A DNA stretch of 64,000 nt from Methanobacteriota archaeon (GTDB taxonomy: Archaea; Methanobacteriota; Methanobacteria; Methanobacteriales; Methanobacteriaceae), in assembly GCA_963787255.1 (NCBI GenBank), contig CAWBCJ010000029.1, positions 480,001 to 544,000 of the forward strand, given 5' to 3'. The notes under the pieces were generated by a model. That model was not told where the DNA came from. It searched no databases and was given only the letters and a program-made list of their open reading frames with translations. The translations under genes were made by a program, and so were the position numbers. Below are positions 1 to 64,000 of this stretch, one piece after another; within the stretch, counting starts at the first letter, position 1, and the number at the start of each line of letters is the position of its first letter.

Positions 1-199
1 GCAAAAGCTGCTAAAAATATAAAAAACATTATTAAAATAATTATTTTTTCGAAATTCATCTATATTTGCCTCTGGAGCAGATTTAGCGTGGATGTATATT
101 ATTGTAGACAGGATTATTATATTTATTTAATGTTTCTTTTACTAGACTAAAAATATAGAATTTATCTTTGAACGGATAAATTATTCAAAAATATTCTTT

Positions 200-604
200 T
201 TATTCAGGAATTACTGCAATTGCGTCTATTTCAATTAGAAAATCAGGATTAGCAAGTGAAGAAACAAAAACAACAGTTATTGCTGGAGGATTCCTTATTT
301 TGCCCATCATTTTTTGAGATGCTTCAAAAGCTGGCCGTGGATCATTTCCATGAACGATATAAATATTCAACTTAATCAAATTTTCAAATTTAGTTCCAGC
401 AGCTTCTAAAGCTATTTTTAAATTCTTTAAAACCTGTTCTGATTGCTTTTTAATATCATCTTTTCCAATAATTTCCCCATGGGCATTAATCGAATCCTGA
501 CCTCCAATATACGCGGTTTTCATGCCTCCGGGAACAATAATTACATTTGAAAATGCAGGATTTTTATTTAAACCATCAGGATTAATATATTGAACATTTT
601 TCAT
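200..604 (-). CDS. RidA/YjgF/YER057c/UK114 family protein
   Basis: 134 aa ORF with Rid motifs (YIGGQ, QSEQVLKNL, RNPPAIT, LIEIDAIAV). Confidence 0.9.
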   Translation of the reverse strand: MKNVQYINPDGLNKNPAFSNVIIVPGGMKTAYIGGQDSINAHGEIIGKDDIKKQSEQVLKNLKIALEAAGTKFENLIKLNIYIVHGNDPRPAFEASQKMMGKIRNPPAITVVFVSSLANPDFLIEIDAIAVIPE

Positions 605-619
605 ATTTTTATTTCCTTT

Positions 620-2330
620 TTAATCATCTACGGGGAATTTATTTGTTTTTCCATGAAAAAAGGCAGGAAGTGTAAAATAAAATGTAGAACCTTTACCGAA
701 CTCTGACTCCACCCATATACGCCCACCGTGACGTTCTACTATTCTTTTACTGATGGCTAAACCTATTCCTGCACCTTTATATTCGTCAATGGTGTGGAGC
801 CTCTTGAAAACTTCAAATATCTTATCGGTATATTTAGATTCCATCCCTATGCCGTTATCTGAAACTTTAAAAACATATTCATTGTTTTTTTCATCTAAAG
901 ATGCTGAAATGTGAATTTTGGGAGGTTCATCTGGTTTTTTAAATTTAATAGCATTTCCAATTAGGTTCTGGAATAATTGAACCAGAAGTCTTTTATCACC
1001 AAGGACAGTTGGAAGAGAATCATTGATGATTTCTGCATTATTTTCATCTATTGTACTTTTTAAATTGGAAATAGCATCATTGAGGGCTTTATTTACATCT
1101 GTTGGCCTAAATTCGGCACCTTTAGTTCCAATACGGGAATAATTGAGTAAACCCTGTATCATTTCTTTCATTCGCGTTGCAGCATCTACTACAAAGTCAA
1201 TATACTCATCGGCATCTTTATCAAGATTGCCTTTATATCTTTTTTCAAGAAGTTGCGTGAAACTTGCAATAGTACGAAGTGGTTCTTGCAAGTCATGAGA
1301 TGTTATATAAGCAAATTGTTGGAGTTCATAATTTGAACGTCTCAATTCTTCTATTGTTTCATGTAATTCTTCTTCTGCTTTTTTACGATCTGTTATATCT
1401 TCACATACGATGAAAATGACAATTTTTCCATCAGATCCTTTTACAGCACGTGCAGTTTCTCTTACCCACAATAGGCTGCCGTTTTTTCGAACTTTGCGCT
1501 GTTCCCATTGAAAAACTTGGCCCAAATTTTCTACACTGTGCTTCATATTTTGCGCTGCACTTTCCCTATCTTTTTCGTAAAATACATTTAATATAGATTT
1601 TCCAATCAATTCCGAAACACTATAACCAAGTTGTCCGGCTCCAAACCGATTTACAGATAGTATCATGTTTTCAGAATCCAAAGTAAAATACATGGAAGGA
1701 TTATCGTCATATAGAGCACGGTATTGGCGTTCACTTTCCCGCAAAGCTTCTTCAACTTTTTTACGCTCTGTAATGTCTCTTGCGATTACGGATATTCCTG
1801 TAATTTTTCTATCCTGATTTTTTATAGGTGATAAATTTACAGATACATATATTTCTTCACCATCTTTTTGGTGCCTTTTAGCCTCATAATGTACAATATT
1901 TTCCCCTTTTTTAATTTTATCTATGCTTTTGTATATATGTTCATACTGAGAAGGATTCAAGCAAAGAATGAGGTCCCTTTCCAATCATTTCTTCAGCAGA
2001 ATAGCCGTATACTTCTTCTGCACCTTTATTCCAGCTTGTGATAGTTCCATCAAGTGTTAAACTGATTATTCCATCATCTGATGATTCAACAATATTTGCC
2101 AATATATTTGCCTTTTCTTCAGCCTTTTTATGCTCTTCTATTTCTCTTTTCAAGTAATTATTTGACTTTTTAAGTTCATTCGCCCGTTCTTGAGCTTTTA
2201 ATTTTAACTTGGCATGTACTTTTTCTAATTCTTCTTTTTCTTTTAAAGCTTTCACAAGCAAAGATTGTGATGCATCAAATTCTTTGAGGGCTTTTTTAGC
2301 ATTTTTAAGTAATTCGTCCTCTTTTTCCAT
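620..2330 (-). CDS. Multi-PAS sensor histidine kinase, split by one frameshift near 1950-1985
   Basis: 1941..2330 gives a coiled coil and PAS start (IVESSDDGII..SWNKGAEEVYGYS); 620..1984 continues PAC/PAS, H-box SHDLQEPLR, N-box NLIGNAIKF, DNGIG, GIGLAI. Confidence 0.9.
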
Positions 2331-2521
2331 AATTTACCTTCTAAAGCTTTATTTTAGGGTATGTTTATTAGAATCAAGACAATCACGTAATACATGTTAA
2401 ATTAGGATATTAATTGCAAAAATAATGTTTTTAAGCCCATTAATGCATAAATCTACTAGTAGGCTATTTTGATTGTAATTAGTGTATATTTGAGCTGTAT
2501 TTTAGAAAAATATCAATGCAA

Positions 2522-3529
2522 TCAGGTTATGATGTTAATTGGAGCTTTACAGGTTGGACATTTACGTGTTTCTTTAAGCTTGTCATCCATAACTTCAAAC
2601 CCGTTTCTTTGTATAAGGACTTTTCCACATTCAGGACAAAGTGTACTTTCTTCACCGCCTGTAGAAACGTTTCCAATGTACACGTATTCCATTCCTGCTT
2701 CTTTAGCCATATTGTAGGCCCTTCTAAGAGATTCTACAGGGGTAGGTGGGAGCTGACCTAATTCATAGTATGGAAAAAATCTTGTAAAGTGTAAGGGAAC
2801 TTCTGTTCCTGTTTCTTCAACCATAAAGTCTATTAAAGCTTTAACATCTTCTTCAGAATCATTGTAATCGGGAATTAGTAGATTTGTTATTTCTATATGT
2901 ATTTTATTGTCATAAAATCGTTTAATATTGTCTAAAACCGGCTGAAGATTAGCTTGACATAGATCTCGATAGAATTTATCTGACATGCCCTTTAAATCAA
3001 TATTTGCAGCATCTAAATAAGGTTTAATAAGATTAAATGATTCTTCACTCATGTATCCATTTGTTACATATACTGTGGCTATATCTTCTTTTTTTGCAAG
3101 TTTTGCACAATCATAAGTGTATTCAAACCACATGGTTGGTTCGTTATAGGTCCAAGCAATTGACTTGCATCCATATTGTTTTGTAAGCCTTATTGCTTCT
3201 TCTGGAAGTATTTCTTGTGTTGGAATTTCTTCTAAATCTGCCTGGGAGATATTCCAGTTCTGGCAGTGCTTGCACCTAAAATTGCAGCCTACACTTCCAA
3301 GTGAAAAAACAGTTGAACCAGGGTAAAAATGGAAAAGAGGCTTTTTTTCTATGGGGTCAACAGCCACTGATGAAGCAGCAGCGTAGTTCAGTGCGCAAAT
3401 CTTATCTCCGATATTTTCTCTCATCCTGCAGAAACCAACATTTCCCTTTTTGATAATGCATCTTCTCTCACAAACCTTGCAGTTTAAGTTATCTCCGACT
3501 TTATCATATGTAAGGACTTCTTTTTTCAT
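2522..3529 (-). CDS. amrS: AmmeMemoRadiSam system radical SAM enzyme (PFL-activase-like)
   Basis: N-terminal CKVCERRC..GFC, DPIEKKPLFHFYPG, CNFRCKHCQN radical SAM motif, C-terminal CPEC/CPTC. Confidence 0.9.
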   Translation of the reverse strand: MKKEVLTYDKVGDNLNCKVCERRCIIKKGNVGFCRMRENIGDKICALNYAAASSVAVDPIEKKPLFHFYPGSTVFSLGSVGCNFRCKHCQNWNISQADLEEIPTQEILPEEAIRLTKQYGCKSIAWTYNEPTMWFEYTYDCAKLAKKEDIATVYVTNGYMSEESFNLIKPYLDAANIDLKGMSDKFYRDLCQANLQPVLDNIKRFYDNKIHIEITNLLIPDYNDSEEDVKALIDFMVEETGTEVPLHFTRFFPYYELGQLPPTPVESLRRAYNMAKEAGMEYVYIGNVSTGGEESTLCPECGKVLIQRNGFEVMDDKLKETRKCPTCKAPINIIT

Positions 3530-3769
3530 AATAAACCCTCTTTATAATTTAATAATAATATTTAAATATTGGATTTTGGAGTTTAATAGAGAATTAATAA
3601 ATAATATTAATTCTGTAAAATTTATTATGTATTTTTTTTGTTTTACTTGATATAAAAATAATTAGATAGTTAATAAAACAACACATTCATCTTTATTATC
3701 TGGTTCTTATAATATTATATGCTTTGAATTCTGTATTTAGCTATTTTAAGGTCGTTTTTTGATGGAATA

Positions 3770-3925
3770 AGCGTGATTCGTTAAATTTGCTCCAAATTTA
3801 GATAATTTAGCGCTTCATTTGTCATGAGCGAACAACTATTTATACGCTGAAAATAAATTATTAATGTTGGTATTCGAGTCCATTTCAACCTCAAATTTCG
3901 GATGCCAACGTTAATTCTTATTTTA
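3770..3925 (+). ncRNA. Candidate structured small RNA (unannotated)
   Basis: 19-bp uninterrupted stem 3860-3878/3897-3915 whose four non-Watson-Crick pairs are all G.U on the + strand, two further hairpins, T-rich 3' end. Confidence 0.45.
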
Positions 3926-3976
3926 ATTGAATTTAAGTACTGGTGAATTGTTTTAAAATATAACAAAATAATAAAA

Positions 3977-5001
3977 TTATCTAGTCAAATGTTCATAACC
4001 ACGAGGCTTTAATATTTCTTCGGCCCCATTTTTGCAAACTAAAATCATTTTACCTGAAGAAGTAACTTCCCCTATTTTATGGAGCGGAATTTCAGCACTA
4101 ATTTGTTCAAAAGTATCTTTTTTAACAGTTAAAAGAAGTTCAAAATCTTCGCCGTAATATAATGCAAATTCTAAGGGATTTTTAAATACCTTTCGAGCTA
4201 CTTCAAGCACTGCATCATTTATAGGGATACATTCTTCATAAATAGTTATTCCAATATTATTACTGCTTGCATTAATTAATTCTCCAATCTCACTTGCAAG
4301 ACCGTCAGTTATGTCAGTAGCCGATGTTACAAACCCACTTTTTGCAAGTAAAAATCCTTCTTTCGATCTAGCTTCTGGATTCAGAGCATGTTTTAGTATA
4401 AGATTTTCGTAATTTTCATCTAAATCTTTAAATTCAAGTTCAGGGTTAAATAAGGTTTCAAAGCCTGCAGCTGCTAGCCCAAGAGTGCCCGTAACAGCAA
4501 CAATGTCACCAGGGGATGCACCATCTTTCATTAGAACTTCCTCTTTTCCTACAATTCCTAAACAAGTTCCGGATATGGTTAATTCTCGAGATTCGTTTGT
4601 ATCCCCGCCAATTAACATCATTTCATATTTGGAGCATCCCTTTAAAATTCCATCAATTAGCTTGTCAAAATCATCCAAGGGCATTTCTTTAGGTAAACCA
4701 ACGGCAATGATAATTCCTATAGGTTTAGATCCCATTGCAGCTAAATCACTCACATTTACGGTTACAACTTTTTCTCCCATCTGATCAGGGGTCATTTCTG
4801 GGGGAAAATGAGCAGATTTAAATAAAATGTCTGAAGTAGCAACTAGATACTTATCTCCAAAATTAATGAGCGCCGCATCGTCATTTAAGCTTTTAATCCC
4901 TAAATTATCAAAAAAGAAGAATTAATTATCTTTGAACTGCTTTTTTTTAAAATACGCTTTATCAGTTCTTTTTCCCCAATATCTGAAACTTTAGGGACCA
5001 T
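3977..5001 (-). CDS. thiL: Thiamine-monophosphate kinase (N-terminus frameshifted in homopolymer region ~4940)
   Basis: ATG at 5001 gives MVPKVSDIGEKELIKRI; then NDDAAL, HFP, NVSDLAAMG, IGGDT, TDITDGL, GEDFELL motifs. Confidence 0.92.
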
Positions 5002-5042
5002 TTTTATAACCGTTTATTTTATTTAATTAAAAAAAAGGAATG

Positions 5043-5480
5043 TTAGAGGGCGCCTGCCACTCTGTCGCTTATTATCTCCACGAGTCTTGCATCGGCACCA
5101 AGAGGTTCGGTATAGATAATTTCGCCTTCAAATTCAATTTCTTCAGTTTCTTCTTCGTGATGGCTGTGACCGTGTCCATGTTCGTGGCTGTCATCCAAAC
5201 CAAGGATATGTGGAATATCCTGTTTTGTGTGAACACCATGAGCTAAAAAGACAGGTGTTACAATTATCTTTTGGACACCCTGCTTTGCAAGCATGTTTAT
5301 TGCCGCAGGTATTGAAGGTTTGGACATGTTCATAAATCCTACCTCAACAAGATAATCAGAATTTTGTTTATACATTTCACCGAGCTTGCTTACAACATCT
5401 TTCCCGTAAGGGAGCCTGCTTCCATGCCCTACAAGTACTACGCCTATTTTAGCAGTTTTTAAGTCTGAATTTGTATCCAT
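5043..5480 (-). CDS. cfbA: Sirohydrochlorin nickel/cobalt chelatase (CbiXS type; F430 pathway)
   Basis: LVGHGSR, PVFLAHGVHTKQDIP, His-rich loop, YTEPLGAD. Confidence 0.88.
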   Translation of the reverse strand: MDTNSDLKTAKIGVVLVGHGSRLPYGKDVVSKLGEMYKQNSDYLVEVGFMNMSKPSIPAAINMLAKQGVQKIIVTPVFLAHGVHTKQDIPHILGLDDSHEHGHGHSHHEEETEEIEFEGEIIYTEPLGADARLVEIISDRVAGAL

Positions 5481-5849
5481 ATGATATCACTCCATCATCG
5501 CCTTCTTCTTTAATTCTTCTAAAGACCATTTCGACTTCATCGCCTATATTAACGTCTTCTACTTTACAATCAACTATTTGGGTTGTTAGTTTTGCCCCTT
5601 CTTCGAGTTCAACTATTGCCACCACATAAGGTGCAATTGTTTTAAACTCGTCTGTAGGGGTGTTTATAACAGAGTAAGTGTGGATTTTTCCCTCTCCTTT
5701 AAGTTGAATATCTTCTAATTTACCTTTCTTCGGCATTCTGGGCATAATACTCTTTTTGGGAAAAATACAGTTCCGCATTGTGAACATTTTGAGCCGATAA
5801 GACTGTAACGCTGTGGTATATGGCGCCAAGCTCTTACTATATCTTTCAT
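5449..5849 (-). CDS. DUF35 Zn-ribbon/OB-fold protein (frameshift ~5725)
   Basis: ATG 5849 reads MKDIVRAWRHIPQRYSLIGSKCSQCGTVFFPKRVLCPECRR, then shifts to GKLEDIQLKGEGKIHTYSVI..APYVVAIVELEEG..ISYGYKFR. Confidence 0.88.
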
Positions 5850-6120
5850 TTAATTTTCTCCTCCATTCCAACCAACTTTTTGAAACTATTATTAGCCTTT
5901 AAAAGATTGGTAATTTAATTATAAAATTAAACTTATAAATTTTAGATGTTTATTACGATATATTTATAAATATCTATTTTGCATAGTTAGTTTTTCATAT
6001 AATTAAATTCTTTGATTTAAAATCATAAAATCTATTAATTTTTCCAACATATTAAAAAAAATTATGATACTTTTAAAAAAATAAGTAAAATAACCTTAAC
6101 TGCCCGAAATATTTCGAAGA

Positions 6121-8994
6121 TTATTCCATGTAGATAGCGGGTTTATAAGGTATTGCATTTCTGGATTTATTTTGCGGATCATAGATGGGTTCTTCATATA
6201 CAACCACTTCAGCACCCAACTCCCTTGATAAGAAATCCAAAGAATCATTAATTATAGAATATTCATCAATTTTACCTACATATTTGATCCTAGTTATTTC
6301 TCTTGATATTTTCTTTGCAAATTCAGCGATTTCTTTTTTATTATCATGAATGTTCTGCTTTATAGATTCACCCATTATACGACCTATATCTGGCCTTCCT
6401 ATTTCTTTTGCAATTTCAAATACATCCCATTTCCATGGAGAAGCAAGATAAATATGTATTTTATCTGGCTGGGTGTCATTTTCTTTATCTCATTTATGTC
6501 ATTTACAAGGCCCTGCACAATTTCTTCAGCCTTTTGAACCTTTTCATCTATTAATTCCGTATTATATTCTGGCCATGGTGCGTTTGATACAAATCCTTCC
6601 CCATCAATATTGTTCCACATTTCTTCTGAGATATGTGGAATGAATCGGTGCCATCAGACGTATCCATCTACTTAAAATATAGATCAGAGTATTTGAAATT
6701 TCTTCTCTTGCATCATCATCTTCTAATTCATATTCTATTCTGTGGAGATAGTGATCAATATCTTTTTTAAACAGGAATAAAGCTTCCTGAAGTGCCTTTC
6801 TTGTTTGGAATCCTTCAAGTGCTTCTGTTGCATCTTTAATTCGCATGTTGACCTGGCTTAAAATCCATGCATTTATGGATTTTTTAACTTCACCAAGTTC
6901 GAACAATTTTAAAGATACTGGAAATCCTTTAATCTCTGCTATGCGGTCAGTAAATTCCTGGAACCATTCAAGACGTCTCTTAATCCCTTTTACTTCTTTT
7001 TCTCTCCAATCAAAGTCTTGCCATGGTTCGGCTGAGGACATCAAAAAGAGTCTTACAACATCTGCTCCGTGGGTTTCAATGGCATCTTCAAGAAGAATAA
7101 CATTTCCCTTTGAAGAAGACATTTTATGACCTTCCAGCAGACCCATTCCAAATACTACAACACCTTTTGGCCATTTATCTTTAGGAAATATGGCAGAATG
7201 GTGAAAAATGTGGAATGAAAGGTGATTTCCAACAAGGTCCTTGGCTGAAAGCCTCCAGTTTAGAGGGTACCAATAATTAAATTCATTTTTAATATCATGG
7301 AATATTTCATCATCTATATTTCCTGAATACTTCGCTCCGTCTAAATAAACGTCATCAAAGAAAGTATCATCAAGATCATCTGCATTAAGGTCTTTCATAT
7401 ACTTTGCAATTGCATAGTAAGCCATGTAAATTGTTGAATCGCTTAATGGTTCTATTAACCATTGTTTATCCCAGGGAAGCTTTGTTCCAAGACCTATTCT
7501 TCTTGAACATGCCCAATCTTCCAGCCAGCCGATATAATATTCAAAATTTGCCCTTACTTCTTCGGGAATTACTTTTTCCTGTTCAAGACATTCTCTTGCA
7601 AGTTTTTTCCATTCTTCATTAGAATATTTAAGGAACCACTGATCTTCAAGAATCTTTACAACTGCTTTGGTCCCACATCTGCATATTACTGGTCTTTCCG
7701 CAAAATCGTGCATCACATCTCCTTTATGGGAAGCAAGAATATTTTCAATAATCTGATCCCTTGCTTTCTGCACTGATAATCCTTTATATCCTCCGATATG
7801 TTCGGACATAACTCCTTTTGCATGTTCCAGCTTATAAAGTTCATTGGTTGCATCCTTAAGTTTAGGATCCTCCTGGTTCTGCACTCCAAATTTTTCAATA
7901 ATTTCTGCTGCAGGGAATTCTCCAAACCCCTTAAGGGTTACAACATTAATTGGCTGGATTTCAAGTACCTTTTCTTTAACATTGTACTTTTGGAGAAGTT
8001 CTTCATTTTCTTTAAGGTCACAAAGTGCAATGTAATCAGCTGGAGCATGTGCAGGCACTGAATAAACTACACCAGTTGCATATTCTGGATCTACAAATGA
8101 TGCAGGGAGTATTATATGTTTTTCATCTGTTAATGGGTTTTTTACATATTTACCTATCATTTCTGGAGCATCTACTTCTCCAATTACTTTAATATCCTTT
8201 TTTTGATGAACAAGATTATCGTAAGCTTTTTTACTTATTATCCAGTTTTCACCACTCATATCTACCTTTATATACTCTTCATCGGGATTTATCCAGAGAT
8301 TTGTAGCACCAAACAGCGTTTCTGGACGGAATGTGGCTGCTACAAAGTAATCACCATCTATTTCAAATTTAACTACTGTTAATTCGTTAATTCCAACACC
8401 TTCACCTTCTAGAAGGTCGTGATCACCCACAGGATTTTCACATCCTGGACAGTATTTTACTGGATGCTCACCTTTACTTACTAAACCCTTGCTTTTAAGC
8501 TTTCTAAACTGCCATTCGATAAATTTTTGATAATGGGCATCTGTAGTTCTAAATTCACGTCTCCAGTCAATTGAATAACCCATATTTTGCATTACATTAT
8601 GATATTCACTACTGAAATATTTTACAATGTATTCAGGGTCTGTAAATTCGTTAAGCTGATCTTCAGGAACTTTATGGATGTTTTTATAGATATCCAGTGT
8701 CCAGGGATCCTTTCTAGCTATTCTCTTAGCGATTCCGATTACAGGTGCACCTGTCACATGCCATCCCATTGGAAAAAGCACGTTGTATCCCTGCATTCTT
8801 TTAAAACGTGCATATACATCAGGTACTGTGTAAGTTCTACCGTGTCCTATGTGCATGGCACCACTTGGATAAGGGTAAGCTACTGTTAAAAACATTTTTT
8901 CCCTATTATCTGGGTCAGATTCAAATAGTTTTGAATCTTGCCATTTCTTCTGCCATTTCTTCTCTACATTATGATTTGTCAAATTAATCACCAT
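6121..8994 (-). CDS. leuS: Leucine--tRNA ligase, archaeal type (two frameshifts ~6647 and ~6476; true start may be TTG 8982)
   Basis: [19 protein letters not shown] editing domain, KMSSSKGN; fragments 6399..6620 and 6121..6375 supply the C-terminus ending [11 protein letters not shown]. Confidence 0.96.
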
Positions 8995-9020
8995 TAAAAT
9001 CAGTATAACCTTTAAATCTT

Positions 9021-9335
9021 TTATCCGCTCATCTCACTATCTAAATAGTCCAAGTAATCTTTAGATCCCTCTATTATTGGAATTGCCAGAATAGCGGGAG
9101 TTTCGTAACTGTGAATTTCTTTAACCATTTTTATAATTTTATCTATTTTTTCCGCTTTAGTTTTTGCAATAAGAAGTGACTCCTCATCAGCCTCTATTTT
9201 ACCTTTCCAAAGATAAATTGATTCAATGGAAGGTATGATATTTACACACGCAACTAATTTTTCTTCAACAAGTTTTTTCCCTATTTTTTTTGATTCTTCT
9301 TTACTTGATGTTGTTATATAAACAAAAGCGTACAT
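9021..9335 (-). CDS. cutA: Divalent-cation tolerance protein CutA
   Basis: [22 protein letters not shown]. Confidence 0.95.
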
Positions 9336-9356
9336 AAAAATTCTCCTTTTTATAAA

Positions 9357-10148
9357 TTACCTTATTTCTGCAATATAAGGTGAAGATAACTTGTGTTTTG
9401 ATGATTCCATCATTTTCTTAATCCTTAACACTTCTTCATCTGCAATTTCAAGGCATTCTGCAACTTCGTGAGTACTTAATTCCTTGTCCATCAGGAGATA
9501 TAGTATTTTATCTAAAGATTCGTATTTTATACCTAATTCTTCTTCGTCTGTTTGGCCTGCCCATAAACCAGCTGTAGGTGCTTTATCAATAATATTTTTT
9601 GGAACTCCGAGATAAGCCGCTACTTCTCTTACTTCTGTCTTGTAAAGGTCTCCTATTGGTAAAATATCAACCCCACCGTCGCCGTATTTTGTAAAATATC
9701 CTACAAGTAGCTCTGTTCTGTTACCGGTTCCGGCTACTATGTGTTTCATTGCGTTGGAATGATAGTAGAGAATCATCATTCTTATTCTTGCCTTTAAATT
9801 CCCATTTGCTAAATCGCTCTTGCTGCATTCAGGACATATTTGTGGGAATGGTTTTATGAGTTCATCAATATGCAAAATCTTGTATTTTATTTTTAATTCT
9901 TCAGCTACTTTAATTGCATCTTTTATATCTTCAGGAGGGGTGCTTTCACTTGGAAGTATAAGTCCGAGTATTTTATCATTTTGAACTGCTTTTGCACAAA
10001 GATAAGCTACTACTGAAGAATCTATGCCTCCACTTAACCCAATAACAAGTCCTTTTGATTTTGATTCGCTTAATTTATCCTGGATAAAATTGCTTATATT
10101 TTCTACTGTTTTTTGCATATCTAATCTTGAAATAATTCTATTTTGCAT
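9357..10148 (-). CDS. nadE: NH3-dependent NAD+ synthetase
   Basis: GLSGGIDS, GNLKARIRM, GYFTKYGDG, KAPTAGLWAGQTDEEELG. Confidence 0.96.
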   Translation of the reverse strand: MQNRIISRLDMQKTVENISNFIQDKLSESKSKGLVIGLSGGIDSSVVAYLCAKAVQNDKILGLILPSESTPPEDIKDAIKVAEELKIKYKILHIDELIKPFPQICPECSKSDLANGNLKARIRMMILYYHSNAMKHIVAGTGNRTELLVGYFTKYGDGGVDILPIGDLYKTEVREVAAYLGVPKNIIDKAPTAGLWAGQTDEEELGIKYESLDKILYLLMDKELSTHEVAECLEIADEEVLRIKKMMESSKHKLSSPYIAEIR

Positions 10149-10362
10149 TTTAATCACTGTGATTTCTTCATTAAAAATAATCTACATAGAATTGATCCTT
10201 ATTTTTTTATATTATACATTTAATTAGGGAAAGTTAATGAAATTTTGTATATAAAAATCAATTAATGGCATCATACATGTATTATATTTTATTATATTCA
10301 TTTTAGATTCTAAAATTGAAATAATATAATCCAAATAAATATATTTAATAGTCTACAATTAT

Positions 10363-10490
10363 GCTCATTATTATTTATGTTATGCAACTAATTAATTACA
10401 TAATGTCTAGCACTTGGACAAGTAATATGTTGAAGATTATCTAATGCAATTTTATGCATCTGGAGATATAATGAGCGATATTTTATTTTT
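10363..10490 (+). ncRNA. Candidate multibranch small RNA in nadE / TrkA-C intergenic region
   Basis: Closing stem GCTCATTAT(10363-71)/ATAATGAGC(10468-76) encloses three hairpins; TATA-like TATTTAATA ~10342 upstream; T-tract at 10481-10490. Confidence 0.3.
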
Positions 10491-10564
10491 GAATATTATG
10501 AAAAGGTTTTTAAAAGTCTTTATAATATAGAATAATAGACTTGTCTAAAAATGGAGGATGAAAG

Positions 10565-11173
10565 GTGTCAAAGAGTATTAAAGACATATTAATTGAAATG
10601 AAAAACATGTCAGAATTAATGGTAGATTTATCCTATTCTGCACTGCTTTTTAACAGTATAGACGCTGCAGAAGAAGTTGAAAAGCTTGAAAACAAAATAA
10701 ACAGACTTAATTATCAAATAAAGCGAGAATCTCTACTTGCAGCAAGAACAGTTGAAGACGCTGAAAAATTAACTGCCCTTCTTGAAGTAGGTGAAGCCAC
10801 AGAAACAATAGCAGATTCAGCAAAAGACATTGCAGATCTAGTTTTAGAAGGTATGAGACCGCATCCTGTATTTAAAATGGTTATAGAAGAATCTGACGAA
10901 ATGATAAAAAGATTTATGATATCTAAAGGATTCGAATTAGCAGGAAAATCATTAGGAGAGCTTCTACTTGCTACAAGGACTGGAATGACTGTAATTGCAA
11001 TAAGGAGAAATGAATCATGGATTTATGGGCCTGATAAAAATACCGTACTTGCAGCAGATGATATTTTAATAGCCAAAGGGAATGAAACTGGCGCGACTCT
11101 ACTTGAAAAGCTCGCTAAAAATGAAATTACTCTTGAAGAATGTCTTGAATATGAAGAATTTGTTGAAGATTAA
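10565..11173 (+). CDS. PhoU + TrkA-C (RCK_C) domain protein
   Basis: [18 protein letters not shown] PhoU-like N-terminus; [39 protein letters not shown]. Confidence 0.85.
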
Positions 11174-11359
11174 ATATTTCAAAGTTTATTTACAATTATG
11201 GGTTTTTTTTGCTTAATTATTTGTTTTTAATAATTTTTAGAAATTACTAAATCAAGTGTAATAACTTAGAAAAATACCCATTTTTTAATAAATTTTTGGT
11301 AATATTCCCAAACTTTTATAAGTAATAGGGGTATATCTTATTTTATATTATCATAAAAG

Positions 11360-11824
<465 letters not shown>

Positions 11825-11927
11825 ATAGAAATGTCAACGAGTAAACTACTTAATTATAATAATCATTTGAATGGCTTATTTGAAAAATATCAGTGTAAAT
11901 TAGCTGATATGATTTTAAGGTGGTTAT

Positions 11928-13277
11928 GTGAAATGGATGGAGAAAGCACTGAGGAAGACTGGAGAATACATACAAATTCTTTTAAACTGGATGGTCCAAA
12001 TCATTATCTTAGTGTCAAAAAGGTCTTTGAAGGCTCTCTCAATACCATTTATTATTACCAGTAAAATTACAAGTTTTTATAGGGATGTTTCAAGGGTTTT
12101 AGGTGAAACATTTACAGCTCTTTTCATATGTGCTATTGGTGACTTAATAGCAGGTATTCTCCTAAGTGGAATGACAGACACACTTGCAATACTTCCAGGT
12201 CTCTTAGTTCTTATTCCTGGAGCAATTGGAATGAGGGGAAACATATTTGGAGCATTAGGGTCACGATTAGGTTCAAGTCTCCATATTGGTACATTATCTC
12301 CCGAACTAAAAAAATCAGCAGTTTTAAATCAGAACATTGTCTCTGCAATGATTTTAACTATTATCATGTCTATTTTCCTTGCATTTGCAGCTAAAGGATT
12401 TTGTATTCTACTTGGATTTGAAAGTATCAGTATTGTGGACTTCACAGTCATATCTGTACTTGGAGGGATATTTTCAGGAGCACTGCTTTTACCAGCAACG
12501 ATTCTAATTTCTATTAAAAGCTATGAAAACGGCTGGGACCCTGACAATGTAACAACACCATTAATAGCAGCTTCTGGAGATCTCTTTACAATTCCATCAA
12601 TCCTTTTAGCAGTACAAATACTTTTATGGATACGAAATGGGTTTAATGAAGTAATCTTATTTATAATATTTATTATAATTGGAATTATTGGCTTTATTAT
12701 TGGAATAAAAGGTGGAAGCCATCTTAAACGAATTATAAAACATAGTACTCCAACACTTTTCCTATCTTCCATCTTTGGTACAACTGCTGGAACAATATTG
12801 AACGGCAACTTTTCAGTTATTTTAAATAATCCCAGTATTCTGGCATTAGTTCCTTTATTTTCAGGAGAAAGTGGAGACCTTGTAAGCATTCTTGGAGCTA
12901 GGTTATCTTCAGGATTACATATTGGTTCAATAGAATCTTCACTAAGGCCTACAGAAGGAGCATTAAGAAACTTTGGGATAATCATAATTCTTGCAATAAT
13001 TATTTATCCACTTATAGGTATTTTAGCCCATTTAGGGGCAGTATCCTTGGGAATACCATCCGTTGGTATTGAAAAAATGGTTTTAATAAGTACAACAGCG
13101 GGACTAATGCTTACACCATTCATGTTGTTAATTGCATTCTATTTAAGCACTATTTCCTACAGAAAAGGTCTTGATCCAGATAATATAGTTATACCATTAT
13201 CTACTAGCTTAACAGATCCCGTGGCAAATACATTTCTTGTAATTATGGTAATCCTGACTATAGGGACTGTAGTATAA
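11928..13277 (+). CDS. MgtE/SLC41-type divalent cation transporter (two MgtE repeats)
   Basis: [26 protein letters not shown], and second repeat [12 protein letters not shown]. Confidence 0.9.
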
Positions 13278-13361
13278 AATGAATAGCATTTACTTTTGCA
13301 TGACATTAAAATAAGGTTTTATAAATCTATTAAAAATAAAAAAAGAATAAAAAAAATTAAA

Positions 13362-14363
<1,002 letters not shown>

Positions 14364-14681
14364 CTATTGATAAATCAATTAAAAATAGATATCAATTATA
14401 GTTACATTATGTTCTTTTTATATTTAACCCCCACCTTTTTCCTATAAGAAAGGTGGGTTGTATATAAATTAATTGTTATGTTATGGCTAAATAGCACTTA
14501 TAATCATTATTAATTAATTTTTAATATTTATTTTCATAAAAAAGAGATTTATGAGTATCTAAAAGTTTAAGAAGTAATTTAAATACTTTTTAAAGCTATT
14601 ATTCTTCCTTTGAATTCTGCTTTTATCAGTATGATAAAATATAATTATAATCATACAAATAGTAATTAAAGGTGATACATT

Positions 14682-14978
14682 ATGCTGTCAAAAATACCTA
14701 TAGACATGAAAAAAGTTAGAAAAGAAGATATTACTAAAGAAGTTTTAAGGGTTGCCGTAATTGCGGAATTAGACGCTATAAATCTTTATGAAGAACTTGC
14801 ATCAGTTGTAGAAGATGAAGATGTAAGAAAAGTCTTTATGGACGTTGCAAAAGAAGAAAAAACTCATGTAGGTGAATTTAGAACCCTGCTCATGGCCAAG
14901 GATGAGGAACAGTACAGAGAAATAAAAAAAGGTAAAGAAGAAGTTGAGGAACTAACTGGAAAGAAATATCCATTATAA
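14682..14978 (+). CDS. Short ferritin-like protein (encapsulin-cargo Flp-like)
   Basis: 98 aa; IAELDAINLYE and EEKTHVGEF di-iron half-site motifs. Confidence 0.8.
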   Translation: MLSKIPIDMKKVRKEDITKEVLRVAVIAELDAINLYEELASVVEDEDVRKVFMDVAKEEKTHVGEFRTLLMAKDEEQYREIKKGKEEVEELTGKKYPL

Positions 14979-15073
14979 TGCTGAAATAGTAAAAAACTGA
15001 TGTTTTAAAGTCAAAAATGAATAACACTATATAATGAATCTGATAAAATGAGTATGGCTAATTTAGAGAATAT

Positions 15074-15607
15074 ATGGCAACAATTACACCAGATCAGATT
15101 ACTATTTACGGAACAATAGCTTCTGTATTGTTATTAGCAATTATTGTTTATTTTACACGTGCTACACGCCGTAGGATAGCGGGTGCACTAATAGGAGGTC
15201 TTGCAACAGGCTTAATTGTAATTTTAATCGATGCTATAGCATCTTCACTAGGTTTATGGTATTATCCTGGTTCTACAACTGGTTACGGTCCTTTGGGATA
15301 CTATATTCCCAATGCTCTATTTTATGGGGCAGGAATAGCCCTTATTGGATGGAGAATAAATAGACGCTTTGGTATTAAAGCACTGACCGCATTTATAGTT
15401 CTATTTGGGCTATATGGGGTCAGTCGAGATTTTATTTTTACTGCTGTCACATCTTCAAGCAATATTATAGTATTTGGTGTGGGTATTGCACCTGTAATTG
15501 CAGACATCGTTGCTTGGATGGGGGTTCTCACTGTAGCCCAGATTTTAATGTGGCTTATTGCTGGACCGGCTAGAGCGGATAAATTAGCACGTACCCCCGC
15601 TAAATAA
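15074..15607 (+). CDS. Hypothetical membrane protein
   Basis: 177 aa, about 5 hydrophobic segments, GLWYYP motif. Confidence 0.75.
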   Translation: MATITPDQITIYGTIASVLLLAIIVYFTRATRRRIAGALIGGLATGLIVILIDAIASSLGLWYYPGSTTGYGPLGYYIPNALFYGAGIALIGWRINRRFGIKALTAFIVLFGLYGVSRDFIFTAVTSSSNIIVFGVGIAPVIADIVAWMGVLTVAQILMWLIAGPARADKLARTPAK

Positions 15608-15766
15608 CCTTATTTTACATGAAAAAATGAAATTTATTAGTTTCTTGAATTTAAGGGATTTATTTTAATTTAAATTGATTGCAGAAACTAATTTATTTTT
15701 ATAAGAATTAACCATAGTTATTTATATCTTTGATTAATAATAAAAAAGGTTTTATGAGGTTAATAC

Positions 15767-16153
15767 ATGGTAATTAGAAAAATAACAGCAATATATTCCA
15801 TTATTATTGGAATAATAATGATAGGGATGTGGACATTCTTTCTTGTAGCGGGATTAGTACCAGAATTCAGCGCAAATTCCATAGCAATATCCCTTCACCT
15901 GGTTGCAGAATTTTTAACAGCCATTTTACTTTTAATTAGCGGAATTGGACTCATAATGAAACAAAAATGGGGTTTCAACGTAAATCTTGTTGCCTTAGGA
16001 ATGCTGCTTTACACGGTAATAGTTAGTCCGGGATATTATGCTAAACCTGGTGGAGAAGTATTTCTGGGAATGTTTGGAGTATTAATAGTTCTAACAGCAA
16101 TTTTTGTAGGGGCATCACTTTTAAAAGAGAATGAATTAAGGTTAAATGAATAA
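15767..16153 (+). CDS. Hypothetical membrane protein (about 4 TM)
   Basis: 128 aa ORF, GAGGT RBS, TATA at ~15721. Confidence 0.78.
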   Translation: MVIRKITAIYSIIIGIIMIGMWTFFLVAGLVPEFSANSIAISLHLVAEFLTAILLLISGIGLIMKQKWGFNVNLVALGMLLYTVIVSPGYYAKPGGEVFLGMFGVLIVLTAIFVGASLLKENELRLNE

Positions 16154-16165
16154 AATATTCATTTT

Positions 16166-16942
16166 TTATTTTGTAATATAATTTTTAAGCGCCCCAATAC
16201 TCTCTAGTTCAACTTCAACAGTATTTCCAACGTTCATTGGCCCAACACCTGGAGGAGTTCCAGTTGCAATCACATCACCTGGCTTAAGAGTCATTATGTT
16301 TGATATAAATTCTACAAGCTCGTAAACATCAAATATCATGTTTTTAGTGTTTGAATTTTGTTTTATTTCACCATTGAGTTTTAGTGAGATTTTTTGATTC
16401 ATTGGATTCAATTCTGTTTCGATGCAGGGTCCTATGGGTGCAAAAGTGTCAAAACTTTTAGCTCGTGTCCACTGTCCGTCTTTTTGCTGTAAATCCCTTG
16501 CTGTAACGTCGTTAAAAACAGTATAACCACCTATAAATTCATTAGCGTCCTGTTCCTTTACTTTTTTTGCTTCTTTTGAAATAACGATTCCAATTTCTGC
16601 TTCATAATCCAGCTGTTTAGAAGAATTGGGATAAATAATATTATTTAAATGCCCGATCACTGCTGTTGGGGGTTTTAAAAAAATAATTGGCTCTTCTGGA
16701 ATGTCCATATTAAGTTCTTTCGCATGGTCTACATAATTTAATCCAACACAAACTATTTTGGATGGTAAAACTGGAGATTCTATTTTAATATCTTCAATTT
16801 TATAAACTGAATCTTTTTTGTATTTTTTAATAGATAATGAGTTAATTGCTTCTAAAGTTGAACATGAAAGCTCTGTTACTCTATTATTTTCTAATAATCC
16901 TGTTTTTTCTTTTCCATCCTTCCTAAATTGTATAATTTTCAT
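16166..16942 (-). CDS. Fumarylacetoacetate hydrolase family protein
   Basis: KIVCVGLNYVDH, LDYEAE, NDVTARDLQ, KSFDTFAPIGP, ATGTPPGVG. Confidence 0.95.
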   Translation of the reverse strand: MKIIQFRKDGKEKTGLLENNRVTELSCSTLEAINSLSIKKYKKDSVYKIEDIKIESPVLPSKIVCVGLNYVDHAKELNMDIPEEPIIFLKPPTAVIGHLNNIIYPNSSKQLDYEAEIGIVISKEAKKVKEQDANEFIGGYTVFNDVTARDLQQKDGQWTRAKSFDTFAPIGPCIETELNPMNQKISLKLNGEIKQNSNTKNMIFDVYELVEFISNIMTLKPGDVIATGTPPGVGPMNVGNTVEVELESIGALKNYITK

Positions 16943-17071
16943 AAATTCACCTAATTAATGAAATCAAGTTTATATTAGTTGGTATATAGAAAACAAAATT
17001 AATAAAATTTACATCTTTTAATTTCAAAAAGAAGGAGTGGAGAAATTTAACTATAATTAGGCTAAAAAAAT

Positions 17072-17371
17072 TTAGTAATCATAAGTTATTTTTAATAGTA
17101 TGGCAAGCGCTATAAGCTCGATAATTCCACCTATGTAAACGGGCCTACCTATTAAAGCCTCGCTGTCAACGATTAAAAAGCCGATGGTGAAAATACTTTT
17201 AATTAAAAGGAGTAAAGCAAATATTATAAGTCCTACTGTAAATCCAATCTTTATTTGCCTGTAACTTTTAGTATAAAGGTACAGTAGTCCTGTTAAAAGT
17301 CCAATATTTGCAATTTCTATAATTACTGCTGCAACTTTGATTCCAGTGTATCCGAATATTTCTACTGTCAT
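17072..17371 (-). CDS. Small 3-TM membrane protein, copy 1 (partner family of small archaeal ArsR-like HTH)
   Basis: 99 aa; 85/99 identical to 19572..19871 by hand count; ANIGLL..YxKSYRQIK.GFTVGL..F motif. Confidence 0.88.
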   Translation of the reverse strand: MTVEIFGYTGIKVAAVIIEIANIGLLTGLLYLYTKSYRQIKIGFTVGLIIFALLLLIKSIFTIGFLIVDSEALIGRPVYIGGIIELIALAILLKITYDY

Positions 17372-17458
17372 TTTAGACCCTTCATTTTATAATTCCTTAA
17401 AAAGTAAGAAAGGAAATTTTTAGTTCTTTTGAATTATCAATCATGATTGAGTTTCATT

Positions 17459-17515
17459 TTTGAAGATTTCCCGCCTAAAAAAAGATAAATGGAGGATTCC
17501 CGCCCAATCTTCAAA
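17459..17515 (-). repeat. Inverted repeat enclosing a ~30-nt motif repeated at 20819-20849
   Basis: TTTGAAGATT(17459-68)/AATCTTCAAA(17506-15); core AAAAAGATAAATGGAGGATTCCCGCCCAAT. Confidence 0.7.
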
Positions 17516-17523
17516 GTATTAAG

Positions 17524-18219
17524 TCAAGATGTGATATTATTCGTTTTTTCTTCTTTAATTTTCCCATCAAGCACGGTTATGATTTTTTCAGCCATGTTAG
17601 CCACGTATGGTTCGTGTGTTACCATTACAAGGGTTACATTCTCTTTTTTGTGGAGGTCTTTAAGAAGATTTAATATTAAATCTCCTGTTTTTGAATCTAA
17701 GGCCCCCGTTGGTTCGTCGGCTAAAATAATAGAGGGATGATTCACTAAAGCTCTCGCAATGGCTACTCGTTGTCTCTGTCCACCAGAAAGCTTGGTTGGT
17801 CTCTGGTTAATTTTATCTTCAAGCCCCACTGATTTTAAAAGTTCCAAAGCTCTTTCTTCCATTTTTTTACCTGAAATAGAAGTTTCAAGCATTGGAATCT
17901 CCACATTTTCAAGCACGCTGAGATTGGGAATCAAATTATGAAGCTGGAAAACAAATCCAATTTCACCGGACCTGAACCCACTCAAATCCTTTTTATACAT
18001 CAGATCAATGCCTGCAACGTTTATAGAACCTTCATCTCCTTTATCCAGTGCTCCAATCATGTTCAGGAGGGTTGATTTCCCAGAACCGGAAGGTCCAATT
18101 ATGGAAACAAATTCCCCTTTTTTAATTTCAAGATCGATGCCGTTTAATGCATTAATTTTGCCATTGTCGTAACTTTTTTTGAGATCCTTTATTTCAATGA
18201 TATTTTCCTTATTATTCAT
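17524..18219 (-). CDS. ABC transporter ATP-binding protein (LolD/MacB-like)
   Basis: GPSGSGKST, LSGGQRQRVAIARAL, ADEPTGALD, VTH. Confidence 0.96.
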   Translation of the reverse strand: MNNKENIIEIKDLKKSYDNGKINALNGIDLEIKKGEFVSIIGPSGSGKSTLLNMIGALDKGDEGSINVAGIDLMYKKDLSGFRSGEIGFVFQLHNLIPNLSVLENVEIPMLETSISGKKMEERALELLKSVGLEDKINQRPTKLSGGQRQRVAIARALVNHPSIILADEPTGALDSKTGDLILNLLKDLHKKENVTLVMVTHEPYVANMAEKIITVLDGKIKEEKTNNITS

Positions 18220-19354
18220 AGCGCAACGCCTCCGTTGGTGCTAGTCTGCTGGCCCTGTAGGCAGGATAAATTCCACCAATCATTCCAACAAGGAAAGCTA
18301 TTCCCAAAGCCCTGATGAAGAGTTCAAGTGAGTATGCAGGTTCAATTATACCCTCTGTTGATGGTGTAAGGGATAATAGAACTTCAACACCGACTACACC
18401 TACTACAATACCTACTACACCCGCCATTAAGGTGAGTACAATGGATTCACCAAGTATCATTCCAAGTATTCTCCTACTTCTCCAACCGACAGCTTTTAAG
18501 ACCCCAATTTCACGAGTTCTCTCATAAACTGACATTATCATGGTATTTATGACTCCTACTCCTCCAATAACTATCGCCAGGAGTGAAATAGCCCATGTAG
18601 CTGTATCTATGAAGCTCAAGCCCTGATTTATTCTTCCCATTTGATCAGCAGCAGAAGTTGTGGATAATTCATCAGGATATGCATCTTCAATTGCATTACC
18701 TACTTCAGTAGCATTTGCATTATCATTTATCTTTACAGCTATAGTACTGACTTCTTCTTCGCTATCAGTTAAATTCTGAAGTTTATTTAATGAAATGTAA
18801 GCTCCAGCGTCTGTTATGAAGTTTCCTGTTTCAAATGTTCCAGTAATTTTGAAATCCTTATTGAAAATGGTGATTGTATCTCCAACAGTTTTATTAAGGG
18901 TTTGGGCGGCTGTTTTACCTATAATTATTTCATTTGCATCTCCACTCGAGAAAACAGTTCCGTTGATACTGTCTACTCCAACGAGATTAAGCTTACTGCT
19001 ATCTATACCGCTTACGGTAAATCCACCGGGCCCAAAGCTGGAGCTCGAGCCCTCTTCCAGACGAACACTTGTTCTTAAAATACCGGCTGTATCTTTGATA
19101 CCGCTTATGTTTTTGATATCTGTTACGCGAGACTCATCAATACTTCCTGATAAAAAACCGTCTGTACCTTCTTGAATTACAGTAATTTCAGCACCTCCTG
19201 ATTTAAGAGTGCTCTCTGTGGATGCTTTAAGTCCCCCGGTAATGAGACCTAAAGCTACAATGGTAGCAATTCCAATTGCAATTCCAATAATTGCAAGTGA
19301 ACTTCTTGTTTTATTTCTAAATGGATTTTTTACGATTAATCCTAGGTAATTCAT
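18212..19354 (-). CDS. ABC transporter permease (MacB/FtsX-like)
   Basis: RNKTRSSLAIIGIAIG, large extracytoplasmic domain, NTMIMSVYERTREIGVLKAVGW, YPAYRASRLAPTEALRYE. Confidence 0.95.
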   Translation of the reverse strand: MNYLGLIVKNPFRNKTRSSLAIIGIAIGIATIVALGLITGGLKASTESTLKSGGAEITVIQEGTDGFLSGSIDESRVTDIKNISGIKDTAGILRTSVRLEEGSSSSFGPGGFTVSGIDSSKLNLVGVDSINGTVFSSGDANEIIIGKTAAQTLNKTVGDTITIFNKDFKITGTFETGNFITDAGAYISLNKLQNLTDSEEEVSTIAVKINDNANATEVGNAIEDAYPDELSTTSAADQMGRINQGLSFIDTATWAISLLAIVIGGVGVINTMIMSVYERTREIGVLKAVGWRSRRILGMILGESIVLTLMAGVVGIVVGVVGVEVLLSLTPSTEGIIEPAYSLELFIRALGIAFLVGMIGGIYPAYRASRLAPTEALRYE

Positions 19355-19410
19355 ATTATGATTACTCCTTTTTCAAATGAATTTTAATTAGCATAAGTCT
19401 TACCATTCTT

Positions 19411-19490
19411 TAATAAAGAATATTTAAGTAATTATTTCAAAATTCATTGCAAATTTGTTACAAATTACATGCAAATTGTATCCAATTACG
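19411..19490 (-). promoter_or_regulatory. Promoter of ABC operon with phased operator array
   Basis: Minus-strand TTAAATA box inside 16-mer TATTTAAGTAATTATT (19421-36); CAA(A)TT units at 19450, 19461, 19472, 19483. Confidence 0.7.
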
Positions 19491-19571
19491 GGAAAAAAGC
19501 ATTGAAAATCAAAAATATATAGATTTAATGGTCCAATTTTAAAAGAAGAATAAAAAAAGATTTAAAAGATT

Positions 19572-19871
19572 TCAGTAATCCCATGTTATCTTTAAAAGTA
19601 TAGTGAGCGCTATAAATTCGATAATTCCACCTATGTAGATGGGCCGGCCTATTAATAAATCACTGTCCACTATTAAAAAAGCGATGGTGGAAATACTTTT
19701 GATTAAAAGCATTAGAGCAAATAAAATTAATCCTACTGTAAATCCAATTTTTATCTGTCTATAACTTTTTGTATAAAGATAGAGTAGTCCAGTTAATAGT
19801 CCTATATTTGCAATTTCTATGATAATAGCTGCAATTTTAATTCCTGTGTATCCAAATAGTTCTAAGGTCAT
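19572..19871 (-). CDS. Small 3-TM membrane protein, copy 2
   Basis: 99 aa, 12 bp downstream of HTH gene 19884..20168; paralogue of 17072..17371. Confidence 0.88.
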   Translation of the reverse strand: MTLELFGYTGIKIAAIIIEIANIGLLTGLLYLYTKSYRQIKIGFTVGLILFALMLLIKSISTIAFLIVDSDLLIGRPIYIGGIIEFIALTILLKITWDY

Positions 19872-19883
19872 TTTAATCCCTAT

Positions 19884-20168
19884 TTAATTACTTTTCTTAA
19901 CCTGTTTCCATATAATTTCAAAATCATCGTAGTTTTCTTCCATGCTCTCTGAGAGAAAATACATTTTACCATATTTTTCTCCAGCGGATTTAACCACATC
20001 ACTATCTTCTAGAATCTTAATATGGTGTCTAATAGTCCTGTAATTCACATTTAACTCTTCTGCAAGCTGATGTGCATTGTAAGGCCGTTCATTTAATTTT
20101 TTAATGATTCTGGCACGATTCACGCCACCCCTTGTACCAAGGATCAGCCACCACAGCACTTTTTTCAT
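19884..20168 (-). CDS. Small ArsR-like winged-HTH regulator, copy 1
   Basis: [49 protein letters not shown]. Confidence 0.9.
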   Translation of the reverse strand: MKKVLWWLILGTRGGVNRARIIKKLNERPYNAHQLAEELNVNYRTIRHHIKILEDSDVVKSAGEKYGKMYFLSESMEENYDDFEIIWKQVKKSN

Positions 20169-20298
20169 AGGTTATCACTATCTAAATTAATAACATGATT
20201 TTAAGACTTCAAATAATTCTTTTTAATTATATTCTTAATAAGAATTGTATAATGTTATATTTAGATTTAATTTAAAAAAAATAGAAAAATAACTAAAA

Positions 20299-20670
20299 TT
20301 AATTTTTCATTGATTCAGTTTTTATAAGTGAACCTAAAACTCCTCCAACTACTCCCATGACTATTTCAAGCCCGATATAAAGAACTACGGTACTTATTAT
20401 GCTGCCCATATATTCGCCATATCCCTGGAAGTACATCATAACTACTAATAAGGCCGAAACTATTAATCCACCTATCAATCCTAACAATACTCCATTAATA
20501 GCCCCTTTTTTTATATTACTGCCCACCATGAATCCTAACGCAATCCCTGCGAGTATAAATGATGGTAAAAGTATGCTCTGACCTGAAATAATGTCTGAAA
20601 CAATGTAAAGAGTTACTGCGATGATAATTCCAATTATCAATGGTCTCCATTTAATTAATTCTTTAATCAT
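20299..20670 (-). CDS. DUF5518-like membrane protein
   Basis: IKWRPLIIG..GAING..GLIGG..GVVGGVLG pattern shared with the 42.8-44.3 kb paralogues; ATG 20670 (alternative GTG 20679). Confidence 0.8.
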   Translation of the reverse strand: MIKELIKWRPLIIGIIIAVTLYIVSDIISGQSILLPSFILAGIALGFMVGSNIKKGAINGVLLGLIGGLIVSALLVVMMYFQGYGEYMGSIISTVVLYIGLEIVMGVVGGVLGSLIKTESMKN

Positions 20671-20719
20671 GCTTTCCACGTCCTGATTTTAAATTTTTTC
20701 ATAATATAGTATAACCTCA

Positions 20720-20970
20720 AAAAAAAGAATAGGGGATTTATAGGAGGCATAAAAATCCCCAATATCATTTCAGAGGTGAAATGAATGTTATTGTATATGT
20801 ATATCTCCAAATAAGCTCAAAAAGACTAAATGGAGGTATCCCACCCAATTTGATAATTTCTCCTATCAAAAAAAGGGGGAAAGAGGATTTTTACCTCAGA
20901 TAGGAGAGAATTAAGCGACATATTAATGAATCTTGTAGAGGCCCACCCACTCTACAATTGAAGATATTTT
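20720..20970 (-). ncRNA. Hairpin-rich long leader / candidate regulatory RNA (strand inferred from promoter)
   Basis: Stems 20732-39/20753-60, 20765-72/20777-84, 20859-67/20899-907, 20933-40/20950-57; no ORF of 60 aa or more; GC-richer than the flanks. Confidence 0.5.
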
Positions 20971-21064
20971 TTTTAGTTTTTTAAGATATCACTCCAAATA
21001 ACCTCTTGATTTATTTTTAAATAGATTTTAATTTCTAACTACCCTGAATTCCATGTATTAAAGT

Positions 21065-21140
21065 TAATAAACTGTATTTAAGTAATTATTCCAGAGTTTT
21101 TCCCAAATCAATACCAATTATACCCAAATCTATACCAAGT
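21065..21140 (-). promoter_or_regulatory. Promoter homologous to 19411-19490 with phased operator array
   Basis: Identical 16-mer TATTTAAGTAATTATT at 21075-90; CAA units at 21104, 21115, 21125, 21136. Confidence 0.7.
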
Positions 21141-21378
21141 CCTAACACGGCCATAATTTATTTATAAAAACGAGAATTCTTCCTTAATACAACTATTTTG
21201 ATTGTAATTAAAGATTTTTCATAAACACATCTAAGATGATTATAAGCAATATTCATTATATTTGATCCTAAAAACCACATTTATAACTTTTATAAACTTA
21301 AAAATATATTTTAACCAATTTTAAATATTAAATTACTAAATAAAATAATTATAGATTATTTTAGCTCGAAATAATCCA

Positions 21379-21421
21379 ATTTAGGAATCTTTTGGGTTAA
21401 ATTTGGGAAAAGTTTTATATC
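21379..21421 (+). promoter_or_regulatory. Divergent promoter with three phased repeats
   Basis: ATTTAGG 21379, TTTTGGG 21390, ATTTGGG 21401 (11-bp spacing), then BRE/TATA-like AAAAGTTTTATAT. Confidence 0.62.
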
Positions 21422-21548
21422 TATTCTGGAATTTAGTTTAATACTGTAAATCAACAAAAAAAGGAAATTTCTCAAAAATCGGAGATTTTTGGAAGTTAGA
21501 AAAATGCAAAGCATTTTCTAAAATTTAAAACAATTTCAGGATGGAAAA

Positions 21549-23323
21549 ATGTCAAAAATAAGCACAAAATAAAGGAAAAATCATGGATTATAATCCTGGT
21601 TGCCATATTCATATTCTCATTTATATTGGATATGTACGTTTTAACACGTTACAATCTTTCTTATGGCCGAGACGGGCCATTTTACGACCTTCAGGTTCTA
21701 AGTATAATTCAAACAGGTTTCCCAGCCAGTAATGATCCGCCGCTTGCTTATTATTTACTTTCTCCATTTGTAATGCTTAGTGGAAACTCTTTCCTTGGTA
21801 TAAAAATTGGAATGGCGTTAATAGGATCTTTAATGGCATTTCCTGCTTATTTCCTTACTGAAATGTTTAGCAAGAAAATAGATATTGAATCTAAAGTTCC
21901 CGCGTTATTAAGTGCATTTCTCATAACAGTAAATCCATTTTATTTCAGTATGATTGGTGATTTCATGCAGAATCTTGTAGGGGCCTTCTTTTTATTACTC
22001 TTACTGTATTTTGCAGTTAAATGGTTTGAAAATACAAAGGAATGGAAAAAATATGGAATTTTAACGGTAATATTGCTTATCTGCAGCATATTCACCCACA
22101 TTTACACAGGAATACTGGCAGTAGTGTTATTTATATCATTACTGCTCTTTAACATAATTTTTAGAACCTTTAAAACAGGAAAAATGCCTGCAAGAGATTT
22201 AAAAATAGTGGGAGTAGTTGGGGTTCTAATTATTGGAGGATTGGCTGCTTTATTTGCATTATATCCAGTAATGTTTTCTAAATTCACCACAGTACTGTCC
22301 TTTGTAAATAGTTCATCTTCTGAAACTTCAAATTTAATGGGAGGGCCTAATACAAGTCCACTAATATTTTTAACAGTACCTTTCATATTAGGAATTTTAG
22401 CTACACTAAATGTACTTTATAAAGGATTAAAAGAGAAAATAGACGCTCAAAATGAAAAAATAAACAAAAAAATATTATTAGCACTGGTGTATTTGGTGAT
22501 GACTGTTGTTGTGATCGCTATTTCCACATTACCTTCAATTGATTCCCAGTATCAAGGTAGATTTATAATGCTTGCATTTGTCCCTATAGCCTTGATGGTG
22601 CCTTTAGGGCTTAAATTAATTGAAAAATGGATTTCAAATAGATATCCATCAAAAAAAGGATTGAAATTGGGAATAATCGGCATAATTGCTGTTTTATTTA
22701 TGATATCCAGTTTCTATACTGCGTCTACGACATTTTCAAGTATGGGGCCAAGTATCACCACAGATCAGTACAACGAACTTGTAAAAATTAAAGCTGATTA
22801 TTTAAATGGTAAAATAGATCCAAATGGCATAATAGTTGTAAATGACTACCATACGGGATATTGGGTCCAATATGTAACTGGAATGCATGTTGAAACAGGA
22901 AAGTACCAGTGAAATTCAGGCAAAATATCCTGATCAGACCATATATGCACTTACTTTGACAGAAAATAAACAATCAGGATTAAAAGGTAGTTTTGAATAT
23001 TCATGGAATCCATTGCTTCCCTTATTCATTTCCATTTGGAGGATTCAATATGGGATACTTCGTCAAATGGAAATCAGAATGCCTAGAATAATCCTCCTAA
23101 CCAAATTTCAAGAAATAACATGACTGCTCCGCCATCTGGTGGTTTAGGGAATAATACTCGGTTTAATAGATCAGGTTCTCACCCTCCGAATTTTGCAAAT
23201 ATGACTCAAAATAGAGGTGCTGGATCCTTACAAATGTCTGATCAAGGCTCAAATCAGTTAATAACGAATAGTGGAACACTAATTTTTAGTGCTGACAATT
23301 TAAAGATATATAAAATATCTTAA
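21549..23323 (+). CDS. Polytopic membrane protein, probable GT-C/PMT-like glycosyltransferase, with low-complexity tail (3 or more disruptions)
   Basis: ATG 21549 MSKISTK, then shift to KEKSWIIILVAIF; GRDGPFY, DPPLAYYL, FTHIYT motifs; fragments 22887..23123 and 23120..23323 continue it. Confidence 0.65.
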
Positions 23324-23345
23324 ATTGCCCTTAATTTCTTTTTGT

Positions 23346-23763
23346 CTATTCCCAGGTAATATAGAGAAGTATGGACAATGCAATCAATTGGATTACATTA
23401 ATGGAAGATAAGGGAAATTCTTGCCGTCCTATTTCAAAGCTATGGCTTCCAGGGCCTAAAATCATGCTTAATGCTAGAAATAGTGTGGATACAGCATTTT
23501 GAAGTAGGAGAAGTGAAACAAAGACTAAAAGACCCATTGTGAATTTGGATTTTAATTGTCTGTAACTTTTCAAATAAACGTAAAGTAATGCAATTAATAG
23601 AGCAAATATTTGCAATTCCAATTATAATGGCTAAAATTGTACTTATGCCTATTATATCCCATCCATTTAGGGCTGGATTCATGCCATGTGGTGGAATTGT
23701 GCTGCCATTAGGGCTTCCTGTACCTCCTGGCCCATTATTAATGATATTTAGTCCTTTTTCCAT
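23346..23763 (-). CDS. Small 3-TM membrane protein, copy 3, with Gly/Pro/Asn-rich N-terminal extension (frameshift ~23603)
   Basis: 23440..23778 frame gives NNGPGGTGSPNG..IIIGIANI; 23346..23621 frame gives LLIALLYVYLKSYRQLKSKFTMGLLVF..QLIALSILLYITWE; start 23763 or 23778. Confidence 0.8.
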
Positions 23764-23815
23764 AAATTTTTGTATCATTTTTTCCCTCTAATTCTTGAAC
23801 TAATTTAATGGTTAT

Positions 23816-24097
23816 TTACTTTTTCCCAATTTGTTTCCAAATTTCTAGAAATGTATCGTAATTTTCTTCCATGGCCGGCGATAAGAAGTACATTTTACCA
23901 TATTTCTCTCCGCCTGATTTAACTACGTTATTTTGTTCTAAAACTTTAATATGGTGTCTTATAGTCTTATAATCTAAATTCAGCTCTTCTGAAAGTTGAT
24001 GTGCATTATATGGTCTATCATTTAGCATTTTGATTATTTTTGCACGGTTTAATCCGCCCTTCATACCGGCAATTAACCACCACAACAACTTTTTCAT
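23816..24097 (-). CDS. Small ArsR-like winged-HTH regulator, copy 2
   Basis: 93 aa, about 68/93 identical to 19884..20168 by hand count. Confidence 0.9.
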
Positions 24098-24183
24098 TTA
24101 ATCACTAACCGGCTATTTTAAACAAGTTTAAATAATTTTTTAAATAAAAAGACCTATTTTGAAGGTTTTATTTAAAATTAAGT

Positions 24184-25044
24184 TTATATTATTCTTTCAA
24201 TTGGAACAACTAATATATCCCGTGCACCTATTTTTTTAAGTTCATTTACGGTATTAAACACTTCATGCTCATCTACAACGGCGTGAACTGCCACAATATC
24301 ACTATTGGATAAGACTTGAGAAACTGTAGGTCCTGTAAGTCCTGGCATTGCCTTTTTAACGTTTTCAAGAGATTCCTTGTCAACATTCATCATCACCAGT
24401 TTTTTACCCTCAGCATCAAGAACTCCTTTTATACCGGTTCTTACAGCTTCAATTTTTTCATTTTTCTCTTTAAAACTTTCTTTATTTGCAATTAGCTTTA
24501 TTGAACTTTCTAAAATGGTATCTATTATTTTAAGATGGTTCATTTTTAAAGTAGTACCTGTGCTTGTAAGGTCAGTAATTATATCTGCAACACCAATAAA
24601 TGGTGCAATTTCAGTTGATCCGCTTAATTCAACTATTTTAACGTCTAATCCTTTGTTTTTGAAGTATTTATCTGTTAAATGTGGGAATTCAGTAGCTACC
24701 ACAGCTCCGTGGTCTATATCCAAAATATTATATATTCGGGAATCTTCAGGCACTGCTAAAACAAGTTTTGCTGTTCCAAAGTTCAGATCTTCAAGAATTT
24801 CAACTTCAGCATCTTTTTCTTCGATTAAGTCGAGGCCTGTCATTCCCAGGTCTGCTGCGCCGTCTGCAACAAATTCTGGAATATCTGCGGCCCTTGTAAA
24901 CATTACACTTATTTCTTCATCATAAGTCTCTGAAAAGAGCTTTCTATTTGATGTATCTTTAATACCAATTCCTGCTTTTTCTAAGAGCTTTACTGCAGGG
25001 TTGCTTATCCTTCCTTTTGATGGAAGAGCAATTCTAAGTTGCAT
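24184..25044 (-). CDS. hisG: ATP phosphoribosyltransferase (long form)
   Basis: [38 protein letters not shown]-terminal ACT-like domain. Confidence 0.97.
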
Positions 25045-25171
25045 TTAAATCCTCCTAAGACTCAAAGGTAAATTTATAAAATATATCATAGTTCTAAAGT
25101 AATCATTAGTTAATTGGAATGGTTAGATATTTATGTCCTTCTGTTGAGTTTTAACTATAAATGGTGGTTCT

Positions 25172-26464
25172 ATGGAAACAAGAAGTATTCTAATTGATAA
25201 CGTTACTATTTTAGGTAATGATATAAAAAAAGGCTCTGTTATAGTAGAAGATGATAAAATTGTAGAAATAACAGATAAAATAGGTATGCATCAGGCAGAT
25301 GAAGTTATAAACGGTGAAAAAAAGGTTTTGATGCCTGGAATCGTAAATACACATACTCATTTATCTATGAATCTTCTTAGGGGGCTTGCAGATGATTTGC
25401 CTCTTGATACATGGCTCAACAATTATATATGGCCAGTAGAAGCCAATTTAACAGGAGAATACTGCTACGCAGGTGCTCTGCTTGCATGTGTTGAAATGAT
25501 AAAGTCTGGAACCACTACATTTAATGACATGTACTTTTTCATGGACCACGTGGCAAAAGCAGTCGACGAAGCTGGTTTAAGGGGAACTTTATGTCATGGA
25601 ATGATCGATTTGGGCGATGAAGAAAAGCGAAAGGCAGAATTTAAAGAAACCATGAGAATAATTGAAAAATGCCACAATACTGCAGATGGTAGAATAAAAG
25701 TTTCATTTGGTCCCCATGCACCTTATACTTGTTCTGAAGAGCTTTTAAAAGGGGTAAGAAAAAAAGCTGATAAAATAGGGCTTAAAATCCACATTCATGT
25801 CAGTGAAACTGAATTTGAGGTTCAGCAGGTCACTGAAGCTCATGGATCAAGGCCATTTGAATATCTTGACGAAATAGGATTTTTAAGCGATGATGTGATA
25901 GCAGCACATGCTGTATGGCTTTCAGATAAAGAGATAGAGATAATTAAAGAAAATGGAGTTAATTTATCCCATAATCCTGCAAGTAATATGAAATTAGCAT
26001 CAGGAATATCTCCAGTTTCTAAATTAATTGACACAGGTGTAAATGTATCATTAGGAACTGATGGTGCCGCCTCAAATAACAATTTAGATATGATTGAAGA
26101 GATGAAACTTGCTGCACTCCTTCAAAAAGTAAATACTATGGATTCAACAGTACTTCCAGCAGAAAAAGTATTTGAAATGGCCACTATTGGAGGTGCAAGG
26201 GCTTTAGGACTTCAAGATGAAATAGGAACTATTGAAATTGGAAAGAAAGCTGATTTAGTACTTTTAGACATGAAAACATCTCATTTAACTCCATTCAGGC
26301 ATCCCATGTCACATATTGTATATGCAGCAACTGGTTTTGATGTTGACACTGTAATTTGCAATGGGGAAATATTAATGCAAAATAAAGAATTAGAAGTGCT
26401 TGATGAAGCAGAAGTAATTAAATTAGCCGAAAATGCAACAGAAGAACTCTTATCAAAAAGTTAA
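25172..26464 (+). CDS. dadD: 5'-deoxyadenosine / MTA-SAH deaminase (amidohydrolase)
   Basis: PGIVNTHTH, GPHAPYTCS, HIHVSET, HNPASNMKLASG, GTDGAASNN. Confidence 0.85.
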   Translation: METRSILIDNVTILGNDIKKGSVIVEDDKIVEITDKIGMHQADEVINGEKKVLMPGIVNTHTHLSMNLLRGLADDLPLDTWLNNYIWPVEANLTGEYCYAGALLACVEMIKSGTTTFNDMYFFMDHVAKAVDEAGLRGTLCHGMIDLGDEEKRKAEFKETMRIIEKCHNTADGRIKVSFGPHAPYTCSEELLKGVRKKADKIGLKIHIHVSETEFEVQQVTEAHGSRPFEYLDEIGFLSDDVIAAHAVWLSDKEIEIIKENGVNLSHNPASNMKLASGISPVSKLIDTGVNVSLGTDGAASNNNLDMIEEMKLAALLQKVNTMDSTVLPAEKVFEMATIGGARALGLQDEIGTIEIGKKADLVLLDMKTSHLTPFRHPMSHIVYAATGFDVDTVICNGEILMQNKELEVLDEAEVIKLAENATEELLSKS

Positions 26465-26472
26465 AACTAAAA

Positions 26473-27162
26473 TTGATTCGTATGGATAGATTAGTCTTAT
26501 TTGACGTGGATAGAACTTTAATAGGCAGATCACAATGCCATCACGATGCATTTTCATATGCATTTAAAAAGATCTATAATGTTGATACAGATATAAGAAT
26601 CATTAATTATGGTGGAATGACCGATCCAGCTATAGCAATTGAAGTTCTAAAAAAAATAGGTTTAAAAGAAGACAAAATACTTACAAAACTTGATCAATGC
26701 ATGAATGAAATTGTGGATTACTTCTTGAAGAATGTGAAGAGAGATAATATTCCTATTTTACCTGGTGTAAATGATTTACTGGAATTATTAGCAAATAATG
26801 GAACTCTTTTGGGTTTGGTAACTGGAAATTTAGAGCCCATCGCATGGGGAAAGCTTGAATCCATCCATATAAGTCACTATTTTAAATTAGGCGGATTTGG
26901 AAGTGATAGCCTAAATAGGACTGAACTCGTGAAAATCGCGATTAAAAAAGCCACTGATGATTTTAATTTTAATGGCACTGCTTTTGTTATTGGAGACACG
27001 CCACGAGATATTAAAGCAGGATTTGAAGCTAATGCTAAAACTATTGGAGTATCAACAGGAACTTATTCATTTGAAGAGCTTGAAGATTACGGTGCAGATT
27101 TTGTTTTTGAAAATTTAGAAAATAAGAAAGAAATAGTAGATATAATACTAAAAGAACGCTAA
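26473..27162 (+). CDS. HAD family hydrolase (phosphoglycolate phosphatase-like)
   Basis: LFDVDRTL, VTGN, GGFGSD, IGDTPRDI; start may be ATG 26482. Confidence 0.9.
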   Translation: MIRMDRLVLFDVDRTLIGRSQCHHDAFSYAFKKIYNVDTDIRIINYGGMTDPAIAIEVLKKIGLKEDKILTKLDQCMNEIVDYFLKNVKRDNIPILPGVNDLLELLANNGTLLGLVTGNLEPIAWGKLESIHISHYFKLGGFGSDSLNRTELVKIAIKKATDDFNFNGTAFVIGDTPRDIKAGFEANAKTIGVSTGTYSFEELEDYGADFVFENLENKKEIVDIILKER

Positions 27163-27271
27163 TAAATGATTTTTATATATTTTAACTTTTTTTCAATTTT
27201 TTTTCATTTATATTAATAAATGATTTTTAACATAGTAATATAAACAAGAAAAGACAGGAATATGATTTTTT

Positions 27272-28612
27272 ATGAACCCCTATTTCAACGAACAAATAGA
27301 AACCATGCCTCGAGATGAGCTTGATGCTCTTGTAGACGCGCGTATAAAGCATACAGTTAAATATGCCTTTGAAAACTCTCCTTTTTACAGAAAATGGTTT
27401 AAAGAGAACAATATTAAAATTTCAGATATTAAATCCCACGAAGATTTAAGGGAATTACCAATAATAACGGGTAAAACTGTTCGTGAAAGGCAGCCCCCCG
27501 AAACCGAAAAATTTGAATTTAAATGCAAGGGAAGTGAAATATTCACAATCCATGAAACTAGCGGAACAAGTGGTACTCCTAAAGCATTTTTCCTTACATG
27601 GGATGACTGGAACAGATATGCTGAAAAATACGCGAGATCGTTTACATCTCAAGGATTTAGCCAAGGAGACCGTGTTGTAGTCTGTGCATCATATGGAATG
27701 AACGTTGGTGCAAATACAATGACTCTTGCAGCCCAAAAAATAGGAATGACCATAATTCCTGAAGGTAAATGCACATTTCCAGTACGTATAATTAAAAGCT
27801 ATGAACCCACAGGCATAGTGGGAAGTATTTTCAAACTTTTACGCCTTGCAAAGCGAATGGAATCTGAAGGAATTACTCCGCAAGAATCAAGCATAAAACG
27901 ATTGGTTGCAGGTGGTGAAAGCTTTGCAGAAGAATCAAGAAAGTATTTAGAAGAAATATGGGGAGTACCAGTTTACAATACCTATGGGAGTACAGAAGGA
28001 ACGATGTGTGGGGAATGCTACCAAAAAGTAGGTCTTCATGTACCCGAAGATCTTGTTCACCTTGATGTTTACAATCCACAGCTTAAAGACTTTGTCGATG
28101 AGGGTGAATGTGGTAGAATTGTGCTTACAACTCTTATTCCTGAGGGTGAAAAGACAGGAACACTTCTTTTAAATTACGACACTGAAGACACGACTGTTGT
28201 TGTAAGCAGGGAAAAATGTCCATGTGGCAGAACTCATATGAGAATAATGAACCCGCAGCGTGAAGCCGAAACTGTTTGGGTAGCTGGAAATCCATTTAAC
28301 AGGGTAGATATTGAGCGTGGAGTATTCCAAAGAGATAATATGGATTATTTAATTGGAGAATATGAGGCATTTCTATATGGGGATGAGATGGAAACCACTT
28401 TGAGGGTGAGTATGGAATGTGAAGATCCTGAAAAATGCGATAAAGGCATGATTGAAGATAATTTCACCAAAAGCTTTCTCCAATTTAAGCCTGATCTGCA
28501 GCAAGCTCACGAAGATGGTAATTTTAAGCTACTCTTTAATTTTACTGGTCCGAAGGGTCTTGAATTATATAAGATCAGGGGTCGAGCTAAACGTTTAGTT
28601 GATCGAAGATGA
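27272..28612 (+). CDS. ftsA: Coenzyme F390 synthetase (PaaK-like adenylate-forming enzyme)
   Basis: HETSGTSGTP, ASYGMNVGA, YGSTEG, LLNYDTED, RAKRLVDRR; methanogen context. Confidence 0.85.
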   Translation: MNPYFNEQIETMPRDELDALVDARIKHTVKYAFENSPFYRKWFKENNIKISDIKSHEDLRELPIITGKTVRERQPPETEKFEFKCKGSEIFTIHETSGTSGTPKAFFLTWDDWNRYAEKYARSFTSQGFSQGDRVVVCASYGMNVGANTMTLAAQKIGMTIIPEGKCTFPVRIIKSYEPTGIVGSIFKLLRLAKRMESEGITPQESSIKRLVAGGESFAEESRKYLEEIWGVPVYNTYGSTEGTMCGECYQKVGLHVPEDLVHLDVYNPQLKDFVDEGECGRIVLTTLIPEGEKTGTLLLNYDTEDTTVVVSREKCPCGRTHMRIMNPQREAETVWVAGNPFNRVDIERGVFQRDNMDYLIGEYEAFLYGDEMETTLRVSMECEDPEKCDKGMIEDNFTKSFLQFKPDLQQAHEDGNFKLLFNFTGPKGLELYKIRGRAKRLVDRR

Positions 28613-28740
28613 GATTTAATTGTTTTATATTCATTATCTTATTTTCATATTTTTCATTTTTATAAGGAAGAGTAACAATACTAACTATTATACTATTTTT
28701 ATAATTTCATTCATTTTTAAAAATACTGGAGAAAAAACTC

Positions 28741-30007
28741 ATGCTCAATGCAGAAACTTACATTACAAGCCAAAAAGGAATTGGCGGGCAAATAAGAACA
28801 AAATACGAAGACTTTTACGTTGAAGAGATACCTGAATCAGAGCCAAGTGGGGAAGGCCCAAATACCTGGTTTTTTATAGAAAAAATTGGAAGGGAAACGC
28901 TTGACGTGGTGCTTGACGTTGCACAGGAATTGCACGTGGACAGGAAAAGAATGGGGTTTGCCGGAATGAAGGATAAAAGAGCAGTTACAAGACAGTGGCT
29001 GTGTGTGGCTAACTGTGAGGCTGAACAAATAAGAGAATTGGAGGATAAGCTCTATAAAGTTAAGATTCTTAAAATTATGCAGAATGAAAAGAAATTAAGG
29101 ATTGGACAATTAATTGGGAATAAATTCAGGCTACTTATAAGGGATACCGAAGATCCAGAGGCAGATACAGAAATTGCAAGAGAAGTACTGGAAGAATTAA
29201 TGGAAAGGGGAGTTCCAAATTATTTCGGTTGGCAGAGATTCGGTAAGAAAAGATCGAATACACACGTGGTTGGAAGAATGCTCCTTGAAAACGATTTAAA
29301 AAAAGTAGTTGACGCATATATTGGAAATCCTTACCCTGAAGAGCCGGAACACATTAAAGAAGTAAGGCAAATGTACGACGATGGGTATCTTGAAGAATCG
29401 CTTGAATCTATGCCTCGAGGGATGCGTTATGAGAAGATGATGCTTAAAACGCTCCTTAAGGAAATGAAAAAGAAAGATGTCAGTGATAAATCTTCTTTAG
29501 ATGAAAAGTCTTACAAGCGCGCAATAGAAAGTCTTCCTAAGCCGTTAAAGAGAATGTTCGTGCATGCTTATCAATCTTATTTATTTAATAAAGCTGTAAG
29601 TGAAAGGACAAAGCTTGGAATTGATAAATACGTTGAAGGGGATATAATTATTGATAATGAAGAGCATTTAGTCCACGAATTCGGCGATGAAATCAATGAG
29701 AAAATAAAAAACTTTGAATTCCATCCTACGGCCCCGCTTTTTGGAAGTAAAGTCCCATTAGCTGGCGGAGAATTAGGTGAAATGGAACAGAAGAATTTTA
29801 GACGATGAAGGAGTTACTTTAGAAGAATTTAAAGTTCCTAAAATGCCCAGGCTTGGTAGTCACGGCTTAAGACGTGCAATGAGATTTAAAATATGGGATA
29901 CGTCAGCTAAAGCCACCGAGGAAGGGGTTTTAGTGGAGTTTTCTATTCCTAAAGGTTGCTATGCTACTGCAGTTTTGCGGGAAATAATGAAAAATGAGGT
30001 TGTTTAA
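28741..30007 (+). CDS. truD: tRNA pseudouridine(13) synthase (frameshift ~29795)
   Basis: [35 protein letters not shown]; tail frame [15 protein letters not shown]. Confidence 0.95.
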
Positions 30008-30020
30008 AAAAAATGAAGTT

Positions 30021-30182
30021 TTAAATTTTAAAAATCTTCTTTAATTCTTTTTTGGCCTGTTTTTCAACTGTGCTTTTACCTTTTTTGTTCAGTTCGCTCT
30101 TTGCTTTTTTACCTAAGCCGCTTTTGGATTGTTTTTCAATTTCCTTTTCTGCTTTCTTTTTTAAATCGTTTAATAGTGACAT
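30021..30182 (-). CDS. Small lysine-rich protein (53 aa; not in ORF track)
   Basis: Hand translation MSLLNDLKKKAEKEIEKQSKSGLGKKAKSELNKKGKSTVEKQAKKELKKIFKI; AGGAG RBS upstream. Confidence 0.75.
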   Translation of the reverse strand: MSLLNDLKKKAEKEIEKQSKSGLGKKAKSELNKKGKSTVEKQAKKELKKIFKI

Positions 30183-30324
30183 AATTTTTTTCTCCTGATA
30201 ATTTTTCTTTTCTTTTGTTACTATTGTTAATATGTTTGGTTTTCTAACATTTAGTAATGAGTTTAAAAAGTTAAATTTAATAATTAATTTTCAAAAAAAA
30301 GATAATTGATATTTTGTTTCTCAA

Positions 30325-30627
30325 TTATCTTATAGCATTGTCTAAAGCAATTTCCATAGATTCTACATAGCTAATTTTGATTTTATTGTAGTGTGCAAAT
30401 CCAATTTCCTTTAAATACCGTTCCACGGCCTTATGTGAAGGTGCTTCCATTAAATAAAATATTTCGTGTTCCAATGGGGGATAAACAGCAGATAATATTT
30501 TAATTTCGTGTTTTTTAGCGACTTCTTCCTTTTTGCTTGAAAGTTCCTTTAAAATTTTCCTGGTTTTATCGTTAAAAAGGTAACAGGATTCTGCAGAGTG
30601 GGTCATGTGTGCCATAAACATTTCCAT
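30325..30627 (-). CDS. Small hypothetical protein (DUF3303/GYD-like alpha/beta)
   Basis: 100 aa, GGAG RBS, HSAESC motif and EH..F...EAPS pattern. Confidence 0.7.
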   Translation of the reverse strand: MEMFMAHMTHSAESCYLFNDKTRKILKELSSKKEEVAKKHEIKILSAVYPPLEHEIFYLMEAPSHKAVERYLKEIGFAHYNKIKISYVESMEIALDNAIR

Positions 30628-30884
30628 ATATTTTCACTCTCCTGAATTTTTATTAATTACTTTTATACTTTTATTAAACTTATTATTTACCATTTAATAA
30701 ATTGTAATTTTAAGGGTTATATCTGAAAATAATGCCTTAAAATAAGTATAAAGAACAAATAAAAGCATTTTATTATTATAAATCCGTATAAATTCTAAAA
30801 AAAAACTTCAACACAGATTCATGCTAAAAAATTATATTGCAGCTATTTAAAATATAAAATAAGATTAAGGAGAATGAAAAAAAA

Positions 30885-31565
30885 ATGCAATACATCACCC
30901 TTTCTCATGCACTTGAAGAAACATCACCGGTGCACATAGGATTAAAAAAACTTGAAATAATTCCGAATAGCCAAGTTTCAAAAGGTGGAGGCTATAACAG
31001 CTATATACTAAGTGTTGAAAACCACTGCGGTACACATATGGATGCTCCTGCCCATTTTTTAGATGAAGGGAAAACAATATCTGATTACAGTCAAGATGAA
31101 CTTGTTTTCAATAATCTATTATTTTTAGATGTGCCTAAAAGACAGGAAGAACTCATAAAACTTGAAGAAATATCTGATTTCAATTTAGAAGGTAAAGATT
31201 GTATTATTTTCCGTACAGGTTTCGAAAAATATAGAAATGAAGATCCTGACACTTATTTAACTCTTAATCCAGGAATAGAACCGGAATTAGTATACTGGAT
31301 TAGGCAAAACTATCCTAAAATCAGATTTATTGGAATTGATTGCATTTCCATATCCAGCTACGGGAAACCAGAACAGGGAAGAAAAGCACATTTAAATGCA
31401 TTTATGGAAAATGAAGAGCTTGGAGAATCGCTAATTTTAGTTGAAGATATGAAACTTGATAAAATCAAAAATATGGAGTCTATTGAAAGTTTAATTGTTG
31501 TCCCCTGGCAGATAAAAGGAATTGACAGTGCACCATGTACCGTAATAGCTAAAATAAAAAAATAA
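30885..31565 (+). CDS. Cyclase family (kynurenine formamidase-like) metallohydrolase
   Basis: HCGTHMDAPAH, FRTG, IGIDCISI, DSAPC. Confidence 0.9.
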   Translation: MQYITLSHALEETSPVHIGLKKLEIIPNSQVSKGGGYNSYILSVENHCGTHMDAPAHFLDEGKTISDYSQDELVFNNLLFLDVPKRQEELIKLEEISDFNLEGKDCIIFRTGFEKYRNEDPDTYLTLNPGIEPELVYWIRQNYPKIRFIGIDCISISSYGKPEQGRKAHLNAFMENEELGESLILVEDMKLDKIKNMESIESLIVVPWQIKGIDSAPCTVIAKIKK

Positions 31566-31576
31566 ATTTTATGAAA

Positions 31577-32743
31577 TTATTTTTTACCTAATGGACTGAT
31601 TTTCCTTAAATTCTCCACCACACTAGCTATAGCATCTGCAACAGCATCAGCATTATCTATGGTATTAAATCGCCCGAAGGTGAACCTTATCGATCCATGA
31701 GCCCTTTCAGAATCTCCACTTGCAGCCATTATAACGTGACTGGCTTCTAAAGTCCTGCTGAAGCAAGAAGATCCGGTACTTACTGCAAATCCTCGCATAT
31801 CAAGATGTAAAGTTATTGATTCGCCCTCCACATATTTAAAAGTTATATTAACATTTTGAGGAGTTCTTTTTTCTCTATCTCCATTTAAAACAGTTTCAGG
31901 TACTTCATTTAAAATTCGGTCAATTAAGTGATCACGAATCTTTTGAAGCTCCTTGTTTTCTTCATCAGTTACTAATTCAACTGCCCTTGCAAATCCAACT
32001 GCCCCAGGAACGTTTTCAGGGCCCCCGCGCAGATTAAATTCCTGAAATCCTCCATCAAGCCATTTTTTAATGGGTGTTCCCCTGCGAATATAAAGACCAC
32101 CTATACCATTTGGTCCATGTATGGTGTGGGCAGATACTGAAATCAGGTCCACGGATACTTTATTTACATCTAAAGGTACTCTTTTGAATGTATGGGTGGC
32201 GTCAGTATGGAAAAGAGTCTTCTTATCCTTACAAATTGTACCTATGGATTCAATGTCCTGTATAGTTCCTATTTCTTGATTAGCATGCTGTATGGAAACC
32301 AAAATGGTTTCATCTGTTATCGCATCGCTTAATGCATCTAAATCAACAAACCCATTAGCATCTACATCAATATAGGATACTTTAAAACCCTGATTTTCTA
32401 GAGCTTGAGCACTGTTTAGAACTGAAAAATCTTCAATTTTAGATATTATAATATGTTTACCTTTTTTATCACCGAGTGCATTTGCAACTCCTTTCAAAGC
32501 CATGTTATTTGATTCTGCACTGCCTGAAGTAAAAACAAACTCTCTTGCAGATGCCCCTAAAGCGTTTGCTATACTTTCTCGGCTATTTTCTAAAGCTTCC
32601 CGTGCTTCTACTCCCAGGGAATAACCAAAATCAGAGGTTGCAATGGCATAAACCTCCAGATAATATTTTTTCATCTCTTCAAAAACACTATCATCCACTC
32701 TTGTCATTGATGCGTTATCCATGTAAATATATTTGTCAAACAT
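31577..32743 (-). CDS. Cysteine desulfurase (IscS/NifS)-like protein lacking the canonical PLP lysine
   Basis: YMDNA, FTSGSAESNN, NQEIGTIQ, STGSSC, GSIRFTFGR; but SAHTIHGP replaces SAHK(I/F)xGP. Confidence 0.88.
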   Translation of the reverse strand: MFDKYIYMDNASMTRVDDSVFEEMKKYYLEVYAIATSDFGYSLGVEAREALENSRESIANALGASAREFVFTSGSAESNNMALKGVANALGDKKGKHIIISKIEDFSVLNSAQALENQGFKVSYIDVDANGFVDLDALSDAITDETILVSIQHANQEIGTIQDIESIGTICKDKKTLFHTDATHTFKRVPLDVNKVSVDLISVSAHTIHGPNGIGGLYIRRGTPIKKWLDGGFQEFNLRGGPENVPGAVGFARAVELVTDEENKELQKIRDHLIDRILNEVPETVLNGDREKRTPQNVNITFKYVEGESITLHLDMRGFAVSTGSSCFSRTLEASHVIMAASGDSERAHGSIRFTFGRFNTIDNADAVADAIASVVENLRKISPLGKK

Positions 32744-32754
32744 AGTTACCTCAC

Positions 32755-33174
32755 CTAAATAAATAGAGTTATTTTCGATTCTCGAGCTTCTTTTATATAA
32801 GTACCAACAGCGCCATAATCATCTATCAAATCCTGCCGGAGATCTTCCTTTTTAACTCCCATAATCTCCATAGTCATCTCACAAGCTATAATTTTACCGC
32901 CCAGTTCCTTAAAATCATTCATCAGCTTTTCTAAAGACACTACGTTCGCTTTTTCCATCCTGCCTTTAATCATCCTTTTACCAATGCCCATCATGTTCAT
33001 TTTAGATAGCGAACCTTTTTCCAATCCACCTTTTTGAAGACGTTGAAGCCCCCAAAAAGTGAAGTAAAGAGATGCTTCCATTCCCATAGATAGTGCACCG
33101 TTTGCTATGATAAGCGCACTATATATTTTGTCCATATCTCCGCTATGAACAACAATTGTAGCTTTATCCGTCAT
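32755..33174 (-). CDS. DsrE/DsrF/DrsH-like (DsrE2) sulfur carrier
   Basis: SGDMDK..IIANGA..YFTFWGL..IACEMTMEIMG..GAVGTY..ITLFI. Confidence 0.9.
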   Translation of the reverse strand: MTDKATIVVHSGDMDKIYSALIIANGALSMGMEASLYFTFWGLQRLQKGGLEKGSLSKMNMMGIGKRMIKGRMEKANVVSLEKLMNDFKELGGKIIACEMTMEIMGVKKEDLRQDLIDDYGAVGTYIKEARESKITLFI

Positions 33175-33182
33175 TTTAACAC

Positions 33183-33404
33183 CTACCTACGGATTTTAAT
33201 TTTCCATATCCCGTTTTCTTCTTCAATATCAATTAATTCTAGACCTAAGGCTTCAACAGCCATGGGTATTTCTTTTTTAGAAGCAGAATGGGTTCCTGTG
33301 ACCTCTACAATGTCTCCTGGAGAAGCTTTTTTCAAAGCTTTTCGAACTTCTACTAAAGGTACAGGACATGTTTCGCCCTTAACATCGATTTTTATTTCAG
33401 CCAT
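33183..33404 (-). CDS. TusA/SirA family sulfurtransferase
   Basis: IDVKGETCPVP motif, 73 aa. Confidence 0.92.
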   Translation of the reverse strand: MAEIKIDVKGETCPVPLVEVRKALKKASPGDIVEVTGTHSASKKEIPMAVEALGLELIDIEEENGIWKIKIRR

Positions 33405-33480
33405 TGGATCACCACTTTTTAAAATCCTTAAAATAAAGTATTTTAATTTGAATAAATAAGAAAAAGAATAAAGCTAAGGG

Positions 33481-33627
33481 TTATTCCTTTGTATATTCTT
33501 CTGGATTCTCTTCAAACATCTTTTTACATGCTGGAGCACAGAAATAGTATTTTTTGCCTTTATATTCGCTTTCAAATTTTGGATTATTTTCATCTACTTC
33601 CATTTTACATACTGGATCTACAGCCAT
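33481..33627 (-). CDS. YHS/TRASH-domain metal-binding protein (48 aa; not in ORF track)
   Basis: Hand translation MAVDPVCKMEVDENNPKFESEYKGKKYYFCAPACKKMFEENPEEYTKE; GAGGTG RBS. Confidence 0.92.
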   Translation of the reverse strand: MAVDPVCKMEVDENNPKFESEYKGKKYYFCAPACKKMFEENPEEYTKE

Positions 33628-33696
33628 TTTTTTTCACCTCAGTTAATATTATATTATTAACTTTATGAGAATTAAATTTATAGAATTTTGGAAATT

Positions 33697-36132
33697 CTAT
33701 TTGTTGATATTTATCTTTTTTGCAGGCGGTACATATCCTTTAAGCAACAATGAAAGACTTACAACAGTCACTGAACTCAAAGCCATAGCAAATGCAGCAT
33801 ATTCTGGCCTGAAAGTTATGTTTATTGAATAAAGTGCACCTGCAGCCACAGGGATAAGTGCGGTGTTATATGCAAATGCCCAGAATAGATTCTGTTTAAT
33901 ACGTGACATTACCTTTTTACTGAGCTGAATTCCAGCTACAGAATCCATCAGATCATCTTTAATAAGCACTATTTTACCACTTTCTATTGCAATGTCTGTA
34001 CCACTTCCAATAGCAATCCCAACATCTGATTGGGCGAGTGCTGGTGCATCATTTATCCCATCACCCACAAATGCGATGATTTCGCCTTTATCTTGGAGTT
34101 TTTTTACCTCATTTGCTTTATCTTGAGGTAAAACTTCTGCAAGCACGTTTTCAATTCCAACCTGCCTTGATATTGCATTTGCAGTCCTTTCATTGTCTCC
34201 GGTAATCATGAAGACCTTAATTTTCATCTTTTTAAGCTCTTCAATTGCAGATTTAGTTGTTTCCTTTAATGTATCTGCTACTGCGATTATTCCAGCAAAT
34301 TTGTTGTTAACTGCAACTAGAATTGCTGTTTTTCCTTCATTTTCAAGCTGAAGTATTTTATCTTGATATTCTGTATTGATTTTAATTTCTCTATCTTTAA
34401 GAAGTGCTCTGTTTCCAACAAGTACTGCTTTTTCATCAATCACCGCGGTAACACCTTTACCTCCAAATGTATCAAAATTGACACTTTCTGAAAGCTGAAT
34501 ATTTTCTTCAATAGTTTTTCTAACAATTGCATCCGCGAGAGGATGCTGAGAATTCTTTTCAACACTTGCAGTAAATTTTAAGAGATTTTCAGCATCAAAT
34601 CCGACATTTATGATGTCTGTTACTTCTGGCTTCCCTTTAGTGAGAGTTCCAGTTTTATCAAATAGTATTGAAGTGATTTTTTCAGATATTTCCAGTGCTG
34701 AACCATCTTTAACTAGAATACCTAGTTCTGCACCTCTTCCAATACCAACTGTTACTGCTGTTGGTGTTGCAAGCCCCAGTGCGCATGGACACGCGACTAC
34801 AAGTACGGATATTAAAACCGTAAGTGCAAGAAGCAAAGTACTTCCATAAACAAAATACCAGATAGTAAATGCCGCAATAGCAATTGTAAGCACTGTGGGG
34901 ATGAAATAAGTCACGGCTTTATCTGCAATTCGTTCAACAGGGGGCCTTGATCCTTGAGCATCCTCAACAAGTTTAATAATTTGGAATAGTACCGTATCCT
35001 TACCAATTTTAGTTGCTTTGAATTTAAGAACTCCATTTTGATTAAAAGTTCCACCAATAACTTTCTTACCTTTATTTTTCATAACAGGGATTGATTCGCC
35101 AGTAATTACGGATTCATCAACGTAACTTTCACCTTCAATAACTTCACCGTCTGTTGGGATCTTTTCACCGGGTTTTACAATTATAGTTTCTCCTATTTGC
35201 AGGTCTTCAATAGGAACTTCAACTTCTTTCCCTTCACGAACTACAGTGGCGGTTTTTGGCTGTAATCCTACTAATTTTTTAATTGCTGTTGAAGTCCGCC
35301 CAATTGCCCTTGTTTCAAGATATCTGCCTAGTGTAAGGAAGGCTGCAAGCATTAAAGCAGTTTCGTAGAACATGAATTCTGGAGTAAGAACAATACTGAA
35401 TGTTCCAAGGATACTTGCACCGAAAGCTACTCCAATTCCCATGGAATACATTACATCCATGTTTAAAACTCTATTTTTAAGTGCACGGTAAGCCGCACTA
35501 AATATTGGATAGCTAACGTAAATAAACGGTATAAATGATATTATAAGGAACAAATAAGGCATTGGAATTGGAAGAGATGGATTAAGATACATAATTATTA
35601 TAAGGGGAATGGAAACACCGAATCCAACAATCATTCTATTTCTTTTGTTCTTTAAATCTTGAATTCTTACTTTTTCTTCTAAGTCTTCTGTTTCTTCTCC
35701 TTCAATTCCAAGATACTGGTACCCAATGTCTTCAATGGCGTTTTTCATATCTTCAACACTGACCATTCGTGGATTATAAATTACATAAGCTTTTTCAGAG
35801 CTTAAATTAACATTGACACTGCTTATTCCATCAAGTCTTCCAAGACCATCTTCAATGGCTTTAACACACATTGCGCAGGTCATTCCACCAATTTTAATGA
35901 CTACTTTCTCATTTAAAACTCCGTAACCCACATCTTCAATTGCTTTTTCAAGTTCAGGCAGCTTGACTTCATTGGGGTTATATTCAACTGTGACACGCTC
36001 AGTTCCAAAATTAACACGGGCTTCATCAACACCTTCAACTTCATTCAGTGTTTTTTCAATGTTTAGGGCGCATGAAGCACAACTCATTCCTGAAACTTTG
36101 ATTTCAGCTTTCTTTTTGGAGTTTCCTGTCAT
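33697..36132 (-). CDS. copA: Cu(I)-translocating P1B-1 ATPase
   Basis: Two HMA domains (GMSCASC, GMTCAMC), TGES, CPC, DKTGT, GDGINDAP, YN, MALSS. Confidence 0.95.
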   Translation of the reverse strand: MTGNSKKKAEIKVSGMSCASCALNIEKTLNEVEGVDEARVNFGTERVTVEYNPNEVKLPELEKAIEDVGYGVLNEKVVIKIGGMTCAMCVKAIEDGLGRLDGISSVNVNLSSEKAYVIYNPRMVSVEDMKNAIEDIGYQYLGIEGEETEDLEEKVRIQDLKNKRNRMIVGFGVSIPLIIIMYLNPSLPIPMPYLFLIISFIPFIYVSYPIFSAAYRALKNRVLNMDVMYSMGIGVAFGASILGTFSIVLTPEFMFYETALMLAAFLTLGRYLETRAIGRTSTAIKKLVGLQPKTATVVREGKEVEVPIEDLQIGETIIVKPGEKIPTDGEVIEGESYVDESVITGESIPVMKNKGKKVIGGTFNQNGVLKFKATKIGKDTVLFQIIKLVEDAQGSRPPVERIADKAVTYFIPTVLTIAIAAFTIWYFVYGSTLLLALTVLISVLVVACPCALGLATPTAVTVGIGRGAELGILVKDGSALEISEKITSILFDKTGTLTKGKPEVTDIINVGFDAENLLKFTASVEKNSQHPLADAIVRKTIEENIQLSESVNFDTFGGKGVTAVIDEKAVLVGNRALLKDREIKINTEYQDKILQLENEGKTAILVAVNNKFAGIIAVADTLKETTKSAIEELKKMKIKVFMITGDNERTANAISRQVGIENVLAEVLPQDKANEVKKLQDKGEIIAFVGDGINDAPALAQSDVGIAIGSGTDIAIESGKIVLIKDDLMDSVAGIQLSKKVMSRIKQNLFWAFAYNTALIPVAAGALYSINITFRPEYAAFAMALSSVTVVSLSLLLKGYVPPAKKININK

Positions 36133-36267
36133 TTATTTCTACCTTCTAAATTTCCCTAGTTTTATGATTTATATGTCAATATATTTTATAATAATTTTTT
36201 TCATAATAAATGATACAGTCTTCTTAAAATTAAAAAATTCTTTTATACTGTTTTTGAGATTATAATT

Positions 36268-38310
36268 TTATTTCTCAATTTTAAGGAATCTTGAATTAAA
36301 GGCTACTATAATGGTACTAACTGACATTAATATTGCCCCTGCTGCAGGTGTTAATATTATTCCATATGCATAAAGAACGCCTGCTGCAATTGGAATTGCA
36401 AAAACATTATATCCTGTTCCCCATAGTAAATTTTGCACCATTTTACTGTATGTTGATTTTGCAAGCTTTATTATATAAACAGCATCAAGAGGATTGCTTC
36501 TTACAAGGACTACGTCTCCAGCTTCGATAGCAACGTCTGTACCTGCACCAATTGCAATACCTATATCAGCTTGTGCAAGTGCAGGTGCATCATTGATACC
36601 GTCTCCAGTCATGGCAACAATTAAACCTTCAGATTGGATTTCACGGACTTTTTCTGCTTTTTCTTGAGGTAATACCTCTGCATAATATTTATCAAGCCCA
36701 ATTTCTTTTGATACCCATTCTGCAACTTCTTTTCTATCCCCTGTGATCATTATGCACTGAATTCCCATATCTTTGAGTTTTTCTATTGCCTCTTTGGATT
36801 CTGGTCTTATAATATCTGCAAGTGCAATAGCACCTTTAAGTTCTCCTTCAATAATTACAAAAACAATTGTTTTTCCCTCAGATGAGAGTTCATCTACTTT
36901 TTCATTTGAAATCTTGATATTTCGTTCCTTTAAAAATCCAGGACTAACCACTTCAACAAATTTTCCATTAATCTTACCCTGAACACCTTTTCCTGGGATT
37001 GATTTAAAATCTTCAACTTTAAATGTTTCTTTTGCAGATGCTACAACTCCTTTTGCAATAGGATGCTCAGAATACGATTCAAGTGAGGATGCATATTTTA
37101 AAACGTTATTTTTATCATATTTACTGCTTAACGGAACAACATCAGTTACTCCAAACTTTCCTTGTGTAAGTGTACCCGTTTTATCGAATATTATGGCATT
37201 AATATCTCGTGATCTTTCAAATGATCCACGATTTCTTATTAAAAGCCCATTTCGCGCTGATAGTGCTGTTGATACGGCTACAACCAGAGGAACTGCAAGA
37301 CCCAATGCATGGGGGCAGGCAATAACCATTACAGTTACGGCTCTCTCCAGTGCAAATTCAAATCCAAAAGTTGTAAGTCCTAACCATGCTAGAAGTGTTA
37401 AAAATCCGCCAGTGAGGGCTACTACAGTAAGTCCTGTTGCAAAACGGTCTGCAAGGTTCTGTGTTTTTGATTTACTTGCCTGTGCTTCTTCAACAAGGTT
37501 TATGACCTGTGAAATGAATGAATCTTCTCCTGTTTTCTTAATTTCCACGGTAATGGATCCATCTCCATTAATAGATCCGCCTATGACTTCAGCGCTAACT
37601 TCCTTAAATATAGGCTCTGATTCACCTGTAAGCATTGATTCGTCAAGAGATGTGCTTCCACTTATTATTTCTCCATCTACAGGGACTTTTTCCCCTGGCT
37701 TAATGATTACATGATCTCCAACGGATAGTTCATCTAACGGGACGTCTGTTGTGCTTCCATCAGGCATTATTTTATGGGCACTTGATGGCATGAGTTTAAC
37801 GAGTTCTTCAAGTGCTCTGGAAGCCCCCATTACAGATCTCATTTCCAGCCAGTGGCCTATAAGCATAATATCAATTAATGTTGCAAGTTCCCAGAAAAAT
37901 ACTTCACCCATAAGGCCAAAGACCACTGCACTGCTGTATAAATAAGCGCTTGTAATGGCAACAGAAATTAGAGTGTCCATTCCAGGAATACGGGATTTAA
38001 TTTGATTATAAAATCCTTTGAAGAATGGATAACCTCCATAAAAATAAACGATGGATGATAAGAAGAAAAGGATATATAAGTCTCCGGGAAATCTGAGTGA
38101 TTCACCTAAACCCATTAATTCTTGAATTGTAGGTGATAAAATGAGTATAGGTATGGTTATAATCAATGATATCCAGAATCGCTTTTTTAAATCCTGAATC
38201 ATGCCAGAATGGATGTGTTCACCATGTATTCTATGTTCTTCTTTCATTTGCTGGCCGCAAACAATACATTTACCTTTTTCTTCATGCCCTTCATGATTCA
38301 TATGTTTCAT
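36268..38310 (-). CDS. copB: Copper-translocating P1B-3 ATPase
   Basis: His-rich N-terminus, FFWELATL, TGES, CPH, DKTGT, GYN, MSVST. Confidence 0.93.
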   Translation of the reverse strand: MKHMNHEGHEEKGKCIVCGQQMKEEHRIHGEHIHSGMIQDLKKRFWISLIITIPILILSPTIQELMGLGESLRFPGDLYILFFLSSIVYFYGGYPFFKGFYNQIKSRIPGMDTLISVAITSAYLYSSAVVFGLMGEVFFWELATLIDIMLIGHWLEMRSVMGASRALEELVKLMPSSAHKIMPDGSTTDVPLDELSVGDHVIIKPGEKVPVDGEIISGSTSLDESMLTGESEPIFKEVSAEVIGGSINGDGSITVEIKKTGEDSFISQVINLVEEAQASKSKTQNLADRFATGLTVVALTGGFLTLLAWLGLTTFGFEFALERAVTVMVIACPHALGLAVPLVVAVSTALSARNGLLIRNRGSFERSRDINAIIFDKTGTLTQGKFGVTDVVPLSSKYDKNNVLKYASSLESYSEHPIAKGVVASAKETFKVEDFKSIPGKGVQGKINGKFVEVVSPGFLKERNIKISNEKVDELSSEGKTIVFVIIEGELKGAIALADIIRPESKEAIEKLKDMGIQCIMITGDRKEVAEWVSKEIGLDKYYAEVLPQEKAEKVREIQSEGLIVAMTGDGINDAPALAQADIGIAIGAGTDVAIEAGDVVLVRSNPLDAVYIIKLAKSTYSKMVQNLLWGTGYNVFAIPIAAGVLYAYGIILTPAAGAILMSVSTIIVAFNSRFLKIEK

Positions 38311-38476
38311 TTCATGCTTGGAATCATCATGATTAATTTAAATTCCCCCCTAAATCTGGAGCATGAATTAATTTCTGAATCTGATTGCATAATAATTTTA
38401 GTATATTTATGATTAATTGTTTATAATTTTTTTTAACTGTCATTTAAATGATTTAAAACAAATAAATGTTTAAAAA

Positions 38477-39715
38477 TTAGGTACGAATGTCTTTAACAAT
38501 TTTACCTTCCTTCATCACCAGCATAACATTATCTGAGTTTCCAAGAGACTTTATATTGACAATTGGATCCTTTTTACTAATTATAATGTCTGCAAGCTTC
38601 CCTGGTTCAATTGTACCAAGTTTATCATCAATTCCAAGAAATTTAGCCGCATTTTTTGTCCCGGCCATAATGGCTTCTCTAGGACTCATTCCAATATTGC
38701 ATAAAAACCCTAATTCTTCCAAGTTAAGTCCGTGGGGAACAACACCACAGTCAGTACCCATTACAATCTTAACTCCAGCTTCGTATGCCTTTCGAATATT
38801 TGCATCGTGTACATCAACTATTTCTATGGCCTGTTTAATGCTGTATTCCGGTAGATTTCCAGCTTCTGCGAATTTTTTGTTGTGTTTTATAACCACGCAT
38901 GTAGGGATTAGATATGTCCCATGATCAACCATCATCTGAATTGCTTCATCGTCAAGGTATGTGCCGTGCTCTATTGAATAAACACCTGCTTTTAAAGCGT
39001 TTTTAATTCCTTCTATTCCATGTCCATGGGCCATTACTTTAACATTGTCGTGGTACTCTCCTTCTTGAACCATTACCTTTAATTCTTCAACTGTAAATTG
39101 AGTGTGTTCAGGACCGTCATTAGCGCTCATAACACCTCCAGTAACCATTACTTTGATGAAATCGGCTCCAGCACGAAGTATTTCCCTTACTCTTTTACGA
39201 ACTTCCGCTTCTCCGTCACAGATGCTTTCAGGAAGGCCAGGATATGATACTTTAATATCAAAACCTGAATTAAGCCAGAAATCAAAATGCCCGCCGCTTA
39301 TGGAGAGCGGCATGACGCTGATAAGCAGTCTGGGGCCAACAATCAAGCCCTCTTCAACCGCTCTTTTAACACCCATATCTGCAAGGCCAGCGTCTCGAAC
39401 TGTTGTTACTCCTGCATTAATTGTTTGCCTTAAATTATCTACTCCCCTATAAAAATAAAATGAAAGAGGTTTATAAATAGTATCTTCCATTTTAAACCCA
39501 TTGGCCATTATATGGACGTGGGTGTCAATAAAACCGGGTAGAATGAACATTCCATGGGCATCAATTCGTTTTATTTCCTCAGAGGGTACTGAAATTGAAT
39601 TTTCAGTTCCCACTTCAATAATTTGGTTTTCTTTAATTAAAATGGCGACGTTTGGAATGGATTCACCACCATTACCATCAATCAGCGTTCCGTTATAGAT
39701 GAGAGTGTATTTCAT
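38477..39715 (-). CDS. Amidohydrolase family protein (Xaa-Pro dipeptidase-like)
   Basis: PGFIDTHVH, AGVTTVRD, ADFIK, MAHGHG, SIEHG, GTDCG, GKLADI. Confidence 0.92.
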   Translation of the reverse strand: MKYTLIYNGTLIDGNGGESIPNVAILIKENQIIEVGTENSISVPSEEIKRIDAHGMFILPGFIDTHVHIMANGFKMEDTIYKPLSFYFYRGVDNLRQTINAGVTTVRDAGLADMGVKRAVEEGLIVGPRLLISVMPLSISGGHFDFWLNSGFDIKVSYPGLPESICDGEAEVRKRVREILRAGADFIKVMVTGGVMSANDGPEHTQFTVEELKVMVQEGEYHDNVKVMAHGHGIEGIKNALKAGVYSIEHGTYLDDEAIQMMVDHGTYLIPTCVVIKHNKKFAEAGNLPEYSIKQAIEIVDVHDANIRKAYEAGVKIVMGTDCGVVPHGLNLEELGFLCNIGMSPREAIMAGTKNAAKFLGIDDKLGTIEPGKLADIIISKKDPIVNIKSLGNSDNVMLVMKEGKIVKDIRT

Positions 39716-39848
39716 TTTGTAACAGTCCTTAACAAATATTTTAAATATTATTTTTTAAGATTAAGTGATATTATGTCAATTGTTTAAAAAGTATTTTTTT
39801 ATTTTATTACATATAGGCTATCAATAAAAATTATATATTTTAACTATT

Positions 39849-40146
39849 CTATGATTCAAAGGTTTCAAGTGCCTTGTGGGCGCTGTTATAAATATTTTCG
39901 GGCCCAATAACCTTTGTTAATCTCAATTGTCCTAATTGATCTTTAAGTTCGGGCATGGCAGTTGCTATAACAAATTTAACGTTTTGTTTGGCTAATTCAT
40001 GATGTAAATTTTTTTATTATCTCTGCAGAAGTATAATCCATGGCTTCAAAACCACCAGCATCAATTACAAACCATTTTAGGGGAAATAAGCCGCTAAATA
40101 ACATATTATGGCCCTTGCCGACTATTTTATTTTTTATATCTTTCAT
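39849..40146 (-). pseudogene. Isolated STAS domain (SulP C-terminus-like), one-base frameshift in an A7 run ~40010
   Basis: Hand translation ..LKWFVIDAGGFEAMDYTSAEIIK / NLHHELAKQNVKFVIATAMPELKDQLGQLRLTKVIGPENIYNSAHKALETFES*. Confidence 0.65.
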
Positions 40147-40575
40147 TTTTTTTAGTGCATAAATCATTTAATACTCAAATTATTACTATTAATTATTTGT
40201 TTAATATTATTTATTTATTTGTTATTTTTAGCTTTTTTAGGAAAAAACAGGCTTATATGTTTAATAATTTTAAAATATATATTATAAGAATTATTAAAGT
40301 AGTAAATAGTCCTTTAATGCACGTAAATCTAATTTAAAAGTATTTTAAAACATTATGGCTATGAAAATAATATCATAAAGAATAATAGATAAAACTTACA
40401 AAAAACAGTAGTGTATTAACATAATTCAGTTATTTCAGTTAAAAAGTGAGAAATCCTTCAGTAATTATCATTCAAATCTCTTTGCAATAGATCAAATTTA
40501 AATTAACCCGATAAATAACCGAATTTCTTAAAAACATATTATTATAACGATTATTTAAATGTAAAAGGTAATAAA

Positions 40576-41388
40576 ATGTCCAATAAAATTTTGCAACTAT
40601 ATGAAAAGGTGAGGGATGATTTAAAATTCCTTACAGCTTCTGATGTGAGAACAAAGATTATTATAGTTTTAAATGATGGATCAAAAAATTTAGGCGAACT
40701 TAAAGAAGAAACAAATCTTAATTCATCCACCATTTTACATGGAATGAGCCAGCTTGAAGAGAAAAACCTCATCTTTAAACAATCAGGAGGCTATTCACTT
40801 TCTCAAACCGGAAAAATAGTTGCACTGAACATCATAAATCTTATAAAAACTTCCACATCGCTTGGAGAAATAGAAAAAATATTTTTAAAGCACGAGATAT
40901 CTCCCATACCTGAATACTTACTGGAAAGCATTGGAAGTTTAAAGAACTCATTTGTAGTGGAATCTACACCTACGGATGTTATGAAGCCACATGCAGTCCA
41001 TGCAGATCTTATTCAAAATTCAAAAGACGTTAAATATATTTCCTCTGTTCTGCTTCCTCAAAAAATAGAATCATTTGAAGAAACACTTGAAAAAGGTTCT
41101 CTTCAACTTATTTTAACGTCGGAAATACTTGACAAATGGATTGAGATAAAGGGCAGAGAAAATTTGAAAAATGCGCTTTTAGAAAAGGATTTTAAGCTAT
41201 GGAAGATAAATGGCAGTGCTAAGATGTCATTTACTGTATCTGATACTTTTATTGCATTGGGATTGTTTTCAACTGATGGAATTTACGATCTTCACAAATA
41301 TTTAATTGCTAAAGACGAAGAAGCTATTGAATGGGGAAATAGACTGTTTGATTATTATTTGAAGCGATCTAAAAAAGTAAAACTATAA
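40576..41388 (+). CDS. Winged-helix regulator with DUF1724/FilR1-like C-terminal domain
   Basis: LTASDVRTKII..STILHGMSQLE..YSLSQTG; H..S.IP..L..IG.L; ALGLFSTDGIYD..AIEWGNRLFDYY. Confidence 0.85.
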   Translation: MSNKILQLYEKVRDDLKFLTASDVRTKIIIVLNDGSKNLGELKEETNLNSSTILHGMSQLEEKNLIFKQSGGYSLSQTGKIVALNIINLIKTSTSLGEIEKIFLKHEISPIPEYLLESIGSLKNSFVVESTPTDVMKPHAVHADLIQNSKDVKYISSVLLPQKIESFEETLEKGSLQLILTSEILDKWIEIKGRENLKNALLEKDFKLWKINGSAKMSFTVSDTFIALGLFSTDGIYDLHKYLIAKDEEAIEWGNRLFDYYLKRSKKVKL

Positions 41389-41459
41389 TTAAGTCATTTT
41401 TAAGCAAATAAATAAAAAATTAAGATTTAAACGTTTAAATTTACTGGAGTGAATTTTAA

Positions 41460-42581
41460 ATGAGCAAAATAACCCGGATTTTAATGATAGAGGATAATTA
41501 TGGTGATGTCAGGATCATACAGGAAATGCTTAAAGATGTTAAAGGGTTTAAATTTGATTTTAAACACGTTGAAAGCTTTGAATCAGGATTAGATTGCCTT
41601 AAAAAGGATGAATTTGACGTATTATTACTTGATCTAAATTTACCAGACAGTTTTGGGATCGATACTTTCTTTAAAGCACAAAAAAGCATTCCAAATTTAC
41701 CTATTGTTATATTTAGTGGAGCAGCTGATGAAAAAGTCGCGATAGAGGCTGTACATGAGGGTGCTCAAGATTACCTTATGAAAGGAGAAGTTGAGGGAAA
41801 ATTATTGGCACGTTCTATATTTTATGCAATTGAACGTAAGCAGTCTGAAGAAGAACTGAAAAAACACAGGGATCATCTGGAAGAGCTGGTTGAAAAAAGG
41901 ACTCTTGGACTAAAGGAAGCAAATAAACAGCTTTTAAGAGAAATAAACGAGCGTAAACAGGCTGAAGAAGAAATTAGGGCATCTCTTGAGGAGAAAAAGA
42001 TATTGCTTGACGAGATCCAGGAGAGAATCCAGAATAGCCTACAGATAATTATTAAAATTATTGACGGAGAATATTTTCAAAATGGATATAAAAATCTTGA
42101 TGATTTCAATCAGGAGATTCAAAACAGGGCAAAAGCAGTTGAACTCATTAATGAAATGCTTTATCAATCAGAAGACTTCGCAATGATTGATTTTGCAGGT
42201 TATATAAGGAACTTAACCAATTATCTTTTTGATTTTTACGCTGTTAATTCTCGTTTAATTAATCTGGAAATGGATATTGAAGGAATACCTCTTGATATTG
42301 ATGTGGCAATCCCCTGTGGCTTAATTGTCAATGAACTGGTGATAAATTCCATTAAACATGCATTTGGGGAAAATGGTGGTAAAATATACATTGGATTACA
42401 TTCGGGTAATAAAAATACAATATTAACTGTTGCAGATAATGGAAAAGGCATTCCAAATAATTTTAAACTTAAAAACACCGATACTTCTGGATTTAGACTG
42501 GTAAATAAATTAGTACTTCAACTTAATGGGAGAATAGAGTTAAATAGGGATGATGGAACAGAATTTAAAATCATATTTTGA
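41460..42581 (+). CDS. Receiver + HisKA_2/HATPase hybrid protein with degenerate H-box
   Basis: IEDN..LLDLNLPD..AQDYLMK receiver; AIPCGLIVNELVINSIKHAF, DNGKGI; H-box reads EIQERIQNSLQ. Confidence 0.88.
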   Translation: MSKITRILMIEDNYGDVRIIQEMLKDVKGFKFDFKHVESFESGLDCLKKDEFDVLLLDLNLPDSFGIDTFFKAQKSIPNLPIVIFSGAADEKVAIEAVHEGAQDYLMKGEVEGKLLARSIFYAIERKQSEEELKKHRDHLEELVEKRTLGLKEANKQLLREINERKQAEEEIRASLEEKKILLDEIQERIQNSLQIIIKIIDGEYFQNGYKNLDDFNQEIQNRAKAVELINEMLYQSEDFAMIDFAGYIRNLTNYLFDFYAVNSRLINLEMDIEGIPLDIDVAIPCGLIVNELVINSIKHAFGENGGKIYIGLHSGNKNTILTVADNGKGIPNNFKLKNTDTSGFRLVNKLVLQLNGRIELNRDDGTEFKIIF

Positions 42582-42818
42582 TTTTTATCTAAATAATTCT
42601 GTTTTATTTTTTTCCGCTATTAAAATACTAATATTCTTATTTTTTTTAAAGTAAAATTGAGCTTAAACTTTGTGATTTAGCTATTTATGATAATTTTTAG
42701 GGAGATTTAAATTGTTTTAACATTTATTTTTCTTAAATTCAGTTTTAAATGAAAAAATATATTAATACTTTTTAATAAAAATATAAAACAAAGTAATACA
42801 TAAATGGAGGTGAAATTC

Positions 42819-43169
42819 ATGGCAGTAGTAATTAATTGGACTGCAATAATCGTTGGTGCTATTATAGCAATATTACTTGCATTTATTTTCGGATTATTCT
42901 CCCCTATCTATGGTCCAATGATAGCAGTAATAATTGCAGGTCTAGTAGTTGGATACATGGTTGGCAACGACATAATGAATGGAACTGTTCATGGCGCAAT
43001 AGCAGGCCTTTTAGGTGGAATAATAGCACTAATACTAGGATTGTTAATAGGTACTTCTTTTGGTTTAGCAGGAACTGTACTTGGTGCGGCCTTAATAATC
43101 GCATGGATAGTTGATATTATCTTAGGGGCAATCGGCGGCGCAATCGGCTCTTTGATAACTGGAAGATAA
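42819..43169 (+). CDS. DUF5518-like membrane protein
   Basis: INWTAIIVG..GYMV..NG..HGAIAGLLGG..GAIGGAIG; GGAGGTG RBS favours ATG 42819. Confidence 0.85.
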   Translation: MAVVINWTAIIVGAIIAILLAFIFGLFSPIYGPMIAVIIAGLVVGYMVGNDIMNGTVHGAIAGLLGGIIALILGLLIGTSFGLAGTVLGAALIIAWIVDIILGAIGGAIGSLITGR

Positions 43170-43286
43170 GATTTAATTACACTTTTTCTTATTTTATTTT
43201 TTAATAGTACTTATTTTAAATAATTAAATCAAAATCATTTTTTATATAGATATAAACCAGAGTAAACTATATTTAATTAGAAGTAA

Positions 43287-43652
43287 GTGAATATCATGAT
43301 TAACTGGAAGGCAGTACTCATTGGATTAATTATAACTATAATACTGGCACTGATCTTAAATCCATTAATAGGTGAAATTGGCTCTTACATCAGCATTATA
43401 GCTGCAGGAATAACTGTTGGATATTTTGTTGGCGGAAATTTAGCCAATGGGGCAATTCATGGAGCTTTAATCGGCATTATTGGTGGCATTGCAGCAATTA
43501 TTATTTTACTCCTTGTTGGTGGGCTTTTAGTAATAAAAGTAGAAATATTTAGCATATTAGTTAGGTCAGTTGCGGATATAGTTTTAGGTGCCATTGGGGG
43601 AGCTATAGGAGTCCTCATAAAAGGTCAAGCAGCAAAAGGAACAGTAGCTTAA
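43287..43652 (+). CDS. DUF5518-like membrane protein
   Basis: INWKAVLIG..GYFV..NGAIHGALIGIIGG..GAIGGAIG. Confidence 0.85.
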   Translation: MNIMINWKAVLIGLIITIILALILNPLIGEIGSYISIIAAGITVGYFVGGNLANGAIHGALIGIIGGIAAIIILLLVGGLLVIKVEIFSILVRSVADIVLGAIGGAIGVLIKGQAAKGTVA

Positions 43653-43886
43653 CATTAATCATAAATACTGATTTCAACAATAAAACTAAAATTTTTCTTT
43701 TTAATTATATTCTCATTTTTTTACAGTATTTAACCGATTTTAGCTGATAAATTGGTTTTATTTTAACCTGATTTTACCCTTTAAATTATTAAATACTCTA
43801 TTCATCCCGTTGATTTTTTATAACTGAATAAGTATTTTAGGGACAAAAAATATAATCATATTGACTCAAGATTGAGGTGAAAAAAA

Positions 43887-44297
43887 ATGACAGACTGGAT
43901 ATCTATTGCAATAGGTGCAATTGTAAATGCAGTACTAACCATTGTTCTGGCCCTTGTGTTCTTCCCACTGTTTTTTTTAGGGCCGATAATAGGTGGTTTT
44001 GTAACAGTATATTTAATTAGGGACGAATTTGAAAGTGGTATAATCCACGGAGCGTTAGCTGGAGTTTTAGGTGGCCTTATAATTGGAATTCTATCTCTCT
44101 TTGGAGTTGGAGTGATAGCAGCCATAGTTGGTCTCTTACTGGCGGAATTAGGAATTGTACTGGGAGCCATAGGTGCATTTCTGGTAATATTCTTAACAAT
44201 CTTTGCAATGCTGATATGTGGTGTTCTTTCAGCTATCGGTGGAGCTATAGGAGAATATGTACAATCTGCAGGTAAAAGACAGTACGAAGATTACTAA
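43887..44297 (+). CDS. DUF5518-like membrane protein
   Basis: DWISIAIG..GPIIGG..GIIHGALAGVLGG..AIGGAIG; GAGGTG RBS. Confidence 0.85.
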   Translation: MTDWISIAIGAIVNAVLTIVLALVFFPLFFLGPIIGGFVTVYLIRDEFESGIIHGALAGVLGGLIIGILSLFGVGVIAAIVGLLLAELGIVLGAIGAFLVIFLTIFAMLICGVLSAIGGAIGEYVQSAGKRQYEDY

Positions 44298-44416
44298 AAA
44301 TTAATGTAAGATTTTATTCTTTTTTTTATTTTAAAAACAGGTGGAATAATTTCTTTTTATAATTAATCTGAAAAAAAATTGAAAAAATAGTTTATTCATG
44401 ATTTAGATTATTTTTT

Positions 44417-44824
44417 TTACAGTAGCTTAATAACTTCATTATCTGCATCAACTTCAATAATATCTCCATTCTTTAAAATATCCAATATAGGTGCTTCAGG
44501 ATGATGTACCATGGGTATACAAGCCATTATAGCACCTGTAGCAATAATAGGTTCGGCTTCAATCGATATAATTGCCTTAGGGGCAGTTTTACTTTTTGCC
44601 ATCTGAAATATAACATAGGAACCAACAGTAGATCCTTTACCCGAAGGAATTACCAGAATTTTATCACTTATTTTTTCACCGTATAGTTCATGCCCCTGAT
44701 CAATTACAACGCCAGTATGTGGATCTACTCCCCCAAGGAAGCTTAATGGATCCTTTGTAATTAATACTTCACCTTTGGCATGTCCTTTAGAGATTTTTCT
44801 GCATTTTATGGTTTCAGATTGCAT
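44417..44824 (-). CDS. DUF126 / aconitase X swivel domain (phosphomevalonate dehydratase small subunit-like)
   Basis: [31 protein letters not shown]. Confidence 0.9.
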
Positions 44825-45001
44825 AAAATCACACTTTTATTTTGATAAAAAATTTTTATAATTAATCTGTAATACTTCAATTATTCTTTTAAATATATAA
44901 AATATCCAGTTAAATCAAAATGAATTTCAAAAAAAATTTAATTAAAGACACTAAAATTAATTAAAAAAATAAAAAACCTATTTTAGGCTTAAAAATCGAA
45001 T

Positions 45002-45898
45002 TTATTCGAGCTTGAGTTTTATAGCTCCCAATTTCGGCACTAAGAAATTATATACTACTGCCGCTATCGCTGTAATAATAAATCCCTCTAGGAAGGAGCC
45101 AATAACGTTTCCTACAAGCTGTCCAAGACCAAAAACTATATTTCCTGTTGCTATACTGCCTATTAATGATATAATTCCTTGAATTAGCCCTAATACTGTG
45201 AGAACTACTGCTACTGCAAGTGCAGCAGGCACTGCAGGCACTGATGTTAAATCAAACCATGCTCCATTTACTACATTGAAATTTAACTGGATTTTGGCCA
45301 CTCTGGTTGCAATGTAATTATATAATATTGCATATAAAGCATAGGAAATAAACACGACTATAAATGCTAAAATAGGCAGTCCTATAATCAGAATCAATGC
45401 TCCAATGAGTCCTAATGCACCTAAACTTCCAACTGGTAAGGCTGTTCCTAATGATGCTCCTGAAGCGTTTATAGCTCCTACTATGAGCGGTATAACTGAT
45501 GCTAGCATCAAACCTATAACAAAAGCCCATATAGCTGCAATAATGGACAATATAAGCGCTACGGACACAACAGGTATAAATTCTAAATTATTTTCATCCA
45601 TGGCAAGTTTAACACCGCCTATACGAGGGACCAGGTAGTTATATAGGAGAACGCTGATAAATCCGGTCATAACACTTAGTAAAAATGCTCCTATTGGATA
45701 AATGATTATTGCTGCTATTCCTAAACCTGTGAAGATAGCGGATAACTGTGCAAACTGTGATGGAAGGATTAATGTTGCAATCCCTAACACTAAAAGCAGT
45801 ATTATTGCCCCTATAAAAGCTAAAACTGCAGATACTGAAGATGTTAACAATGTAAATGGGACTATTTTAATATCCTTAATCTCTTTTAATTCAGCCAC
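45002..45898 (-). CDS. Membrane protein with three internal DUF3566-like repeats, paralogue A
   Basis: GGAGGTG RBS then GTG 45898; units end YNYLVPRIGGVKL / YNYIATRVAKIQL / YNFLVPKLGAIKL. Confidence 0.8.
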   Translation of the reverse strand: MAELKEIKDIKIVPFTLLTSSVSAVLAFIGAIILLLVLGIATLILPSQFAQLSAIFTGLGIAAIIIYPIGAFLLSVMTGFISVLLYNYLVPRIGGVKLAMDENNLEFIPVVSVALILSIIAAIWAFVIGLMLASVIPLIVGAINASGASLGTALPVGSLGALGLIGALILIIGLPILAFIVVFISYALYAILYNYIATRVAKIQLNFNVVNGAWFDLTSVPAVPAALAVAVVLTVLGLIQGIISLIGSIATGNIVFGLGQLVGNVIGSFLEGFIITAIAAVVYNFLVPKLGAIKLKLE

Positions 45899-46080
45899 TT
45901 TTTCACCTCCCGCGTATTTTTCATGCATTTTAAGTTTTGGATTCATTTAATATATTATTCATGATGAAACCTAATAATTAAATTATTCAATAAATTAAAA
46001 TTTAATTAAAATAGTATTTAGTCTAAAAATGCTTAATATTTACTAAAAAATAAAATAAAAACCCTTGAGGGTTTAAAAAT

Positions 46081-46956
46081 TTATTCAAGTGCTAATTTTA
46101 CTGCTCCAATTCTCGGTGCTAAGAAGTTGTAAAGCCATGTTCCTATTGCAACTAATATGAAATAAATTATGAAACTGCCTACAATATTTCCTATTAGTCC
46201 ACCGATTCCACCAGTTCCGAAGTTTAGAATACCCTGGATTAATCCAAATATTGCCATGATTATAGCTAATGCAAGGGCCGCTGGTATAATTGGTATCGAT
46301 GTTAGGTCATTCCATGTTCCTGTAACTGCTGTGAAGTTTAGCTGGATTTTAGCTGCTCTTACAGCTATGTAATTGTAGAATATTGCAAATAATGCGTTGT
46401 AAATGAATCCGAATATGAACGCTAATATTGGTAGTCCAATGATCAGGAACAAATATAAAAATGCAGTTCCCGCTCCAAACATTGAGCCGTTAATAGTACT
46501 ATTTGTTGCATTGCCGATTAAAGGTAGTGCTGTACCGATTAGTCCTGTTATTGGTGCGATAGCTGTTGCTAATACTAATCCAATTATAAATGCCCATATT
46601 GCTCCAATGATTGATAGAATAAGTGCAAATGGTACAATAGGTATTTCTACAACATTATTTCCGTCCATAGCTAATTTTACACCACCAACTCTAGGAACTA
46701 ATAGGTTATAAAGCAGTACACTAAGGAATACTACAGAAAGGCCTACCAAGAATGTTAATATTGGATATGCAATTACTAAAGCCACGCCTAATCCTGCTAA
46801 TAAACCGCCAAGTGGTGCTGGAAGAAATGCTACTGCAATTCCAAGGAAAATAGCAGTTATTAATCCGATAATAAAAGTCAAGATTGCTGAAATTGAAGAT
46901 GACATCAATGTGAAAGGAACTATTTTTGCTGATTTTATCTCTACTACGTTTGCCAT
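46081..46956 (-). CDS. Membrane protein with three internal DUF3566-like repeats, paralogue B
   Basis: GGAGGTG RBS; units end YNLLVPRVGGVKL / YNYIAVRAAKIQL / YNFLAPRIGAVKL. Confidence 0.82.
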   Translation of the reverse strand: MANVVEIKSAKIVPFTLMSSSISAILTFIIGLITAIFLGIAVAFLPAPLGGLLAGLGVALVIAYPILTFLVGLSVVFLSVLLYNLLVPRVGGVKLAMDGNNVVEIPIVPFALILSIIGAIWAFIIGLVLATAIAPITGLIGTALPLIGNATNSTINGSMFGAGTAFLYLFLIIGLPILAFIFGFIYNALFAIFYNYIAVRAAKIQLNFTAVTGTWNDLTSIPIIPAALALAIIMAIFGLIQGILNFGTGGIGGLIGNIVGSFIIYFILVAIGTWLYNFLAPRIGAVKLALE

Positions 46957-47164
46957 TTTTTCACCTCCGTTTATAATTTATAATACGTAATACTATTTCT
47001 ATTTTTAGACATATAACTTTTTCTTATTGAATCGGAGTTTAAACATAATAATTAATTAATGCTATGAGTAGAGACTAGGTTAATAAGAAAATGAAATTTA
47101 AAAAATTAAATTAATTAAAAAAAATAGTTATTTATTTATTTAAACTTAAAAAGAAATAAATGAG

Positions 47165-48514
47165 TTAAAACCACTCTTTTGAAGCTCGAAGGACGTTATT
47201 TACTATTTGAACTGAAGATCCGATATATGTATGGGGATTCATAATTTCCATGATTTCATCTTCAGATAAGTATTCTCTAATTTCATTTCTTGATAAAACA
47301 ACGTCTAGAAGACCAATATTTTTCCGATTAGCCTCAATTGAGCATGTTCTAACAATTGCATATGCAGTTTGTCTTCCCATTCCTTTACGTGTAAGCTCGG
47401 CCATGAACCTTTCTGCCATTATAAGCCCATTTGTGATGTTTAAATCCTTTTCAATATTTTCGGGATAGAAAACCAGATTATTAAGCACTTTTAAAGTAAG
47501 GGTTATGATGTAATCAGTCAAGATACAGGTTTCAGGGAGAATAATCCGCTCACATGAGGAATTAGTAAGGTCTCTTTCATGCCACAGGGGATTGTTTTCA
47601 AGTGCAGGGACAACATAAGCACGTATGACCCTTGAAATACCGCTGATTCTTTCAGCAGTGATAGGATTCATTTTATGGGGCATTGTACTGCTTCCAACCT
47701 GTTTTTCAACGTCAAAACTTTCACCAATCTCTTTAATTTCGGTTCTCTGCAAGTTCCTGATTTCTATGGCAATCTTATCCAGCGTACTGGCAGTATTTGC
47801 AAGATCCATTACAAATTCTGCATGATTGTCTCTCTGCAAAACCTGATTGGATATCAGGACAGGTTTAAGGCCTAAAATTTCAGAAGTTCTCTTATGAACT
47901 TCTAACCCTTCTTCTCCAAGAGCTGCAATTGTCCCCACTGCGCCGGTAATCATTCCAACACATAACCTTTCTTCGCACTGATCAAGCCTTTCAATTTGCC
48001 TGTGAACTTCATCAGCCCATAAAGCAAACTTCATTCCATAAGTGGTTGGAAGTGCATGCTGTCCGTGGGTTCTTCCAATACAAACAGTGTTTATATGTTC
48101 TTCTGCGAGTTTTAAAAGTATTTTTGCCAGTTCTGTAAGTCTTCCTCTTAAAATGTTAATAGAATCTTTAAAAAGCAGAGATTGGGATGTATCAATAATA
48201 TCATTGGAAGTAGCCCCAAAATGGACATATTCTCCTGCATCGTTTTCACAAACTTCTGCAAGAGCCTTTACAATTGAAGCAATGTCATGATTGGTTTGTC
48301 TTTCAATTTCGGCCACTCTTTCAACTGTAACATATTTTGTGCTTGCCTTGCTGCTTATTTCTTCTGCAGCTTCTTTTGGAATTAGATCCACAGATGCTTC
48401 TGCTTTTGCAAGGGCAGCTTCAACTTCAAGCATTTTTTGAAGTTTGTTTTCAGATTCCCAAACATTACGCATCTCTTCTGTACCGTACCTGAATTCAATT
48501 GGGTGAATTGCCAT
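47165..48514 (-). CDS. purB: Adenylosuccinate lyase
   Basis: HFGATSND, GRTHGQHA, GSSTMPHKMNP, WHERDLTNS. Confidence 0.97.
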   Translation of the reverse strand: MAIHPIEFRYGTEEMRNVWESENKLQKMLEVEAALAKAEASVDLIPKEAAEEISSKASTKYVTVERVAEIERQTNHDIASIVKALAEVCENDAGEYVHFGATSNDIIDTSQSLLFKDSINILRGRLTELAKILLKLAEEHINTVCIGRTHGQHALPTTYGMKFALWADEVHRQIERLDQCEERLCVGMITGAVGTIAALGEEGLEVHKRTSEILGLKPVLISNQVLQRDNHAEFVMDLANTASTLDKIAIEIRNLQRTEIKEIGESFDVEKQVGSSTMPHKMNPITAERISGISRVIRAYVVPALENNPLWHERDLTNSSCERIILPETCILTDYIITLTLKVLNNLVFYPENIEKDLNITNGLIMAERFMAELTRKGMGRQTAYAIVRTCSIEANRKNIGLLDVVLSRNEIREYLSEDEIMEIMNPHTYIGSSVQIVNNVLRASKEWF

Positions 48515-48694
48515 GTTAATCTCCTTATCTTTAAAAAAGTTCGTTCACGTCTGTGTAAATTATTATATTTGAGTTTAAATTTATGTAATTGATTATAAAT
48601 TCAACAATTTATGGTTAAATTAACCATAGCTTCGCTTTAACATTATCTATATTTTTTAAATATTTTAGTAAGAAAAGAAAAAGTTTATCAGCGC

Positions 48695-48853
48695 TTATTG
48701 GGTAAAGCGCAGGGCTATACAAATCACTGCAAGAATTACAGTCATTATTACCACCTGTTCAGGTGATAATTTAGGTCCTCTTGTTTCTTCTTCAAAATAC
48801 CTTACAAGACCTGCTCCACTTGGTGGAAGGGATTTTTTATCTTTTTTTGCCAT
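48695..48853 (-). CDS. secG: Preprotein translocase subunit Sec61beta (52 aa; not in ORF track)
   Basis: Hand translation MAKKDKKSLPPSGAGLVRYFEEETRGPKLSPEQVVIMTVILAVICIALRFTQ. Confidence 0.93.
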   Translation of the reverse strand: MAKKDKKSLPPSGAGLVRYFEEETRGPKLSPEQVVIMTVILAVICIALRFTQ

Positions 48854-49027
48854 CATTAATCACCATTAATTAGTTAATTTTATAAAATTAATTTCAATTC
48901 TATCTGGATTAAATATATTGTTTTAGTTTAATTTAAATGTTATATTTAATATTTTATTTTTTAAAATCAATGAGAATTCCACTTTATTAAAATAAAAGAA
49001 AAAAAAATTATCATTTTAATCTAGCAT

Positions 49028-49315
49028 TTATGTTAATCCTGAAGACAGGTATTTACAAGTTGATGTTATCATGTTATACTCTTTACTAGTCCAGTGGGCA
49101 ATAATTCCTTGCTCTTATCCTACTTCCAGTGTTATGGTGTTTATTCCGTAGTTGTGTTCCTGTATTCGAATCATTCCTGGCTTCCATTCCTGGACTATTG
49201 TCGATTCATGTTTTTATTTTTCAAGTATTTCATTTGATAAGTCCGTTCTGGCGATGTTATTGTGTATTTTTCCATTATGGGCAACATCTGCATTTTGAGC
49301 ACTAATATTCCTTAA
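49028..49315 (-). pseudogene. Probable decayed coding remnant, family uncertain
   Basis: GC-richer, purine-biased stretch with short open frames (e.g. QEWKPGMIRIQEHNYGINTITLEVG*) broken by stops. Confidence 0.3.
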
Positions 49316-49697
49316 ACAACCTTTATTATTAATTACAGTCCTAATTAATGGAGTATAGCTTAAGTCTCAATTAGTGGCTTAAATAAATATTTGGAGTATA
49401 AATTGCTACTATTTGAATTATAAAATCATATTATGCATTTAAATCATTATTAGATTAGTTTAATGCTTTTAATATGATGTATAACGATCTCTCTTTATAA
49501 GTAGTTTTACACAATTTAGGAATACATAAATGCCCCATCGTAAAGTTTATTATCTGTACCTGCCCATATTAAGAATCAGGATCGGATATTTGCTTTTTAA
49601 TGTTTAACGAACTTGATCATCAACATTTAAATACTAATGCAAAATAATGCGAATAATTTTCATTTAGAATAGGTTTTTAGCAGGATAAGGGAATAAT

Positions 49698-52600
49698 ATG
49701 GGGTATTTCGAAACTTTAGAAGAGGAAACAGAAAAAGTATATACTGCAGCCAGAAAAGCAAGGCTTAAAGGGTATGATATTGAGTTAGAGCCAGAAATAC
49801 CACTTGCAAAGGATTTAGCAGAGAGAGTAGAAGGATTGGTCGGACCTAAGGATGTTGCAAAAAGAATAAAAGAACTTGAAGACGAATATTCAAGAGAAGA
49901 AGTTGCATTTCAAATTGCAAGAGAAATTGTAACTACTCCAGACATAGAAGGTGAAAAAGACAGCATCGAAGTTAGAGAAGACAAATCTGACCAAGCTTTA
50001 AGGACAGCACTGGCGATTTTAACTGAAGGAGTGGTTGCAGCACCTCTTGAAGGAATTGCAAAGGTTAAAATTAAACAGAACTTCGATAAAAGCTGGTATT
50101 TTGCAGTTTACTTTGCAGGCCCTATAAGAAGTGCAGGGGGAACTGCAGCAGCTCTGGCAGTATTAATTGGAGATTATATAAGGCTTTCCATTGATCTTGA
50201 GGTTTACAAGCCCACAGAAAGGGAAATTGAAAGATATGTAGAGGAAGTGGAGCTCTATGAATCAGAGGTAACTAACCTTCAATATTCACCAACACCTGAA
50301 GAAGTAAGACTTGCTGTAAAAAGCATTCCTGTAGAAGTAACAGGAGAGCCTACAGATAAAATAGAAGTTTCACATCGTGATCTAGAGCGTGTTGAAACCA
50401 ATAATATCCGGGGAGGAGCTCTTCTTGCTATAGCTGAAGGAATTATACAGAAAGCTCCAAAAGTCTTAAAATATGCTAATAAACTAAAAATAGGCGGATG
50501 GGAATGGCTTGAAGAGTTTTCAAAGGGTAGCAGTAGTTCAGATGATGATGAAGGAGATAAGGCCAAAGTAGATGATAAATACATGCGAGATATCATCGGT
50601 GGAAGGCCAGTTTTATCCTATCCTCAAGCAAAAGGAGGATTCAGGTTAAGGTATGGAAGATCAAGAAATTCAGGACTTGCTGCAATGGGAATAAGTCCTC
50701 TAACTATGGAAATCGTGGAGTTCCTGGCTGTGGGCACCCAGATGAAAATTGAAAGGCCCGGTAAGGGCATGTGCGTTGTTCCATGTGACAGTATAGAAGG
50801 TCCCATTGTTAAATTAAGGAATGGAAGTATTATTAAAGTTGAATCAATAGATCAGGCTAAACGAATTAGAAAAGATGTAATTGAAATCTTGTTTTTAGGA
50901 GATATACTGGTAGCATTTGGGGAGTTTTTAAGAAATAACCAATTTTTACTGCCATCAGCTTGGTGTGAGGAATGGTGGCAAAAGAAAATAGAAAACTCCG
51001 AAGAATATATTAAAGACGAAAATATTCTTGATTTTGGCTCACTTAAAGAGTTAGGTGCAAAGGAAGCATTTAAAATCTCAAATAAGTATAATGTTCCTTT
51101 ACATCCGGATTACACTTATTTCTATCATGATGTTTCGATTGAAGATTTAAACGAGCTTAGAAGGTGGATTCATAAGTATTATGATGATGTAGATGGGGAT
51201 AAGGATTTAGTATTAGATATGGCACCTCCAAAAAGGATTTTAGAAATTTTGGGAGTTCCTCATGAAGTAAAAGATGGTAAAAGTGTAATTAAAGTTGATC
51301 ATGTTTTTACACTCATTAATACGCTTGCAGGGCCTCTTGATGCTTCAAATGACCACACCACTTTAAAAGCATTAAATGAAATTTCTCCAGTGCAAATAAT
51401 GGCAAAAGCACCCACCTATATCGGTGCAAGAGTTGGAAGACCTGAAAAAACAAAAGAAAGAAAAATGAAACCAGCACCTCATGCTTTGTTCCCTATAGGT
51501 ACAAATGGTGGAAATCGGCGTAATATCGTTGACGCTGCTAAAAAAGGGAATATTTACGTTGAAATTTCGAGATGTAAATGTACTGAATGCGGAATAGCAT
51601 CATTCCAGGCTAAATGCCCTATTTGCGGGGGAAGAGCAGTTCCAACCGGTGCGGGAAAGAAAAAAATTAATCTGGCTACTTTATTAAAAAAATCCTTTGA
51701 AAATGTGGGTATTCGTAAACTGGATGAAATAAAAGGGGTTATTGGGATGATATCCGAGGAAAAATTCCCCGAACCCCTTGAAAAAGGAATATTAAGGTCC
51801 AAAAATGATGTTTTTGCCTTTAAAGATGCTACAATAAGACATGATTCTACTGATCTGCCTATTACCCATTTTATACCTCGTGAAATTGGAGTAAGTCCCC
51901 TAAAATTAGTTGAGATGGGATATACTCAAGATATCAATGGTGAAAAAATCGAAAATGATACTCAGATCATTGAAATTAAAATTCAGGACATAGTAATCTC
52001 AGAAAACTGTGCAGAATATCTAATACGTGTTTCCAAATTTATAGATGATCTTCTTGAAAATTTCTATCATGAAGAGAAATTTTACAATATAAAAGAGAAA
52101 GAAGACATTGTAGGTCATTTAGTAGTAGGATTAGCCCCTCACACATCTGCAGGGGTTTTAGGAAGAATTGTTGGATTTACAAGTGCTTCTGCATGTTACG
52201 CGCATCCATATTTCCATTCTGCCAAAAGAAGGAACTGTGACAGTGATGAGGATTCGGTTATGTTGCTTTTAGACTCTCTTTTGAATTTTTCAAAAATATA
52301 TCTTCCAAGTTCAAGAGGGGGAAGAATGGATGCACCTTTGGTTTTGTCTTCACGGATAGATCCAGAGGAAATTGATGATGAATCACATAATATTGACACC
52401 ATGACAACACTTCCACTTGAATTTTACGAAAAAACTCTTGAATTCGCTAAACCCTCTGAGGTTCTTGACATGATAGACAACGTTAAGAAGAGATTAGGTA
52501 CAGAAGACCAATATCAAGGACTTATGTTTTCTCATGAAACTTCAAGTATCCATTCTGGGCCGAAACTGTGCCTTTACAAGATGCTTCCTACGATGAGGGA

Positions 52601-52985
52601 AAAAGTAGAAGGACAGGTTAAATTGGCCGAGAAAATAAGGGCGGTTGATCAAAAAGGTGTTGTGGAAGGTGTTTTACAATCCCATTTTCTGCCGGACATG
52701 GCCGGAAATTCGAGAGCATTTTCACGACAGAAAGTAAGATGTACAAAGTGTAATAAAAAGTATAGAAGGATTCCGCTAACTGGAGAATGTACATGTGGAG
52801 GAAATTTAATACTCAGCATTTCTAAGGGGTCAGTGGTTAAGTATCTGGAAATTTCAAAGGAACTTGCCCAAAAATATCCAATTGATAATTACATTGTTCA
52901 GAGAATTGAACTTATAGAGTCGAGCATAAATTCATTGTTTGAAAGCGACAAATCCAAACAAAGTTCACTGGATGTATTTTTGTAG
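49698..52985 (+). CDS. polC: DNA polymerase D large subunit DP2
   Basis: EIPLAKDLAERVEGL, AGPIRSAGGT, FRLRYGRSR, AKRRNCDSDED, C-terminal Zn finger and QSSLDVF PIP box. Confidence 0.98.
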   Translation: MGYFETLEEETEKVYTAARKARLKGYDIELEPEIPLAKDLAERVEGLVGPKDVAKRIKELEDEYSREEVAFQIAREIVTTPDIEGEKDSIEVREDKSDQALRTALAILTEGVVAAPLEGIAKVKIKQNFDKSWYFAVYFAGPIRSAGGTAAALAVLIGDYIRLSIDLEVYKPTEREIERYVEEVELYESEVTNLQYSPTPEEVRLAVKSIPVEVTGEPTDKIEVSHRDLERVETNNIRGGALLAIAEGIIQKAPKVLKYANKLKIGGWEWLEEFSKGSSSSDDDEGDKAKVDDKYMRDIIGGRPVLSYPQAKGGFRLRYGRSRNSGLAAMGISPLTMEIVEFLAVGTQMKIERPGKGMCVVPCDSIEGPIVKLRNGSIIKVESIDQAKRIRKDVIEILFLGDILVAFGEFLRNNQFLLPSAWCEEWWQKKIENSEEYIKDENILDFGSLKELGAKEAFKISNKYNVPLHPDYTYFYHDVSIEDLNELRRWIHKYYDDVDGDKDLVLDMAPPKRILEILGVPHEVKDGKSVIKVDHVFTLINTLAGPLDASNDHTTLKALNEISPVQIMAKAPTYIGARVGRPEKTKERKMKPAPHALFPIGTNGGNRRNIVDAAKKGNIYVEISRCKCTECGIASFQAKCPICGGRAVPTGAGKKKINLATLLKKSFENVGIRKLDEIKGVIGMISEEKFPEPLEKGILRSKNDVFAFKDATIRHDSTDLPITHFIPREIGVSPLKLVEMGYTQDINGEKIENDTQIIEIKIQDIVISENCAEYLIRVSKFIDDLLENFYHEEKFYNIKEKEDIVGHLVVGLAPHTSAGVLGRIVGFTSASACYAHPYFHSAKRRNCDSDEDSVMLLLDSLLNFSKIYLPSSRGGRMDAPLVLSSRIDPEEIDDESHNIDTMTTLPLEFYEKTLEFAKPSEVLDMIDNVKKRLGTEDQYQGLMFSHETSSIHSGPKLCLYKMLPTMREKVEGQVKLAEKIRAVDQKGVVEGVLQSHFLPDMAGNSRAFSRQKVRCTKCNKKYRRIPLTGECTCGGNLILSISKGSVVKYLEISKELAQKYPIDNYIVQRIELIESSINSLFESDKSKQSSLDVFL

Positions 52986-53356
52986 TAAAGAATGTGATGC
53001 TTTATAACATATAGTAAACTTTTAATTTCATAATTAACATAATATATTTAATACTAAAATTACATTAAGTATTATGTAAATGTAATGGATATTTCGTTAA
53101 TTTGAGAAGAAGTATGGTATATAAAAATAAAAAAATGCATATTTTACACAATGCATCATTTATTTAAACTCAAATGCTTCTACAATAGTATAACGAAATT
53201 AATAAGGAGATTTTAATCTTCATAACTACGTAAATGAAATTAAAATTAGGAAATATATTTCAATGAAGAAGTTACACTATATTATAGAAATTATATTTTG
53301 AAAATGGAAATAATATTAGTTAATAATTATATTTGTAAATATTCGGGGGATTGTAA

Positions 53357-55663
53357 TTGAAAGATATTCATGCAATAGCCGCTTTGCCAACAAAGGCAAA
53401 GACATGTGTTTTAAAGAATAATGGAATATATGAAAAATTCAGCCACGAGAAGATCGTCAGGTCCTCTCTTATGGTAGGCGCGCCCTTATGGGCTGCAGAG
53501 AAAATAGCATGGTCAGTAGCAACAGCTGCTTATGATGGAATCTCCACTGCCGAAATTAAGATGCTGGTATATGATTGTCTTAAAAAAATTGATGAAAAAT
53601 TCGCGGATAAATATCTTGCAACCAATCAATTGAAGGTTAGAACTACCAGAGATACAATAGAGCCATTTGACAAGACTAAGATTGAAAATACTCTAATTGT
53701 AGAAACAAATGCATCAAAAGAGCTTGCTGAAGAAATAGCTAATGATGCATGGAAAGAACTTAAAAAATTAGATGTTGAATACCTCACAGCCCCAATGATA
53801 AGGGAAATTGTAAACACCAAACTTGTGGAACATGGTCTAGAAACATTAAGACGAAAATATACAAGGGTTGGTATCCCTGTATACAACATCACAAACCTAA
53901 TTCAAAACGGCTCCCGTGATAATGCAAACATGATTCATAATCCTGAGACTGTTCACAAATATGTTGCAGATGAGGCACTCAAGCAGTACGCATTGTTACA
54001 CATTCTTCCAAATGACTTAGCAGATGCACACATGGGCGGCGACCTTCATATTCACGATCTTGAATTCTTCGCAGGACGCCCAGTAAACTGTTTACAGCAT
54101 GATTTAAGGATATTTATAAGGAATGGGCTTAAAGTAGACGGTACTGGAGACCATACATCGGTAGCAGGCCCTCCAAACCATATTGAAACATTAATGAATC
54201 ATTCAGGCGAAATAATGCTTGCATCTCAACAGAACATGAGTGGTGGGCAATCTATGAGCCTCTGGAATGTATTTGTAGCTCCATTTGCCGCTGGTTTACC
54301 TTATGCAAAGGTAAAACAAGCAGTGCAAATGTTCATCTACAATCTGAACATGGCTTATGCTGCAAGAGGCTCACAGGTTCCATTTACAAGCATCAACCTG
54401 GAATTTACCGTACCTTCATTTTTAAAAGATGAACCAGCATATGGGCCAAGAGGACAGCAGGTAGGGACATATGGGGACTTTGAAGAAGAAACAAGAATGT
54501 TACAACGTGCATTTACCGAAACGCTCCTTGAAGGAGATTCAGATGGTAAACCTCACCTTTTCCCAAACACACCTTACGTTTTAAGGAAGGAAGTCCTAAA
54601 ACCCGAATTTGAAGAAGATTTAAGACGAGTACATGAACTTTCCGCTAAATTTGGATCTCCTTACTTTATAAACATGCTTCCAGATTACAGAGGCAAAATG
54701 GCAAATTATATGGGATGCAGAACATCATTAAGTGATAACTGGACTGGAGACTGGGAAAAAGACTGTTTCAGAACAGGAAACCTTGCTTATGTCACATTAA
54801 ACCTTCCAAGAATTGCATATAATTCAAGGGATGAAAATGACATATTTGAATATCTTGACTCCTACATGGGCCTTGGTAAAGAAATTTTAATGCTTAGAAG
54901 AGATCAAGCCCTTAAATGCCTTAATAATTACAATTTACTCCCATTCCTTTCACAAGAAGTCGGCGACGAAATGTATTATAGAATAGATAATTCTACCATG
55001 TCATTTGGTTTTGTTGGCCTAAATGAAATGCTTCTATCCTCAATGGGTGCAGGACTTGAAGATAAGGATGCTAATAAATTTGGATTAAAAGTAATTGATT
55101 ATATGAATGATAGAGTTGGCGAATTAAAGGCCGAAACAGATTTAAGATGGACAGTTCTCCAAACACCGGCAGAATCAACAGCATACAGATTCGCAACACT
55201 CGATCAAGAAAAATACAAGGACAAAATCATTGCAAATGGTGATGAAAAAACTGTTTATTACACCAACTCATCCCACGTTCCGGTTAATTCTGATGTACTG
55301 CTCCCAGAAAAGATTAAAATCGAAGAACAATATCACTCCAAGACACTTGGAGGTCACATTTTCCATGCATTCATGGGAGAATCCTATTCAGACCCTGACT
55401 CACTCCTAAGCCTTACAAATAAGATTGCAAAGAACTCAGACATTGGATTCTGGGCATACAGCTCAGCATTAAGCTTCTGCATAAAATGTAAGACCTTAAT
55501 GAAAGGTTTACAGAATACCTGCGGAACATGCGGAGAAACAACAGAAGTTGAATGGTATGACAGAATAACTGGCTACGTTCAACAGGTTGGAAGGTCTAAA
55601 TCTGCATCAGGTGGATGGAATCCTGGTAAAATGAAGGAATTAATGGATAGAAAGAGATTTTAA
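53357..55663 (+). CDS. nrdD: Anaerobic (class III) ribonucleoside-triphosphate reductase with two ATP cones
   Basis: Tandem ATP cones, LHIHDLE, MGCRT, TPAEST, YYTNS, CxxC..CxxC, glycyl site RITGYV. Confidence 0.96.
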   Translation: MKDIHAIAALPTKAKTCVLKNNGIYEKFSHEKIVRSSLMVGAPLWAAEKIAWSVATAAYDGISTAEIKMLVYDCLKKIDEKFADKYLATNQLKVRTTRDTIEPFDKTKIENTLIVETNASKELAEEIANDAWKELKKLDVEYLTAPMIREIVNTKLVEHGLETLRRKYTRVGIPVYNITNLIQNGSRDNANMIHNPETVHKYVADEALKQYALLHILPNDLADAHMGGDLHIHDLEFFAGRPVNCLQHDLRIFIRNGLKVDGTGDHTSVAGPPNHIETLMNHSGEIMLASQQNMSGGQSMSLWNVFVAPFAAGLPYAKVKQAVQMFIYNLNMAYAARGSQVPFTSINLEFTVPSFLKDEPAYGPRGQQVGTYGDFEEETRMLQRAFTETLLEGDSDGKPHLFPNTPYVLRKEVLKPEFEEDLRRVHELSAKFGSPYFINMLPDYRGKMANYMGCRTSLSDNWTGDWEKDCFRTGNLAYVTLNLPRIAYNSRDENDIFEYLDSYMGLGKEILMLRRDQALKCLNNYNLLPFLSQEVGDEMYYRIDNSTMSFGFVGLNEMLLSSMGAGLEDKDANKFGLKVIDYMNDRVGELKAETDLRWTVLQTPAESTAYRFATLDQEKYKDKIIANGDEKTVYYTNSSHVPVNSDVLLPEKIKIEEQYHSKTLGGHIFHAFMGESYSDPDSLLSLTNKIAKNSDIGFWAYSSALSFCIKCKTLMKGLQNTCGTCGETTEVEWYDRITGYVQQVGRSKSASGGWNPGKMKELMDRKRF

Positions 55664-55799
55664 TTCCTTATTTTTTTTAATTTTCTTTTTCAATTAATTT
55701 TTTGAGTCTAAAGAGATATTTTGACCAAATATTAATTTAGAAATATTATAAATTTATTTAAATTCATAAAACGCTTAAGTAAGCATAAGAGGTTAAAAC

Positions 55800-56603
55800 A
55801 TGCCAGAATTTAATCTAAATCAAAATTCATGCCACAGCTGTGGAACATGTGCATCCAGCTGTCCTCTGGGCCATCTTGAAATGAATACATATCCTGAAGT
55901 TATCCCAGAAACAATGTGTTCCACATGCGGCCACTGCGAAGCATCCTGTCCAGAAGGAGCCATCAACATTTCAGGCCCTGAGCTTGAACCTCCATTAGTT
56001 GACATGAGCTCTAAAATCTCATCTGAAGATATGGGAAACTACATGAGAAATCGCAGGTCAATCCGGAATTATAAGAACAAAACAATTCCTCGTGAAACCA
56101 TTGAAGAAGTTATGGACATTGTCAGGTTTGCCCCATCTGGCGTAAATCAACAACCTATAGAATGGATTATTATTGAAGATTCGCAAAAGGTCAAAGAACT
56201 TGCAGGATTATGTATAAACTGGATGGAAAAATTAGTTGAAGATAATTCTCCATTAACTCAAGTACTTCCAATTGAATCTTTAATTAAAGTTTGGAAAACA
56301 GGATTGGATCCTATTTTAAGAGGAGCACCTCACGTATTCATTGCTACTGCCAAAGCTCAGGAGGGAAGCGCTCCAACTGATGGAGTTATTGCCCTAAGTC
56401 ATCTGGAACTGGCATTACCTTCTTTTAGTCTGGGTTCCTGTTGGGCAGGTTTTCTTAAAATGGCATCTGATTTTGAACCAATAAAAGAATTTTTAGGATT
56501 AAAGGAAGATGAATTGTTTATTGGAGCTTTAATGGTGGGATACCCTGAATGTAAGTTTTTTAGAGTTCCTAAACGGAAAAAATTGTCTGTAAAATATATT
56601 TAA
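55800..56603 (+). CDS. Nitroreductase with N-terminal 2x[4Fe-4S] ferredoxin domain
   Basis: CHSCGTCASSCP, CSTCGHCEASCP, RRSIRNY, APSGVNQQP, LGSCWAG. Confidence 0.93.
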   Translation: MPEFNLNQNSCHSCGTCASSCPLGHLEMNTYPEVIPETMCSTCGHCEASCPEGAINISGPELEPPLVDMSSKISSEDMGNYMRNRRSIRNYKNKTIPRETIEEVMDIVRFAPSGVNQQPIEWIIIEDSQKVKELAGLCINWMEKLVEDNSPLTQVLPIESLIKVWKTGLDPILRGAPHVFIATAKAQEGSAPTDGVIALSHLELALPSFSLGSCWAGFLKMASDFEPIKEFLGLKEDELFIGALMVGYPECKFFRVPKRKKLSVKYI

Positions 56604-56777
56604 TCAAAAAAAAGGATTAAATCATTTATTTTTTTTATTTTGCAAGAGATATTAGTTGCAATTTTGCTATTGAGATTATTGATTTTAAAAATTAAAAAGC
56701 AAACTATTTTTCAATTTAAATCAATATATTATTTAAAATTGAATTTATTGAACAATTTTTTGTTTAAAAGTGATTCT

Positions 56778-58264
56778 ATGACCAAAAAAATAATCATAAT
56801 CGGTGGAGGAATCGCAGGGCTCTCCACAGGAATTTACGCCCAAATGAACGGTTACAGTGCTACAATATTTGAAAAACACAGTAAACCTGGTGGTTTATGC
56901 ACTTCATGGCACCGTAAAGACTTCACATTCGATTACTGCATTCATAATCTCGCAGGAACTGGTAATGTGCGTCTAAGGGGAGTTTGGAATGATTTGGGTG
57001 CTTTTGAAGGCACAGAAATTATTAATCACGAAGCTTTCACACGTGTTGAAGATAGTCATGGTAATGCGCTTAATATTTACACAGACCTTGATGATTAGAA
57101 AAACATATGAAAGAAATTGCTCCAGAAGATTCCAAAGCAATTGAAGAATATGTGAAAGCTGGAAAATCTCTTTCAGGTGCTGATTTCTTTGCAATGAATA
57201 TGGGTGGAACCATGAGCAAGCTGAAAATGGCAACTAATTTACCTAAAATTATGAAATGGGGTAAAATCAATTTAAAAGATTATGCAGAAAAATTCAGCAA
57301 TGAATTCCTTAAAAAAGCATTTCCACATGTTCAATATAATATGAAGGGCTCAGATATACCCATGTTCCCTCATCTACTCTTTTTATCCGGTTTTAATGTT
57401 GGAGATTTGGGCTGGCCTAAAGGTGGTTCACTGGAATTTAGCCGCAGAGTGGCAAAAAGATTCAATGATTTAGGTGGTAAACTGAATCAGAAGTCTAAAG
57501 TTGAAAAAATAATAGTGGAAGACGATAAATCAGTGGGGATCATTCTTGAAGATGGAAGCGAACATCGAGCCGATATTATTATATCTGCAGCAGACGGTCA
57601 CGAAACCATCTACAAAATGTTAGATGGAAAATACACCAATGAAACTATTGACAAGTATTATCAAGCTTATTTAGAAGAACAGGGGTTTGGATTGCAGGTC
57701 TATCTTGGGCTTAATAGAGATTTATCTGATGAGCCCCATGCTATTGCTTTACTTTTAGATGAACCCGTAAAGCTTGAATTAGAAGAAAGGGATTCATTAT
57801 ACCTTGAATTATTTGATTCAAACTCTGGAGTTGCACCCGAAGGAAAATCAGTTATAAAAGTCGTTACTGAAGGAAATTACAACCACTGGAAGAAAATGCG
57901 TGAAGAAGACATGGAAAAATATCGACAGGAAAAAGAAGCAGTTTACCAGAAAGTCCTGGAAATACTTGAAAAGAGATTCCCCGGTATAAAAGAGCAGGTT
58001 GAAATCCATGACATTACAACACCAGTTACTGTGGAAAGATTCACTCTTAATTTCCATGGATTGCAACCCTGGCCCGCACCTGAAAGTGGAATGAAGATTA
58101 TGTTGAGTGGATTAAGTAAAACTCTTCCAGGACTTGAAAACTTCTACATGGTTGGTCAATGGGCCAGCGCAATGATTGGAGTTTCTAATGCAGCGATTAT
58201 GGGTCGAAATCTTGTAAAAGATATCTGTAAACAGGATAAAAAGAAATTTAAGACTAAAATATAA
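56778..58264 (+). CDS. NAD(P)/FAD-dependent oxidoreductase, phytoene desaturase-like (frameshift ~57095)
   Basis: ATG 56778 KIIIIGGGIAGL..FEK..PGGLCTSW; continued by 57107..58264 PKGGS, TPVT..R, LENFYMVGQW. Confidence 0.9.
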
Positions 58265-58316
58265 TTGAAATTTAAGAGAAATAAAAATCCGTAACTTGAA
58301 TGCTAATTCTTTTAAA

Positions 58317-59483
58317 CTATTTATTTTTAAAATCAAGCACTGATAAAGCAGCAGTTCCATCTTCAAGCTTTATTAATTCAGTAACTGATTCAGATGAAGC
58401 TCCAAAGCCGTGACAAATCATAGTATGTCTTCCAGTGCCTCCAGCAACAACAATAATCACATCTTCAGGTTTCCGTGTTATCTTAACATTTCCATCACGA
58501 ATCCACTTTTCATCCAGCTTTCTCCCTCCTCTATCACCAAGTTCAGCCGGTACAAGTGCGTTCTTGTGGAAATAATTTTTCACGTCTTTTTTACTCCACC
58601 CATCATCTGATATTGTCTTTGCATGTTCTGGGCTCATTATAACAAGCATTTCGCCGGGTACATGGCTGTTATTGCAACCTGCAACTGATGCAGTATCAAT
58701 TATTGTGTCCATTAGATCTTTTGCAGTTTTACTTCGATGATCATTTACATTATGGGGTGAATCTAAGGCCATCATTGTTACAGTGCTTTCATTTTTTCTA
58801 AATCCACGTTCTACATGCAACGGTTCCCATGGATTATCATTTTCAGCCTCTCCAAAGCAAAAACTGTACTTTGAAGGCGAGCCCATTGTGGCATGATCGC
58901 CAATTCCGGGAATCGCTCCGGCTATGTTTATGAGGCATAGTCTTATTGCTCTTCCAATTGTGGCATTTGCGATATTTCCTGGACCTAAACAACCAGCACC
59001 ACTATTAATACCAATTTCATATGCTATTGGACCATTTAAAATTCCGCATATTGCTACAGGATGCGTAGTTGCGTTTACTCCGGGCAAATTGAACTTTTCC
59101 TCAGAAATTGCCTTAATCGAGTGTTGAATTATGGGCATAAATTGTGGAATGCAGCCCGCCATCACAGAATTCACGGCTATTTTTTCCACTGTTGCTTTTC
59201 CAGATCTTGGTGGAAGTACCGCTATTAAATCATCCTTATTTAAGCCGCTAAATTCAATGAATTTACGTATTCGTTCTCCTGTTGGTGGAATTATTGGTAA
59301 ACCATCAGTTTGCTTTTTCATGTAAAATTCATAGCTTATTTTTTCTGCATCAGGATCTACAAAAACTTCAATATCGCTTTTGGACGTGCTACAAAGGCGT
59401 TCTTCACCCTTTTCTATATTTTGATTTAATAAATCTTCAATGGAACATCCACATGTATCTTTGTTGATTTTTTTGTCTTTCAT
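58317..59483 (-). CDS. Uncharacterised conserved protein, usual partner of UGSC-family proteins
   Basis: [56 protein letters not shown]. Confidence 0.82.
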
Positions 59484-59501
59484 TAAATGCCCTCGACAAA
59501 T

Positions 59502-60017
59502 TTAAGTTATATTCAGTAATTTTTTGACTTCAGGAATGATTTTTTCAGTTTTAGCTTTCACTTCGTCTTCTTCAAGCCCTGCAATGGGGTGCTCAATCTC
59601 AATTATCCTTAAACTCTCTGCTCCCTGAGCTTTTGCCAGTGAATATGCATAATCGGTGAACTTATGAGAACAAATGGAAATTGTAGATTTTCCTTCTTTT
59701 TCAAGCCTTATTGCATCTAAAATTACCCAAGTTGTGCATGAACCGCAGTCTCCAAGAGCTAAAATCACTACATCTCCTTTCATGGCCTTTTTCATCTGTT
59801 TTTCTGTTGCATGAGCACCAGCTGGCTTTTTAGCAGATATTGGACTTATTTTTAAATTTTTATTTATTGTTTCTAAAATAATGTCTGCATTGGGCTTTGT
59901 ATTGTCAAAATATGTTATTTTATTGATTTTTTGTGGAATTTCAGTTAATTCTATTTTTTCTGCTGCAGATTCACCTAATGGATCCATTACTTCTTTTTCT
60001 ATGATATTAACTCTCAT
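59502..60017 (-). CDS. UGSC-family (seleno)protein, Cys-encoded homologue
   Basis: DNTKPNAD, ALGDCGSCT..D...LE, F...A..Q, HPI; AGGAG RBS before ATG 60017. Confidence 0.8.
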   Translation of the reverse strand: MRVNIIEKEVMDPLGESAAEKIELTEIPQKINKITYFDNTKPNADIILETINKNLKISPISAKKPAGAHATEKQMKKAMKGDVVILALGDCGSCTTWVILDAIRLEKEGKSTISICSHKFTDYAYSLAKAQGAESLRIIEIEHPIAGLEEDEVKAKTEKIIPEVKKLLNIT

Positions 60018-60158
60018 TTTAATCTCCTGAAGCATTAATAATGAATTTATCTTAATCATTGAAAGGGTGAGAATAATTTAAAATCAGAATTATTTTTATA
60101 TTTCATTATTATTTTCCATCTTTTATAAGTTACTCAATCAAACACTTTTTTCATATTA

Positions 60159-61428
60159 TCATTTTTTCGGCTTTATGAAAGCTAATACGATGCCTATAAT
60201 TGTTATGGCTATTCCTAATGCAATCGCGCTGAAATTAAGTTGGAATAGGAGTATAATACAGGTAATTAGCCCAAAAACTGGTAATAATGGTAAACGCTTT
60301 ACATTTAGTGGTATTCTAAATGGTCTTTTTAAATCAGGAGATATGTATCTTAGAATAATTACTGAGGCATTTATGAAGATGAAACTTAAAAATAGTGCAT
60401 AATTAGTAGCGCTTGCAAGAAATTCTAAATTTCCGACAAAAATGAATCCAATTGCAACCATTCCCACAATGATGATTGATACCCATGGTGTTCTAGTTTT
60501 AGAATGTACTTTTTTAAGTATTAAAGGAAGCGAATTAGATTCGGACATACCATAAACTATCCTGGAACCTGCTAAAAGTAACAAAAGAACTGTATTACTC
60601 GTTGCAAATAGTGCTATTATAGAAAGTAAGAATGATCCATTAGGCCCAAGTGCAGTAAACGCTATTTGGGAAAATGGGGCCTGTGAATTAGCAAGAGCTT
60701 CCCAGCCAAGTATGCTAACTGAGCTAAAAGCCACAAGAATGTACAAAACTGTGCTTATTATCATTGCAAGTATAATTGCCCGGGGAATGTTTTTATTTGG
60801 TTCGATAGTCTCTTCTGAAAGCTTAACGATCTCTTCAAAACCAAGATAAGCAAAAAAAATCAAAGCTGCAGATGCAAAAATTCCATTTAAGCCTAAAGGC
60901 ATTTCAAAATAATTAACAGTTCCATAATAAGGTATTCCAATAAAAAAGATAATTAAGAGACCAAGAGCTTCTATGGATGTAAATAAAATTGCAACCCATG
61001 CAGATTCTTTTATTCCAATAAAAAGAATAAATGATAGCACTGCTATTAGACCAATAGCAGAGTAAATTGGAGGTATGTTAAATATTGTTCCCAAATAATT
61101 GCCAAAACCTATAGCAACTGCTGAAGAGCTAATCACTGCACTGAATATAATGATCCAACCTATGATAAATCCAATTCGTTCACCCATGGCATTTTTAACG
61201 TACTCATATTCTGCTGCAGAACTTGGAAACATGGAAGCGAGTTCTGCATAGCTTAAAGCGGTAAAAGCCGCAACGGTGGATGCAATTAGGAATGAAAGCC
61301 ATAGGGCGTTCCCTGCTAAAGGTGCTGCTTCTCCAAGGAGTGCGTATATACCTGCACCAAGTATTATTCCTATTCCGGATACAGTAACTTCAAAAAGCCC
61401 TAATTTACGTTTTAAAGACTTAATTCAT
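60159..61428 (-). CDS. APC family amino acid permease (1-nt insertion just after start codon)
   Basis: Frame extends upstream of 61232 through LKRKLGLFEVTVSGIGIILGAGIY..SYAELASMFP; FFAYLGFE, SRIVYGMS, RPFRIP. Confidence 0.92.
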
Positions 61429-61694
61429 TCACCACCCTCATCTCATATTTAATAATTTATGAGGGATGTTAAGAATCATCGATAGATTTCGAAATTGTTA
61501 AAATTATGTTTTGAAGACAATTAGTAATACTATTTATAATTTAATTAATATTTAGTATTTTGTTAGTTAATCCAAAACAAAAATTAGATGTTATTTTGAC
61601 TTAAAATTCAATATTTTGAGTTCGAAAATTAAAAAAAAGAATTAAAAACAAATAAAGAAGGAAAAATTAACCTTATTAAGGTTATATACTTAAA

Positions 61695-63272
61695 TTAAGC
61701 TTCCCCTCTAAACCTTTTAATAACAAAATCCTTATCCAAAGATAAAACAAATGAAGCAGCCCTCGGCCCTTGTTTTTTACCAATTATGGTTTTATAAATT
61801 GCCTGGAACCCCTTTTGAGGTTTCATGTCAAACTCTCTAAGAAGATTGTACATCTCATCATGAAGCTCTTCAGCGGTATAATCTTTCTTTTCAAGTAGAT
61901 CTGCTACTTTACGCAAGAATCCGGTCTGATCTTCACCTAAAGGCAATCTAGGAATCTTTTTCATGACCTGGAACTTTACAAATTCTGGTGCATACTTATT
62001 AAGCCAGTTTTTAACGTGACTCAGCCGCATTTGAAGCCTTTTAAGGTCATCTTCACCTAAATCTTCAAACTTCAAATCATTCATATAATCTGGAAGCTGT
62101 GAATTCTTTTTAAGTATCTCAAAGACCTTCTTAATATCTCCACCAGCGATCTGATATGCCACTGTCATAAATCTGTATGAAGGCTGGAAAGGCATTTTCT
62201 CTTTTAATTCAATTTGTGAAATTTCATAAATCTTTTTGCCTTTTTCTTCTTCCTTTTCAGATGCTGGCTCTTCTCCACCGTAATATATTCTTTCAACACG
62301 ATCATATTGGTCAATGAAGTCCAGAAACGGCATCTCAGGGTTGAAATCTTTATGTTTAAGTGGTTTACTACGGAATATAAAGTAATTAAGGGTTTCAGGC
62401 GCCCCTATTTCGAGCCATTGTCCGGGAGTAAAGAACACTCCCTGAGATTTTGACATTGCATCGCCTTTCAAGGTAATCCATTCATAAGGTACAGGATAAG
62501 GAGCAGGATAATCAAATATTTCCTTTGATATAATACTGCTCACATCATAAGATCCGCCGCTTGCTGCATGATCTTTTCCAAAGGGTTCGCAGGTAATACC
62601 GAATATTTTCCATCTTGCAGCCCATTCAACACGCCATGTGAGCTTTCCTAAGCCGGATTTAATGTCCATTGACCCTTCATGACTGCATTCACACCTGTAA
62701 TGAACCATATCTCCATCATAGCCATAGGCAAAAGTTGTATTTATCCGTCCACATTCCTCGCAGATTGGATTGTAGGGAAGCCAATCATCTGCTAGAGGAT
62801 TTTCACGGTATTGATTGAATATCTCCCGAATTTCAGGCGCTTTTTCAAGGGATATTCTAACATAATCGTCATAAACACCTTCCTTGTACATTTTCTCCCC
62901 CGAATAAATCTGGAGAGAAATTCCAAAGTCATCTAAAGTATCAAGGAACGGTTTTTCAAAGTGTTCCACGAAATTTGCACAGCAGTCTTCAGGACATGGA
63001 ATATGAGCGTATGGTATACCTAAATATTTCTCATAACTTGCTGGAAGGGGATAAGGAACCTTACGAAGCGGATCGTAGTCGTCTGCAATCCATATAACTT
63101 CTGCAGGAGCTCCAATACTCTTTAAAGCCTTTGTAACTGCATTTGCAATAAATACATCGCATGAATTCCCGATGTGTATGGAACCGGATATGGATGTTCC
63201 GCTTGCAATTACGTGCTTTTCCACATCTCTTTCATTTAAACTATCTGCAACATTTTCAATCCAATGTTTCAA
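61695..63272 (-). CDS. lysS: Lysine--tRNA ligase, class I
   Basis: HW start, [47 protein letters not shown]. Confidence 0.97.
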
Positions 63273-63416
63273 TCAAATCACCTGTATCTATATAATCATA
63301 AATCATGTTTAAAAATAATAAAATTAAATTTAAGGAAAAAATATGGGATTATTTATAAAAAATGTAATTATTATAAGTTCTATAGTTAAGAAAATAATAA
63401 AATAATGATTAGGAGT

Positions 63417-64000
63417 TTAATCAAACACATTAGTGTCTGCTTCATCCAACCATTCATTTACAATCTTAACTGCACAGAAGCTTCCGCACATTGTACATGT
63501 GTCTTCTTCTTCTGGCGGTCTTTCGTTCCTTATTCTCCTTGCTTCTTCGGGACACATTGCAGAGTTAAACTGCGCTTCCCAGTTGAGCTTTTTACGCGCG
63601 TTAGCCATTACAAGGTCTTTTTCACCGTGGTGAATACCTTTTTGCATGTCTCCAACGTATGCACCAATTCTTGTCGCGATTACACCATCCTTAACATCAT
63701 CTTTGTCAGGTAATGCAAGGTGTTCTGCTGGTGTTACATAACAGATGAAGTCTGCTCCAGCACCTGCTGATGCTGCTGCCCCAATTGAAGATACTATATG
63801 GTCATATCCTGCGCCAATATCAGTTACAATTGGTCCTAACATGTAAAATGGTGCTCCTCTGCATAATTTTTTCTGGAGGACAACGTTTGCAGGGATTTCG
63901 TTTAATGGAATGTGTCCTGGTCCTTCTACAATTGTCTGTACACCTGCTTCTCGTGCTTTGTCAATTAGTTCTCCAAGTACAATTAGTTCCTGGACTGCAG
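63417..64000 (-). CDS. thiC: Phosphomethylpyrimidine synthase (ThiC family), 3' part; 5' end outside window
   Basis: [40 protein letters not shown]. Confidence 0.9.

Follow-up and report, generated by a model that had tools for sequence, protein, structure and literature searches.

A conserved structured RNA element upstream of a DUF5518 gene module in Methanobacterium, a candidate regulatory leader

In the window, that is, the whole stretch of 64,000 nucleotides analysed here, a spacer of 946 nt (20680-21625) lies between a DUF5518 gene on the minus strand and a glycosyltransferase gene on the plus strand. The hairpins found in this spacer raise the question of whether it codes for a regulatory RNA and, if so, from which strand the RNA is transcribed and which genes it serves.

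The spacer, its neighbours and its hairpins

The DUF5518 gene (20299-20670, minus strand), identified through Pfam, codes for a small membrane protein and is the first of a module. Its start is marked by a conserved MIKELIKW, with the ATG at 20670, and this N-terminus is kept in relatives. Next on the minus strand come an ArsR-type HTH gene (19884-20168), an ORF for a 99-aa protein (19572-19871) and a MacB/FtsX and ABC ATPase pair, in such a way that DUF5518 heads an ArsR-regulator, small-membrane-protein and MacB-type ABC transporter module. A further ArsR-type protein of the module is encoded at 23816-24097. On the other side, the neighbour of the spacer is a PMT_2/GT39-like membrane glycosyltransferase. 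The spacer itself lacks any long ORF, as had been stated in a preliminary description of the locus, the longest ones being of 47 and 40 aa. A search for repeats elsewhere in the genome itself gave only short matches at chance level.

Five stems had been described between 20720 and 21055, and four of them are perfect inverted repeats of 8-9 nt lying where they had been placed. These are hairpin 1, with the stem GGGGATTT/AAATCCCC (20732-39/20753-60) and a loop containing AGGAGGC on the plus strand and GCCUCCU on the minus strand; hairpin 2, with the stem TCATTTCA/TGAAATGA (20765-72/20777-84) and the loop GAGG or CCUC, respectively; helix P2, with the stem TCTCCTATC/GATAGGAGA (20859-67/20899-907) enclosing GAGG at 20883-86 and CCTC at 20894-97; and helix P3, with the stem TTGTAGAG/CTCTACAA (20933-40/20950-57). 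The remaining one, a "shared 30-nt motif", forms no stem. Its best match is the promoter motif, with a second copy at 19410-19439, and the name also fits a repeat, TATC(AC)TCCAAATAA(G/C)CTC, read by eye at around 20804-20820 and 20990-21008.

The number of perfect 8-bp hairpins, five, exceeds the 0.81 ± 1.16 expected, and at least five were found in only 8 out of 500 dinucleotide shuffles. GAGG had been counted at least six times on the plus strand; the actual count between 20720 and 21055 is five (20744, 20773, 20833, 20883 and 20938), which is still an enrichment over the 1.41 ± 1.11 of the shuffles, 3 of 500 of which get to five, and corresponds to 14.9 per kb against 1.6 per kb in the whole window. 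The fold of the single sequence is modestly better than that of its shuffles (z = -1.49 for the minus strand and -2.16 for the plus strand), and the strong evidence for a folded RNA is comparative rather than derived from single-sequence folding. In such comparison the CCUC/CCUCC or GAGG loops of hairpins 1 and 2, on which the preliminary description had laid stress, are found in the closest relatives only and show no covariation; the features kept family-wide are instead the GGGUGGG/CCCACCC loops, AUGUCGCUUAA, GGAGUGAUAUC and three covarying helices.

A covarying RNA core in Methanobacterium and its relatives

A DNA search of 41 related genomes detected two conserved sub-regions (around 20831-20995 and 20991-21133) at 70-80% identity, with several copies per genome, and the conserved RNA element was delimited to positions 20831-20998, roughly 165 nt. 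A first covariance model (R1), built from six near-identical copies, produced 27 matches in 16 of the 23 genomes of the genus Methanobacterium, with one to three per genome. A second model (R2) added one more Methanobacterium genome (G004) and 4 of the 26 genomes of the sister genus, and it gave no match in 15 genomes from three other sampled families of the class. Two weak matches in two further genera (L062 and L063) were set aside as doubtful, as they lack the P2 domain or the C-rich loops. One copy is carried by a cultured organism, Methanobacterium oryzae DSM 11106. The copies fall into two subfamilies, the window being of the type of subfamily 1; subfamily 2 has a different 5' domain, with TTAAATGAT in place of TTAAGCGAC, and in larger genomes a copy of it is located around 5 kb from a subfamily-1 copy.

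The core helices P2, P2a and P3 covary, and several unpaired blocks between them are nearly invariant. In 30 aligned matches 93.9% of the cells are paired, compared to 35-49% in controls with slid partners, and 15 of the 23 pairs have changed on both sides. None of 500 shuffles equalled the observed covariation score, the percentage of paired cells or the counts of two-sided changes, whether of pairs or of cells; for further pair types the observed value was equalled by 12 of 500. Helix P2 (20859-20907), which contains an A7/U7 run (20868-74), GGGGG (20875-79) and the inner hairpin P2a, has changes on both sides at 7 of its 10 pairs in this alignment, P2a (GAGG 20883-86 with CCTC 20894-97) at 3 of 5, and P3 (20933-20957) at 5 of 8, with 96% of its cells paired. 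In this way TCTCCTATC/GATAGGAGA is exchanged for TCTTCTATG/CATAGAAGA among relatives, GTAGAG/CTCTAC for GCAGG/CCTGC, and GAGG/CCTC for GAGGC/GCCTC or GGTT/AACC, with TGGAGGT-nn-CCCRCCC, AAAGGGG, TTAAGCGACAT, the loop GCCCRCC and GATATCAC as fixed blocks between the stems.

The most conserved unpaired block is block X (20911-20921), which reads TTAAGCGACAT on the plus strand and AUGUCGCUUAA on the minus strand and occupies invariant alignment columns. Block Z (20988-20998), with GATATCACTCC on the plus strand and GGAGUGAUAUC on the minus strand, is Shine-Dalgarno (SD)-like on the latter and nearly invariant across subfamilies and genera. It is separated from P3, whose conserved loop reads GCCCACCCA (plus) or UGGGUGGGC (minus), by a linker (20960-20987) that is A-rich on the minus strand and has T8 (20967-74) and T6 (20977-82) on the plus strand. 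At the other end of the core, a second GGGUGGG block (20831-20847; TGGAGGTATCCCACCCA on the plus strand, UGGGUGGGAUACCUCCA on the minus strand) has an anti-SD-like end resembling the 3' end of the 16S rRNA of this genome, GGAUCACCUCCU; this block differs in subfamily 2, and GGAGG is missing from it in the sister genus. Directly after the core, on the minus strand, comes a U5 run (20819-20823), at the position of which relatives have a small A/U hairpin with a U-run.

These data bear on the possibility that there is no functional RNA here and that the region is conserved palindromic DNA, for instance regulator sites, terminators that work in both directions or what is left of duplicated gene starts. 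It is true that the region is rich in bidirectional hairpins with T/A-runs, that block Z with the A-rich stretch looks by eye loosely like the SD and start region of DUF5518, and that the element is confined to a single gene neighbourhood. Against this, the stems vary while loops and junctions are conserved, and the compensatory changes at 15 of 23 pairs maintain three helices despite little sequence identity. Compensation across such divergent subfamilies is the mark of selection for base pairing in an RNA rather than for DNA to which a protein binds, so we consider this explanation very improbable.

From this comparison of sequences, the segment 20831-20998 of the window is one copy of a structured RNA family that is new to the databases searched and, within the genomes sampled, confined to Methanobacterium and near relatives. 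Rfam 15 (4227 families) gave no match at the gathering threshold in the whole window; between 20500 and 21800 there were only chance-level ones (E 1.6-5.8, with bit scores far under gathering); the element itself gave nothing even at E ≤ 10, and neither did it in four homologous loci. Likewise, no description of the RNA element or of DUF5518 appeared among the results listed by a full-text literature search.

Other identities and pairings were tried and discarded. Two ORFs overlap the core, one of 40 aa on the plus strand and one of 31 aa on the minus strand that begins at the conserved ATGTCGCTTAA, and both are broken in relatives by indels of 1, 2, 4 and 10 nt, which rejects a protein-coding core. 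Archaeal C/D box sRNAs have a C box, RUGAUGA, and a D box, CUGA, at their ends; RTGATGA is present on neither strand of 20715-21060. A pseudoknot between GGGGG and CCCACCC does not covary, and L054, L055 and the sister genus lose GGGG yet keep the C-rich loops. A G-quadruplex of four GGG tracts on the minus strand is not universal, one of the motifs being absent from subfamily 2, and pairing of the hairpin-1 loop with the P2 arm is not kept where P2 changes.

Promoter, gene context and transcribed strand

The promoter-like site announced at 21075-90 is present and conserved. It belongs to an archaeal promoter on the minus strand (element B, 21054-21140), defined by the alignment of 23 copies, with the TATA box CTTAAATA running from 21082 to 21075 and an initiator, C-A/G-TG, near 21054, around 24 nt downstream of it. 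A BRE/TATA followed by an initiator at around 24 nt is the canonical layout of archaeal promoters. In the alignment, ATTTAAGTA(A/T)T is invariant, with a conserved CATG/CACG block some 20 nt left of it. Two direct repeats of 21 nt (21097-21138), which precede the TATA box, are probable operator sites for a regulator.

The direction in which element B fires is indicated by its contexts elsewhere. The same motif is found in the window 65-80 nt upstream of the MacB start (19354, minus strand), and in six loci without the RNA it is followed within about 170 nt by a minus-strand zinc-ribbon gene, the genes on its other side being convergent. These contexts support minus-strand firing of element B. 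In the window, in the sister genus and in most copies of subfamily 1 it is found together with the RNA, and in both genera its place is on the right-hand side of the RNA. The RNA element is physically coupled to a conserved promoter of archaeal type, which is directed towards it on the minus strand.

A protein-based scan with one genome per species yielded 28 DUF5518 loci, 7 of which carry the RNA, in two genera (three of the seven in the sister genus). In these loci the orientation is constant, with both on the same strand and the RNA 69-238 nt upstream of the start codon; DUF5518 loci without the RNA are also without a B-type TATA box. Three arrangements were seen. In the first, that of the window, promoter, RNA and DUF5518-ArsR-99aa follow each other on a single strand. 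In the second, promoter and RNA are directed at a convergent glycosyltransferase gene, whose 3' end they face, and after the RNA come one to three small tandem units, each with an A-run, a hairpin and a U-run at its end. The third has a subfamily-2 RNA flanked by the stop of an ABC ATPase gene on one side and by an ArsR/99-aa pair on the other. Outside the seven loci, copies have a convergent gene in front of them or are 380-1100 nt away from the next gene. Where a gene follows on the minus strand, this is, according to its annotation, the DUF5518 membrane-protein gene, and many copies have no downstream gene on that strand. With the RNA in 7 of 28 DUF5518 loci and so many copies devoid of a gene behind them, a leader function in cis cannot by itself be the full explanation. 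Nevertheless, a structured RNA of regulatory type tied to the module, as had been proposed, is borne out by the conservation and covariation, by the minus-strand promoter and by the association with DUF5518 in two genera.

The promoter pointing at the element in two genera, together with its fixed orientation to DUF5518, makes the minus strand the one that is probably transcribed. The competing reading is an independent sRNA of about 150 nt on the plus strand, divergent from DUF5518. It would begin at 20831, have an SD-like GGAGGU in its 5' part and two C-rich CCCACCC loops, and finish with the P3 hairpin and T8/T6, at the T-run of 20967-82. Its action may be in trans, or it may serve as antisense to the minus-strand leader that promoter B would give. 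In an alignment that was fitted on the plus strand, a fact to be kept in mind for all of these figures, that strand has slightly more paired cells (93.9% vs 92.6%), its wobbles in P2, P2a and P3 amount to 24 G.U vs 16 A.C, an interior U.G of P2 is found in 8 subfamily-2 copies, and the consensus fold is stabler on it in 20 of 25 copies (mean of -19.8 vs -17.7 kcal/mol). The single-sequence z-score given above is also better for the plus strand. RNAalifold on a MAFFT alignment did not separate the strands (-20.5 vs -19.2).

The two ends of such a plus-strand RNA were also considered. P3 with its T-runs is terminator-like, the T8/T6 would be an archaeal terminator signal for an RNA of this strand, and the arrangement is kept in all copies of the genus Methanobacterium (g1). 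In the sister genus the counterpart of this T-run is weak or missing, with none in L061 and no more than T4 in L059 and L068, and block Z (GATATCAC), conserved across genera, would be left outside, past the terminator. At the 5' side, no conserved TATA box was found in the aligned copies at a fixed distance upstream of the element, and in many of them a bidirectional terminator hairpin adjoins this end. Moreover, the transcript would run head-on into promoter B, located 60-190 nt away, in two genera. Runs of at least five U exist inside the core of the window on both strands, and on the minus strand the U7 run within P2 of the window copy (20874 to 20868) could itself terminate transcription.

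The pairing of block Z with block X was then compared on both strands. In subfamily 1 the Z-X helix (GGAGUGAUAU with AUGUCGCU) has 9 of 9 pairs on the minus strand, three of them G.U, vs 6 of 9 on the plus strand, where the helix cannot form. Over 19 distinct patterns, 125 of 171 positions are paired on the minus strand vs 91 of 171 on the plus strand. The mean duplex energy is -6.7 vs -2.4 kcal/mol, with the minus strand better in 30 of 31 cases; substitutions of subfamily 2 turn G.U into A-U on the minus strand. Both this helix and the outer pairing of the SD-like with the anti-SD-like block are formed by conserved blocks, have no double compensatory changes and are weak in L039 and L043. 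The tandem units by the core close with GGGGUU/AACCUC, a closure that is G.U when read on the minus strand but A.C when read on the plus strand; by our own reading of the units, 7 of 9 can pair on the former vs 2 of 9 on the latter. A pattern scan of metagenomes found three contigs, too few to settle the strand. On balance, we regard the plus-strand sRNA as somewhat unlikely and proceed with the minus strand.

A possible attenuating leader and its relation to known systems

An attenuating leader on the promoter-predicted strand had already been among the proposals, and it is the reading preferred here too, on account of the covariation, the minus-strand promoter and the position upstream of DUF5518; the hairpin loops then emphasised are not the features conserved across the family. 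Put in full, the element would be a regulatory RNA in a minus-strand 5' leader, riboswitch- or attenuator-like, upstream of the DUF5518 module, and a stand-alone sRNA elsewhere, an explanation that we put at about an even chance of being right. The RNA probably regulates the small membrane-protein and efflux gene module.

In this leader, transcription on the minus strand from around 21054 would produce some 385 nt before the gene, and the folded core would be the sensor for a ligand or a protein. The predicted transcript starts near 21054 and continues with the SD-like GGAGUGAUAUC, the A-rich linker, P3 with its loop UGGGUGGGC, AUGUCGCUUAA, P2 with P2a, UGGGUGGG, ACCUCCA, U5, hairpin 2 (loop CCUC), hairpin 1 (loop GCCUCCU), U8, GAGG, about 45 nt and the AUG of DUF5518. 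The 5' SD-like block would have two possible partners, AUGUCGCU, with which it closes P3, and the anti-SD-like UCACCUCC/ACCUCC at the 3' end, and the choice between them would decide whether the polymerase halts at the U-runs or continues into DUF5518-ArsR-99aa. An attenuating sensor would require a pair of mutually exclusive helices of this kind ahead of U-tract terminators, and U-tracts are described as the archaeal termination signal (PMC8716108). The outer pairing in this scheme can have 4-7 bp in most subfamily-1 copies. As a helix of the whole family it was rejected, since it shows no compensatory change and is unsupported in the sister genus and in subfamily 2.

Two sites are candidates for the halt, the U5 after the core, and hairpin 1 with the U8 that follows it (20726 to 20719; 20719-20760 together on the minus strand) just before the gene. 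The latter forms a terminator- or attenuator-like element around 50 nt ahead of the DUF5518 start. Hairpin 1, its U-run and the subsequent GAGG are kept in 5 of the 8 g1 loci viewed (the window and L010-L013), and are absent in L014, L044, L060 and two sister-genus loci. In the sister genus nothing terminator-like precedes the gene, so the attenuator part may be lineage-specific. Hairpin 2 (20765-20784, minus strand) was seen in 3 of 10 loci viewed (window, L010 and L012), without covariation.

Where promoter and RNA stand alone, facing a convergent gene, one to three hairpin-plus-U-run terminators are found downstream, and such units would give a discrete small RNA of around 250-320 nt that may also act in trans. 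A purely trans-acting version follows the RBS-blocking proposal of the preliminary description. It would be a minus-strand sRNA whose anti-SD-like motifs, the ACCUCCA after the core and the CCUCC/CCUC loops, pair with GGAGGUGA/GGAGUGA ribosome-binding sites and block translation. The terminators behind copies without a downstream gene are what a discrete sRNA would have, UCACCUCCA of relatives shares 8 nt with the 16S end GGAUCACCUCCU, and the GCCUCCU hairpin loops are kept in five g1 loci. Nonetheless, the anti-SD-like end is not kept in subfamily 2 or in the sister genus, the CCUCC-loop hairpins are limited to close relatives, and in the predicted fold, as we read it, block Z pairs with the ACCUCC end, which is then not exposed. 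An anti-SD mimic would also affect most mRNAs, which argues against a specific role. We thus judge an sRNA of this kind to be unlikely, clearly more so than one from the plus strand, and retain the minus-strand leader as the preferred reading.

A bolder model derived from this leader is that the element represents a new archaeal class of riboswitch-like sensors, native to Methanobacterium, in which an SD/anti-SD mimic duplex would serve as the switch attenuating an envelope and efflux module, with sRNAs produced in some loci; this we offer as a tentative proposal with the chances against it. If true, a sensor RNA with SD/anti-SD mimicry would be a new class of regulatory RNA beside the few from methanogens. 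To our knowledge, few cis-regulatory or structured regulatory RNAs have been described in Archaea, and we know of none from Methanobacteriaceae, a family that matters in digesters, soils and guts. The element could reveal a regulatory use of the termination of archaeal RNA polymerase at U-tracts and could offer a first functional handle on the DUF5518 family. Its covariation, its promoter with probable operator repeats, its defined gene partners and its cultured hosts make it directly testable.

Among known systems, CsrB/RsmZ-type protein sponges had been invoked because of the serial hairpins with GGA-containing loops on the plus strand (hairpins 1 and 2). Unlike those RNAs, the locus has only two GGA-type loops, present in 5 and 3 of 10 loci viewed, and the loops of its core are C-rich on the plus strand (CCCACCC), those on the minus strand being rich in G but devoid of GGA. 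A search for CsrA (PF02599) gave no match in the genome itself, which is 95% complete, under conditions in which the controls in three bacteria scored, and a sponge of this kind is therefore unlikely. Another comparison is with small RNAs that block ribosome-binding sites through C-rich or anti-SD-like motifs, such as the staphylococcal RsaE. Like these, the element has CCUCC/ACCUCC motifs, which are the complement of the local SD consensus and are similar to the 3' end of the 16S rRNA. They differ in that here the motifs are not family-wide and are predicted to be partly paired, and in that the host is an archaeon.

Terminated riboswitches can act in trans, as SreA and SreB of Listeria do, and the occurrence of the same promoter-plus-RNA unit as a leader and as a terminator-ended stand-alone unit recalls them by analogy only. 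A last comparison is with riboswitches and other cis-regulatory leader RNAs that have terminator-type expression platforms, the bacterial and archaeal fluoride riboswitch being an example. The element departs from riboswitches in matching none of the 4227 Rfam families, in its many copies without a downstream gene, and in having partners (DUF5518, ArsR, MacB-ABC and a GT39-like transferase) that hint at no metabolite. What it shares with riboswitch leaders is a compact core of several covarying helices whose junction and loop nucleotides are invariant. Its place behind a promoter and ahead of the leading gene of an operon in some loci, the hairpin-plus-U-run before the gene in part of these, and the predicted, mutually exclusive pairings of one conserved block would be further points of resemblance. 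Compared in this way, from its sequence and predicted structure, the element would work most like a riboswitch or a leader-type cis-regulator.

Promoters and their upstream repeats

The core ATTTAAGTAATTATT is common to a family of archaeal promoters, which includes two members in the window (19410-19483 and 21054-21140) and others at loci of related genomes (L015-L018, L020 and L026). Two kinds of direct repeats were found upstream of this core: the upstream repeat of the promoters of the RNA/DUF5518 unit and of the zinc-ribbon gene is CCCAAATC..TACCAA, and that of the MacB-ABC promoter is TTGCAAAT..TTACAAAT. The presence of two repeat types in the promoter sequences suggests that paralogous ArsR-type regulators exist, each of them with its own operator.

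Paralogous and apparently interrupted genes

Three paralogous small-protein genes are located within 16166-24097 of the window, at 17072-17371 (99 aa), 19572-19871 (99 aa) and 23346-23621 (91 aa), and none of the three products matched a Pfam family. Two of these genes are paired with ArsR-type HTH genes (19884-20168 and 23816-24097), which are also paralogous to each other.

Close to the DUF5518 gene, an upstream ORF of 11 codons (MKKFKIRTWKA; 20667-20702, minus strand) was detected, the stop codon of which overlaps the DUF5518 start codon (AUGA); this ORF is not kept among the relatives' loci that were viewed. In one of them (L014, genome G001), the frame of the DUF5518 homologue is apparently broken close to the conserved N-terminus, and the terminator-like hairpin 1 upstream of it is degenerate.

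On the plus strand, the GT39/PMT_2-like glycosyltransferase gene (21626-23323) is apparently split. As a 428-aa ORF and the next two ORFs (22887-23123 and 23120-23323) all match a single 604-aa protein in relatives, the gene seems to be interrupted by frameshifts.

Split RNA copies and adjoining tandem units

In two large genomes, a copy of the subfamily-2 RNA, the type with a different 5' domain, is split by an insertion of around 190-210 nt within helix P3 (L051, 1501-1928; L052, 1175-1632).

Tandem units of around 55 nt, from one to three per locus, adjoin the RNA in L056 (10270-10400), L011, L027, L028, L037, L045 and L051. In each unit, GGAGGTTGAAG is followed by a hairpin, and then GAAACCYCAAAAA by a small hairpin with TTTTT after it. 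These units look like repeated bidirectional terminators with an SD/anti-SD-like stem.
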